From NCBI GenBank assembly GCA_965649765.1, contig OZ287749.1, forward strand, positions 88,226,001-88,290,000: a stretch of DNA of 64,000 bases, given 5' to 3'. A program made the position numbers and the translations under genes. The notes under the pieces are model-generated. The model was not told where the DNA came from. It saw nothing but the letters and a program-made list of their open reading frames with translations, and ran no database searches. Positions 1 through 64,000 of the stretch are shown piece by piece (within the stretch, counting starts at the first letter, position 1; each line of letters begins with the position of its first letter). This DNA comes from Bispira polyomma. Taxonomy: Eukaryota.

Positions 1-414
1 ACTAAAAAAGCTAAAATAAAACTCCCAAAGCTGTTGTATACATTGGTGTTTTAATTCAGATTTATTTATGTATTAAACTATCACATAGGCATTGCTTGCT
101 CTATGCCTGTTGTACAGCTAATGATCTTCTTCATCAATTGTCACCTAAACTTAACCTGCTCTTTGGCTTTGGAATTCACCCTGGTTGTGGCTGAAGCTGG
201 CCTTGTACGGGCTGCAGCCTTTTTTAACCAAAGTTCGATCTTGGTAGTAAACTGTGTTGGTGGTCTTGACCACGGGTCAGTTGATACCAAGAATTAGAGG
301 TGTCTGTCCTTATTGTACACTGAGTTGCGTTGGCCTTTATAGTGACATTGAAAAAGCATTTGATATGGTTAACAAGGTGTGTAGAATGCAAGCATGTGGC
401 AGTTTATGATAGGT

Positions 415-536
415 TTAAAAAGTGGGGTGATGTGGGATGATAACATGTGGCAGCTTGTGATTGGCCCCTGTCCCTAACACATCCCCAGTGTCATCCACTG
501 ATTTCTGAGCATTCAGTTGAGTGCTGAAGTTGCTGC
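415..536 (-). CDS. Putative terminal coding exon of an unidentified antisense gene nested in the SPATA5L1 intron
   Basis: Minus-strand acceptor tatctttatgttccag|G; phase-1 entry reads (G)SNFSTQLNAQKSVDDTGDVLGTGANHKLPHVIIPHHPTF*; phase-compatible with the candidate exon at 2831-2924. No recognisable homology. Confidence 0.3.
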
Positions 537-828
537 CTGGAACATAAAGATACCAACAGGAACAGAAATTAGAACAGGGATTATCTTGACCAACAAAATA
601 CAATTCTCAGAATTATGTTACTGTCAGCCAATCAGATTCTTTGAAACAATATTTTCAGCCAGTCAAATTGGTTTAAATTTTCAAAAAAAACATCAGCCAT
701 GGTAACTTCATACGTTTACCGTATAAGTGAATGAAGGTGAAAGGAGAGCCAACTGAGTGGTTCTTACTTCTAAATGCTAAGATATTGTTTTAGCGTCTAC
801 CGGGGGAAGACCGCTACGGGAAAAATGC

Positions 829-1855
829 CATGCAGATGACACCCAAATTTATGTGCACCTATCCAATAAAAATACATCTACTGCCTTTGAACAGTTGAAC
901 CGGTGCCTTGACGATGTGAAAGAGTGGATGTCAACTGGTAAACTCAAACTTAATCCCGACAAGACTGAGTTCATAATCTTTGGCTCAAAACAACAGAGGG
1001 ATAAGTTGAAAGCATTGTTTCCAGTTGACATCCTGGGTAGCCCTCTCAGTCCAGCTGATTCTGTCAAGAACCTGGGTGTATGGTTTGACTCTGACTTTTC
1101 TTTCTCTAAACACGTTCAGAGTGTCTGCAAAAGCTGTTTTATGCAACTCCGTGACTTTAGACGTGTCAGATGGTTTCTCACTTATGATGCTTCTACACTT
1201 GTGGCCAATGCTTTTGTCAGTAGTAGACTGGATTACTGCAATTCACTTTTCAGGAGTCTCTCAAAGTTTAATTTACGCAAATTACAATGCATTCAAAATA
1301 GTGCAGCTAGAATTGTGTCAAACACCAGTCGATACACTAGTATAACTCCTGTTCTTAAGAAATTTCATTGGCTCCCTGTTGAACAGCGTTCAGTGTTTAA
1401 GACAGCTACACTTGTTTATAAGTTTCTCCACACTGGGTTTCCAAAGTATTTTGCCCCATATCTTTCCACTTACAGTAGTTCCTACAATACCAGACGTAGT
1501 CAGAGTGGTAGTAATTTCCTTGTTGTTCCAAAGTTCCACCCATCTACTCAAAAGTCGGTTAAACAGTTTGGTCACAGCTTTGCTTTTGATGCTCCCATTG
1601 TTTGGAATGGTCTTCCTGATGTGATTCGTGCTTCCCCCTCACTAGCCTGTTTTAGAAAGAAGCTTAAAACCCATTTGTACACTAAAGCATATCCACCTTA
1701 GTCTCAATCATCCCCCCGGCGCGCTCTATTGTTGCTGACCCTTTTTCTGTCCCTTGATTTTGGAAATTGGATAACTGTCTTTTGTGCTGGTGCGCCTTAG
1801 AGTCCCCTTTGTTAAGGGGAGATTAAGCGCAATAAAAGTCTAATTACAATTACAA
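829..1855 (+). mobile_element. 5'-truncated L2/CR1-group non-LTR retrotransposon (RT C-terminal half plus 3' end)
   Basis: Starts at HADDTQIY (YADD-type motif, 829). ORF 853-1701 has KLKLNPDKTEFI, KNLGVWFDSD, VSSRLDYCNSL, IQNSAARIV, HWLPV, YPP*. The 3' UTR has a GCGCCTTAG...TTAAGCGC stem, AATAAA and an (ATTACA)n tail. Confidence 0.9.
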
Positions 1856-2551
1856 CTTAATACACTACAGAGTACTTCCCTGGAATAGATCATTTTCACT
1901 GGTCATTAATGCAAATAGCTCAAATACATTTCAACCTACAGACAAATAATCACCCATCTCACAGAAAAAAAACATACAAATATACACCTGAAATTTATGT
2001 AAAAAGGAAATATCTGAGGATATAACACATAAAGTAACGTTTTACTGGCTGAAGTAACACTAAGGAATATGTAGGTCTTTTATTATTATGCATTTTTAAC
2101 ACGGTTTCTTAAAGCCAGGCATCTTTCAAAGCGTAACAGCAGACTAGTCTGGTGTCATTGTTAAGCTAGTAACACAATATATTATCTGCTATCCTCAGTA
2201 ATGCAATATATATGGTGTATGTGAACTGACCCAACATTAAATAAGGCAACATATTATGAAATCATTTTGTTGCAATATAGGTGACATATCCGGATATGAA
2301 AACACATGTTTTCAGGGCCTGAAAAACTTCCCCCCAAAAATCTAAAGCTCAAACTCAAATGCAACTTAAATGAAAGCTATGTGTAAACTCTGTATTTCTA
2401 AACACCCTACACTTGTGTATAACAATTCACTTTAATAGAGCATTTAATGGTGAATCCAAATACAGTCAGATACGATGTCTTTCATCTCACCTGAGATTTA
2501 AAGACGTCAGACTTGAGCTTCAGTCTGAGTTGATGAGTCTGAGCATTTTTA

Positions 2552-2772
2552 GATTTGAATTTGAATTCATTTTGGGGTTTTACATCACTTTTAACAGCTA
2601 TGGTCATATTACGATGGGCAGGATTGGAAACCAGTGCTGAAGCACTGTAAACCACCGACCTACGGTAGGTACCTGACAAATTTTCTCACATGAAGAAGGA
2701 ATCTGTAGGATTTGATCCCCAGAGGTAAGAGGCCAGTGATTTTAAAATAGACGCTTGTAACCACCAGGCCCC
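2552..2772 (-). mobile_element. tRNA-derived SINE
   Basis: Minus strand begins ggcctggtggtta (A-box-like) ... ggatcaaatcc (B-box-like), has the body cggtggttt...ctggtttcc and an (aattca)n-like tail. Related copies at 7640-8005, 35865-36072 and 47520-47742. Confidence 0.7.
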
Positions 2773-2830
2773 CCTGAGCGTTTGTGAGACTAAGCAAAAA
2801 TGGTTTACAGGTAAGCAATGATAAACTTAC

Positions 2831-2924
2831 CCTGTACTGGCTGAGGTGGCTTTACTTTCAATACCAGAGTTGGTGCTGTGAATTTCAGTGATTTTTTGTC
2901 GTTTCCCTTTTGGGAACTTGGGGT
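2831..2924 (-). CDS. Putative 94-nt internal exon of an unidentified antisense gene
   Basis: Strong minus-strand splice sites ctttctcctattacag|ACC...CAGG|gtaagt; open reading TPSSQKGNDKKSLKFTAPTLVLKVKPPQPVQ(G). Confidence 0.4.
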
Positions 2925-3136
2925 CTGTAATAGGAGAAAGACATTGATTTATAAATCTCTGTTTGGTGATGAATTTGGTCACTATATATGACAACACCAC
3001 ATGATGATAACTAATCACATATATCGTGATAAAATATATTTACAAAACCATGAGAATCCTGTTTAAAATAGTTAAAGCTTCATTAAACTTTACAACACAA
3101 TTAAATGAATAAAAAACAAAACCAAAACTTCACAAT

Positions 3137-3570
3137 AAACTAGACCTAGCGCATCGGGGAAACGATGCATATTTGTATCAACCAGAAAGACAAAGCACCC
3201 CAGGTAGCAAGCACCTTAGCTAGCACCCAAGCTAAGAGCCTATGATTTCCTATAGGGCATTTATGCTAAAGCCTGAAATCACACAAGTGGGTTTCACATT
3301 GCAAACATGGGAAACAAATAAGTGTGAGATAGGCACTTTAAAGTTTGGCCTACCCGTTTGACCTTGTATGAGGGATCCAAGGTCAAATCTGACCACAGCA
3401 AAAGATTAGCAGCCCATGATTTCCTATAAGTTGGTTTCACATCCCAAACCTGTAAGACCAATAATTAGCGAGATATAGGCACTTTTAGGTTTGGCCATCC
3501 CTGTTTGACCTTGAAGGAGAGGGCCAAGGTGAAATCTGAGCACAACAAAAGATTCCCTGCTTATGATTTC
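3137..3570. repeat. Short array of ~147-bp units, possibly part of a non-autonomous Helitron/Helentron-like element
   Basis: tttgacctt...aaggtcaaatctga...aaaagatt...atgatttcctata recurs at ~147-148 bp spacing (3357/3505; 3415/3562). The family assignment is inference. Confidence 0.5.
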
Positions 3571-3985
3571 AGTATTAAGTATTTTAAAGCTCTTCAGTTA
3601 CAATTTTTTAATCTGTGAGTTAAATATCAGCTTTTAATATTTTCAATATTAGCCAAGTGAAGGGCGAGTCAGCTGACATGATCAGTAAAGTGCAGAACTG
3701 GTATCTTATTGAGGAAAAGTTATGAATGAGAGTTTTCAATATTCTTCCAATGAATACTGAACTTTAGATGCGTATACCTTATTACATATTTGAAAGGTTT
3801 AACTTCCTCTTAGTGATGCTGTTTGTGTACTTTCACCAGAAGGTATTTAATAATACTGAAATAGTAGAGTAGATACAACCTCTGTTATCCAAACATGTTG
3901 AGAAAGCACCATGTTTTAGTCATTCCAGACTCTAATTCCAAAACTGCTCGATAGATTTTATTCATATTTGGTACACAGATGTATA

Positions 3986-4777
3986 TGTTGTATTGAAAGT
4001 AGATAACCATTGAATGTATACATTCAATGGCACCAAATATTGAATGTGTACATTCAATGGCTTAATTGTGGAATGTGTACATTCAATGATTTATCTGTGG
4101 AGAGTATACATTCAATAGCACCAACTATTAAATGTATACTCTCCATGGGCTGAGTCATTGAATGTGGAGTACAAAGACAAATGTGCATAAAAATTAAAGA
4201 ATGCAAACACATATTAAAAGAAAAACATTTTATTTGTCCAAAAAACAATATATTTTGTCATCTTAAAGGAGTTCATTAATATCAAAGCAAGGTGATTAAA
4301 GAGATCACAAATATAAAAGACCTATTTACCCCCTTGACATAGTTTTCCATTTAATTGCTATTAAGATCAAAGCAAGAACCCCACCTTTACAGTTAGGTGA
4401 TTAAAGAGATCACCAATATAATCTGTAGTTGGGTAAGTCCTGAGTATAAATAAAAGACCTGTTTACCCCCCTTGATATACTAATCCATTTAAAGCAATAC
4501 CTTATTTTAAGTAAGGATTAACAATACAGATATGATTAAAGAATGGAATTAAACTGATTTGTACATATTGAAATATTAACATTATTAAATTTTATCTACA
4601 TTGCATGACCTGGACTGTTGAATGTACACCACACAATATAGTCATTGAATGTATACATTCCATCGATGTCAGCTATTGAATGTATACATTCCATCGATGT
4701 CAGCTATTGAATGTACACGTTCAACAGTTAAGCCATTGAATGTATACATTCAATGGTTATCTACTTTCAATACAACA
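3986..4777. mobile_element. Non-autonomous TIR element (MITE), TGTTG...CAACA termini, TATA on both flanks
   Basis: 3986 tgttgtattgaaagtagataaccattgaatgtatacattcaatgg is the exact reverse complement of 4733-4777. TATA lies at 3982-3985 and 4778-4781. Subterminal ~30-bp palindromic repeats (attgaatgtatacattcaat). Confidence 0.85.
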
Positions 4778-4809
4778 TATATAAAGGTTACAAGACAAAT
4801 AAGCCTTTC

Positions 4810-5730
4810 CGGACTATATTTGGTACACAGATGTATACGGACCTGAGGAGGAACCCTATTCTATGGTGACCGTAAACTCCTGAGAGTTAAAATTTTATGA
4901 CGACTTTAAGGTTACAGTATATTTTAGTCATTCCGGACCCTAACTCCAAAACTGCTTGATGGATTTCATTCATAGTTAGTACACATGTGTATATGGACCT
5001 GAGGAGGAGCCTTATTGTATGGTGATCTTAAACTGCTAAGAGTTAAAATTTTATGACAACTTTAAGGTTACAGCATATTTCAATCATTTCGGACTCTGAC
5101 TCCAAAACTGCTTTATGAATTTCATTCATATTTGGTACACAGATGTATATGAACCTGAGGAGGAACCTTATTGTTTGGTGACCTTAAGCTCCTAATAGTT
5201 AAAATTTTAGGATGACTTTAAGGTTACAGCATATTTCAGTCATTCCAAACTCTAACTCAAAAACTGCTTGATGGATTTTATTCAGATTTGGTACACAGAT
5301 GTATATGGACCTGAGGAGGAACCTTTTTGTATGGTGACATTAAACTCTTACCCATCTATTTTATGACGACTTTAAGGTTACGGCATGTTTTGATCATTCC
5401 AGACTCTAACTCCAAAACCGCTTGATGGATTTCATTCATATTTGGTACACAGATGAATATGGATCTGAGGAGAAACCCTATTGTCTGGTTACGTTAAACT
5501 CCTAAGAATTAAATTTTTATGACGACTTTAAGGTTACAGCATATTTTAGACATTCCAGACTCTAAATCCAAAAGTACTTGATTGGATTTAATTTCATATT
5601 TGGTACACAGATGTATATGAACCTGGGGAGGAACCCTGTTGTATGGTGGCTTTAAACTCATAACAGCAAAAGTATTATAATGAGTTTTAAATTACGACAT
5701 GTTTGATTACTTTCAGACTGTAACACAAAA
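4810..5730. repeat. ~156-bp tandem repeat, ~6 copies (a further partial copy at 3910-3985)
   Basis: The anchor ttggtacacagatgtatatggacctgaggagg recurs at 4824, 4980, 5136, 5292, 5446 and 5604 (periods 156, 156, 156, 154, 158). Confidence 0.95.
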
Positions 5731-6268
5731 CCTTTCTGTACACTGTTAAGTTAATATTTGACATTTAGAGCAGTTTTTGTCAATTTTGTCCACTTCACTA
5801 GTATGGTAGACTAACCCAACCTCACGAAAACAAATTTTTATTTTGTGAAAAACATTTTTTGGGTCTTGTAAATTTTGAAATGCTTTGAAATAAAATATGT
5901 AGTGTATGCTAGTTCCACCTGGCGAAAATCTGTTCCATTTCCTTAAAATGTAGGTGATGGTACCACTGCATGCTTGTTTTATACTTCTTTGCATTCATAC
6001 AATTTTTTCTCTCCCCAACTTACCTAAGAGCAGAGGACACAGTAACATTCATCTGATTTCTTTTTTTATTAGATGTTTCGCCCATGTCTTGTACACACAT
6101 TCAGATAGCAAACTGGTACTTTTTATCGCACTTTTTCCACCACTGAAGACGAATATATACTGATAGGTAGCTGCACAAAAAATCCAACTTTGTCTGTCCT
6201 AAGTCAGAGCCGTACCTAATTGTGCGACCAATTATTGGTCGCAATTGACATCTTGTTAATAACTTTAG

Positions 6269-6691
<423 letters not shown>

Positions 6692-7367
6692 TGACTTTAG
6701 TGTTATAGTAGGTTGTTTAGATTCATGTTTAGACATGTATAATACATGTATTATACATTGTATAATTTTGAATTTTGTAAACCATTTTGGCTTTTAAGGT
6801 GGAGCTTTAATTCAGACTTATACTTGTAGCACAAACTAACACTTTTTTGCTGTTACAGATATATAGAGGCTTTCACTTTATCATAATAGTCTAGGGTATT
6901 GTGCATATTTTGTTGTGATATATGTTTGACTCCAGATTGTTTTATCATATTGAATTGTGACTTGGATTATTAGATCCAGCAAAGTGACATAAAACCTTAA
7001 ATGAATTTGTATTATCCTCTTCTGTCATACTAAAATGTGTTATAAGCATTTTATTGTCTAAAGTCTTTCTCTCTCAAGCTATTTTAATTGCTCAAATTTA
7101 CTGTTATTTTGAAATGTGGACAATAAGTTTACATTACGCACTCCTGTAGGCCCTCCTGTAAAATATCTTATAAGTGGGCTGTTGCAACTTACTATCAAAT
7201 GTCTCAAGGTATAACTTGTGCTTTAAAATCTACATAAAAGAGGAAATTGACTTTTCAGGGTTCTACTTTGGAGTATTATGTAATTGCATTATTTTTTGTA
7301 TAAAGTAAGTTGCAACACAGGTTCAATGTGCTTTAAATGTTTAGTTGTGTATTTATCTCTGTTATAG

Positions 7368-7493
7368 ACAAGGAGAGAAATCCTTCGTGTACACACTGCC
7401 AATATGAGTACAGACAATGATTTAAACTTAGAATGCATAGCATCAAGTACTGAAAACTTTACTGGAGCAGACCTAGAAAATCTCTGTAGAGAA
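7368..7493 (+). CDS. SPATA5L1: SPATA5L1/AFG2B-like penultimate exon (AAA lid domain)
   Basis: gttatag|ACA...GAA|gtatgt, phase 0/0; TRREILRVHTANMSTDNDLNLECIASSTENFTGADLENLCRE contains the F.GADL..LC.E motif. Not in the ORF track. Confidence 0.9.
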
Positions 7494-7639
7494 GTATGTT
7501 TGGAGTTATTGTACTGTTACAAAATATAGCCTCTATTGTCCAAACTTCTGTTATACAACTATTTGACTTATGAATGCATTTTCATTCTCTCAAATGTATG
7601 TTTTTGTATAAGTGACACTATAATACCTGTTCTATGGTA

Positions 7640-8005
7640 TGAATTTGAATTTAATTGGGTTTTACATCGCTTTCAACAGCTTAGGTCATATCACGATGGC
7701 CAGATTTTATGGTGGAAGAAACCAGTGCTGGGAAACCAGATTCTGCTATATATATATTGCTATATATTGAATATTTTCCTCAAGGATTTGTTTTGTAGTG
7801 ATGAACTTGACTAATGAAATTAATATATTATTATTAAGGTGGGTTTTTCATCGCTTTCAACAGCTTAGGTCATGTCACAACGGCCAGTCAATGGTGAAAG
7901 AAACCCCCGACCTAAGGCAAGTACCTGACAAACTTTCGCACATAGTTGAGAGGCCAGTGATTGTAAAGCAAACACTTCTAACCACTAGGCCATCACCGCA
8001 CCCCC
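7640..8005 (-). mobile_element. Two tRNA-SINE fragments in a SPATA5L1 intron
   Basis: gggttttacatcgctttcaacagcttaggtcat occurs twice (~7658, ~7841); same family as 2552-2772; the second copy runs to taaccactaggcc. Confidence 0.65.
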
Positions 8006-8153
8006 TGATGAAACTTAATAATACCGGCAAAAGCCTTCATGGTCATACATGTAACAAACTAGTAAAATTATTACTCAATCTGTCATAAATAGGTTAGATA
8101 TAAAGAAATTTAGGTACACAGTTATATCGGATCTATTATGGTGTTTTTTCCAG

Positions 8154-8294
8154 GCAGCCTTGTATGCTCTGACAGTTGATGGGATTGAAGTGAATTGTGT
8201 AAAGCAGGAACACTTTGATGCAGTCCTTGAAACTGTACAGCCGAGCCTTAGTACAGAACAGATATCTTTATACAGTGACTATACAAGATCATGA
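8154..8294 (+). CDS. SPATA5L1: SPATA5L1/AFG2B-like terminal coding exon
   Basis: ttttttccag|GCA; AALYALTVDGIEVNCVKQEHFDAVLETVQPSLSTEQISLYSDYTRS*; resembles the recalled vertebrate SPATA5L1 C-terminus (AALLAL..G....VKQEHF...L.TV.PSLS). Confidence 0.85.
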   Translation, partial: AALYALTVDGIEVNCVKQEHFDAVLETVQPSLSTEQISLYSDYTRS

Positions 8295-8953
8295 CAGAAT
8301 TCTTCAACTGAAACAGATGATCTGGATAATATATGATGTTTATATATGTGTATTCTAAATACCTGTAGTGGTTTTGTTTGCTTGTGTATATTTTCTATCC
8401 AACAACACAGAAAGCTGGTTTATTTACTGGTTATGTAGAGACCATATTTGTCTAAGCTTTTCACAAATAACATGTAAGATTTTATTCTTTAAACAAAATC
8501 TTGCTCCCCCAACATATTCAGATAATAGAGGTTTCACTATATAATCTATAAAACTATTAATGTCTTGTCTGACTTACAATTTAAGTTCGGTCTAGTGTTT
8601 TTGTTGATTCAAAAATATGAAGTTCAATACAATGGAAAAACGTTGATGAAACTTCTACTCTTTGATTTGATGAAAGTCAATTTCACCAATATATATATAA
8701 TTCTGGTTTTCTCTTATACTGAGCTGTTTAATAGAAGTTCTGCTATACTACTTGTAAAGTATCAGTTTTTCACTAGAGTATGCTGCTCTTTTATTAATAC
8801 ATACTGGCTTACTGAATTTGCTGCTTTCAGCCATATCTGGCAGTCAAACTAGTGGCCAGTTTAAGATATTAAAGTGCTAATGTTATGGTGTAAAGCAGTA
8901 AATGTTATGTTGTTTAAGATATATATGTGTATCATTATTATATATCAAGTCTA

Positions 8954-8959
8954 AATAAA
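8954..8959 (+). promoter_or_regulatory. Candidate polyadenylation signal of the ATPase gene
   Basis: AATAAA ~660 nt after the stop, followed by a GT/T-rich tract (ttggtgcatttcttttggtg). Confidence 0.4.
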
Positions 8960-9124
8960 ATATGATTGCAAACTTGGTGCATTTCTTTTGGTGAAATTGG
9001 TTTCAAAGGAGTAAAAATCTGCACCAGCTTCACATGTGAACATTCTTAGATCTTTGTACTTTCTATGGCTACAAAAAAAGTAATGCAGCTTATCACTGAA
9101 ATATTGTATATATATTTTTAATGC

Positions 9125-9375
9125 GCTTTTTTGATGCGAGGCTTCTTCTAAAGTGCTACAACCAAATCAATCATGTGTCCTACAACACATCATGGGTCAT
9201 CATCATTAGGCCATGGTATGTTCACATCTTTCCCAAGGATGTTGTCCTACCAATGAACCTAGCAGCATCAGTAGGAGTACAATTGGGAACCTTCCGATCA
9301 CTAGACAAATTCCTCACTTGGAGTTGAACCAGGGACCGGATAACCATACCAACTCTCAAACTACTAGGCCACGGG
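9125..9375 (-). mobile_element. Degenerate tRNA-derived SINE (different family)
   Basis: Minus strand starts cgtggcctagtagtt (A box) ... ggttcaactcc (B box). Confidence 0.45.
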
Positions 9376-11585
9376 AAACCACAATAGCAGACAAAAACCA
9401 TAAGTTTGTTCTGAATGTTAGTAAATAATTCCTGGAAGCTAATTAACTTTGAATATCACTACCCCTGTAAAATTCAGAAGAGTGCAATGTGGAATCAGAT
9501 GGAAGTCAAAACTTTCTTGGTCTTTTCTGCATTTGGCCTCCTATCCTCATTAACCTTAGAAGGCTGAAAAACTTTTGTGAAGTCAATAAATGGGTCATTC
9601 CAAACCTTTTGATGTAACAGTATAAAGTGAATCAAATACAATGCTAAATCAATGGGTTATTTTTCTTCCTAGAAGTTTTGTATTAGGTCTCGCATAAATA
9701 ACTTGCTGTCCATTCAAGACTATGTAGGGTCATTTTTCTTCCGGGCATCCGTACTCCTGTCTCTCCATACCTCAAAAAATTACATTGGTTTCTTATTCAT
9801 TATAGATTTTTGTTTAAAATCCATGTCGCCACTTTCAAACCTGTTGTCTCTCGGGTTGTCTCTCAACAGACCTACCTTGCTACTCTTCTTTCTTTCAGTA
9901 AGCACAAGAGCGGAAAGAGACTGTTTACTCTGTTAAACTCGCCAAGAGGGCTTACTCTAGAGCTGTTTCTATCACTGCCCCATGTAATTTTGTAACAGTC
10001 TCCCAGTTGAGCTTTGATCACTAGAAACTCTTCCTGGGTTTAGGGGAAAACTTAAAAACCTATCTCTACAAACTCGCTTACCCCCCTTAGTTCCCTCTCT
10101 GTACACCCCCACATCATTACTTAGGACCTGGCTATTTTTTTTCGACTTCTCGATTGGTTAATTCATTTGGGTGTTGCACTTTAAAAGATGCCTTGCATCA
10201 ATAAAGCGCGTAAAGGGGTGGTTCCACATTCAAGTTCGATCGGCAAAATGTCCCCGACTTTAAAGTCTGGGTGGTCGGGAACCAAAATTGTGAAAAATTC
10301 CCTTTTTGGGCAGGAAAATGTAAATGTGTCCCGACCTTGCAGATCGAACTGATTGCGCCCCGTTTTGACAGGCCCGTGACCTCAATCGAACGTAAAGGCC
10401 GTATGGCTTTGAACTCTACTGACCCCCGACCTTCCCGACCTTGATAGGATCAAACTTATTGGCTATAGGATCTGACATATTGGCCTAGGATTGAACATAT
10501 TGACTATAGGATCTGACTTATCCCTCATCCCGACCAATAGGATCGAACTTTTTTAAAATGAAGTCGGGAGTGCTTTCTGACCCTATAAGTACCCTTTTTG
10601 AGCCCTAAAACTCAGGAATGTTTAAGTAATTAGGTCATTAATAATTGAGTAATTGAGTACAATGCCAGGAAGAAATGATGAAGATTTCTTAAGGAGCCTA
10701 GGGAAATTTTTATTTTTTTTTAAGATTGAAGTATGTTTCCTCACGTTTATATTACATGAGAAAGACAAGGCTCAGGCTCGGGCTCATGAAGAATTGAACC
10801 CAACACCACCACATACCCCTTAGGCTCCCCCGGAGAAGATTGGGCTTCCACGTGTCACCCATCCTCTGGGTCAAGCCCTGGATCAGGCAAAGAGAGGCCC
10901 AAGGATACTACACAAACCTAATGCCGGAGCTACAGGAGGGGAATGCAACCGCATATAGGAACATGTGAATTATAAGTGCCATGACGTGTTTTTATAAAGC
11001 AGAGGACTATCTTAATTTGTATGGAATATACTGTGTTTTGTCTTACATAAAGTACACATAGAGAAGGGTGAGATTTAATAGTCTAATTTTCGTGGTTTTC
11101 TTTGGATTCTGAGTTTTCTATAAATACTTTTATATTGGATTTTAAACAGCAATTGGAGGACGATATTAGAGGTAAAATTGGACTTTGTTTATAAACACTG
11201 CCTCCTTAATTGGTGTAACCATGTCAACAATGTACTGACTGAACCTTGTATTGGCAAGTGTATGGTGGTCAGAAAGGTGTTTTGATAGCAATTAGGATAC
11301 CAATCAGCTGACTACAACCCTCTGTAATAGTGTCAAAATCAACAACAATTAACATTAAATCTACAAATGATCAACAGGACAAGGACCTGTTTAGGTGTTT
11401 AATTAAGCTGCTATTTGTGTGTTTATATTGACTTAGTCTGTGAGGGGAATGTTCTGGAATAGTTCTCAAGTGATTAGACTTCCACTGGTGCAAATATAGA
11501 CCACTAAGACTGTGTGCAATTCTAATAAAGATAGTACCCCCAATAATTTTAATTTTGAAAAAAAAAAACAACATTCTTTGGGGGT

Positions 11586-12556
11586 ATGAACAAAAATACA
11601 AACAAACGCAAAAACAGACGATCAAATAGTTCTAGCCACACACCAAGTCCTGTCCAAAACAAGAAAACCAGAGAAGCAGACTACACCAACAAGTACAGTC
11701 CACTTAGTGATCTTGGCTCCCCTGATTCAGACAGTATAAATAAAGAAATGGAGGGGGATAAACAGACAAATGAACTACTTTCTAATGTTCTCTCCCAACT
11801 ACAAACTCTAACTACCTCAGTAAACAACCTTGCAATGGCCCAACCCAAAACCAAAAGACAGAGTTATCTGACGTTAAAAAAGACCTTGCGATGTACCTTG
11901 ATCAATCAAATCACATTATAATGTTACACAAAGATACAGAAAATCAGGTGAAAGCTCTTCAAGATACAGTAAAACTGCTCCCGAATGTCAAAGTAGGTGT
12001 TAACAGTCCAGATCATACTGTAGTGATAAGTGGATTACCAGAGTCTTATCCTGAGGACCTACACATGAAGGTGTCCGAGTTACTTGGTTTCATGAACAAA
12101 GACAGTCGCACTATTACAGAAGTGTTTAGACTCAGAAGCAGAGCACAGGGTAAACCAGGCTTAGTTAAAGCAAGCTTTGCAACTGTAGCAGCCAAGATTG
12201 ATGTTCTGAGAGGCAAACAGTGCTTGAGAGGCTCCAGATATGGAGGGGTTTACATGAGAACTAGCAAATCCCACAGTGAAAGACTAAATGAAATAAATAC
12301 TAAAATCATGCTTGAAAATTGCCCATGGGGCAAGGACTACAGAGTAGCAGCAAATGGACGTGTAGTGCGTAAAGACACCACAAACTTTAATATTCAACAT
12401 GCAACAGCTCCTGCACAAGCCTACACAAGCCCTTTAGATATGTCACAATATCCACCTCTGACTCATGCCGGCCAACAACAGGGACACCCACAGAATCTTC
12501 GACAGTCGCCAAATCTACACGGCTCTTACAGGGATGCTATTAACCAAAATGCATAG
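11586..12556 (+). CDS. LINE ORF1 (basic N-terminus, coiled coil, RRM-like region); one frameshift near 11845
   Basis: ORFs 11586-11921 and 11891-12556 join into one protein; VVISGLPES, VFRL, GKPGLVK and VYMR motifs are typical of LINE ORF1. Confidence 0.8.
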
Positions 12557-15500
12557 GACTTTGACAGCCAACCCAGTTTCAAAGTCTTACACCATAATGT
12601 AAATGGGTGGCGAGGTCAGCACCTTGACGTGAAAGAAGCACTCATCAGTTGTTTTAAAGCTGACATCATCTGTCTCACAGAAACTCACCTAGAAGGGGAC
12701 TTAAAAGTGGACCTTGATGGTTATACGTTTTATCTGAACAATAGACAAATTAGACATGTGGATGCTGTAAAGGCTTCTGGTGGTGTAGCTATTGGGATTA
12801 AAAATAACTTACTTTCTGACTATAATGTCTTATTAGCTGAAAACTGTTATGATGGTATCCTTGCATTAGTACTGGAACACAGGTATACTAAGTTATCTTT
12901 GTTAATAATGTGTGCCTATATATCTCCTGATCACTCAAGCTGGGGTAAAGACTCAATTACTTTTTTCAGTCATTTACTAAGTATCATCTATGAATATATT
13001 GATGTAGATTGTACTATTTTGTGTGGTGACATGAACGCCCGTATTGGAGATATTAGTGACTGGGTGTCAGGTGTAGACAATGTAACAAAAAGAGAAAATA
13101 TAGACAAGATTCGCAGTGGTCACTTTCAAGAATTTATTGACTTCCTGATAGAAAGTAAACTTTGCATAGCGAACGGAAGAGTTACTCCTGAATTTAACAA
13201 CTTTACATCTATATCCAAAAAGGGTAGCTCTGTCATAGATTATTTTTGTATTCCACATGATGAAGTTAAAAATTGTTCTGTATTCAAAGTTCATTCTGTA
13301 ACAAATATACTTAACAAGTTAAATATAAAAACCGACAAAATACCAGACCACTCGATACTTGAACTGCAATATGTACCCCATATTGTTATAGATAAGCAAA
13401 CTAGTAAGCAAAATGTTACACCTCTAGACCTAAATTGTCAGGAATCAAAGCCCAAGTACAATACAAAAGATATACCTTGTAACTTTTTGAGTAGTGATAT
13501 GGCTAAAAGTGCTATGGGTGACCTAATATCATGTTTCTTAAATACAGAAATCACGCAATGCTCTGTTGATAAATTATATGAAAGTTTCGGCAATATTTAT
13601 TATGATGAAATGAAGGTTATGTTAAAAAAGATAAATATCAATAAGCAAGCTAACAAAAGGAGAAAGTTTAAACCAAAACCTTTCTGGAATTCAGAGTTAG
13701 AAACACTGTGGAAAGCTGTCTTAACTAGTGAAAATGAATACTTGAAATGTCCCCAATCGTCCAACCTAAGAAGGGTTAAACTGAACCTATATAAAACCTG
13801 TTGTAATCACTTTGATAAGTTTTACAAACGAGAAAAAAGAAAATACAACAGGCAAAAACAAGACTCAATTGAAACAGCCAACTACAAAAATCCCAGAGAT
13901 TTTTGGAAACATATAAAGTCACTAGGGCCACAACGCAAGTCAGATAGAATCCCGATGGAAGTATATGGGGTTGACGAAAATGGGGAAAAATACATTAGTA
14001 ATGATCCAGATTTAGTTTCTAAAATATGGGCTGATGAATTTGAAAACCTGTACAATAGTAATGAAGGTAGTGTCAAGTTAACAAAATTCAATAAAGGCAT
14101 TACAGATGAACTAAAAGTCCTTGAATCAAACTTGTCCTATAATACTGATAATGATTTAAGCAAGACTCTATCCCAAAGAGAAATTCAAAAAGCCTTAAGT
14201 AAAGTAAAAAACGGCAAGGCTACTGGTGTAGAAAATCTCCCTTATGAAGTGTTTAAAAATGAAAACTCAGTCCGATTGCTCACAGAACTCTTTCATTTAA
14301 TTTATAACTCTGGCGTTATTCCCTCAAACTGGAGATTAGCTATAATTAAACCATTACCAAAGAATTCAACAGAAGATCCCAGAATTCCCACCCAATATAG
14401 AGGAATTAGTCTGTTATCGACTGTCTATAAGCTATTCACCACTACTTTAAATAAAAGAATATCTGACTACCTTGAACAAAACGATGTCCTAGCAGATGAA
14501 CAAAACGGATTTAGACCAAATCGTAGCTGTGAAGACTATGTCTTTATACTCTTAAATATATTAAAAAACCGCAAAGCAAAAAATCAATCAACATATGTGG
14601 CCTTTATAGATGCTGAAAAAGCTTTTGATAAGGTAAATCGAACATTTATGCTTTATAAACTGCTCAAGGTGGGAATAAATGCAAAAACTTACAGGTTTAT
14701 CAAATGTATTTAATGAGTCCTGCCTATGTTGTATTAATATAAATGGTAGTTTAACAAAGACATTTTCCAGCAAACTAGGAGTACGCCAAGGTGATACTTT
14801 ATCTCCAACTCTTTTTAACATATTTATAAATGATATCGTTAATGAAATAAATAACCTAGGTCTGGGAATACCATTAGACAATAACAAAAGTATCTCAGTG
14901 CTTCTCTACACAGATGATATTGCAATTCTAGCAGAGTCTGAAGGAGATTTACAAAAGATGCTCAACGTAATAGACCAATGGGGTAAAAAATGGCAAATAA
15001 GGTTTAATCGTAAAAAATCACAAGTAGTACATTTTAGAAAACAATCACAGAATCAAACAAAATTTAGTTTTAAATTTGGAAGTGATGCCCTTGATACAGT
15101 CTCAGAATACAAATACTTAGGGATGATTTTTAATGAATTTGTAGACATTGGCAAAATGGGTCTAGTTTTAGCAGATTCCAGAAATAGGGCTCTTGGTAGT
15201 ATTATTAATAAATTTAACTGTTTAAATGGATTAGGTTACAATAGTCATAAAAAAATATTTGACATGTGTGTTGCTCCAATTCTGGACTATGGCTCAGGAG
15301 CATGGGGATACAAAGATGTGCCTAAAATTGAATCCGTCCAAAACAAAGCAATGAGATTTTTTCTGGGGGCCCCAAAATTTACACCAACTGTAATTGGTGA
15401 TCTAGATTGGTTAACAAGTAAGTGTCGGAGAAAACTACAAATTTTAAAATTCTGGAATAAACTATGCAAGTTAGACACATCAAGACTATTGTATAACGTC

Positions 15501-16085
15501 TTCCAGTGGGATTTTAATTTTAAAAACAAGTTCTCCTGGAGTAATGAAGTTAAAAAAATATTTGAAAAGCTAAACCTTCAGTCCGCATTCAGAAACCATT
15601 TGCCTGTTGATATAAATTGGTGTACATCTCAAATAAGCTACACAGAAAAAGACTTATGGACAAATAATGTCAAAAATAGTCCTAAACTAAGGACATATTG
15701 TACATATAAAGAAACGGCAAAATTGGAACCTTATGTTTATAGAATCAAAAACAGAAAACATAGGGCAATAGTATCTAAATTTAGAAGTGGAGTACTACCT
15801 CTACAAATTGAAATTGGCCGTTGGAATCAAGTTCAACTTGAACAAAGAATATGCAAACTCTGCAATGAACATATAGAGGACGAAATTCACTTCTCTTTAA
15901 ACTGTGTAGCTTTTTATGATGAGCGGAGTAAATTCATAAACTATGTTAAAAGTAAATACCCTGATTTTGATGTTTTAAGTTACCCAGAAAAGTTAAAATT
16001 GCTGATGCAAAAAGAAAATATAACCCATTTTTGTAATTATTTGGTAACTATATGTGATAAACGTAAATCTCTAATATTTAATTAG
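12557..16085 (+). CDS. LINE ORF2, endonuclease (APE) plus reverse transcriptase; frameshift near 14710
   Basis: HNVNGW, DIICLTETHL, GGVAI, CGDMNAR, VIDY, PDHS (APE); YRGISLLS, QNGFR, FIDAEKAFD, GVRQGDTLSPTLF, LLYTDD, YKYLG (RT). Confidence 0.93.
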
Positions 16086-16604
16086 CCTTGGACTACTGTT
16101 TATATGATATACCTATGTACCACATGTTTTATACTTTATGTAATATTTGTATATATTAATATGTGTAACTACTGTATATAGTATATATATTATTTATATC
16201 TCGTGACAGTAATTGTACTATACATAAAAAAGTGCCTCATAAGCCCATGTATGCTGGGCTGGCTGCCATAATTATGACCTGTTAAAAATGTATATTTATA
16301 TTGGAGTGCAGGTGGCACTAAAATAAAAAATTTATCTCTCTCTATAGGAATTTTTCAGGCTGCCACCTAATATATTTGAGGAAATCAAGGCGAGGATAAC
16401 ACCCCATGTGAAAAGATCAACAACTTGGTATAGAAAGCCCTTGGATGTTGGACTGAAACTGGCTGTAACTTTGAGGCACCTGGCCACTGGGGAGAGCTAC
16501 AGGTCCCTGTCATACCAGTTTAGGGTGGGGAAATCATCTATCACCAAGTTTATACCAGACGTGTTCAAGGTCATCATCAAGGAGTACGAGGGTGAAAATC
16601 TAGC

Positions 16605-16898
16605 CAGGGGTGTAGCTACCATTAACGCCAGTACGCCCAGGCGTACCAGTTTAATGACAAGAAAGAACAAAAAATTTGAAAATTTTTTATTCTGTTTGTT
16701 GTAGTAGTAACATAGATTTCTGTTGTAAAATTTAAAAAAATTGGTACTCCCCAAGTGAACCAAAATATTATGTTTATTATGTTGATGCCCCCCCGCCCCC
16801 CACACACACGAATTGAATTTTGGCAGGACAAAAAAGCTAATATATTGGTTTAATTTTAATTTGGGAGTACCAGATGAAAAATCCTGGCTACTCCCCTG
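16605..16898. mobile_element. 294-bp hAT-like MITE inserted in the Harbinger transposase
   Basis: TIR caggggtgtagc / gctactcccctg (11/12 match); CTAGC duplicated at 16600-16604 and 16899-16903; transposase homology resumes immediately after. Confidence 0.85.
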
Positions 16899-18911
16899 CT
16901 AGCCTGCCAACCACCCCCGCTGAGTGGCTAAAACTGGAGGAAGTTTATAGAACCAGATGGAATGTCCCTCATGCTGTTGGCTCTATTGACGAAAAGCACA
17001 TGGCCGTCAAGAAGCCTCCCAAGGCTGGAAGTGAATTTTACAACTATAAAGGCTTTCACTCCATTGTCCTGTTTGCCCTGGTTGATTTTTAACCACTCAG
17101 AGCTCAAGCAGAAGATAGAAGATGGATCCATTGGGCTGCCCAGACCTGCACCACTGTTTGAAGGATCCAGACGTGACATGGATTACTTCCTGCTGGGGGA
17201 CGACGCCTTTGCCCTGAAAACGTGGATGATGAAACCCTACTCAAGGAGGGCACTTACCCATCACCAGAGAATTTTTAACCACAGGATATCCAGGGAAAGG
17301 CGGGTGGTGAAGAATGCTTTTGGGATTTTGGCCAGCCTGTTCTGCGTATTAGTAACGACGATGCAATAACACCCCCTAGTGGCCTCAAATCTGACATTGA
17401 CATGTGTGATATTACATAATCTACTGAGAAGCCGGTGTGGAAACCCAGCACTAGAGCACCCCAACCCACAAGATGATCCACCTGAACCCGAGGAGAAGTT
17501 GGTAGGAGATCAAGCGGCCAACAACAGAAACCCATCCAAAGCAGCAAAAGAACAGAGGGGCGTGTTAATGGACTATTTTATGAATAAGGGGGTAGTCCTG
17601 TGGCAAAATGATAGAGTTTAACCTGAGCCTGAGCCGAACCACCAGAGCCAGATGAGAAGCCAACCAAGAGATGTTGCAGTAGTGGAAAATTTAAAAGGTC
17701 CTTTTCAGGACCACCCAAATATTTCAAGAACAATGTTTGAGCTGTTTGTTACACCCCCATCCCCTTACCAATCACAATCACTAAATGTTAAACCCAGCAC
17801 CCCTACATGTAACACTGTGTGATCCTACATACATACACGATAACTTGCAACAAAAAAACCCATTGAAATTGTCAAACCCCTACACACACAAAGAGATAAA
17901 GTAAACCCCTTACTGTAAAATAATTGAACCCAAGGTCTTGCAATGACATTATAACTGTGTGCTGCGGGCCCCCATAACATATATACTGAAGATACCCCAA
18001 CAACATATAGTACACGGGCCGTTTTGTGCGCTAGGTCATATGTTATGACTTTTTCATTTGGGCTACCACTTGCTTGGTGACAAAACTGGGTTCGAACCCT
18101 AAAAAGTGGTGTGACCACTTATTTGGAAGATTATAATCTCAGGATGTTGTTTATTTTGTCTACAAAAAAAATCTTTGCATTGCATCACTGCAAAAATGTA
18201 TCTTTAACAAACGTTTCTCAATTGCTTTTCTCCAAAATTATTTCAGAATGATTTATTTCCCCAATTATTTAACAAAGACAATGCATGTAAGCATCGAGAG
18301 TATGTATTTCAATTTGGTACTTAATGGGGTATGTTGCACAGAATTTCTATTGTTTTTTTTAAACAATTTATTAGCATTATTGTCTGTCATTATTTCTCAG
18401 AAACATTTACTATGGTGATATGGAGTTCATATCTCAAGTTTGTACGTATTGGGACAGATTTGACAGACTTTGTTATTTTTTTTTTAAGTAATATCTCATC
18501 TTTCGTATCCATCTTTTTGTCATTTAACCAAAGCATTTGCAATGGAGATAAGGCTTTTCATTCTTAATCAGGTACTTGGGCAATTTTGGAAGGTTTTGAT
18601 TTTTTTTTCCTATTCTCAGTTAATATAACTACTATTCTCAGTTACATAACTCAAAATTTACCAAAGAGGGACATCTTTTACTTTACAAGTTGGACAATCA
18701 CAAACACTTATTGGAAGGGGGGAGGGTTATAATTAAGTTTTGTTTGTTTATGTGTGTTATTTGTTTTGCGTGGCTGAAATAATCTGTTTGTTTGGGCTAA
18801 TGTTTGGGGTTTTTGTTTGGACAATGATAATTATATTTCTGTCTGTGTGGCCAGGGGGTGGGGGGGGGGGGGGCTCAAAACACACACCCCCCCTTGGAGA
18901 TTGCTGACTGG

Positions 18912-20508
18912 CTACTGTGGAGGTGGTGTTGGTCGTGGAGTGGTGGAGGTTGAGGGTCGGGGTAAAGCGGGCTGGAGGTGGAGCTGTAGCTTTTGCTGTT
19001 GTGAAGCGGGTTCGGACTCTGGCTGAGGTGTTGGGGGCTGTGAGATGATCCTCTGTGAGACGATCTGCTGCTGTGGTTTCTGTGTGTTGTCTATGAGTGT
19101 CACCTGTTGATGTTAGTTATCCAAAGGTAAAGGGTGTTACCACTATTCCTGGGGTGTTGGGTCTAACTGTTTCGAATCCAAAGTCCTGGGGTATCTCGCT
19201 GGAAGTGTTGTGTGCTGACTCATCAAACAAGGACGCATTAGAAGGTGGGTTTGAGTACTGCTTACTAGGAGAAATGCTGGGCATTTTCAACTTAGTAGCA
19301 ACTCTTGAATGTTCTTCCATGACATAATAAGTCAGCGACTTCACAGTCTGCTGAGACTGCTGTGTCGTTAAGTTTTGTGGGAGGTACGTTAAAACGGGCT
19401 TCTGTTGGGACGACCCAGCAGCCGTAGCTGTATCCATCAAAACAAACTGTTGAGGTGCATGCTGAGACTGCTGGATCGGAAAGTTCTGTGGGTGGTACGT
19501 TAAAATGGGCTTCCAAATGGAGCGCAGCAACTGAAGACTCTGTAGCTCTATCCATCACAAGAAACTGTTGAGAAAAATGCTGAGACTGCTGTGCTAACTG
19601 CGGGTGGATCCAGGCACTCGAGACAGTTTAGAACTTGGGGCTGGTCTGGCGAAGGCACTTCTGAAGGGTTGACTTCTGGCTTGCTGGATCTGGCTCCGAC
19701 AGGAGAAGGTGTTGTCTCTAAACTCTGGAAATCAACCTCTTCCAACTTCTCTGCCTTGGCTGCTAGGTAGGCGAAATAGGCGCTACGGTTGGTCTGTGGC
19801 TTCTGGGGACTTCTGTGTTCTCCAACCAAGCTGCTCATCAGTGTCCTTATCTGGGTGAGGTGCTCGCCAAACATCACGTTGGCACTGGTACTCGGTCGAG
19901 ACGGGAAACTTCTCCGGAGGCTCCGCATACTGGTCTCTGTAACACTGTCTCCTTTTCTTATGCTGGAGCATCTGGACACATCGTGGCCTTCTTCAGGTGG
20001 TGGGGACAATGCGTCGACGTAGCAGTCAGCTTGAAGCCTGAAGACTTCACATGTCTGACAATGTGTGATCCCAGAAACGAAAAGCGTGTGATCAGCCAAT
20101 TCTTTCGGTCAGTCAAATCAGGTGGGGCTTGTCAGGTGGGGCTTGACTTCTTGATCATCAGCTTCTCAAAACACGTCCTCTGGGATTCGAACCAGGTCTT
20201 TACCGAAGACTGTCTCTGACAAAATGTACCACTGCTTCCTCATCTTCCTCTGTGAGAAACATGTGGACCATCTTTCCTATCTCCTTTACACGTCCTCTGA
20301 ACTGTGAAGACCCAAGCAATCCCTGTGACGAATCCTTCAATCCTTAGGAAACCTCTAACTCTCTCTCACTCTCTACCCTGTCACTCAGTGCTCGGCTCAC
20401 TCTGTCATCTCTCCTCTTCCTCTCCAGTTCATCTGATGAAACTCCAACTTCAAACTCCCTCTCTTTCTTCTCTACAATCTTCCTCTTCACTCTCCTCAAT
20501 CTAGGCAT
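18912..20508 (-). pseudogene. Harbinger Myb/SANT(MADF)-like DNA-binding partner gene, degraded
   Basis: Mixed frames give MPRLRRVKR... then VKTWFESQRT..KL..KKS, TDRKNWLITRFSFLGSHIVRH, NRSAYFAYLA and a Q/P/T-rich tail. Lies convergent to the transposase inside the TIRs; TATAAAA on the minus strand at 20678-20684. Confidence 0.7.
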
Positions 20509-22114
20509 CTTGCTGATATTAATGTTGTGTGTAGAAAAAAAACCTAACTGTAAAACTTGCCCTGATCTCAATATATATAACTAATTAAAAACAATAATAA
20601 TCCCTATCAACAAAAAACACAACTCTTATAACCAGCCAGCAGTCTCCAAAACAATGAGTCCAGTACTGACAGGATGTTTTTATACCCAAACACCCCGATC
20701 GGCATAAGTTTGATCCTATTGGTCGGTACTGAATACGTCAGATCTTACTGCTGATAAGTTTTGTTCTATCCTCCCCCCGGTCGATCTTTTACCTCTCCCG
20801 GCAAATCTGATAGCCAATATGTTCTGTCCTGCTGTGTCAAGTTCGATCGGAGTACAAAAATCTATTCACACTAAGTTCTGCCGGGGTGACAAAAAGTTTG
20901 GTCGGGGTGCAATGCGTTAGATTGGGAATCACATAAGTTTGATCGAATTGCTGGCCCGGCCTGTCCTATTCAAAAGGGGCAGATCCCAATAGGACAGGCC
21001 GGGCCAGTAATTGAACAAGCCGGGAGTTCGCCCAGACCTTTCTAACAGAACGTATTGGCAATAGGATCGAACGTATTTACCAATATGATTTCGAGGTCCG
21101 GGACCACAAGTCGGGGAACTTTTACAAAATGTCAAACATGTTTGATATTCTTCCTGACCTTCCAGACCACCCCCATTTTGCTCCCCGACCTTCCTGTACA
21201 CCCCCCAAACCTCAAAGTCAGGAAGGGCGGGGACCAAATGCTGATAGTGGAACCACCCTTTTAAAAATACAAAGTAACTACAATACAATAAACTTTTAAA
21301 TAAAGGCCTGTAAGAGTGAGGCATACTGAAGCATAAAGTCCTATTTAACTCTGGTAAAGGTAGTATAAAAGTACTCCCACATTAATTCAAAGCCAATTTG
21401 TTTGTTGTAAAAATTCCTTTTGATAAATTTCAACTTTGTAAAAATTTATTTTGACAAACTACAATCCTGAATTGAAACATATAGCCACCTGATCAATACA
21501 TTAACTTTTGCAAGACAAAAAAAGGCTGCACAGCTGAAACTTCCTTGAACGTGGCTCCAGTCTCCCAACATACAACAATCTTCAAGCATCAGCTGTCTAT
21601 TTGGTGGTTGTTTGGACATTATAATTTTAAATACAAATTCTTAAAATCAATATAAAGTATCCTACAATTGGTTTAAAATTGTTGTGATATATTGCAATTC
21701 TAGATCCTAAAACCAAGTAAAGTCAGGAAATCCAGTGTGAACATCAAATGCACACATGACTATGTACATGTAATTTAGGGTTGTTTTTGAACTGTTGTTT
21801 ATGGTGTAATTGCAATGTTGATAATCATGTACATTACTTACAACTGTAACAAAATATTCCAACATAGTAGCATTTGAGGTTAGAACAACATGTGGAGTAA
21901 GAACAAGATTTAAGGCAGAACAACATTTATGTGAAATCAGTTGTACATTTTGTAAGTACCAAGTTTTCGTTATCCTTTTACTGTCTATATTATGCAAAAG
22001 TTACGTAATCGACCTTTAGTTTTTGTTATTTCCATAATTCTTAATTCACCATGTCAGATATGTCCTGTAGTTGCTCTATAAACACTCTATATATATATAT
22101 AGGATAAATAATAC

Positions 22115-22500
22115 ACTGAAGCCCTTATTACTGAAAGGAGATAGATGGAGACTGATTCTTTTGCTTACACTAAAAGTATGTAAATAATATCCAATAATGT
22201 ATACACTCATTAGTGTAAACCAATGTGTATATTGTGTGTATACATTTTCATGTATTTAAATACTATAAACAATGCTCATTAGTGTAAACCAATGTATATA
22301 TTGTGTGTATATATTTTTCATGTATTTAAATACTATAAACAATTAGTGATTATGTCTGTCAGTTTAATAAACTGGCCATTTCAATCCATCACAGTTGTTT
22401 CCTTTTGTTGTTAACACTCTGGAGCAGGGCAGCTATAAAATACGCTAAAGCTCTTATTACTGAAAGGAGACAGATGGAGACTGATTCTTTTGCTTACACT
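22115..22500. repeat. Local duplications (two ~55-bp copies flanking a ~69-bp tandem pair)
   Basis: ttattactgaaaggaga.agatggagactgattcttttgcttacact at ~22125 and ~22455; ctcattagtgtaaaccaatg...tactataaacaat twice between them. Confidence 0.8.
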
Positions 22501-24545
22501 TTTGTTTCAGCAAAGTTAATAGGCTGATGGTGTAAAAAGTCTCAATTGCCTTGGAGTAGGAAAATGCAAGAACTCGTTCTAAGAATGTACATGCATATGT
22601 GCATATTGTTCAAGTATATTTTGCTTACATATTATGATGTCTTATTGGTAGGATGACTATACAGAGGCCTTAAAACATTGAAGATGCCCCATTTATGGTT
22701 AAAATAACCCCTTTAAGTCAAACCTCAAGGGACAAGGATTAATTGCACTATGACTCTAATTAGGCAGGGTTTCCACTCTGTCTTTGTGGGACAAACAGAT
22801 TTTTCTCCAGATAAAAGGGAAAATGACTTAATTGAGTTCTACTTAAAGGGGTTTACCTGTACAAGGTGTGTGGAATCTTTTCATGTTGTATCTTCCTGCA
22901 GTCTGAATGTGAAAAGCCTAATAATGAGACGTGTTTTCGTCAATATATTTTTGGTAACACACACACTGAAAACAAGTTGTCTTTGAGGTTACGTTGACCT
23001 AAGTTCCCCCAAACATGCTCTGTTTTACATTTCACACAGTGGTTTTGCGTCCCCCTGTAGGGGAAATACATCACATGTGATCTGCTGCTGGTACAAATCA
23101 ACTCGGAGAGGGGATGTTATTATAATTTGGTAAGAACACAGAAACTTTTCTCCATATAGTGTCATTACTAGTACTGTCACTGCACCAGGAGTGTTTTAGT
23201 ATGCACCAATATATATTTTGTTATAGATGTATATTTATATATAGAAAGTACTAATTTAAAAGAGGATTTAAAAAGGAAAAAAAGAGTCGGGTTTAATTGA
23301 ATTCTTGTGTATTATATTTTCTGTTTCCTGTAAGAAAATGTTTGTGTGACAAATAAGGAATTTGTCGATTTTCTAAGTTTATTAAAAAGAATGTTTTAGA
23401 GACTCGGAAGTGAAGAGGCAAGGAAAAAAAGAGATGGTCTGTGTGTGATATGGATTTATGAAGAATCTAGCATGATGGCGTGTTATTGATGGATAGAAAT
23501 TGTTCTCCCGGGTATATCCCCTGCGGAAGTCTAATTCACTTGGCTGCATGGTAAATTAAATCTTTTAAGCAGATATTTTGTTGTTGTTGGGGAAAATTTA
23601 TGAGGTTCCCCAAAAATATTTGTTATTTGTGACATCTTGTGATTCAAAATAAATTGGTGACAGATATTTGTGTATATGCTTGATTTTAATCCACAATTAA
23701 CTCACTTTAATATTAATGATTGTGTACGTTAATCACTTGTTAATTAAGTTGTCCTGGACGAATGGACACATTGTGAGAGATAGGTTAATGTTGTCACTGT
23801 TATCTATGCAGAGGGAGCTGTAGGATTCCACCAAGTTGATTTTCAATGATAATTTTTGTCTTTACATTTTTAATGTAATGGAAATTTGCCTGAAAACATA
23901 GTTAATCTTTCAATGTTATGGGAATATGATTGAAAACAAAGTTAATTTTTCTCAAAGTGTATGGTCATTTCAGAAGCCTCTATATCAAAACTGGATATAA
24001 TAACAATTACTGAATACTAAATCAGAATCTCACAATAGTATTTTTAGTTGGGAAAAAGTAAATGTGACTTTAGAGAAAAGCTTAGAAACAAAACATAGAA
24101 AAGATTATGTGTATAATTGGATACAAGAATGAAATGATTGTATGAATCTTTTTGTAATTAAGGATAGAAAAAAAAGGTTAAAAAGCATTCTGCAACAAAA
24201 CTTTATGAAATAGCCAACTGAAATACTGACTCAGAATCTCACTAGTATTGGTCAGAAACATCAAAACTGACTTTATATGGAACACTGTACATTGTCAAAA
24301 TTATCCGTCACACAGGATACAAAAATTAATTAAGTCCTTTTTCGTTTCTAAGGAAATATAGGTTAGACAAATGAAAACACCATTGGTAAAACAAAATTAT
24401 GTTTGTTTGTCGTTTGCAGAAACACAAATAGATGAGTTTATTAAGAAGTCATACCCCCAAAATATCTTTGTGATTGGATACACAAATGAAACACTTAGTA
24501 ATTTATGAGAGAAATAAAGGTCAGACAAATTAAAACACCACCATC

Positions 24546-25133
24546 ATGATGGGTAAAACCACCTGCTTTTCATCGCTTGCTTTAAGCAGTAAGAATAGAC
24601 AAGTCAGAGAAGATACCAGTGACCAAGAGTCTCTGACACTGGATGACGATGTAGATGCTGTAGAACAGGATGAAGAAGCAGGTGGTGAATGTTCCTACAT
24701 GCCTGCCAGTGTACAATGTATGACGGATGAAGACCAACTGGACATTGAAGCGGACGATGATGATAATGACCAGAACTTCCATGTTGTGGTCAGTCTGAAA
24801 AGCCGCTTATGGTCATTGCGTGCAGTGTTGGTGTCTGGACATGGCTTGATCTGTGTATACGTTGGTTTAGTCATACTGCTTGTGGGCTCCGGTGTCTCCT
24901 TGGTGGTTGTGTGCATCCACGTGATCAAGCCTTACGTGTTGGTGTCTGAATTTAAACCGACAGAATGTTACACTCTGGGATTGACTAAAGAAGGTACCAG
25001 AGGATGTATGTGTGGGATTGGGTGTAACAATAGGTACACCTGTGTACACGTCACAGTAGGATATCCTTCCCCACACAACCAGACCTGGCTGAATGTGACC
25101 ATGTACGAGGACGAGTCCATTATTGGATCGCAG
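24546..25133 (+). CDS. KCNMB: Calcium-activated (BK) potassium channel beta subunit-like (KCNMB/TipE-related), first large coding exon
   Basis: Acidic N-terminus, hydrophobic TM1 (GLICVYVGLVILLVGSGVSLVVVCIHVIKPY), then TEC...CMCGIGC..RYTCVHVTVGY...MYEDES, matching the recalled KCNMB loop pattern (C..CG..C...YPC..V.V...LY..E). Donor CAG|gtaatg at 25133/4. The start codon is uncertain and the symbol is family-level only. Confidence 0.7.
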
Positions 25134-25909
25134 GTAATGCATAGTCTTATTCTCTGATAAATAAAATGTAAACTTAAGACCTGTTCTTCTGCTACTTCCG
25201 AGGTATGAATACCAACTCACACCTTGTGAATAACACCAAGAACGGCCATACAGCTGGCGAACACGGCTCGTGAGTAGAAAGTTGGCGGAGTACTCCCAAT
25301 CTGTGGCCTTGACCGAGAGCACTGGGAAAATGGCTACCAGTAAATATGGTTATTTGCTTGGCATTTTAGTATGACAGATTTTTATCAAATATTATGCACA
25401 TAAATCTCCCTAATAATTTATTTAAATACAAAAGGTTGAAATTTTTATTCATTTTACTATATTTTAACTTTATAAATTTTAACACCACGTAAGATAGAGA
25501 GAAATTCACGCCTCATGTGTTTACAAACTCAAGAACTCTCACCGTTTGTGTGCACCGACCAGTGGTATTTACCAAACTCATAAGGGGCCTTGAACGTAGC
25601 ATTATAATTCCAAAATTTATAATATGCTGGCCCAGTATGTTCCAAAGAACCAAAGAAAATCAAGATCCAGTTTAGATACAAAAAAATGGAGGCTATGTGG
25701 AAATACTTGTGTAGGAAATAAACCTGTACCTGTGATCATTAATTTTAATAAAGCTTTTATAAGTGTTGAATTAAAATATACAGTCAATGTTTAGTAAACC
25801 TCACTCTCAGAGATATGGCAACTTGAGCCTAAGTTGAGCTTAAAATATTTCCAAGAGACTGCCACTGGTTAATATACAGGGTTTTTGCAATGGCTCACAT
25901 TATACTACA

Positions 25910-26020
25910 CAGGCGATATTCACAAAGGTTTAGTCTTAGAAATTGTCCTAAATCTAGCACAAAAGTACACTAGATCTAGGACAAAGTCTTGGCTTAGCTC
26001 TTTTGTGAATTACACCCCAG
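25910..26020. mobile_element. Short degenerate palindromic MITE
   Basis: caggcgatattcacaaag ... ttttgtgaattacaccccag, with an internal cctaaatctag/ctagatctagg inverted pair. Confidence 0.4.
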
Positions 26021-26814
26021 TTCAAGATGGCCGACATGCCAACATGAGATAAAATTCCAAGATGCCTGACATACCAAAAAGAGGCAGAGGATCGAAGAGT
26101 GATATATGCAATTGCCAAGGCTAAAGTGCTTTGATTCAATGACACAACAAAAACTCCTTAGTTAGTAAAATTAGTAAAATAGTGTAAAGACTAAGTTTAA
26201 TTTGCTCCCCCCCCTACGCCAGCCACAAGGTATAATAATAATATAGTATAATGTGGGGAGGGTGTCAAATTAATTTAAAACTAAATTGAATTCTAAGTCT
26301 TCATAAATATATTTCCCAGGCAGGCAATAAAACTATAAAAGCACATTGCCTTTTAAAAAAATAGTCATTGCTTTATCATAATATGGGTATTTCTTTCTTA
26401 AACATTTTGATTTTTGTTTTTTGATAGACGCTTTGATTTTTTCAAAAACGACACACTGTAATAAATATATTGATTTTCCGTGGGTAAAATTTACATGGAG
26501 GATAATTTGACACTAATGAAGTGTATGATATTGATATTAGCTTTGTTCTAACTACATTATCAGACTTAATGTAGTGTAACTGAGAAGCCTTATCAGAGTA
26601 AAATTACTGTTGCTTCATTTCGTGTGCACATCATTTCATTTAGTTCGCTTGCAGATTATGGTCTGGTAATGGAAATTCAATTTTAAAGCAAAAGTACTAC
26701 AGGGCCCCGTAAATCTCAACAAAAATAACCTAATGAGCTCAATATACTACTCCACTCCAGTAAACACTATTCGAAAGTCCTATTTATTTTAGATCTGACA
26801 TTGAGGATATGTCT

Positions 26815-27725
26815 GAGTTGAGCTTGTTAAGACCTATGGGAAATACGATTATAGCTTGTTACGACATAAAGGAAATACGGTTAGAGCTTGTCAAGACCTT
26901 TAAGGAATATAGTTAGAGTTTGTGAAGACCTATGGGAATAAGGTTAGAGCTTGTTAAGACATAAGGGGAATATGGTTAGAGCTTGTCAAGACCTTTGGTG
27001 AATATAGTTAGAGTTTGTGAAGACCTATTTTGAATATGGTTAAAGCTTGCTAAGACATAAGGGGAGTATGGTTGGAGCTTGTCAAGACCTTTGGCGAATA
27101 TATTTAGAGCTTGTTAAGACCTATGGGGAATGCGCTTCTAGCTTGTTAAGACATAAGGGGAATACGGTTAGAGCTTGTTGAGACCTATGGGGAATACGGT
27201 TAGAGCTTGTCAAGACCTATGTGGAATATGGTTAGAGCTGGCAAAAACATAATGGGAATATGGTAAGAGTTTGTTAAGACCTATGGGAATATGGTGAGAG
27301 CTTTTTAAAACCTATGGGGAATATGGTTAGAGCTGGTTAAGACATAATGGGAATATGGTTAGAGCTTGTTAAGACCTACGTGGAATATGGATAGAGCTTG
27401 TTAAGACATAAGGGGGATGTGGTTAGAGCTTGTTAAGACCTATGGGGAATATGGTTAGAGCTTGTTGAGAACTATGGGGAATATGGTTAGAGCTTGTTTA
27501 GACATAATGGGAATATGGTTAGAGCTGGTTAAGACCTATGGGGAATATGGTTCGAGCTTGTTAAGACCCATGGAGTATATGGTTAGAGCTGGTTAGGACC
27601 TATGAGGAATATGGTTTTAGATGGTTAAGACCTATGGAGAACATGGTTAGAGTTTGTTAAGACACATTCAGAATATGGTCAGAGCTTGTTAAGACATAAG
27701 GGGAATATGGTTAGAGCTTGTAACG
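26815..27725. repeat. 32-bp minisatellite, ~28 copies
   Basis: Consensus gagcttgttaagacctatggggaatatggtta, with variants (ataagg/ataatg/cttt) in the variable segment. Confidence 0.97.
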
Positions 27726-28964
27726 AGGGTTTAGGGATAATGGGAATTTTGTGGTATTGTTGATCCATTTGCCTGGTGGCTGGCAGAAATCTTTTCCAGT
27801 AATCTGAAATTGGGGACAAGACAAATTCTTGTTAATATAAATATATGAACTAAAGAACCAGTACTGCAGCATGTTAAAAATTAAAATTTTTTGTAGGCCT
27901 GGGCGTTAGGGTGTTAGTCTTAACTTAGTTTTAAGCCTAATATTTATGTCTAAAATATTTAAGACTTCTTACTGTGAGACTTAGTATTAAGAGAAAAAAC
28001 AAGATCTCCTTTCCTTATCATCACTTGGACAAATACCACAATCTTAACTTTTTCGACCCAAATCAAAGACCAAACTCTTTAGGGTAAGACTCAGATATTT
28101 TGTAAATATGGGCCCTAAAGAAAATAATTTAACTGTAATTGCTATGCAGTGAATAAATCTGAATGTTAAATCATCAAGTATGAGTTTACAGTAATTATTA
28201 TCAGTAATGTGGGTGTTACTAGTAGATGAGTATGTCAATAGTATAGGTCCATTACAGTACAGTATTCATTTAGTTAAAAGGGCCGGGAGTCGTTAATGTC
28301 ATTAATGGGCCCCAAATCTGCAAGTTGGTCTTTGTGATAAAAACAATGCTTCTTTGAATTAAAACTATTGTTTATATATTTACAATAGAGAGTCATTTGG
28401 TACAATAATGTTCCTCTAATAAACTTACCACCCCGTGCAGATTAACTAATAGTAAAAGTAAATTATTTTGTTGGGAATTTTGTTGACCCAATTGCTAATA
28501 ATAATTCATGGAGCGATGATAAAAACCCACAATTCCCTAGAAAATCATGTTATTGTACTAAAAAGATGGGATTGTATGAATGTGTTAGTGTATGTGTGTC
28601 AGTCTGACTTAGTAATAGCTCATTTGTTCCCTTTGCTACAGAAGGACTAATGCCTGTATTACTGAATATCGGAGATCAATATATCCAAATTACAGAAGGC
28701 ATCCACAAGTTATGGACAGACTAGCCCATTCTATACAGAGGATCACATAGCATGTAGTATATGTATAAAGTAATTTCTTACTATAGCTACAACCCAGACA
28801 TAGTGTGTTTATATTATTACAGTAATGTCTTGCAATTAATTGTTGTACACAGATTGTAATGTATGACATTGTTGTTTTTAAGTAATTTTAGAACTAGTTG
28901 ATTATTATTTTAATATTACCTCTACATAGGAGGTCATATATTTCCCTTATCTATTGATTGGTTC

Positions 28965-30190
28965 TAATCTAATCTAATCTAGTCGTACTTTTATAGCGCT
29001 TAATCTTTGTACAACAAATTTTAAGGCGCAACAAACCCAAAACGTTAATCGAAAATCAAAAATAGTGGGCGGATGGAAGTCATAACCAGGGAGACTACCG
29101 TAAATGGTTGCGACGGCTAAGGTGGAAAAGCCTGTTCAAAAAGATAGGCCTTCAGCTTACTCCTGAAGAGGAGAAAGTTTTAGCCAGGCGAATTTGATCA
29201 GGTAGGCTGTTCCAAATGAGGGGGCCATCATGAGCTAGGCAGTGATTGAACTGAACTTTGGATTTGTGGATGCAAGGGTCGAAAGTGGGAATGTTAAGGT
29301 ATAATTTATCAGGGTTTCTGCGCCTTGTCCTGACTGAGCATGTATATTTGGATAGATGGGGGCTAAAATAAGTGGGTAATCCAGAATTTAGAAATTTATA
29401 TATTATTGTTGCTGCCAAGAATGTCAAGTGGAAAACAGCTGGACAATTTTTCTCGTTGCGACTTGGAGCCAAACAAAATAAACTCAGTCTTGTCAGGGTT
29501 CAGCTTGAGTTTATTTGCTGCCATCCAGTGTTGTACATCAACAAGGCAGTTCTGTAAGGAAGTGAAAGCTGCCTGGGCAGAGTCAGGTGTAAGGTGGATG
29601 TACAGTTGGGTATCATCAGCATAGAAGTGAAAGTTTGTGTTTTTGTATGCAGCAATAATCTTGCTGAGTGGAGTGGTGTACATGGAAAACAAAATGGGAC
29701 CCAGGACGGAACCTTGGGGAACACCAAATTTTAACCATGTTGAGTCAGATAAGATATTGCCAATTTTGACTGATTGGAATCTATCAGACAAATATGCCGT
29801 GAACCACTTAAGCGCCATACCGCTGATACCGAACCAAGACGATAGGCACTCAAGAAGAACTTTGTGATCAATAGTATCAAAGGCTGCTGACAGATCCAGC
29901 AGTACAAAGGCAGTAGGCATACCTTTGGATAAAGATGTATGAACATCATTTTTGATGCAGAGAAGTGCAGTCTCAGTAGAATGACCACTTTTGTACGCTG
30001 ACTGATACTTATTGGACAGATTGCTGACGTCAACATGTTGTTTGATCTGTAAGGCAACCGCGCGTTCTACCAACTTAGAGATATAGAAAAGGCCTGAGAC
30101 AGGACGGTAATTTTTCAAGTCAGCCGTTGGAAGAGAAGGTTTTTTTTATTAAAGGAGTGACAATAGCCTTTTTAAAATCATCTGGAAAGA
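28965..30190 (-). mobile_element. 5'-truncated L2/CR1-group LINE with an internal deletion
   Basis: ORF 29396-30118: NYRPVS, QSAYK, LLDLSAAFDTIDH, GVPQGSVLGPILF, FYADDTQLY, KLNPDKTE. 3' end AFPP* with an (TAGAT)n tail at ~28965. Confidence 0.92.
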
Positions 30191-30559
30191 CGATTATGCA
30201 TTTTTAACGTGCTGTATTAATGCTAGGCACCTTCAACAGCATAATCAGTGATCCCTGGACATAGCAAAAACTTAAATATATCAACTAATATATTCATAAA
30301 TGTATGAAGACGAAGCTCTAACTACATTTACCTGGTTTAACACTACACCTATTTTTAATGACAAAGTGAACAAATATTACATTCAGCAGCAAGCCTTTTC
30401 TGAATACAAAATAAAACTTGCACAGTATATTGTAAGTATATACAACATATGTATTACTGTGTAAAACTGTGTATAAAATGGGCCATAAATGGTAGTGGGT
30501 CTCAAAGGTGAAATAATGTCAAAAATATAATTTCTGTAAATACAAGTAAAATGTAAATG

Positions 30560-30755
30560 TGTGTAGGATTATAGTCTGATATCACCTCTATTGAGGTCTC
30601 AGCCGACTTTACAGTTTTACCCACCCCCATCGTGGGTTCTTCCACTTTTCAAAAAATTGTTCAGTCTCAGCTCCCTTTGAGAGTATACTAGCCAGGGCTC
30701 CCGGATAACTCAGATCCAAAGTCTGACACTTTAACCGCAGGGCCACACAGACCAT
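30560..30755 (-). mobile_element. Degenerate SINE
   Basis: Minus strand gtggccctgcggttaaagtgtcagact (tRNA-like head), then ctggctagtatactctc.aagggagctgag, a segment resembling a SINE core. Confidence 0.45.
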
Positions 30756-31249
30756 AAGTCTCAAAGTCAAAGAGTATCAAAGTGTGTACTTTTGTAAGAG
30801 AAATTCAAAGAACTAAGAATTTGTTTATCAGACAGGTTGTCAAGTGGATTACTTTCGTCAAGAAATACCCAATATTTCCAAAAATGCTTTCATTTCTTCG
30901 GCCAGGATAAATTGCTCTACGTAAGTAGGATCTCCACTTAGCAGGCTCGATGTTAAAGTGGGAAGACCTCCAGAATGTATTGCAGCTGCTTTAGTTATAA
31001 AACATATGCTAAAGTTGAGATATGACATTTGTTTTGCGTTGATAACATTCACGAGGTGACAAGTAGGCACACACAATGTGTATTACCTCAAGTCTTAAAT
31101 GTGTATCATTGTTCCATAATGTTATATGTACTCGATTAAAAAATAATTTTCATAATTATATGAATGAATAAATAAAATAACTTGTCAACTCATGAGTGCA
31201 ACGTCATAAAGTTAATAACTCTGAGTTTAAGAAGTTCTGACATATTTCT

Positions 31250-32136
31250 CCTGAAGCTGAACCCTGAGAAGACTGAGTTTATTTTGTTTGGCTCCAAGTC
31301 ACAATGGGAAAAATTGTCCAGCTGTTTTCCGCTTGACATTCTTGGCAGCAGGTTTTTTCCAGCTGACAAAGTACGAAACCTGGGTGTGGTGTTCGACTCT
31401 GAATTCTACTTCTCTAACCATGTCGCATCGGTGTGTAGATCATGTTTTGTTGGCCTCCGTGATTTCAGGCGGATTCGACACTATCTTTCCAATCCACTGC
31501 AATCACTGTTGCCAATGCTTTGGTCAGCAGTAGGCTTGATTACTGCAACTCTCTGTTTCGTTCCTTATCTCGTAGTGATCTTAGGCGCTTTCAGAATATC
31601 CAACACTCATTGGCACGTATTATGACCAAAACTTCTAAATTCTCCCACATTACTCCTGTACTCAAGTCACTGCACTGGCTCCCAATAAAATATCGTGTTG
31701 CTTTCAAAACAGCAACAATAATATATAAATTTCTAAATTCTGGATTACCCACTTATTTTAGCCCCCACCTATCCAAATATACATGCTCAGTTAGGACAAG
31801 GCGCAGTAACCCTGATAAATTATACCTTAACATTCCCACTTTCGACCCTCGCATCCACAAATCCAAAGTTCAGTTCAATCACTGCCTAGCTCATGATGGC
31901 CCCCTCATTTGGAACAGCCTACCTGATCATGTTCGCCTGGCTCAAACTTTCTCCTCTTTCAGGAGTAAGCTGAAGGCCTATCTTTTTGAACAGGCTTTTC
32001 CACCTTAGCCGTCGCAAGCATTTACGGTAGTCTCCCTGGTTACAACTTCCATCCGCCCACTATTTTTGATTTTCGATTAACGTTTTGGGTTTGTTGCGCC
32101 TTAGAATTTGTTGTACAAAGATTAAGCGCTATAAAA
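31250..32136 (+). mobile_element. 5'-truncated L2/CR1-group LINE, same subfamily as 28965-30190, opposite orientation
   Basis: KLNPEKTEFI, RNLGVVFDS, VSSRLDYCNSL, LHWLPI, AFPP*; the 3' ~430 bp are near-identical to the reverse complement of 28990-29410. Confidence 0.92.
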
Positions 32137-35100
32137 AACAGTTTTTATTACAGTGCAAAATATATTCACATTTTCTTCTGAATGAGGTAATATTATTGGT
32201 TTATTACAAATAGTTCACTTGAGGATATAGCCATGTTTTATAGTCATCCATAATCAACTTCAGTTTTATTAGTTTTGAGATGGTAAAAACTAGATTTGAG
32301 ATTCTTATCAGTTTTGTGAGAGAACTTGCCAACCCAAAACATGTAACTAAGATGTAAAAATCTGATTGCGTAATCAGCACCCAATTATATGTAGCATAGG
32401 TTTTATGTTGTTAATAAAAAATCACAAGATTAATGAGACACTCCCGGACGAGTTTTCTAGGCCCAAAAAAAGACACTTGAACCTTAAAGCTGTTACATTT
32501 GTGCAGTGTCAGAGCTGGCATTTAGCTGTGACAGAAAGAAAACCAACTTTACAAGGGACTAGGGTGAATTAGATTTAAAGTCTAATTCCATCAATCATTT
32601 CAGCCGCCTTGATGGTATATGGTGTTTCTATTTGCCCTATGTTATATTATATCACATCAGTCTTCTGAAGTTACATATAACCAAAAATTTGGTTATAAAT
32701 TAAATCAATTATTTCTTTTTCTTATCTGAGCAAATTTGACACTCTCTTTTTTTTTGCTTCAATATACCATTCCATTTTAAGAACCCTGTATCCCCTGATG
32801 TTTTGGAAGATCTCCGTTAGTGGATTATGATTTTTCGTTTATCTATTTCATGGTATTGTAGGCTGTGTGGTTTTCTGTGGCCTAGTGGTTAGGAAGTTGG
32901 TCTGGTGACCAGAAGGTCCCAGATTCCACTCCAGGTATCTTATATATAAAAAATGTCATAATTTTGAAAGTAGCAATTTTAAATGGTTTTTCGGATGAAA
33001 TGTTTGGGGAACAAACATCTGATTTTACCCAACACGCATTTGTTAATTTTTTTAAAAAAACTAAACCTCCTGAGATCAAATGTATCAAAAACTATTACTT
33101 GATCAGATAAAACATACTTTACAACAAAGAAGAGAAAAATCAGGAGTCTTAAAAAGTCTTAAAAAATGCCACTTTCATGAATAATAGAACTTTTTTGTAG
33201 GTTTTCAACTAAATCTCTAGAGAGATAACTATGTTACAGTAGAACCTCTATTATATAAACATGTTCGGAGAGCAAGATTGTGTTCGGATAATAGAATGTT
33301 TGATTTAGTAAAAAACAGTAGCAAGTTTTGGGAAATATAGTTCAAATTTAGAACTTAACTCATATTGAGTTTGCATCCTTACAAATATAGTAGAGTATGT
33401 GTGTGAAAGTCTGTATGTAAAGTGGCATGTCCAATGTCCACCAAATTGGGTTTAGTTATCGGTAACTATTACTTTAAAATTTAAAACTAGTATTTTGAAA
33501 TGTTGTACCCTAAAAAGTAGTTTTGTAGAGAAATTCAACTTAAAGTGATTTTAGTTAGACATAGTCTACTGTAATATTTTAACTGGTAGACAACTGTCCT
33601 TGATTCAAAAACTGTGAATAGAGCTTTGTAATTTGAGCTCAATGAAAGCAAGTTAAAACAAGATTTGGACAGTGATGTAATGGTGCTACTCACACACATA
33701 GAATAAATCCCCTACTCTGTCGTCCTCTCATTATACTTTCTTTGTAACAATGTTTATCCTGCTGAGCTCACCACAAAAAACAAGGCCACCTCTGCCCTCA
33801 GATGCCACAAAGATGTAGTTTGCAATTTATTGATACACAGGAATTTTTTCCGCGTATTCAATTATGAATCAACCAGTTTTTTTCTCGTCTTTTTACTTTG
33901 CTGTTCCATTCTGTGAAACTGTCAGATAGACGGGTAAATACGAGGTTTTCCAACAGAACATAAGTGCCTCTTTTAACCTATATTACCTAAGTGTGACCTT
34001 GTCATTTAGGCCTATGATTTTGTTAATACATGAAGTCTACTATCTATTTACATACTGGACAAAGTTAAGTATACAATAAAGTTAAGACCACCTTAAGACT
34101 TGATAAGAATAAAATTGACTTAAATTAAGGAATAAGGTTACCTCAGCCTAAGTTGCAAGCATTTTTTCATAAACAATATTTTATTGAAGCAAAATAATCA
34201 GGCAAAATCAAAAAGATTATTTTAAGCCTTCCCGCAAGTTGGCAAGCATTAATTTCAGTCTTTGAATTTAAGGTTAACTTAAGATTATGAAATACTTAAA
34301 TATGGGTTAAGGTTACAGTTACACTTATTTAGGCCTATTAATGATACTTCAAACATAATTTTTTTCTGAAGCTTGAAATACACATGGGACAGTTATATTT
34401 GACCAAATTGTAGTAGGATTAGAATATCATTAGTATGATCACTATAAAATGCCCTCGGCCGGTTTTACATTGGGGCCTTAGTAACTTCTTTTTCCATTAT
34501 TACAAATTCCCATTAAAACCAATGGAGGTTAATGTAATTCAATAATTACTTGTCCAAAAAATTACTCATCATAGTTAAAATGACATTGTTTACATGAAGG
34601 TTACTTTGCTACTATATATGGTAAAGGTGAGACAAGTGCACTGTTAAACTTGCTAAAGTGTGATGTTTTAGATCTTGATGTTACTTGATAGGGCTTGAAA
34701 CTCCCCTACCCTCTGATTGAATGGTGGTAGCTCCAAAAAATTGCCCGTAATAGTAAAATTACATTGTTTACATGAAGATTACTTTGCTAAAGGTAAAGGT
34801 GAGACAAGTGCACTGTTAGATTTGCTAAAGTGTGATGTTTTAGAACTTGATGTTACTTGGTTGGGCTCAAAACTCCCTTGCTCTCTGATTGGATGGTGGT
34901 ACCCACCCAGCTAATAAGACATAATTAAATATTGGAGTTACGGTGAAATAATTTCCTGAGGAAATGCTGTTAATGGTCTTCAGAAATTGTCTCTACCAGC
35001 TTTCACTTTGGACAAAGAGGAAACTTGTCACAGTTTAAATAGTCATTTACATTTGAGCCCTGATAACATTGATCTGGCAATGTTAACCCCATGTAGCTTT

Positions 35101-35864
35101 TACAACACGAATCTAATGTAATGTCACTTAAGGTACTTAAACTCCGTGGTAATAGATTCTAAGATACAATCAACCAGAAATCAATGTTCCCTAATCATAT
35201 GGTCATTAAACAGAAGTAGTCATGTACTATAGAGATACCAGGAAAGAATATCTATAAGGGAGCATAGGTTTTGTCAAATAACAAGATTTTGAGTTTTTTG
35301 GTGTAAATGACATAGATAAAGTCAGTGTGAATAAACTGAAACATGTTATCCCATATTATATATTGAGGGGAATGCTTTAAAGAACATTTAAATATATTTG
35401 TTTGTTGAAAATAAATATAAAAAGAAGGAAAAAGAACAAAATATATAAACATTGATGCTATATCTTCCAGAACGCATGTTACAGAAATTTATGCACATTT
35501 TGCAAGAATATTATCACAGTGTTAATGTTATTGACCTTATAAGGTCATTTGTGACTCTGCATATGCACAACAGGGAAAGGGTACTAAAATTGCATATGTA
35601 TTTCTAAAAAATTAATAGAATGACTTTAATTTATGAGGACGATCTTGGCTTCATAGTTTAGTTTGGGTTTAATGTCACTTTCAATAAATCTTGTATCATA
35701 TAATGACAAGCAGTACCGCTTGTCTTGATATCCAAGCAGTGTAGTTTGTCAAGGTTTTCTGCTCTGCAAACCACCAGCCTTAAACAAGTTTACTAACAAC
35801 TTTCTCCAAAGACACACTATGGCTCAGTTTACCTAACAGCGAATATTCAGATAATAGAAGTTGA

Positions 35865-36072
35865 ATTTAGTCGAGTTCAACAGCTTAGGTCATATTGTGA
35901 AGAATCAATTTAAGGGGGAGAAAAAACTAGTTCTGAAGCACTATAAGCCTACAGCAAATACTTGACAGACTTTTGCTCATAAAGAAACAAACAGGATTCG
36001 AACCCACATTGGTGAGAGACCAGTCATTATTAGCAAGCTAGCACTTCTAACCACTAAGGCCATCACGACCCT
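35865..36072 (-). mobile_element. tRNA-derived SINE (shared by units A and B; paralog 47520-47742)
   Basis: Plus strand aggattcgaacccac and taaccactaaggccatc are the B and A boxes on the minus strand. Confidence 0.75.
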
Positions 36073-37117
36073 TATTCAGATATTAGAAGTTCAGATATAT
36101 TAAAGATTCTAAACTACAACACTCCCAAAAGTACAGCATCTCCCTGGTAACCAGCATGGACAGAGTTAGAATTCCTATGTCTGACAGCTTTGTCACACAT
36201 CTCACAAGTCATAAACTCACTGATTACATGTAAAACATGAGAGAGACAGAGAGGAAAGAGGGTGGCGGGAGCAGCAACAACACGTTAGAGGTAGAAATGA
36301 AACCGTTAAGTTTTTTGGGCCAAATTATTTGGCCAATTTATGGACCTTTTAATCAAGATTGATGTTTGGGGCTGAATCAGGTGGAGGTAATTTGTGTTAT
36401 TTTTCTTGTAGAGAAAATAATGAGTCTAGATTAAGTGGGTTTAATTTTATAACACCTGTAAATCAGGAACACAAAAACAAAACGTTTTGTCCCTCATTTT
36501 TATGTTCCCCTTTTAATAATAATTACTGATTACATAGTTTCTGCACTTTTTAGTTTATTATGAATCTGATTACCATTATTATATGGAGTATTTGCCAAAT
36601 CTCCAGTAAAATTATTAATTAAATAGTAAATACATCTATACCTCTGCTGATTAACTGTATCTAAATGTAGAAAGAGATCTCCATGGTTTTTGCTTTTATA
36701 ATAACTAGCCTAATTTTCTTATGAAATACTTTTATTTAAAGGTCCAACATATTTTACAGAGTGTAGCCACACCTTGTATTTCCTGGCCATTAATAACACA
36801 TTTGGGCCACATTTTGTACAGCCTAATTGCCTATATTGCTAGATATTACGTCAGTAAATCATCTAAGTGATTTAATGAACAACTCAGAGCCAGGATTTTA
36901 AGCCTCATTTTCTAAAAACATTAAGTGTAACAATATTGTAAAAAAAAATAATATAATTTGAAGCATTTACATAACACCAAATTGATGAAAAGGCATTCTT
37001 CTGTGTATTCTGTGAGTTTAGGAAGGGAAGCCTATAACATAAAATTTAACGCAATCAGATAAGCAATTTTGTGTTCACATCTTGTCCATAGCTATTATAC
37101 GCTAAAAATAATTGTTA

Positions 37118-37312
37118 CAGTATAATTTCTATTATCCGAACTTATATTATAAGAATATTCAACTTTATGAACATATGTTCACTCTCCCAATTTTATATTT
37201 CTATGTTATTTTACATTATGTTAAAATATTTCTTTTATTCTATTGTATGAACTTTCTATTATCCCCAAAAATCTTGCTCTCCCAACATGTTCAGATAATA
37301 GACATTTTACTG
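37118..37312. mobile_element. Tc1/pogo-like MITE; representative of a family with many degenerate copies in the window
   Basis: ta|cagtataatttctattatccgaac ... gttcagataatagacattttactg|ta; related ends near 3875, 8520, 33237, 44703, 48836, 60490 and 61520. Confidence 0.65.
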
Positions 37313-37429
37313 TACCTGTAAGTTGAATCAGGGACCCTATGATCACCCGACAAATTTTCTAACCACTAACAAGGTTACACAAGATCACAAATATGTCAGA
37401 ATATTCAGATTTTATACTCAGCGCATTTG

Positions 37430-38130
37430 TTTATAATATTTATAATAATAGAAACATTTATATAGCCCAAAATTAATAAAAATGCTGTAATGTACTGAAT
37501 TCCAAAAAGGGACTGTCCAAAAGTCGTTACCTAGTGAGCTTCAACCAGGGAGTTACAAACGTGGGGGATATGCCGATGAGTCTTGAGCTGGCTTCAAAAA
37601 GCTGATATTGTCTGCTGTGATCTGACATTTGTGGCAACATCCTCCATTCTGCCAGTGCGGCGACAGCAAAGCTGTGGCTTCTAACTTGTCTTTTAGGGTG
37701 AAGTTAAACCGAAAGTCTATTTCCACGAGTGAGGCTGCTGGACTTGATTAAAGACGATGGGTAGGGAGGTTGGGAATAGGTAATAGCCTTGAAAACCAGC
37801 AGGTTGTACTTGTAAAGGATGCAGTGTTCAATGGGAAGCCAGTGGAGTTTTTGAAAGTAGGGGGACACATGATTGAATCTGTCAAGCCTGTAAACAATGC
37901 AACAGAGAGCATTTTGGACTCTCTCAAGTTTGGCAATATTAGCCTTACTGACCCCATATAGTAAAAAGTTGCAATGGTCCAAGCGACAACTGAGCATAGC
38001 ATTTGCCACCAGAACTGCAGTATCAGCGCTGAGGAATCTACAAATTCATCGCAAGTCACGTAGATGATAGTGTTCAACAGGCACAGCAAACTTTGGCAAT
38101 ATGGTTATTAAAGGAGTTGTCTGAGTCGAA
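37430..38130 (-). mobile_element. Old L2/CR1-group LINE 3' fragment (paralog 49170-50030)
   Basis: ANAMLSCRLDHCNFLLYG, LERVQNALC, LHWLPIEH motifs with frameshifts. Confidence 0.85.
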
Positions 38131-41100
38131 GGGGAGAAAAAAGATCCTAGAAAAACTGCTACTAATTTTAATTTTTTGTTTACGGTCTAAGAGGTCTATC
38201 TTGTCTTGTATTTAAAACACTAATATTAACGAATTTCTTTTGACATCAAAAATATAGCCAACAAGTACCAGTATCTGTCATTACCTTAACTGAAGAATGA
38301 GGTTTAATCCACATTGACTGCTGGGATATACAATTACAATATGTCCTACAAACACTGTAGAAATATATTTGTTATGTCTACCCATATTAAACACGATTTA
38401 TAAGGATGTGATTCTGCTGTTGTGCTTTAGAAGATGCCTAGCATCAATAAAGTGCGGTAAACATGCACAATATAAAAAAATAACTAAGATTCAATAATTG
38501 AAACATCAGCTTTACATGCAAACTTCATTGTCAAAGCATCAAAAATCAAAAGATGTCCACAATTGGAGTTTTGTCATATAGATCACTGCGGAATAGGTCC
38601 AAGAAAAAGCCATTATTATAATGAATCTGGCAGATTCAATTAGATTAGCTAAAAATAGGGATCCAAGAGATAGCCCTCTGTCATGCAAACTTAATGTTTT
38701 GTGCCCATGCAGTAATGCTGAATATATTCATATTTTCACAAACAATTAGGAAATGCAAATCTTCAAGTAAAAAGGGGACTATAACAAAATGTGCAATGTT
38801 TCTATTTATAAAGATTAGCTGTGATATATGATCCAGACTACAGGCTACAAACTATTTTAAAGGAGAATTTTGTGAGACTACAAACTATTCCCCAAGGGAA
38901 ATTAAGTGAACTAAAAGAGTTCTACTTAAAGGGGTTTGACTGTAAAAAGTTCAGTTTTAGGATTTACAATGAAATCCCTTCAAGTCAAACCTCAAGGAAC
39001 CATGAGAGATACCTCTATTTAAGCTGTATTTCCATTCACTAGAATAGATTTTAAAAGAAAAGGCTTTTGTGTTACTACCAATTTTTCTCCAAGTATTTTG
39101 ACAGGTAAGTGCTAATTGTTTGCAATTGTAATCAAAAGAGTGGTATTTGCATAACATTATCTTTATTGATCAAATTACAACACTATGTATCTATTGTTAT
39201 TCCTTATATTTGCAAAAGCGACAAGTTCAATGTACATAAATGTCTTTAATTTACAAAATGACTAAGGATCAGTACAACGTCTCATTTTCTATGCAAGAGA
39301 CGAGTACTGGCTACTACTATAGGTCATACTGGAACAATATCTAATTTTTATTTATTTTGCTTGTCTGTGTGATACTAAATACAGTAACAGGAAAAACTGC
39401 ATTCAATTAATAGGGTAGATTTTAAAACAAAAGGCTTTTGTGGGATTATATATTCACATACACTTAGATTTTAATCTTTTGTATGTGAAATCAATGAAAC
39501 CACTCAGTGGTACTATCACACGCAAACTACTAAAAAATCATGATAAATACAAGTCCATAATTTTATTTTAAATTATATGTATACAAATTGTTATGTAATC
39601 TACAACTGAGAAATGATGTTATCCTTTTATGAGGTCTTTCATTAAGGAAAAACACTTTCCTATTAAATGCCATTCATGATTATCACAGTCCATCAGTTAC
39701 TTGCCATCAGATTGATCAAACTTCTATCATTCAATGAACTAAATAACTCTGGATATGAAATGGAGAGGAAACCTTTTAAAGTCTCAGAAATGGAACAAAA
39801 AAAAACCTCTGTTGGCAGATGACTGAGGCGCACTTTAGTAATCTTGTAATTATGGAGTCTGACTGCTTGATAACCATAGCTTTTTATAGTGCAGATATTA
39901 GGAAGTTAAGTAGGACTTAATCTACTGAGCAAGCGTTATGAATTATTAACTGCATAGCCATAAATCTCCTCATTGAAAGTCCTAGTCGGCAATAGAATTT
40001 ATAATAAAATAAATATGCATACAAATCATTCTAAACATTTGTTTATAACTGTGACAACAGTTATTTTATTTACAGTCATAAATACATTTACAATGTTGCT
40101 GTAAAACAGAAAAGATGTACATATTTATAATTGGTGATTATTGTGATGTCTCATTGCTTTTTAAAAAAAATTGCACACATTTCATAATCATATACATATG
40201 AATCTTTTGTATAAGAATAGCTTCCATTTTTTTTATCATAATGACAACAGTAATTAATTTTATTTACAATCATAAATATATGTACAATGATGTAATAAAA
40301 CAGATATGTGTACATATTTCTAATTAGCAATTGTACTATGTCTTTTGATACATTAGGCAATTGAAGCTTGGTTTCGACATTAGGATGCTATTGCTATTTG
40401 AACATTTTTCGCAGACATTACTATTATTTTATTCCTTATGCAGGTGACTGTCTCATATTATAGTTAATAGATGACCAATGTTTTATCCCAATGATAAAAT
40501 GAGTAAAAAGTAAGTGTCAGTAAAAGGCGGGTATACTCTGTTGACCTCAAGGTGAAAACACAGACCTAGGTCTAAATGCTGGATCAACTCTGGATGGGGC
40601 TCATAATAAAACAATTTGGAAATAGGATAAAACACTAGTCCAGCAATATGTCAATGTACAATGGTTGTTGTTTATGAGATTGGTCTCCTTTTGATAGTTT
40701 TACTCACTTCACCATAATACAAATGAAACTTTTGGGCTTTCTGGTGATTTTTCTGTGTTAAATATCTCTTCAGGAATCGGCATATATTTACTTATTTAGA
40801 TGATTTATTTTATTTTTTTTATTAAGTAACAGTAACATGCAATACACTATAAATAAAATGAAATGTTAAAGAAGAAAGAACCAAATTTGAACATAATCAA
40901 ATTTAATTTACACTCTTATTTGAAACTTGCTCCACAATACAAACAGATCTTATCATAGAATAGGTCTCAGCAGAACAATGCAATAGATACTTCGGTGAAT
41001 TTGAACTTCTTGAAGTGAAGGTTTAGGTGAAACAAAATGGTTTTGAAAGTATTAACAAATATCATAATCAGCAAAACAAATCTTATAGTTTAAAAATAAT

Positions 41101-44100
41101 GGTCTTCACCTGATAAAAACCTTGTCCTTAAATTGCTAGCTTTAATAGATTTGATTCACTCGGTAAAGACACATTTCAAGTGGTTTTAATCACATGTCAA
41201 TCAGAGCAAGATTAAAGGATTACCCATTTATGTACCTTTTATTGTCCCCTTTTTAATAAAAACCTGAGAATATATTCACTTTACAGCAAGTTTTTAATGA
41301 CATGTTAATCAGAGCAACATTAAAGGATTACTCGTATATGTACCCTTTGTTGTCTTTTTTAGTTAAGACCTAAGAATACACTGAAAAATGAAGGATATTT
41401 TTCAGGCCCAGGGGATTTGATGTCTGACACTGATGACAAAGACAATGTCTATTTTAGCATTTTATGTTGAGCTTTCACTAATAAGATGTAAGGGCACTGT
41501 GTGGCAGTCATCAGTGTCATAATTATGTAAAATCCATCCAGATTGTTTGTATGGATCAGCCCAGTGTTTATCTTAGTGATTTTGTCAATAAGCATAAAAT
41601 TTGAATTGGAGTGTTACATTATGACTGCGAAAATATATTTTGTGACATCCAATGCTTTCGTCTCATTTCCAGAAACCATGTGATAGAATTTCTTGACTAA
41701 GTGTTTGTACAAATAAATTTAGGATGTCGTGTAATATAATTAATTTATTTACTTTCAACACGTCTTGCGTCATATGTTGTATTTTAAAAAGTAGTGGTCC
41801 AGTATACTGCTTATAAGGGTATTTGAAGATGCCATTGAATATCTGAACTTTTAACAACACAGTAGGATTCAATAAGCATCGGTATTATCACTGACTATTC
41901 CTAAATTAAAGATGGAATCCAAAACATTTGAGAAAGTGAAAATGTCTTTAAAAACAGAATATTCAAATGATAAAAGTTCAGATAATAGAAGTTATATTGT
42001 ATCAAACTCCTAATTAGATATAATACATTGTCCCGACCTAGATCTTTTTCGAGTAGTTTTACATGTTAAAGAAATCAAGTCATATGTTGCGATTTGTATA
42101 TAATTATTTTCTGAATTTACTGCCAGATCTTAACAGAAGGTAAATGTTTATTCACCTCTTTTTATAATTGCCAATTTCCTTTTTGAAGATTGCAACTCCT
42201 TTGTCAGTGATTGATTTTTGTATTAAAGCACCGACATGAGCTGGTTTGGATGAAGTTGAAAACCTGTGAAGGATAGGGTTATTAAGGGTTATTTAGGAGG
42301 AATCTACCTGTTTGTTGTGTTAATCTGTAAATTAACTCAGGGACTTATAGTACAATGTATAATACAATATATAACATAATCTCTATAATCTAATCATGTT
42401 GGGGGGAAATCAAGATTTTTGAGGTTTCACAAAATGGAAGAACAAAGAATAGAAAAACATATATTTTGAAATATTGAAAGGTGATTATCAATCAAACATA
42501 TAGGTGGATTGTATATTAGAGGTTCTAATGTATAGTGAGCAGAAGTAAAAGAACTAATTGGTTGAGCAATTTGCACCATTTTACAGCATTTTTATTCAGT
42601 TATATGAAATGTATAATCGAAATATAAAAACATACAAAAAGTACAGATATCCAAATTTAAAAATTAAGGAAGTGAACTTTTAGATAATAATATGTTTAAT
42701 TTATGGCTTATACAAGACTGTCAGCTTTTTATATACACAATACGTTTTTTTCCTTGAACAACAACATTATAAATTTAAAATTCAGTACATTTTTCTTTAA
42801 AGATTATCTAAAGAGAATATGTTACATGTAGGCTTTTTATAAAAAAACCTTGCATGATATTATTTTTCATTAGGAAAACATCAATGCACCTATTGCTTTT
42901 TACAACAGAAAGGTTTGATACAAAAAGTAGAATTCTATTACCATAATGTCTACTCGGATTCTTAATCCTGCATGAATAAGCATAAATGTGGGCCTTACTT
43001 GGACCTTGCCCCATTTTACAAACTTTTGAGAAGCAACCATCCCTCTTTATTTATGTTTTGTAGACATTTTTACACATATAAAGCAGTATAGCAAACTGAA
43101 AATAAAACATTGGCAATGGACTCAATAAGGTATATGCATATATAACAAACAAAATATTTATATAGTAAGTTTCATGAAAGGCATTGTATCCAGGAGTGTG
43201 TTTGAAATATATGAACACCAACTAAAAGCAATTACCACTAGTACTTTCTTAAAATTTACAACATTCACACTTATTGTACCTTACAACCGTATGGCATCAT
43301 ATTCATGCATTTATGATGTAAAGTTACTTTAAATAAACAGACTACCTTTTATCATAAATTAAAATTTTAAAAGCATTTTAAGGAATCATTTATGATATGA
43401 GAAGAAGGATATATAATATGATTGATCTTTCACAGAGTAAGGCTCACCACTGAACTCATGATTATTTTGGCTGTAGGGGATATTTTTAAATATAAACTAC
43501 AAAAGGAACATGTCCATTAAAGGATCTGTGAGTTGAATACAAATGACAGAATGACGCAACTGGCAGGAACCTTTCTGCACTGTGGGTATGGTGGTGAATG
43601 GATTGTAAACTCATATTTTAAAGCCAAGACAACATCACAAAACACATGGCTGTTGAACACACATTTGAGAAGATAGGGTATATATAGAAAGGTATAGACG
43701 TCTTATTGGTAAATAGATATATAAAAAGGTCAGAATAAGGTACACCTGAGTCAAGTGATAGAGATCATAAATTAACACAAAATATTGAGAATGTTTGAGT
43801 CTGATTTTAGCCTCTAATGAGAACAACAACTAGTTGATTAAAATATATACATGCAATAAATATATATATATAAGGTTGGAATTACTACCTTCGCTAAAAC
43901 TAAAGTTTTATTTACATTATATATAAAAAGGGCTAATTCCATCATTTCAGCTGCCTTGATAGTATACGGTGGTTCCATTTGTCCTATGTTATATTATATT
44001 AATCTTCACATTAAAGTTACGCATGACCAAAAATTTGGTTTTAAATTGAATCAATTATTTTATCTTCTTATCTGAAATTTTTTTACACTCCCTTGTTATT

Positions 44101-46914
44101 TGCTTTAATATATCATACCATTTCACGAAACATGTATCACCCTATGTTTTGGAAGTTTCCCTTTAGTGGGTTATTATTTTTTGTTTACCTATTTTCTGGT
44201 AATGTAGGCTGTCTGGTCTTCCTTGGCCAAGTGGTTAGGAAGTTAGTGTGGTGATCAGAAGGTCCAACATTCGACTCCAGGTATCTTATATCAATGTCGT
44301 CATTTTGCTAGGAGCAATTTTAAATTGTCTTTTGGGTGAAATGTTTGGGGAACAAACATCTGATTTTACTCAACACGCATTTGTTAATTTTTATAAAAAC
44401 TTAACCTCCTGAGATCAAATGTATCAAAAACTATCACATGGTCAAATAGAACATGCTTTGCAATGGAGAAGAGAAAAATCAGGAATCTTAAAAAGTCTTA
44501 GTAATGCAATGCAACTCTTGTGTATAGCAGATAATTGAAGCAGAGTGTACTAATCTTCTAATCAATCATTTGTTTTGTTTACAACATTGTCATTACAGTG
44601 GTAATTATGAGTGGATAAATCTGGTGAAATAGACTGTCACTTTCATGAATAATGAACCATTTTTGTAGGTTTTCAACTAAATCTCTGGAGAGAGAACTAT
44701 GTTACAGTAGAAACCTCTATTATTCAAACATGTTCAAAAGGCAAGATTGTGTTTGGACAATACAATTTTTGATTTTGTACAAAACAGTAGCAAGATGCAA
44801 AGTTTGAGAAATATAGTTTAAATTTAGAACTTAACTCCTAAGTGGAGGCTGTGTGTAAAAGTCTATATGTAAAGTGGCATGTCCAATATCCACCAGATTT
44901 GGATCCAGTTATGGGTAACTATTAACTTGTTTTGGAATGTTGTACCCTAAAAAGTAGTTTTGTAGAGAAATTCAACTTAAACTGATTCTAGTTAGCCAGA
45001 GTCTACTGTAATATTATAACTGGTAGACAACTGTCCTTGATTCAAAAACTGTGAATAGAGCTTTGTAATATGAGCTCAAACAAAGCAAGTAAAAACAAGA
45101 TTTGGACAGTGATGTACTGGTACTACTCACATGCAAAGAATAAATCCCCTACTCAGTTATCCTCCCGTCATACTTCTTTTGTGACAATGTTTATCCTGCT
45201 GAGCTCACCACAAATAACAAGGCCACCTTTGCCCTTAGATGCTACAAAGATGTAGTTTACAATTTATTAACACACAGGAATTTTTGCCGCGTATTCAATT
45301 ATGAATCAACTAGTTTTAGTCTTGTCTTTTTACTTTGCTGTTCCATACTGTAAAACTGTAAGATAAATGGGTAAATACTAGGTTTTCCAACAGAGCATAA
45401 GTTTCTCTCTTTCACCTATATGACCTAAGCTTGACCTTGTCATTTAGGCCTATGATTTTGTTAATACATGAAGTCTACTATCTATTTACATACTAGACAA
45501 AGTTAAGTATACAATAAAGTTAAGACCAGCTTCAGACTTGATAAAAATAAATGTACTTAAATTAAGAGAATAAGGTTACCTTTGCCTAAGCTGGCAAGCG
45601 TTAATTTTAGCCTTTAAATTTAAGGTTAACTTAAGATTACGTAATACTTAAATATCAGTTAAGTTACAGTTACACTTATTTAGGCCTATTAATGATACTT
45701 TAAACATAATTTTTTTCTGAAGCTTGAAATACACATGGGACAGTTATATTTGACCAAATTGTAGTAGGATTAGAATATCATTAGTATGATCACTATAAAA
45801 TGCCCTCGGCCGGTTTTACATTGGGGCCTTAGTAACTTCTTTTTCCATTGTTTCAAATTCTCATTGAAACCAAGGAAGGTTGATGTAATTCAATAATTAC
45901 TTGTCCAAAAAATTACTCATCATAGTTAAAATGACATTGTTTACATGAAGGTTACTTTGCTACTTTATATGGTAAAGGTGAGACAAGTACACTGTTAAAC
46001 TTGCTAAAGTGTGATGTTTTAGATCTTGATGTTACTTGATAGGGCTTGAAACTCCCCTACCCTCTGATTGAATGGTGGTACCTACCCAGCTAATATGACA
46101 TAATTAAATATTGGAGTTACGATGAAATAATTTCCTGAGGAAATACCATTAATGGTCTTGAGAAATTGTCTCTACCAGCTTTTACTTTAGAAAAAGAGGA
46201 AAATTGTTACAGTTTAAATAGTCATTTACATTAGAGCCCTGATAACATTGATCTTGCAATGTTAACCCCATTTAGCTTTTGCAACTTAAATCTAATCTAA
46301 TCTTAATTTAGGTGCTTAATCACTGTACTAATGGGTTCTAAGATACAATCAACCAGAAATCAATGTTCCCTAATCATATGGTCATTAAACAGAAGTGGTA
46401 ATTTACGATAGAGATACGGGGAAAGAATATCTGGAATGGAGCATAGGTTTTGTAGGAGTATCTTCTGTAAAATGATATAGACGAAATATGTGTAAATAAA
46501 CTGAGACATGTTGTCCAATATTATATATTGGGGGCATTCTTTAAAGAACATTCTAAAATAATAGGCTGCGCAAAGTCTTTGAACACGTCTTTTGTACAAT
46601 GTTTTAAATCTGCACTCAGTATAATGCACGGTAGGTTGTTTACTCTGTTCCGTCAATCTCCCTTGAAACTAGTCCGTATTTAAACTTAATTATCTCAGAA
46701 ATTTTCACCTTCACATGTTCAGTAACTTTTGTGCTTTTAATAAATAATCGGCATTTGTTTTTTTGTATTTTTAAATGACTTTTGTTTTGCTAACTCAGCC
46801 TTCATATGTTTGTATGATGGAACAGCTATAACATGAAACTGTCTACATAGTAGTTGCACATTTTACATAATCATGGTGTATTTTATTTCAAAAAGAAGAG
46901 TTTATTTTTTTAGA

Positions 46915-47067
46915 ATAGGAATAAAATACTTAAACTGTTTTATGCGAATTTTAAATGATCTCTGTGTTTGAATAATAAAACTCAGCCCTTCGGCCTTCGT
47001 ACATTACACCCACCCTATCGATCGTTTTAAAATGTGCATAAAACACTTATTTGTATTTTTTTCCTAT
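46915..47067. mobile_element. Hairpin-type non-autonomous element (possibly Crypton-like) within a ~520-bp segment specific to unit B
   Basis: ataggaataaaatac..tgttttatgc..ttttaaa.gatc is mirrored by gatc.ttttaaaa..gcataaaaca..gtatttttttcctat around cccttcggccttcg; absent from units A (~35390) and C (~63550). Confidence 0.45.
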
Positions 47068-49661
47068 ATTCCTATATTTAAATATATTTGTTTGTTGAGA
47101 ATAAATATAAAAAGAAGGAAAAAGAACAAAATATATAAACATTGATGATATATGTTCCAGAACACATGTTACAGTAATTTTATCCAAATTTTTACAAGAA
47201 TATTATCACAGTTTTAATCTTATTGACCTTATAAGGTCATAAAATGCCTCTGCATATGCACAACAGGTAAAGGGTACTAAAATTGCAGATGTATTTCTGA
47301 TAAAATGATAGAATGACTTGAATTTCTAAGGATGATCTTGGGTTCATAGTTTAGTTTGGGTTTAATGTCGCTTTCAATAGGTCTTGTATCATATCATGAC
47401 AAGCAGGGTAGTTTGTCAAGGGTTTCTGCCCTGCAAACCATCAGCCTTAAACAAGTCTACTAACAACTTTTTCCAAAGACACTATGGCTTAGATTACGTA
47501 ACAATGAATATTCAGATAATAGAATTTAAATTAGTCGAGATCAACAGCTTAGGTCATATTGTTACGGCCAGATTTAAGGGTGACAGAAACCAGTGCTGAA
47601 GCACTCTAAGCCACCAGCCTACAGCAAATACTTGACAGACTTTTGCTCATGAAGAAACAAACAGGATTCGAACCCACATTGGTAAGAGACCAGTCATTAT
47701 TAGCAAGCTAGCACTTCTAACCACTAAGGCCATCACGGCCCTATTCAGATAATAGAAGTTCAGATATATTAAAGATTCTAAACTACAACACTCCCAAAAG
47801 TACAGCATCTCCCTGGTAACCATCAGAGACAGAGCTAGAATTCCCATGTCTTACAGCTTTGTCACACATCTCACAATCCATAAACTCACTAATTACATGT
47901 AAAACATGAGAGAGACAGAGAGGAAAGAGGGTGGCGGGAGCAGCAACAACACGTTAGAGGTAGAAATGAAACCGTTAATTAAGTTTTTCGGACCAAATTA
48001 TTTGGCCAATTTCTGGACATTGTAGTCAAGATTGATGTTTGGGGCTGAATCAGGTAGAGGTAATTTGTGTCATTTTGCTTGTAGAGAAAAATAATGAGTC
48101 TAGATTAAGTGGGTTTAATTTTATAACACCTGTAAATCAGAAACACAAAAACAAAACGTTTTGTCCCTCATTTTTATGTTCCCCTTTTAATAATAATTAC
48201 TGATTACATAGTTTCTGCACTTTTTAGTTTATTTTGAATCTGATCACCATTATTTTATGGACTATTTGCCAAATCTCCAGTAAAATTATTAATTAAATAG
48301 TAAATACATCTATACCTCTGCTGATTAACTGTATCTAAATGTAGAATGACATCTCTATGGTTTTTGCTTTTATATTAACTAGCTCAATTTTCTAATGTAA
48401 TACTTTTATTCAAAGGTCTAAAATAATTCAGCATCCTCAGCCTTTACAAAGTGTGGCCAGATCTAGTATTTCCTCCTCTGGCCATTAATAACACATTTAG
48501 GCCACATTTTGCACAGCCTAATTGCATATATTGCTTGATATTATGTCAGTAAATCATCTTAGTGATTTAATAAACAACTCAGAGTCAGGATTTTATTGAC
48601 AACACTGTTTTTAGCTAAGTCTCTCTTTCTAAAAACAATAAGTATAACAATATTGTAAAATTTTTAATTTAATTAAAAGTATTTATATAACGTCAAATTG
48701 ATGACAGGGCATTCTTCTATGTGTTCTGTGAGTTTAGAAAGGGAAGCCTATAACATACAATCAGATATCGCAGTCAGATAAGCAATTTTGTGTTCACATC
48801 TTGTCCATAGCTATTATACTCTAAAGACAATTGTTACAATATAACGTCTATTATTTGAACTTATATTATCTAAATATTTGACTTTATGAACATATGTTCA
48901 CTCTCCCAATTTTATATTTCTCTATTATTTTACATTATATCAAAATGTTTCTTTTATTCTGTTGTGTGAACCTTCTATTATCCCCAAAATCTTGCTCTCC
49001 CAACATGTTCAGTTAATAGACATTTTACTGTACTTTACTGGAAGTTGAATCAGGGACCCTATGATCACCTGACAAATTTTTAACCACTAACAAGGTTACA
49101 CAAGATCACAAATATGTCAGAATATTCAGATTTTATACTCAGCGCATTTGTTTATAATATTTATATTAATAGAAACCTTTATATAGGCCAAAATTGATAA
49201 AAATCCTCTAATGTGCTGAATTCCAAAAAGGGATTGTCCATTATCGAGCAAAAGTCGTTACCAAGTGAACGTCAACAGGGAGTTACAAAGGTGGGGGATA
49301 TGCCAGTGAGTCTTGAGCTGGCTTCAAAAAGCTGATGTTGTCTGCTGTTATCTGACACTTTGTGGCAACCTGTTCCATTCTGCCAGTGCGGCGACAGCAA
49401 AGCTGTGCCTTGTAATTTGTCTTTTAGGGTGAAGTTAAACCGAAAGTCTATTTCCACGAGTGAGGCTGCTGGACTTGATTAAAGAGGATAAGTAGGAAGG
49501 TTGGGAATAGTTAATAGCCTTGAAAATCAGCAGGTTGTACTTGTACCAGGGGAGTTTTTGAAGGTAGGGGGTGACATTGATCATTGACATTGATCATTTT
49601 GGACTCTCTGAAGTTTGGAAATATTAGCCTTACTGACCCCATATAGTAAAGAGTTGCAATA

Positions 49662-49874
49662 CACGGGCGGTCACAATACCGGTAGGGTCACAATACTGTT
49701 CGATGCATATTTGAATGCTTAAAACGTAGATTTAATTTAAATAAAATCAAGTATTCTGTACTTTAATTAATAGACATGAAGTAGCATGTGTTTTCAGAAT
49801 GAATTTCCGTTAGTAAAGTCTTTAAAACGGCAATGGACGGTATTGTGACCCGACCGGTATTGTGAACGTCTGTG
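49662..49874. mobile_element. 213-bp MITE with ~35-bp TIRs, CAC termini and TA TSD
   Basis: ta|cacgggcggtcacaataccggtagggtcacaatac ... gtattgtgacccgaccggtattgtgaacgtctgtg|ta; empty site in unit A at ~37975 (gttgcaatggtccaagcgac). Confidence 0.88.
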
Positions 49875-52075
49875 TAGTCCAAGCGACTACTGACCATAGC
49901 ATTTGCCACCAGAACTGCAGTATCAGCACTGAGGAATCTACAAATTCATTGCAAGTTACGTAGATGATAGTAACAGGCACAGCAAACTTTGGCAATATGG
50001 TTGTTAAAGGAGTTTTCCAAGTTGAAGGGGAGAAAGAAGACCCCATAAAAACTGCTACTAATTTTGATTTTTTTGTTCACAGTCTAAGAGGTCTATCTTT
50101 GTCTTATATTTAAAACAGTAATAAACCTTTTTTTTTTTTTGACTGCAAAAATATAGCAAACAAGTAGCAGTACCTGTCATTCCCCTAAGTGAAGAGTAAG
50201 GCTTAATCCCCATTGACCGCTGGGATGTACAATTACAATATGTCCTACAAACACTGTAGAAATCTATTTGATATGTCTACCCATATCAAACATGATTTAT
50301 AAGAATGTCCAGTAATAGTGATTCTGCTGTTGTGCTTTAGAAGATGTCTGGCATCAATAAAGCGTGGTAAGCATGCATAATATAAAATAATAATTAAGAT
50401 TTAATAACTGAAACATCAGCTTTACATGCAAACATCATTTTTTGGGGGTCAAAGCACTAAAAATCAAAGAATGTCCACAATGGAAGTTTTGTCATATAGA
50501 TCACTGCGGAATAGGCCTACTTAAAATCCATTATCAGAATAAATCATAGAATCTGGCAGATTCAATTTGATTAGCTAAAAATAGGGATCCTAAAGATAGC
50601 CCTCTGTCATGCAAACTTAGTGCTTTGTGCCAAGTAATGCTGCAAATATTCATATTTTCAGAAACAATTAGGAAATGCAAATGTTCAAGTATAAAAAGTG
50701 ACTACAACAAAATGTGCAATGTGTCTATTTATAAAGATTAGCTGTGACATATGATCCAGACTACAGGCTATAAACGATTTTGAAAGAGACTTTAGTGAAA
50801 CTACAAACTATTTCCCACGTAAAACGGAAATAAGTGAACTAACAGAGTTCTATTTAAAGAGGGTTGACTGTACCCAGTTCAGTTTTAGAAATTACAGTGA
50901 AATCCCTTTTAGTCGAACCTCAAGGAACCATGAGAGATACCTCCATTTAAGCTGTATTTCTATTCAATAGAGTAGATTTTAAATAAAAATGCTTTTGTGT
51001 AACCACAAGTATTTTAGAAGGTAATTTCTTGCAATATTTAAAAGAATGGCATCTGCATAACACTATTTTAATGATCAAATTACAACACTATGTATCTGCT
51101 ATTTGTGGTGAAGTCAAAATTGTTATTCCTTATATTTGCAGCAGCGAAAAGTTCAATGGCATTTTTGTACATAAATGTCTTTAATTTAGAAACCTTCTAA
51201 GAATTGTGTACAACGTCTCATTTGTGAGAGATGAGTACTGGCTACTATTAGAATTCATTCTGGAATATTTACTAATTTTTACTTACCTTGCGTCTGTGTG
51301 GTACTAAATATAGTAATAGGTAAACTGCATATAATTAACTGGGTAGATTTTAAAACAATATGCTTTTGTGTTTCAAATAATCTATAACAGAGCACTGATA
51401 TTATCCTTTTATGAGGTCTTTCATTAAAGGAAAAAAAAACCTACTTTTCTATCAAATGCCATTCATGATTATCACAGTCCATCAGTTACTAGCAATCAGA
51501 TTGATCAAACTTCCATCATTTAATGAACTAAATAGCTCTGGATATGAAGTGGCTAGGGAACCTTTTAAAGTCTCAGAAATGGAACAAAAAAAATCCCCCT
51601 GTTGGCAGATGATTGTGGCACACTTTAGTAATCTTGTTATTATGGAGTCTGACTGCTTGACGATCTTAGCTTTTTACTGTGCAGATATTATGAAGTTAGG
51701 GGTAGGACTTAACCTACTAAGCAAGTGTGATGAACTATTAACTACAGAGCCATAAATATTCTCATTGAATGTCCTAGCCAGCAAAAGATTTTATAACAAA
51801 AATATGCATACAAATCTTCCTAAAAATAGTTACTAATTGTCACAACAGTAATTTATTTTATTAACAGTCATAAATATATGTACAATGATGTTATGAAACA
51901 GAGAAGATGCACATGTTTATAATTGGTAATTGTTGTAGGGTTTTTTCGCTTTCTTAACATTTTTTGGACACACAATTCATAATCAAAACATATACATGCA
52001 GTTCTTTCTTCTAAATATAGTTCATATATTTTTGGCAGAATTGGGACGACAATAACTTATTTTGTCTACATGTAT

Positions 52076-52334
52076 ACAGTCTACAAGTCAAAATTATATA
52101 GCTCAGAGATGCACAAGTTCAAATCCATTTGAGTCCTTGCTGATAATGGCACTTGAAATTTGCCCTTTTACATATGGCAATGTTTGCACTATAATTTTTT
52201 TCATAAACACAATGCAACAACACTTTGGGGCATTTTATTAATATCACATGACACATTTGGTTAAAACATAAAACTACGCTTTTTAGTCTAAAAGTTAGTC
52301 TTGTTACTTTTATTTACAAAAAAAAGAGTTCCCA
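52076..52334 (-). repeat. Ngaro split direct repeat B2
   Basis: Matches 53058-53317 with about 5 differences. Confidence 0.95.
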
Positions 52335-52676
52335 CTAGCCCATAGCGCCCACACCAATCCCGAGTATAACTATGCTACACCCAGGTGTTGATGCAAGACA
52401 GTTATATGCGACAATGTCAATATGTTCCAAGGCGTGGTAGTAAATTATATCTATATCATTTAACCAGCAATAAGTTGCCCGCAGCATGTACTGTAGATCC
52501 CATCCTGACATCAGCATAGTGATATATCCTGTTACAATCAACTCCACACTGCCACTCCATGTAAGTGATAATCCAAACTGGCCAAGGCCAGAAGTAGCAG
52601 TGCCCAAGATATTACATCCAGGATGAGATCCCACTGCAGCCCCAAGTGCAATTCCATTTCCATATGTTATATCCAT
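52335..52676 (-). CDS. Uncharacterised 113-aa Gly-rich hydrophobic ORF between A2 and B2
   Basis: ATG-initiated and uninterrupted; fills 342 of the 461-bp spacer; its TAG abuts repeat B2. No recognisable domain. Confidence 0.4.
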   Translation of the reverse strand: MDITYGNGIALGAAVGSHPGCNILGTATSGLGQFGLSLTWSGSVELIVTGYITMLMSGWDLQYMLRATYCWLNDIDIIYYHALEHIDIVAYNCLASTPGCSIVILGIGVGAMG

Positions 52677-52795
52677 TCAAGCCATAGAATATCACCTCAA
52701 AATACAAAAATTATAGGTATAGTACATGAATAGCATTACATACATAATACAAACAATACCACAATTATAATACTAGGGATATGAATGGGTGGGAG

Positions 52796-53317
52796 GGAAA
52801 AAGATGTTCCTTCCTTGCTGGCTACCTTCACACTGATTTATAACTAGCACATTTGAACCCCAACTTTCCTAACCCACAAGAAGCCACATGGTTGAACCGC
52901 AGACAGCCCTGAGCTGTTCTATGTATTTTTAACTTTGTTTTTCCCAACTTTTTGTACTGAAGAGCTAAGGTGAAGGTTGACATTCCAAGCCAACTAAAAG
53001 GCTAAAGATATTTAATTTTTCGTTTCGCCTGACCCGTGTTGCTTACTCAACACATACACAGTCTACAAGTCAAAATTATATAGCTCAGAGATGCACAAGT
53101 TCAAATCCATTTGAGTCCTTGCTGATAATGGCACTTGAAATTTGACCTTTTACATATGGCAATGTTTACACTATAATTTTTTTCATAAACACAATGCAAC
53201 AACACTTTGGGGCATTTTATTAATATCACATGACACATTTGGTTAAAACATAAAACTGCGCTTTTTAGTCTAAAAGTTAGCCTTGTTACTTTTATTTACA
53301 AAAAAAAAGAGTTCCCA
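52796..53317 (-). repeat. Ngaro internal B1-A2 junction
   Basis: A2 (52796-53058) matches 58417-58679 with about 2 mismatches; B1 (53058-53317) matches 52076-52334; the two are joined at ...caacacatacacagtctac... Confidence 0.95.
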
Positions 53318-53324
53318 AAACCAA

Positions 53325-54379
53325 TTAATTTGTAGTAATGTATTTTTTTAAGGTATTTGCAACCGAAGCAGCCGCTTCTGGAGTGGATTCAAGGTAGTGC
53401 CATATTGCTTGACTTCTCCACCCACCATGTGCCTGTATACTTTGCAACTGTAGATCTTTATTAAACGCAAATGAGGCGCCTGAGCGCCTAAATGCATGAA
53501 ATCCATAATTTTTATATTCAATTCCCAATGTAGAGAAACTTTTGCCAATGCTTTCCTAACTTTGTAAGCCATCAGCGATACCAAACCTTTTCCTTGCCGA
53601 ATAGCAAAAAGAGGGGAATCCCCAGCAATTTTGTGCAATCTAATGTGTTTCTGAATAGCCATAACAGGACACACTGGTGAGTGCTTGAGCTGTGGAATTT
53701 GTACAACTTGGACTTTATTTGCCCCTTGCATGGCTTTGTGCCATTTGACCACTATATGACCACCTGGTTCGGCAAAGATAACATCATTCACTGTAAATTG
53801 CCTGGTAGGATCAAAACCAAACATGGAAGCAGGCACCATGTTGGAAAGCCTGAAAAACCCATAGTAGGCTACTAAAAAAATTGCCTTATATGTTATTCCA
53901 TTGCATATGTGATTGCAAGCCAAAGCTATTTTTTCCATATCTTTGATTGAGAACACACCCTTTATTACAGGTTTATAGGGTGCATTTGTTGCCACCAACT
54001 TCATAAATAAAGTTATTTTCATGTGTGCCAAATTTCTATGTTCTATATCATACAATTCAAAGAAATGCCTAATGGCCGAAAGATAGTTTTGAAGAGATTG
54101 AGCTGAGTTACCCTGAACAACCAAGTACTCCAGAAACATAAGCACCGTATCTAGTGCTGTTTTTGAAACCCTAAAATAAATAGCAAAGCTGAGAAACAAA
54201 TTAAATTTTCCTTTATACGCCCTGTCTGTACGTGGTCTTAAACCTGTACCCACTCTTGATGTTGCACCTTGTAGCAACCCGCTACTGTACCTAAAATTAA
54301 ATTGTAAAATCTGGCCAAAAATGATTATTGCTAATAGACCACCACTCACATTTATACAATTCCTGAACAATTGTCTCAT
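53325..54379 (-). CDS. Tyrosine recombinase (YR); frameshift near 53530
   Basis: N-terminal NYLSAIRHF; catalytic residues in GFFRLSN (R), HAFRRSGA (HxxR), HGGW and WHYL (Y); CPV motif. Confidence 0.92.
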
Positions 54380-56045
54380 TTAAATGTTTTCCTGAAAACC
54401 ATCTAGATAAAACATCAGCATGACCATTTTCCTTCCCATAAATATGTTTATACTCTAGTGTAATGTCATACTTTGCAGCCAAAACCCATATGGACCTTGC
54501 ACATGCCATAAGGAAGTCATCCCATATTTTCCCCGAATTTAAGGCATTGACAACCGCCATGTTGTCACACCAAACACACACTTTTTGATTTTCCCAATTT
54601 TTGGCCCAGAGCCTTAAAGCAACCAAAACATTAAGAATCTCGTAATGAACAATAGTAAGACCTTCTATGAAAACTGCTGGAAAAGTAGCTGCATATACAT
54701 TATTTAACCATTTTCCCCCTATCCCCGTAAGGGAGGCATCTACAAAGACCTGTACTTGTGGTTTGGCTGCATTGATAACGACCTTGCCATTATAGTACTG
54801 CAAAAATGAGTTAAACCATCTGAGATCTCTGTAAAATGATTCAGGCAAATCAACTTTTCCCTTGCCCTTAATACTACGCAATGTCTGTAACATCCTGCTG
54901 ACGAATAAACGTGCTGGATGTACACATTTATGCAGGTACAGTAATCTGCCTAACAAGCTTTGCATTTCCCTCTTAGACGCCCTAGTTTTTCCTGTCCAAT
55001 CCCTGCAGACCTGTTTTATTTCTGCTAATTTATCATCCGGGATAGAAATGACGCCCGTGGTTACATTAATATTGATACCCATGCATGTGAGCTCAGTAGA
55101 AGGTGGATCTAATTTGTCTGGGTTGATAGGCAAACCAAGATATCGAAATAAGTCTTGCAACGTTTGGTATGCTTTTTGTGCGTCCTGTGACGTCACAACC
55201 CCGATTACGTCATCGATGTAATTTAGTACACAGAAGCCCTTAGACGCCATGACGTCACGTAAGACGTCCGTGGTTCGCTGGCAAAGAGCACTTCCGGTTT
55301 TTAAGCCGAACGCTACACTTAGATCTATGTAGGTTTTACCTTCATGCTCAATTCCCATGACGTCATAGTCCCTAGGATCAAGACGCAAATTTCTAAAAGC
55401 CCTACTGATATCTGTTTTAAAGAGCCTAGCCTGAGGTCCTATATCTGTAATTTTTTGTACAATATGGTCCACAGTAGGGTACCTTAATTGAAAATTTTGA
55501 CCATCATATAAGTTATCAGTGATAGATGAATTCACAGAGGCACCATGAGGCCAACTTAAATCTATGATGATTCTACGCGAAGCATTTGGTTTTGGACGTG
55601 AAAGCATAGGAGAGTAATGCAACACCTCGAATATATTTCTGTCACAAGGACCCACAATGGCCTTGTGCTTAAGCTCTTTGATAATATAAATTCCGACATC
55701 CTCTGGGAACTTAAGAGCAGAGTAATGATTTTTTACTTTACTATTATGAACAATAATAGATCTATCAAGGCCGATAGGAAAGCCGAACTGTAAATATTCT
55801 ACTAACACAGAATCTTCATGATCCTTTAACAACATTTTCCAATTGTTGATACACAAATCTGAAGGGACTGGAATTCGCTCCTGCATGTAATTTGGTTTCC
55901 CACTTGCTTTAACTAAGTTATGACATTTGGCCACCCAATCCTGCAAGGAATCTGCCCTAACATGCTGTGTCATGTCCACATTAAAAGACCTATGTATAGG
56001 TGTAGATATAAACCCAACTTGTCTATTGGAACACATTATAAGCAT
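54297..56045 (-). CDS. DIRS/Ngaro reverse transcriptase plus RNase H
   Basis: RIIIDLSWP, KTDISRAFR, AFGLKTGS, NYIDDVIG, CMGI, SLLGRL (RT); FVDAS, YEIL, WCDNMAVV, NGHADVLSR (RNase H). Confidence 0.95.
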   Translation of the reverse strand: MLIMCSNRQVGFISTPIHRSFNVDMTQHVRADSLQDWVAKCHNLVKASGKPNYMQERIPVPSDLCINNWKMLLKDHEDSVLVEYLQFGFPIGLDRSIIVHNSKVKNHYSALKFPEDVGIYIIKELKHKAIVGPCDRNIFEVLHYSPMLSRPKPNASRRIIIDLSWPHGASVNSSITDNLYDGQNFQLRYPTVDHIVQKITDIGPQARLFKTDISRAFRNLRLDPRDYDVMGIEHEGKTYIDLSVAFGLKTGSALCQRTTDVLRDVMASKGFCVLNYIDDVIGVVTSQDAQKAYQTLQDLFRYLGLPINPDKLDPPSTELTCMGININVTTGVISIPDDKLAEIKQVCRDWTGKTRASKREMQSLLGRLLYLHKCVHPARLFVSRMLQTLRSIKGKGKVDLPESFYRDLRWFNSFLQYYNGKVVINAAKPQVQVFVDASLTGIGGKWLNNVYAATFPAVFIEGLTIVHYEILNVLVALRLWAKNWENQKVCVWCDNMAVVNALNSGKIWDDFLMACARSIWVLAAKYDITLEYKHIYGKENGHADVLSRWFSGKHLNETIVQELYKCEWWSISNNHFWPDFTI

Positions 56046-56083
56046 TTTATTTGAAATGTTATTTTGACGGCCGTGTCGCAGAC

Positions 56084-57203
56084 CTATAACATTTGATTGA
56101 GCTGTGGAAACTCAAGTGAGTTGTATTTTTTGCTGGCATCAGTCTGTTCTATGTCAGTTGTGCCGCCTATACTGTCACTATTTGTGTTATTATACTGACC
56201 GACAATCTGCTCTTGAATACTGTAAAGCATTTCCAGGTTAGTGACATCTGCATGTGCAATGTCATTAATGTCATGATGTGTCATGTCGTCTTCCTTAAAA
56301 TCATATATGTGGACATTATGCCCCTCTGTTCTACAGTCTTGATAAAATGTTTTAAAATCTGTTGAATTACCACTTATTTTATTCACCTTATCTGCTTGTA
56401 GGTCATCCCCTTTACAGCAACATGCAGAATTATTCAAGTGTACTACACTAAAAGCTGCAATATCATTATCAGTTTTTGTAAAGTTAAGATCAACTTGGCT
56501 GTCGGTTAAAAGTTCTGTGTGTGAAGGTAGCCTTAACGCAACGTCCATGTCAATCCCCACATTACAAGACTGTTTGTCACCTAGTCTATCAGCTGTTTCT
56601 AATAAGTGCTGTCTATCTTTATACTGTCCATAAAAGGAACACGTGTCATAGTCAGTGTCGTCCCTACACATATCATTGCCAGCGTGACCCCTGCAATCAT
56701 TAACACTAGGTTGCACTGAATCACACTCTGCCAATTCGTCTTTGTTCCCGGACATACACGAATCAGTTTTGATAGTGCCATTTGCCTCATATTCTGTCAT
56801 ATTACTGCCAAAAGTCCTGTCACAACTAATAACATTGTGCACTGACTGATCTAGCCCGCCATGACAAGAACTAGAGCCCTCCAGGGAAGCCCCTACTTTG
56901 TCCCCCCTTTTTACATATTTACAAACATTGTCACGTGTAGAGCTATACTGATTTATATGTGATATATTATTACACATATACACATTTCCCACATTCAATA
57001 CTAAAAGCAGGTTCCCTCCAAGGGGTGGGAAGAGCACCCTGCACTCGATGCACCTTGGATATGTTAAAACTTTGAACTGAACAATTAGAATTGAATTTTC
57101 TATTATTAAATCTATCTCTACTTGCTCTACTAGAATTTTTTACACTTTTGCTTGATGATTGTCTTTCTTTTCCCCGTTTTTTGACATACGAAAGCAGTCG
57201 CAT
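56084..57203 (-). CDS. Probable long low-complexity N-terminal extension of pol (two ORF pieces, frameshifted)
   Basis: ORFs 56970-57203 and 56084-57037 tile the gap between the gag slippery site and the RT ORF; D/S/N/C-rich, no domain recognised. Confidence 0.5.
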
Positions 57204-58248
57204 TGCTTATGTGGCAAGAATCTTTTTGTGGTGTTATAACAGAACAAACAAGCATGCTTCATGACTTGGTTACCTTCTGTGTGATCAGTCTGGGAACCAC
57301 AAGTGTTGTTATTAAATTTCAAACAAATATTCTCTCGTTTAGTTTGTCCCCCAGAATATTTTCCCCACTGCTGTGTACCATTAGATTGCAAAGTACGCTG
57401 TGTATTTCGCATGCGTATCTGTCAATAGTTTCAAAGTCATTCCAAGTACATTTTCCCCTTTCTATGGTTTGTAAAACAACACTATGGGCCCGTTTGACTG
57501 TTCCCCAGTTGGTTTCCATCGCATCTTGCATTAATAATTTAAGATACTCAAGCATGTTTTCTCTAATTTTTTGACTGCTCTCCTCCTGCATACATCCAAT
57601 AAACCCAAACATAAATTGAAATGGGGTCAACTCTTCATATTTAGGGTTTTTACCACTCATTCCCGTGTAACAAAATTCATGGGGCCATGGAACATGCACT
57701 TTACTTTTTTGGTCATTAACTCTATTTAAACCAGATTTACATTTTTTCGTACCTGAGTCTCTCTCGATTCCTTGCAGGTGCTGTATCTGTTGCTGGACCT
57801 GCTTCTGTATCTGCTCACTGGTACGTAGAAATTGTGGATCTGGTAACGCACTGTCCTTGACCTCAGAAGAATCAGGTCGCACACTCGCCATCTGTTTCTT
57901 CCTAGCAGACACGCGGTACTTGGTAGAACAGTGGTGCCCCCGTTTAGGCAAACTATGTGACACCACGCTCAAAGAATGTTCATTCTGTGCGTCCATTTTC
58001 TGCTCCAGCCTCTTGTTATTCTCCTCCAACACAGTGATCTTAGCCAGTATCATTGCTAGAGCACCCTCTGTCTGGCTGCCCTCAGTCGCTTCAATCAGTC
58101 GGTTCTCTCCACCCTCTGCGCCCTCGGAAACAGCTGGCTGTTCACGGCCCTCACCATCCTGGTTCAAAATGCAGTTTCTTCCTACAGGTCGCTCGTGGTG
58201 GGACTCCTTTCCCCAGCTCTCACATGTTTTACAGAAGAACTTGGACAT
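57140..58248 (-). CDS. Ngaro gag-like ORF1; frameshift near 57410
   Basis: MSKFFCKTC..H..P.G..C N-terminal Cys/His cluster; KSG..WPHEF..YEELTPFQFMFGF..LMQDA...WGTVKRAH core; C-terminal CLKFN..C...H...HAC..C...H...C finger. Confidence 0.85.
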
Positions 58249-58416
58249 ACTGCAATAGAGTAGAATCTTCTCCTCCCAACAACAAAACCCGGCTTGCCTG
58301 TTTATAAATATCAAGTGCACTAGGCAGATACTTTCAAATTTCCCCCCTTTTTATTTTACTTGATATTCCCAATTCAGAGCTTTATTATGGAAGCCCGACA
58401 AGCCGTGTCTTGTTGT

Positions 58417-58679
58417 GGAAAAAGATGTTCCTTCCTTGCTGGCTACCTTCACACTGATTTATAACTAGCACATGTGAACCCCAACTTTCCTAACCCACAA
58501 GAAGCCACATGGTTGAACCGCAGACAGCCCTGAGCTGTTCTATGTATTTTTAACTTTGTTTTTCCCAACTTTTTGTACTGAAGAGCTAAGGTGAAGGTTG
58601 ACATTCCAAGCCAACTAAAAGGCTAAAGATATTTAATTTTTCGTTTTGCCTGACCCGTGTTGCTTACTCAACACATACA
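58417..58679 (-). repeat. Ngaro split direct repeat A1
   Basis: Near-identical to 52796-53058. Confidence 0.95.
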
Positions 58680-61600
58680 AACACATGTACAATAGTGTTA
58701 TAAAACTAAAAGATGTACATATTTATAATGGGTGACTGTACGTAGTATTTAAAAAAAAATTAGGCAATTGAAGTTTGGTTTCGACATGTCATTGCTATTT
58801 CAACATTTTTGCAGACATTACTAGTATTTTATTTCCTAGGCAGGTGACTGGCTCATCTGATATTTAATAGATGACACATGTTTTATCCTAATATTAAAAT
58901 AAGTAAAAAGTAACGGTGTCAGAAAAAAAGTACACTCTGGTGACCTCAAGATGAAAACATAGACATAGTCTAAAAGCTGGATCAACTCTGGATGGGGCCT
59001 CTAATAACACAATTCTGAAATAGGATAAAACACTAGTCCAGCAATATGTCAATGTAAAATGGTTGTTGTTCATGAGATTGTTTTCCTTTTGATTGTTTTA
59101 CTCACTTCACGACAATACTTCTGCAATTTCTGGTGTTTTTTGCTAAATATATCCTTATGAATCGACTTATAATAGAAAGGAAACCTCTGCAATTTCTGTT
59201 CTTTTTTATGAATCAACTTATAAAAAAAGTAAAACTTAAAATAAAAGAAACACATTTTGAAGAATAGGTCTGAGCAGCTTGAGGCAATAGATACTTCAGT
59301 AAATTTGAACTTCTTGAAGAGAAGATTTAGGAAGAAAAATTGTTATTTTGAAGTTTTGAAAGCAGTAAGAAATACAATAATCAAAAGAGCAAAACTCATA
59401 GTTTAAATACAATGATCTTCACCTGATAAAACCAAGTCCTTTCAGCTTTAATAAATTTGATATACTTAGTAAAGGCACATTTGAAGTAGTTTTTTTCATA
59501 TGTCATGTAGAGATTAAAGGAATTTACATAGTTGTTTACAAATAATCATTATTGTTTATTATTATGATTATCGCAAAACCACTAAAATGTTTGGAGATTT
59601 TTGTGATGTTAAAATAATAGGCATATTTTTTATGTCTCTAGGATTGTTTATAAGGGAAATTACAGAACAAAACAAGAGAAACAATAAGTCTGTTTGTTCT
59701 GAAAAAAGAGGATTTTTTAAGCCCCAGGAAGCCTCATCTGCAAAGACAATCTCTATTTAAGCAGCATACATGCAATTCTCTACAAAGATTTTATGTTGAG
59801 CTTTCACTATTAAGATGTAAGATCACTGTGTGGCAGTCATCAGTGCATTGTCTATATAATTATGAAAAAAAATTCCATCGAGATTGTTTGTATGATCAGC
59901 CCAGTATTTATCTTGGTGATTTTGTCAATAAGCCTAAATTTAGAATTGGAGTATTACATAGTGATTGCGAGGAGTTATTTTGAAATGCTACCAAGAACAA
60001 GTGTTGGTATCATCATCAGTTGTGACATGTCATGCCTATATTTTATTTCCAGGAACCATGTGATGGAATTACTTGACTAAGTATTTGTACAAATAAATTT
60101 AGAATGTTGTGTAATAGTATGACTTTACTTTGCTACTTTGTTTTTAGCACATATTGTGTCATATCATATTTGATATTGCATTACAAAAAGTAGTGGTCTA
60201 GTATACTACTTGAAATATTAAGGTGAAGTCGTTTAAGATGCCATTGAATAACTTGAAATTCCAACATCACAGTAAGTTCCCATAAGCAGTGGTATTATCA
60301 TTGACTATCACTAAATTAAAGATGGAATGCAAAACATTCAGTGATTTAAGTGATATGCCCAAAATAGACCTATGTGTGATCCTACAGCATACGGATTTAG
60401 ACTGTGAGAGCATTGACCCTTATGAAGGATATCATACTTGTGATATAAACCATGCTAAACCAGGTCAAAACGCTCCCCTTAGATAATATAGTAGAACATC
60501 TATTATTTGAATATGAAGGTAGCATCAAAGATTTAGTTTGGGTAATAGAATGCTAAAAAAACAGAAGACACATTTTAGTATAAACTAATAGGAAAATAAA
60601 AATTTAAGAGATTGAAAATGTGTTTTATAAAACTGAATATTTAGATTATGAAAGCTCAGAAAATAAGTTTTTTACTGTAATAAACTCATACTTAGACACG
60701 TAGATATAGGCCTAATACATTGTCCCAATCCAGATCAAGTAATTTTACATGGTAAAGAAATAAAGTCATGTTGGGGGCTGTATATAAACTACCCTAAATT
60801 TACTTGTAAGGTACTATTATTAAACTATTTTGACTAAAGGTAATTGGTTCATGTTCAATAATCACTGCTTTTTTTATAATTGTTAATTTCCTTTTTAAGA
60901 TTGCAACTCACTTTTGCGTTATATCCTTTTTCAGTGATTAATTGGTTTACCAAAGCTCTGACATGAGCTGGTTTGGATGAATTTAGAAACCTGTGAGGGA
61001 TAGGGTTATTAACTATATTTTTTTGATTTTCACACATTTCATATTTTTGAATGACCTCTATTTCCTTTACACTAGCCTTAGAGAAATCTACCAAGTGGTT
61101 ATTGTAAATGTCTAAATTAACTCAGGAATATATAAATGCAAAGGTAAAATCTATTTCAGGTTTCCTAGGTTCTGTACATTTAGTTTTGTAGAAGTAAAAT
61201 GCTTAAGAAGAATCTATGTTAAATACTACCCAATACATACACTGGAATCTCTACACAGTGTTGAGACTTCCTCAAAGAAAGATACAAAATTTTTCTCCAC
61301 TATAACTAGACATAAAAGTAATATGTGCTACATATCAACATTCACACAAGGCTATTGTGGGCAAGTCTCTACACTCTACAATCTCATCATGTTAAGGGAT
61401 CAAGATTTTGTTCGAATGACTGAGGGTTCCACAAAATAGTAGAACCATGTCAGTTTATTAGAAAAACATATTTTTAAGAATTGAAAAGTGACTATTAATC
61501 AAACATTTGGGTAGATTGTATAATAGAGGTTCCACTGTATAGTGAGCAGAAGTACTAATTGGTGGAGTATTTTTCAGCATTTTTTCCCCAGTCATATGAA

Positions 61601-61814
61601 ATGTGCTCTTAGCACAAAAAAAAAAACGAGTATGAACATACAAAATTGTACAGATGTATAAATTTGAAAATTGACGAAGTGAACTATCAGATAATTATAT
61701 GTTTCATATATGGCTTATACAAGACTGTCATCTTTTTATATACACAATACTTTTAAATTTAAAGCTATATTTTATAATGTTTTTCCACGAAAAGTTTTGT
61801 AAACAAAATCAACG

Positions 61815-64000
61815 TAAACTGGCAGACAAGATAACTGTTGTTTTAAAAACTGTGAATAGAGCTTATAGAGCTTTGTAATTTGAGCCTAAAGAAAACATGT
61901 TAAAACAGAATTTGGACAGTAATGCAATGGTACTACTTACACACAAAGAATAAATCCCCGACTTTGTCATCCTGCCATGATACTTCTTTTGTGACAATGT
62001 TTATCCTGTTGAGCTCACCACAAATAACAAGGCCACCTCTGCCCTCAGATGCCACAAAGATGTAGTTTGCAATTTATAATTATTACTTTGCTGTTCCATA
62101 CTGTGAAACTGTAAGATAGATGGGTAAATACTAGGTTTTCCAACAGTGCCTCTCTTTAACCTATATGACCTAAGTTTGACCTTGTCATTTAGGTATATGA
62201 TTTTGGTAATACATGAAGTCTACTATTAGTTTATATACTGGACAAAGTTACATATACAATAAAGTTAAGACTACCTTCAGACTTGATAAGAATAACATTT
62301 ATTTAAATTTGAGAGAATAAGGTTACTCAGCCTCAAGTTGGAAAGCGTTAATTTCAGTCTTTGAATTAGATCATATAATACTTAAATAAGGGTTAAGGTA
62401 AAAGTTACACTTATTCAGGCCTATTAATTGTACTTCAAACATAATTCTTTTCTGAAGCTTGAAATACACATGGGACAGTTGTATTTGACCAAATTGTAGG
62501 GGGCCGCGGTGGCCTAGTGGTTATCAAGCATTGCGCTTCACAATCACTGGTCTCTCACCTCTGGACGGCGTGAGTTCAACTCCCGTCGAGATGCATATGT
62601 GGGAAAGGTGGTAGTTCCTTACTGTGGGCCGCTGGTTTCAGTGCAGAACCTTAATCAACTGTATGCAGTGTTTCCTCCAGTGTTTCCAACTGCCCATCCT
62701 AATATAACCTAAACAGGTAATAGAGTGGATGTTAAATATCCCAATTAAAATTGACTAAATTGTAGTCGGATTAGAATATTATTTGTATGATCACTATAAA
62801 ATGCCCTGGCCCAGTTTTACATTGAAGCCTTAGTAACTTCTTTTTCCATTGTTACAAATACCCATTAAAACCAATGGAGGTTGATGTAATTCAATTATTA
62901 CTTGTCCAAAATATTACTCGTCATAGAAAAATGGCATTGTTTACATTAAAGTTACTTTGCCACTTTAAATGATAAAGGTGAGACAAGCACACTGTTGACT
63001 TACTTAAGTGTGATATTATAGATCTTGATGTTACTTGATGGGGTTCGAAAGCCCCATCCCCTCTAATTGGATGGTGGCACCCACACAGCCAATAAGACTT
63101 TATTAAATATTAAAGTTATGATAAAATAATTTCCTAAGGAAAAACTGTTAATGGTCTAGAGAATTTGTCTCTACCACCTTTTAATTTGGACCAAGAGGGA
63201 AAATTTGTCATAGTTTAAATAGTCATTTACATTAGGTCTCAGATAACATTGATCTGGCAATATTAACCCTTTTTGCAACTTAAATCTAATTTAATCTCAA
63301 TTTAGGTGCTTAATTTTCGTGCTAATAGATTTTAAGATACAATCAATCAAAAATCAATGTTCCCTAATCATATGGTCATCAAACAGAAGTGGCCATTTAC
63401 TATAGAGATACAGGGAAAGAATATCTGTAGGGAACATAGGTTTTGTTAAATAACAAGATTTTGAGTTTTTTTCTGTAAAATGATATAATCGAAGTCAGTG
63501 TGAATAAACTGACAAAATGTTGTCCCATATTATTTATAGGGTGCATGCTTTAAATGTATTTGTTTGTTGAAAATAAATATAAAAAGAAGGAAAAAGAACA
63601 AAATGTATAAATATTGATGTTATATCTTCCAGAATGCATGTTACAGTAATTTTAGCACATTTTGCAAGAATAATATCACAGTTTTAATCTTATTGACCTT
63701 ATAAGGTCATTTGTGCCTATGTATGTGCACAACAGGGAAAGGGTACTAAAATTGCAGATGTATTTCTGATAAAATGATAGAACGACTTAAATTTGTGAGG
63801 ACGATCTTGGGTTCATAGTTTAGTTTGGGTTTAATGTCACTTTCAATAGGTATTGTATCAGCTGTACCGCTGGTCATGATATCCAAGCAGGGTAGTTTGT
63901 CAACGTTTTCTGCTCTGCAAACCACCAGCCTTAAACAAGTTTACTAACAACTTTCTCCAAAGACACACTATGACTCAGATTATATAACAGCGAATATTCA
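61815..64000. repeat. Tandem segmental duplication, unit C (partial, runs off the window)
   Basis: Collinear with ~33580-35850 and ~45015-47515 (aaaaactgtgaatagagc, gagctcaccacaaa, gggtactaaaattgca, cagcgaatattca). Confidence 0.92.
62500..62750 (+). mobile_element. Full-length tRNA-derived SINE with 15-bp TSD
   Basis: ggggccgcggtggcctagtggtt (A box), gagttcaactccc (B box); TSD ttgaccaaattgtag 62485-62499 / ttgactaaattgtag 62751-62765; empty sites at ~34399 and ~45750. Confidence 0.92.

Follow-up and report, generated by a model that had tools for sequence, protein, structure and literature searches.

How the second open reading frame of a LINE is translated has long been debated, for the most part on the examples of L1 and SART1, and we asked it of a LINE of Bispira polyomma in which ORF2 follows ORF1 in the same frame, behind a single TAG and without a start codon. 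The element lies in a window of 64,000 nucleotides (contig OZ287749.1, positions 88,226,001 to 88,290,000 of the forward strand), and all coordinates given here are positions in this window. It is present at full length, from about 10962 to 16342, flanked by 8-bp duplications, and is laid out as follows:

10954–10961, + strand: 5' target-site duplication TATAGGAA; homology among the family copies begins at 10961
10962–11585, + strand: 5' UTR of the LINE, common to the family copies; the ATG of ORF1 is at 11586
11586–12556, + strand: ORF1, with basic N-terminus, coiled coil, RRM, CTD and a disordered tail up to the TAG
12554–12556, + strand: in-frame UAG between ORF1 and ORF2, putative readthrough codon, in the context UAG-GAC
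12557–16085, + strand: ORF2 without AUG, with APE endonuclease (N14 at 12596), RT and C-terminal domain
12563–12577, + strand: proximal pairing arm GACAGCCAACCCAGT, with the clade motif CCCAGCC about 8 nt past the stop, proposed from constraint and predicted pairing
16231–16319, + strand: conserved 3' UTR structure, an outer stem (16231–16236/16314–16319) around an AGCCC/GGGCU hairpin
16253–16266, + strand: distal pairing arm GCTGGGCTGGCTGC, formed by the inner hairpin's loop and 3' strand and predicted to pair with 12563–12577
16322–16342, + strand: AATAAA and (TC)n microsatellite tail
16343–16350, + strand: 3' target-site duplication TATAGGAA

With APE and RT domains, no LTRs, an 8-bp target-site duplication, a (TC)n tail and dispersed copies (35 genome-wide matches), the element is an APE-type non-LTR retrotransposon. 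Pfam identified Exo_endo_phos (PF03372, endonuclease) and RVT_1 (PF00078, RT) in ORF2, whose endonuclease matched the L1 endonuclease of the PDB with an E-value of 1e-11. For three ORF1s Pfam returned no significant family; an AlphaFold model of the ORF1 of a sister copy (L066) is composed of coiled coil, RRM, CTD and disordered tail, and its top seven Foldseek matches were all human L1 ORF1p (best E-value 2.2e-5). An Rfam search of 10900–16400 gave no match. The window copy itself is dead, as a deletion of about 61 nt near 11843 shifts the frame of ORF1 and one extra base at 14712 that of ORF2. Read depth over the LINE increases toward its 3' side in three DNA-like runs, whose sequences resemble genomic contigs.

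The RT motifs YRGISL, EQNGFR, NRK, KAFD and QGD.LSP.LF match those of RTEX-1_LG (alignment in supplement file 30 of PMC10294476) and differ from three Proto2 references; the element thus appears RTE-X-like, an assignment made by eye without a reference tree. Besides these motifs, it shares with RTE-X the combination of APE and RT and the microsatellite tail, and named homologs exist in Patella, Ruditapes and Mytilus. Some RTEX elements have an ORF1 of the esterase type; that of the window LINE is L1-like (coiled coil, RRM and CTD).

ORF1 ends with ...NQNA at the TAG, and the same frame goes on as DFDSQPSFKVLHHNVNGW...CLTETHL. A GTG at 12629 is residue 25 of ORF2 and the first ATG, at 12908, is residue 118. 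Alignment showed that N14 (12596–12598), corresponding to N14 of the human L1 endonuclease, lies upstream of both codons, and that E42, corresponding to L1 E43, lies upstream of the ATG; as both codons are downstream of N14, they come too late to serve as starts. This confirms the original prediction that the GTG falls past HNVNGW and that starting at the ATG would delete essential APE residues. Moreover, the profile alignment to the human L1 endonuclease begins at residue 5 of that protein, so that the peptide encoded after the stop equals the natural N-terminus. Among the 24 distinct family copies that cover the site (25 rows, L022 and L029 being one copy), 23 have the TAG and the remaining one has lost it through a deletion spanning the site; a sense codon occurs in none of them. 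A copy-specific nonsense mutation was rejected, since the TAG is shared by 23 of 24 copies; neither a family sense codon nor an in-frame ATG before HNVNGW appeared in the alignment, and the original prediction of an ORF2 without a start codon, in frame behind a single TAG, is confirmed.

We then considered the junction beyond the window's own family. A protein search of the genome together with 76 fetched stretches gave 16 families in Bispira polyomma: in 14 the endonuclease is immediately preceded by an in-frame TAG and in one by an in-frame TAA, while the last one has ORF2 in +1, and the homologous ORF1s, where intact, are open to the junction stop. A metagenome scan, whose pattern required NGW[TR], gave 80 loci in other assemblies. 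An in-frame stop no more than 31 codons from the first endonuclease motif was found in 61 of the 80, with a match to the ORF1 profile open to this stop in 39 of them (hand count), and three loci are open to the contig start. The 16 outside loci that do not fit include three with TAC or TAT at the stop site (L199, L202 and L211), two with a possible ORF2 start of their own (L178 and L214), three with long spacers (L166, L188 and L192) and six whose junction is unresolved or rearranged; in L200 and L201, 84% identical to each other, ORF2 is in -1 behind TAT-TTT-TAR. One representative was taken per cluster with a recognisable junction (64 in all, 16 own and 48 outside), and the motif counts leave out the remaining 14 exception loci.

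The junction stop of these 64 representatives is TAG in 54, TAA in five and TGA in five; G occupies +4 in 57 and TAG-G is found in 51, with GAC (26), GAT (9), GGA (5) and GGG (3) among the following codons. At the terminal stops of ORF2, of which 17 were found (10 TAA, four TAG and three TGA), TAG-G never occurs. The type III hexamers are UAGGGV, UAGGUA and UAGGAU, and the UAGGAC of the window is a near variant that is not listed among them. From the stop to the endonuclease the reading frame stays the same, although the spacer varies from 12 to 31 codons. An ATG stands ahead of the endonuclease in only two of the 64, where termination-reinitiation of the SART1 and L1 kind would call for an AUG at or behind the ORF1 stop in the frame of ORF2; 18 representatives, the window family among them, lack a near-cognate start as well. 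A reassigned TAG codon was also rejected, as no TAG interrupts ORFs of 340 and about 1190 codons, and in four of 17 cases TAG is the terminal stop of ORF2. A called initial Met stands ahead of N14 in about 21 of 59 database homologs, a count made with a loose pattern that admits some false matches and in which ATG, GTG and TTG are indistinguishable. In one database protein, P0039, an ORF1-like region was seen by eye in frame with ORF2, so fusions do occur as sequences. The in-frame junction is real and clade-wide; the median APE identity across families is 41%.

The two frameshifted lineages gave a further indication of what ribosomes may do at this site. In the +1 family the ORF1, of 360 codons, ends with TTT-TAA-C in seven of seven copies, and a quick tree of 46 rows placed this family among the TAG families with moderate support. 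Both frameshifted lineages have TTT directly before the stop, a codon found there in no in-frame representative (0 of 62), which points to elongation continuing through the junction: slippage of tRNA-Phe in the P site while termination is slow could account for shifted lineages confined to TTT, while reinitiation would fail to do so.

The sequence after the stop contains a conserved motif. Allowing one mismatch, CCCAGCC is present 5 to 11 nt past the stop (mode 8) at 46 of the 64 junctions, whereas its frequency is 0.1% among 1616 ORF2 windows and 2.1% among 864 ORF1-tail windows. The motif was defined on the 16 own families, 12 of which match it with one mismatch or none, and was seen again in 34 of the 48 outside clusters. 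Although the peptide usually encoded is x-Q-P, all three reading frames are used (38, 5 and 3 cases), four-fold codons within the motif have C as third base in 30 of 31 cases against 15% in ORF2, and Gln is encoded by CAG in 34 of 44 cases in the motif region against 37% elsewhere. The use of three frames and the biased synonymous sites identify CCCAGCC as an RNA signal.

The original prediction proposed folding the sequence downstream of the TAG, and no local stimulatory structure found support there; a partner is instead predicted in the 3' UTR. Under a folding model that leaves pseudoknots aside, local structure after the stop reached z below -2 in four of 64 junctions with a mean z of -0.2, and the variable pair of a local hairpin scored 0.51 against 0.49 in shuffled sequences (swap p=0.35). 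A hairpin joining CCAGCC to the GGN-TGG codons of NVNGW can form at 38 of the 64 junctions, and was rejected for showing neither added stability nor covariation.

Ahead of the AATAAA, the families share a 3' UTR structure made of an outer stem and the inner AGCCC/GGGCU hairpin, with compensatory change in 12 of 15 pairs according to RNAalifold on 20 families. The inner hairpin is complementary, in its loop and 3' strand, to the CCCAGCC motif about 3.7 kb away; this distal arm mostly lies 26 to 80 nt ahead of the AATAAA, and 11 nt from the first AATAAA in one family. We scored the pairing as duplex energies of a junction 21-mer, rather than by whole-RNA folding, in 20 families with both ends (19 found by pattern and one by eye), two more families being held out. 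For the window LINE the 3' UTR arm was the best of 930 windows, at -22.6 kcal/mol. Over the whole downstream element (about 900 windows), the 3' UTR element was the top partner in 17 of 20 families and in both held-out ones, compared with three of 60 random 21-mers; in the three exceptions (mg1, mg16 and mg29) the best junction partner lies elsewhere. The reverse scan from the 3' UTR arm ranked the junction first in only 13 of 20 families, and the own 3' UTR came first among the 20 UTRs in only four, because the core of the pairing is shared between families. In more distant relatives, the 3' UTR partner was found in one of just three loci.

Results of exchanging arms between families are consistent with coevolution of the two ends. 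True pairs scored -21.6 and swapped pairs -17.1 kcal/mol in 22 families (p<1e-5); the difference persisted in the 17 families left after removal of sister families (p<=2e-5) and in the 13 families with unchanged core (p=0.004), and it was absent from windows upstream and downstream of the proximal arm. The flanking Watson-Crick pairs gave p=0.0005. As the families are related, these p-values overstate independence, and in two of five sister pairs one cross-pairing was better than a true pairing. Compensatory examples include C-G to U-A in two families and G-C to A-U in one, and in the window's family the core is duplicated in both arms. The predicted duplex spans +11 to +18 (first stop base as +1) in 17 to 20 of the 20 families, and at -14.7 to -26.9 kcal/mol compares with -4.8 to -10 kcal/mol for the inner hairpin that the distal arm overlaps. 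One locus, L148, has the 3' UTR hairpin and yet no stop within 101 codons to the contig start, which implies another primary role for the hairpin. Considering these comparisons, we regard the pairing between the post-stop element and the 3' UTR hairpin as very probably real.

The closest known parallel is the tombusvirus CIRV, in which p33/p95 readthrough depends on PRTE-DRTE pairing over 3.5 kb, with a switch (PMC3234231). Both systems have a UAG-G stop, there between an accessory protein and the polymerase, and both bring in a 3'-terminal structure, over about 3.5 kb in the virus and, by computation, about 3.7 kb in the LINE. The distal arm of the virus takes part in mutually exclusive folds, a feature that the overlap of the LINE's distal arm with its inner hairpin would reproduce, and cis preference and the removal of truncated RNAs were proposed for the virus (PMC3234231) as they are here for the LINE. 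The differences are that the tombusvirus is an RNA virus whose pairing was experimentally shown, and that the proximal element of the virus bulges out of a large local stem-loop, whereas the LINE has no conserved local stem-loop and its proximal arm itself sits about 8 nt past the stop. The junction is thus predicted to work like tombusvirus readthrough, but in a LINE.

The gag-pol junction of MoMLV combines a type III UAG-G context, an 8-nt spacer and a pseudoknot from +12 (PMC13517186). The LINE resembles it in the type III UAG-G, the 8-nt spacer, a predicted structure near +12 and the putative fusion of a structural protein with an RT; the pseudoknot is however local and belongs to an LTR virus, while the LINE is a non-LTR element with its partner 3.7 kb away. 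From the gammaretroviral analogy drawn in the original prediction, the context stands (type III, spacer of about 8 nt) and the local downstream structure does not, having no fold support. Readthrough in a LINE has a precedent in Paramecium, where consensus sequences of the non-LTR Groups 1–3 suggest readthrough of the ORF1 stop in Group 3 and +1 frameshifting or reinitiation in Groups 1 and 2 (PMC5405496). Those elements form a separate ciliate clade, and the part of that paper available to us derives readthrough from the frame alone and describes no signal, structure or long-range pairing. L1 and SART1 likewise have a bicistronic LINE RNA, and the ORF1p fold is like that of L1, but both possess an ORF2 AUG and use termination-reinitiation (PMC5972666 and PMC5009743), whereas the present LINE has no AUG and no spacer stop. 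Our search of the openly available literature, together with 354,229 characters of the 2.5-MB curated bivalve LINE library, found no long-range pairing in any LINE and no account of how RTE-X elements translate ORF2. Within the literature searched, LINE readthrough had already been proposed in PMC5405496 alone, and by the same search the long-range pairing is new here.

In a rival reading, readthrough is real but set by the local UAG-G, with the pairing doing other work, likely escape from NMD by bringing the poly(A) end next to the stop, or RNP assembly. The position of the distal arm near the AATAAA would fit such a fold-back, and L148, with a hairpin and no visible junction, would fit another role of the pairing. 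PABP close to a stop promotes termination, which counts against the fold-back, as does the narrow offset of the proximal arm (5 to 11 nt, mode 8), suited to a structure at the entry channel and presumably not needed for NMD escape. A poly(A) tail folded near a stop does suppress NMD (PMC2689704), but UAG-G by itself is weak when no downstream structure is present (PMC13517186), and we consider this division of labour unlikely. Also unlikely is AUG-independent termination-reinitiation or an in-frame restart, in which the ribosome lets go of ORF1p and then carries on with ORF2, perhaps with factors of the paired 3' end. It would agree with reviews (PMC5009743 and PMC5972666) in which L1 ORF2 initiation is described as probably unconventional and AUG-independent and SART1 coupling depends on downstream structure, and with the possible own starts of L178 and L214. 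Reinitiation, however, would not impose frame 0 across spacers of 12 to 31 codons; 18 of 64 representatives have no near-cognate codon ahead of the first strand, and the TTT-only shifted lineages imply a slipping peptidyl-tRNA. Of the two possibilities in the original prediction, a readthrough fusion and non-AUG reinitiation, the comparisons support readthrough, judging from the kept frame, the missing ATG, the TAG-G context and the shifted lineages with TTT before the stop.

Removal of the stop in the RNA, by A-to-I editing of UAG to UIG in the duplex or by splicing at a TAG|G acceptor, was rejected as highly improbable. UAG is a preferred triplet of ADAR, the extended duplex includes stop bases in 9 to 12 of 20 predictions, and TAG|G resembles a splice acceptor. 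An edited or spliced RNA would nevertheless be reverse-transcribed into new copies, and TGG occurs at the site in none of 77 loci, nor does any joint end at 12557 in the three DNA-like runs; pyrimidines before TAG|G (41% against a 44% background) form no tract, and the TAA, TGA and frameshifted variants would be left unexplained. We give equally little credence to an absence of any recoding, with ORF2 beginning further down, at the GTG or an ATG, and protein constraint alone shaping the conserved region. The motif does mostly encode x-Q-P and many homologs are called from downstream starts, but such a start loses N14 of the endonuclease (and E42 in the case of the ATG), and the constraint sits at synonymous sites with the motif in three frames.

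Recoding at the ORF1 stop is accordingly what the sequence comparisons make likely, and as a fuller account we favour, as reasonably probable, programmed readthrough to an ORF1-ORF2 fusion, likely stimulated by the predicted pairing over about 3.7 kb with the 3' UTR hairpin. In this mechanism the duplex would form in vivo at the mRNA entry channel of the ribosome (+11 to +18) and slow termination, so that UAG could be decoded by a near-cognate tRNA a few percent of the time; where UUU precedes the stop in a U-run, tRNA-Phe could instead slip by +1 or -1. Most ribosomes would terminate, giving the excess of ORF1p that the LINE requires, and a minor product would be the ORF1-ORF2 fusion, linked through the disordered tail of ORF1. 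As the distal arm shares bases with the 3' UTR hairpin, which we take from other LINEs to be the likely RT recognition site, the two folds would exclude each other and the RNA would alternate between two states; this could tie ORF2 synthesis to full-length RNA and act as a switch between translation and copying as in tombusviruses. The chances appear evenly balanced for the extended form of this model, a clade-wide virus-like switch in which the hairpin opens and pairs with the upstream element, so that termination stalls and readthrough or a +1/-1 slip follows, making translation and retrotransposition exclusive.

If true, the enzyme would be made from full-length RNA alone, which would provide a mechanism for cis preference and for the culling of truncated RNAs, and would also account for gene callers truncating these ORF2 proteins. 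Natural variants with which the model can be tested exist in the clade, some of them compensatory and two with a frameshift. The interaction would be, in the accessible literature, the first at kilobase scale found to act in recoding of a nuclear-encoded, polyadenylated animal RNA, and long-range control of recoding would then reach from plant RNA viruses to animal retrotransposons.

A TGA subgroup of five LINE loci (L143, L151, L164, L181 and L191) carries mostly TGA-G, with the motif placed 11 nt after the stop, and three of the five members cluster in a quick tree. At the position of the relatives' TAG, the loci L199, L202 and L211 have the Tyr sense codons TAC/TAT; these are possibly fused single-ORF derivatives, or else copy mutations. 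The database protein P0039 was seen by eye to consist of an ORF2 with a fused ORF1-like region. In two copies of sister families, L079 and L106, an ORF1 of about 340 codons, the TAG and an ORF2 of about 1180-1196 codons are all open, and because of this the sequences indicate that these families were active recently.

Other relatives have ORF2 in a shifted frame. In the +1 family, made of L088, L089 and five more copies (G000 C4:2.55 Mb, C1:99.7 Mb), a +1 shifty TTT-TAA-C replaces the putative readthrough stop, while the motif and the 3' UTR partner of the readthrough-type families are both kept. Two loci related to each other have a -1 arrangement:

L200:1255-1320, -1 junction, ORF2 in -1 behind TAT-TTT-TAG/TAA
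L201:2505-2570, -1 junction, ORF2 in -1 behind TAT-TTT-TAG/TAA

Gly/Asn/Pro repeats are abundant in the ORF1 tail of both, and their contigs end before the element 3' ends.

A TAG directly before the endonuclease was also found in the more distant LINEs L247, L248 and L249, which have an HNVQG motif:

L247, about 2150 and 5490 (G000 C8:11.67 Mb), more distant LINE with HNVQG motif

Their post-TAG motif, GGCCAGGG, differs from the CCCAGCC-like one, and its best partner is a 3' UTR site just upstream of the tail in one of these three loci.

The same genome contains an unrelated single-ORF LINE (L241 and L244, at G000 C14:28.07 Mb and C3:87.58 Mb), in which LLLLAGDVSLNPGP immediately precedes the endonuclease; we take it to be a 2A-like motif, that is, a StopGo strategy.

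The window LINE itself is inserted in a degenerate DDE_Tnp_4 (Harbinger-type) transposase gene (window 10930-10961 and 16343-17369), whose frame reads ...EGNATAYR on the 5' side and ..FFRLPPNIF on the 3' side, with a PF13359 match (E 9e-9) downstream of the LINE.

Finally, L178, L214, L166, L148 and L188 may have regained a start of their own or possess a long N-terminal extension, and these loci are natural controls for loss of the predicted pairing.
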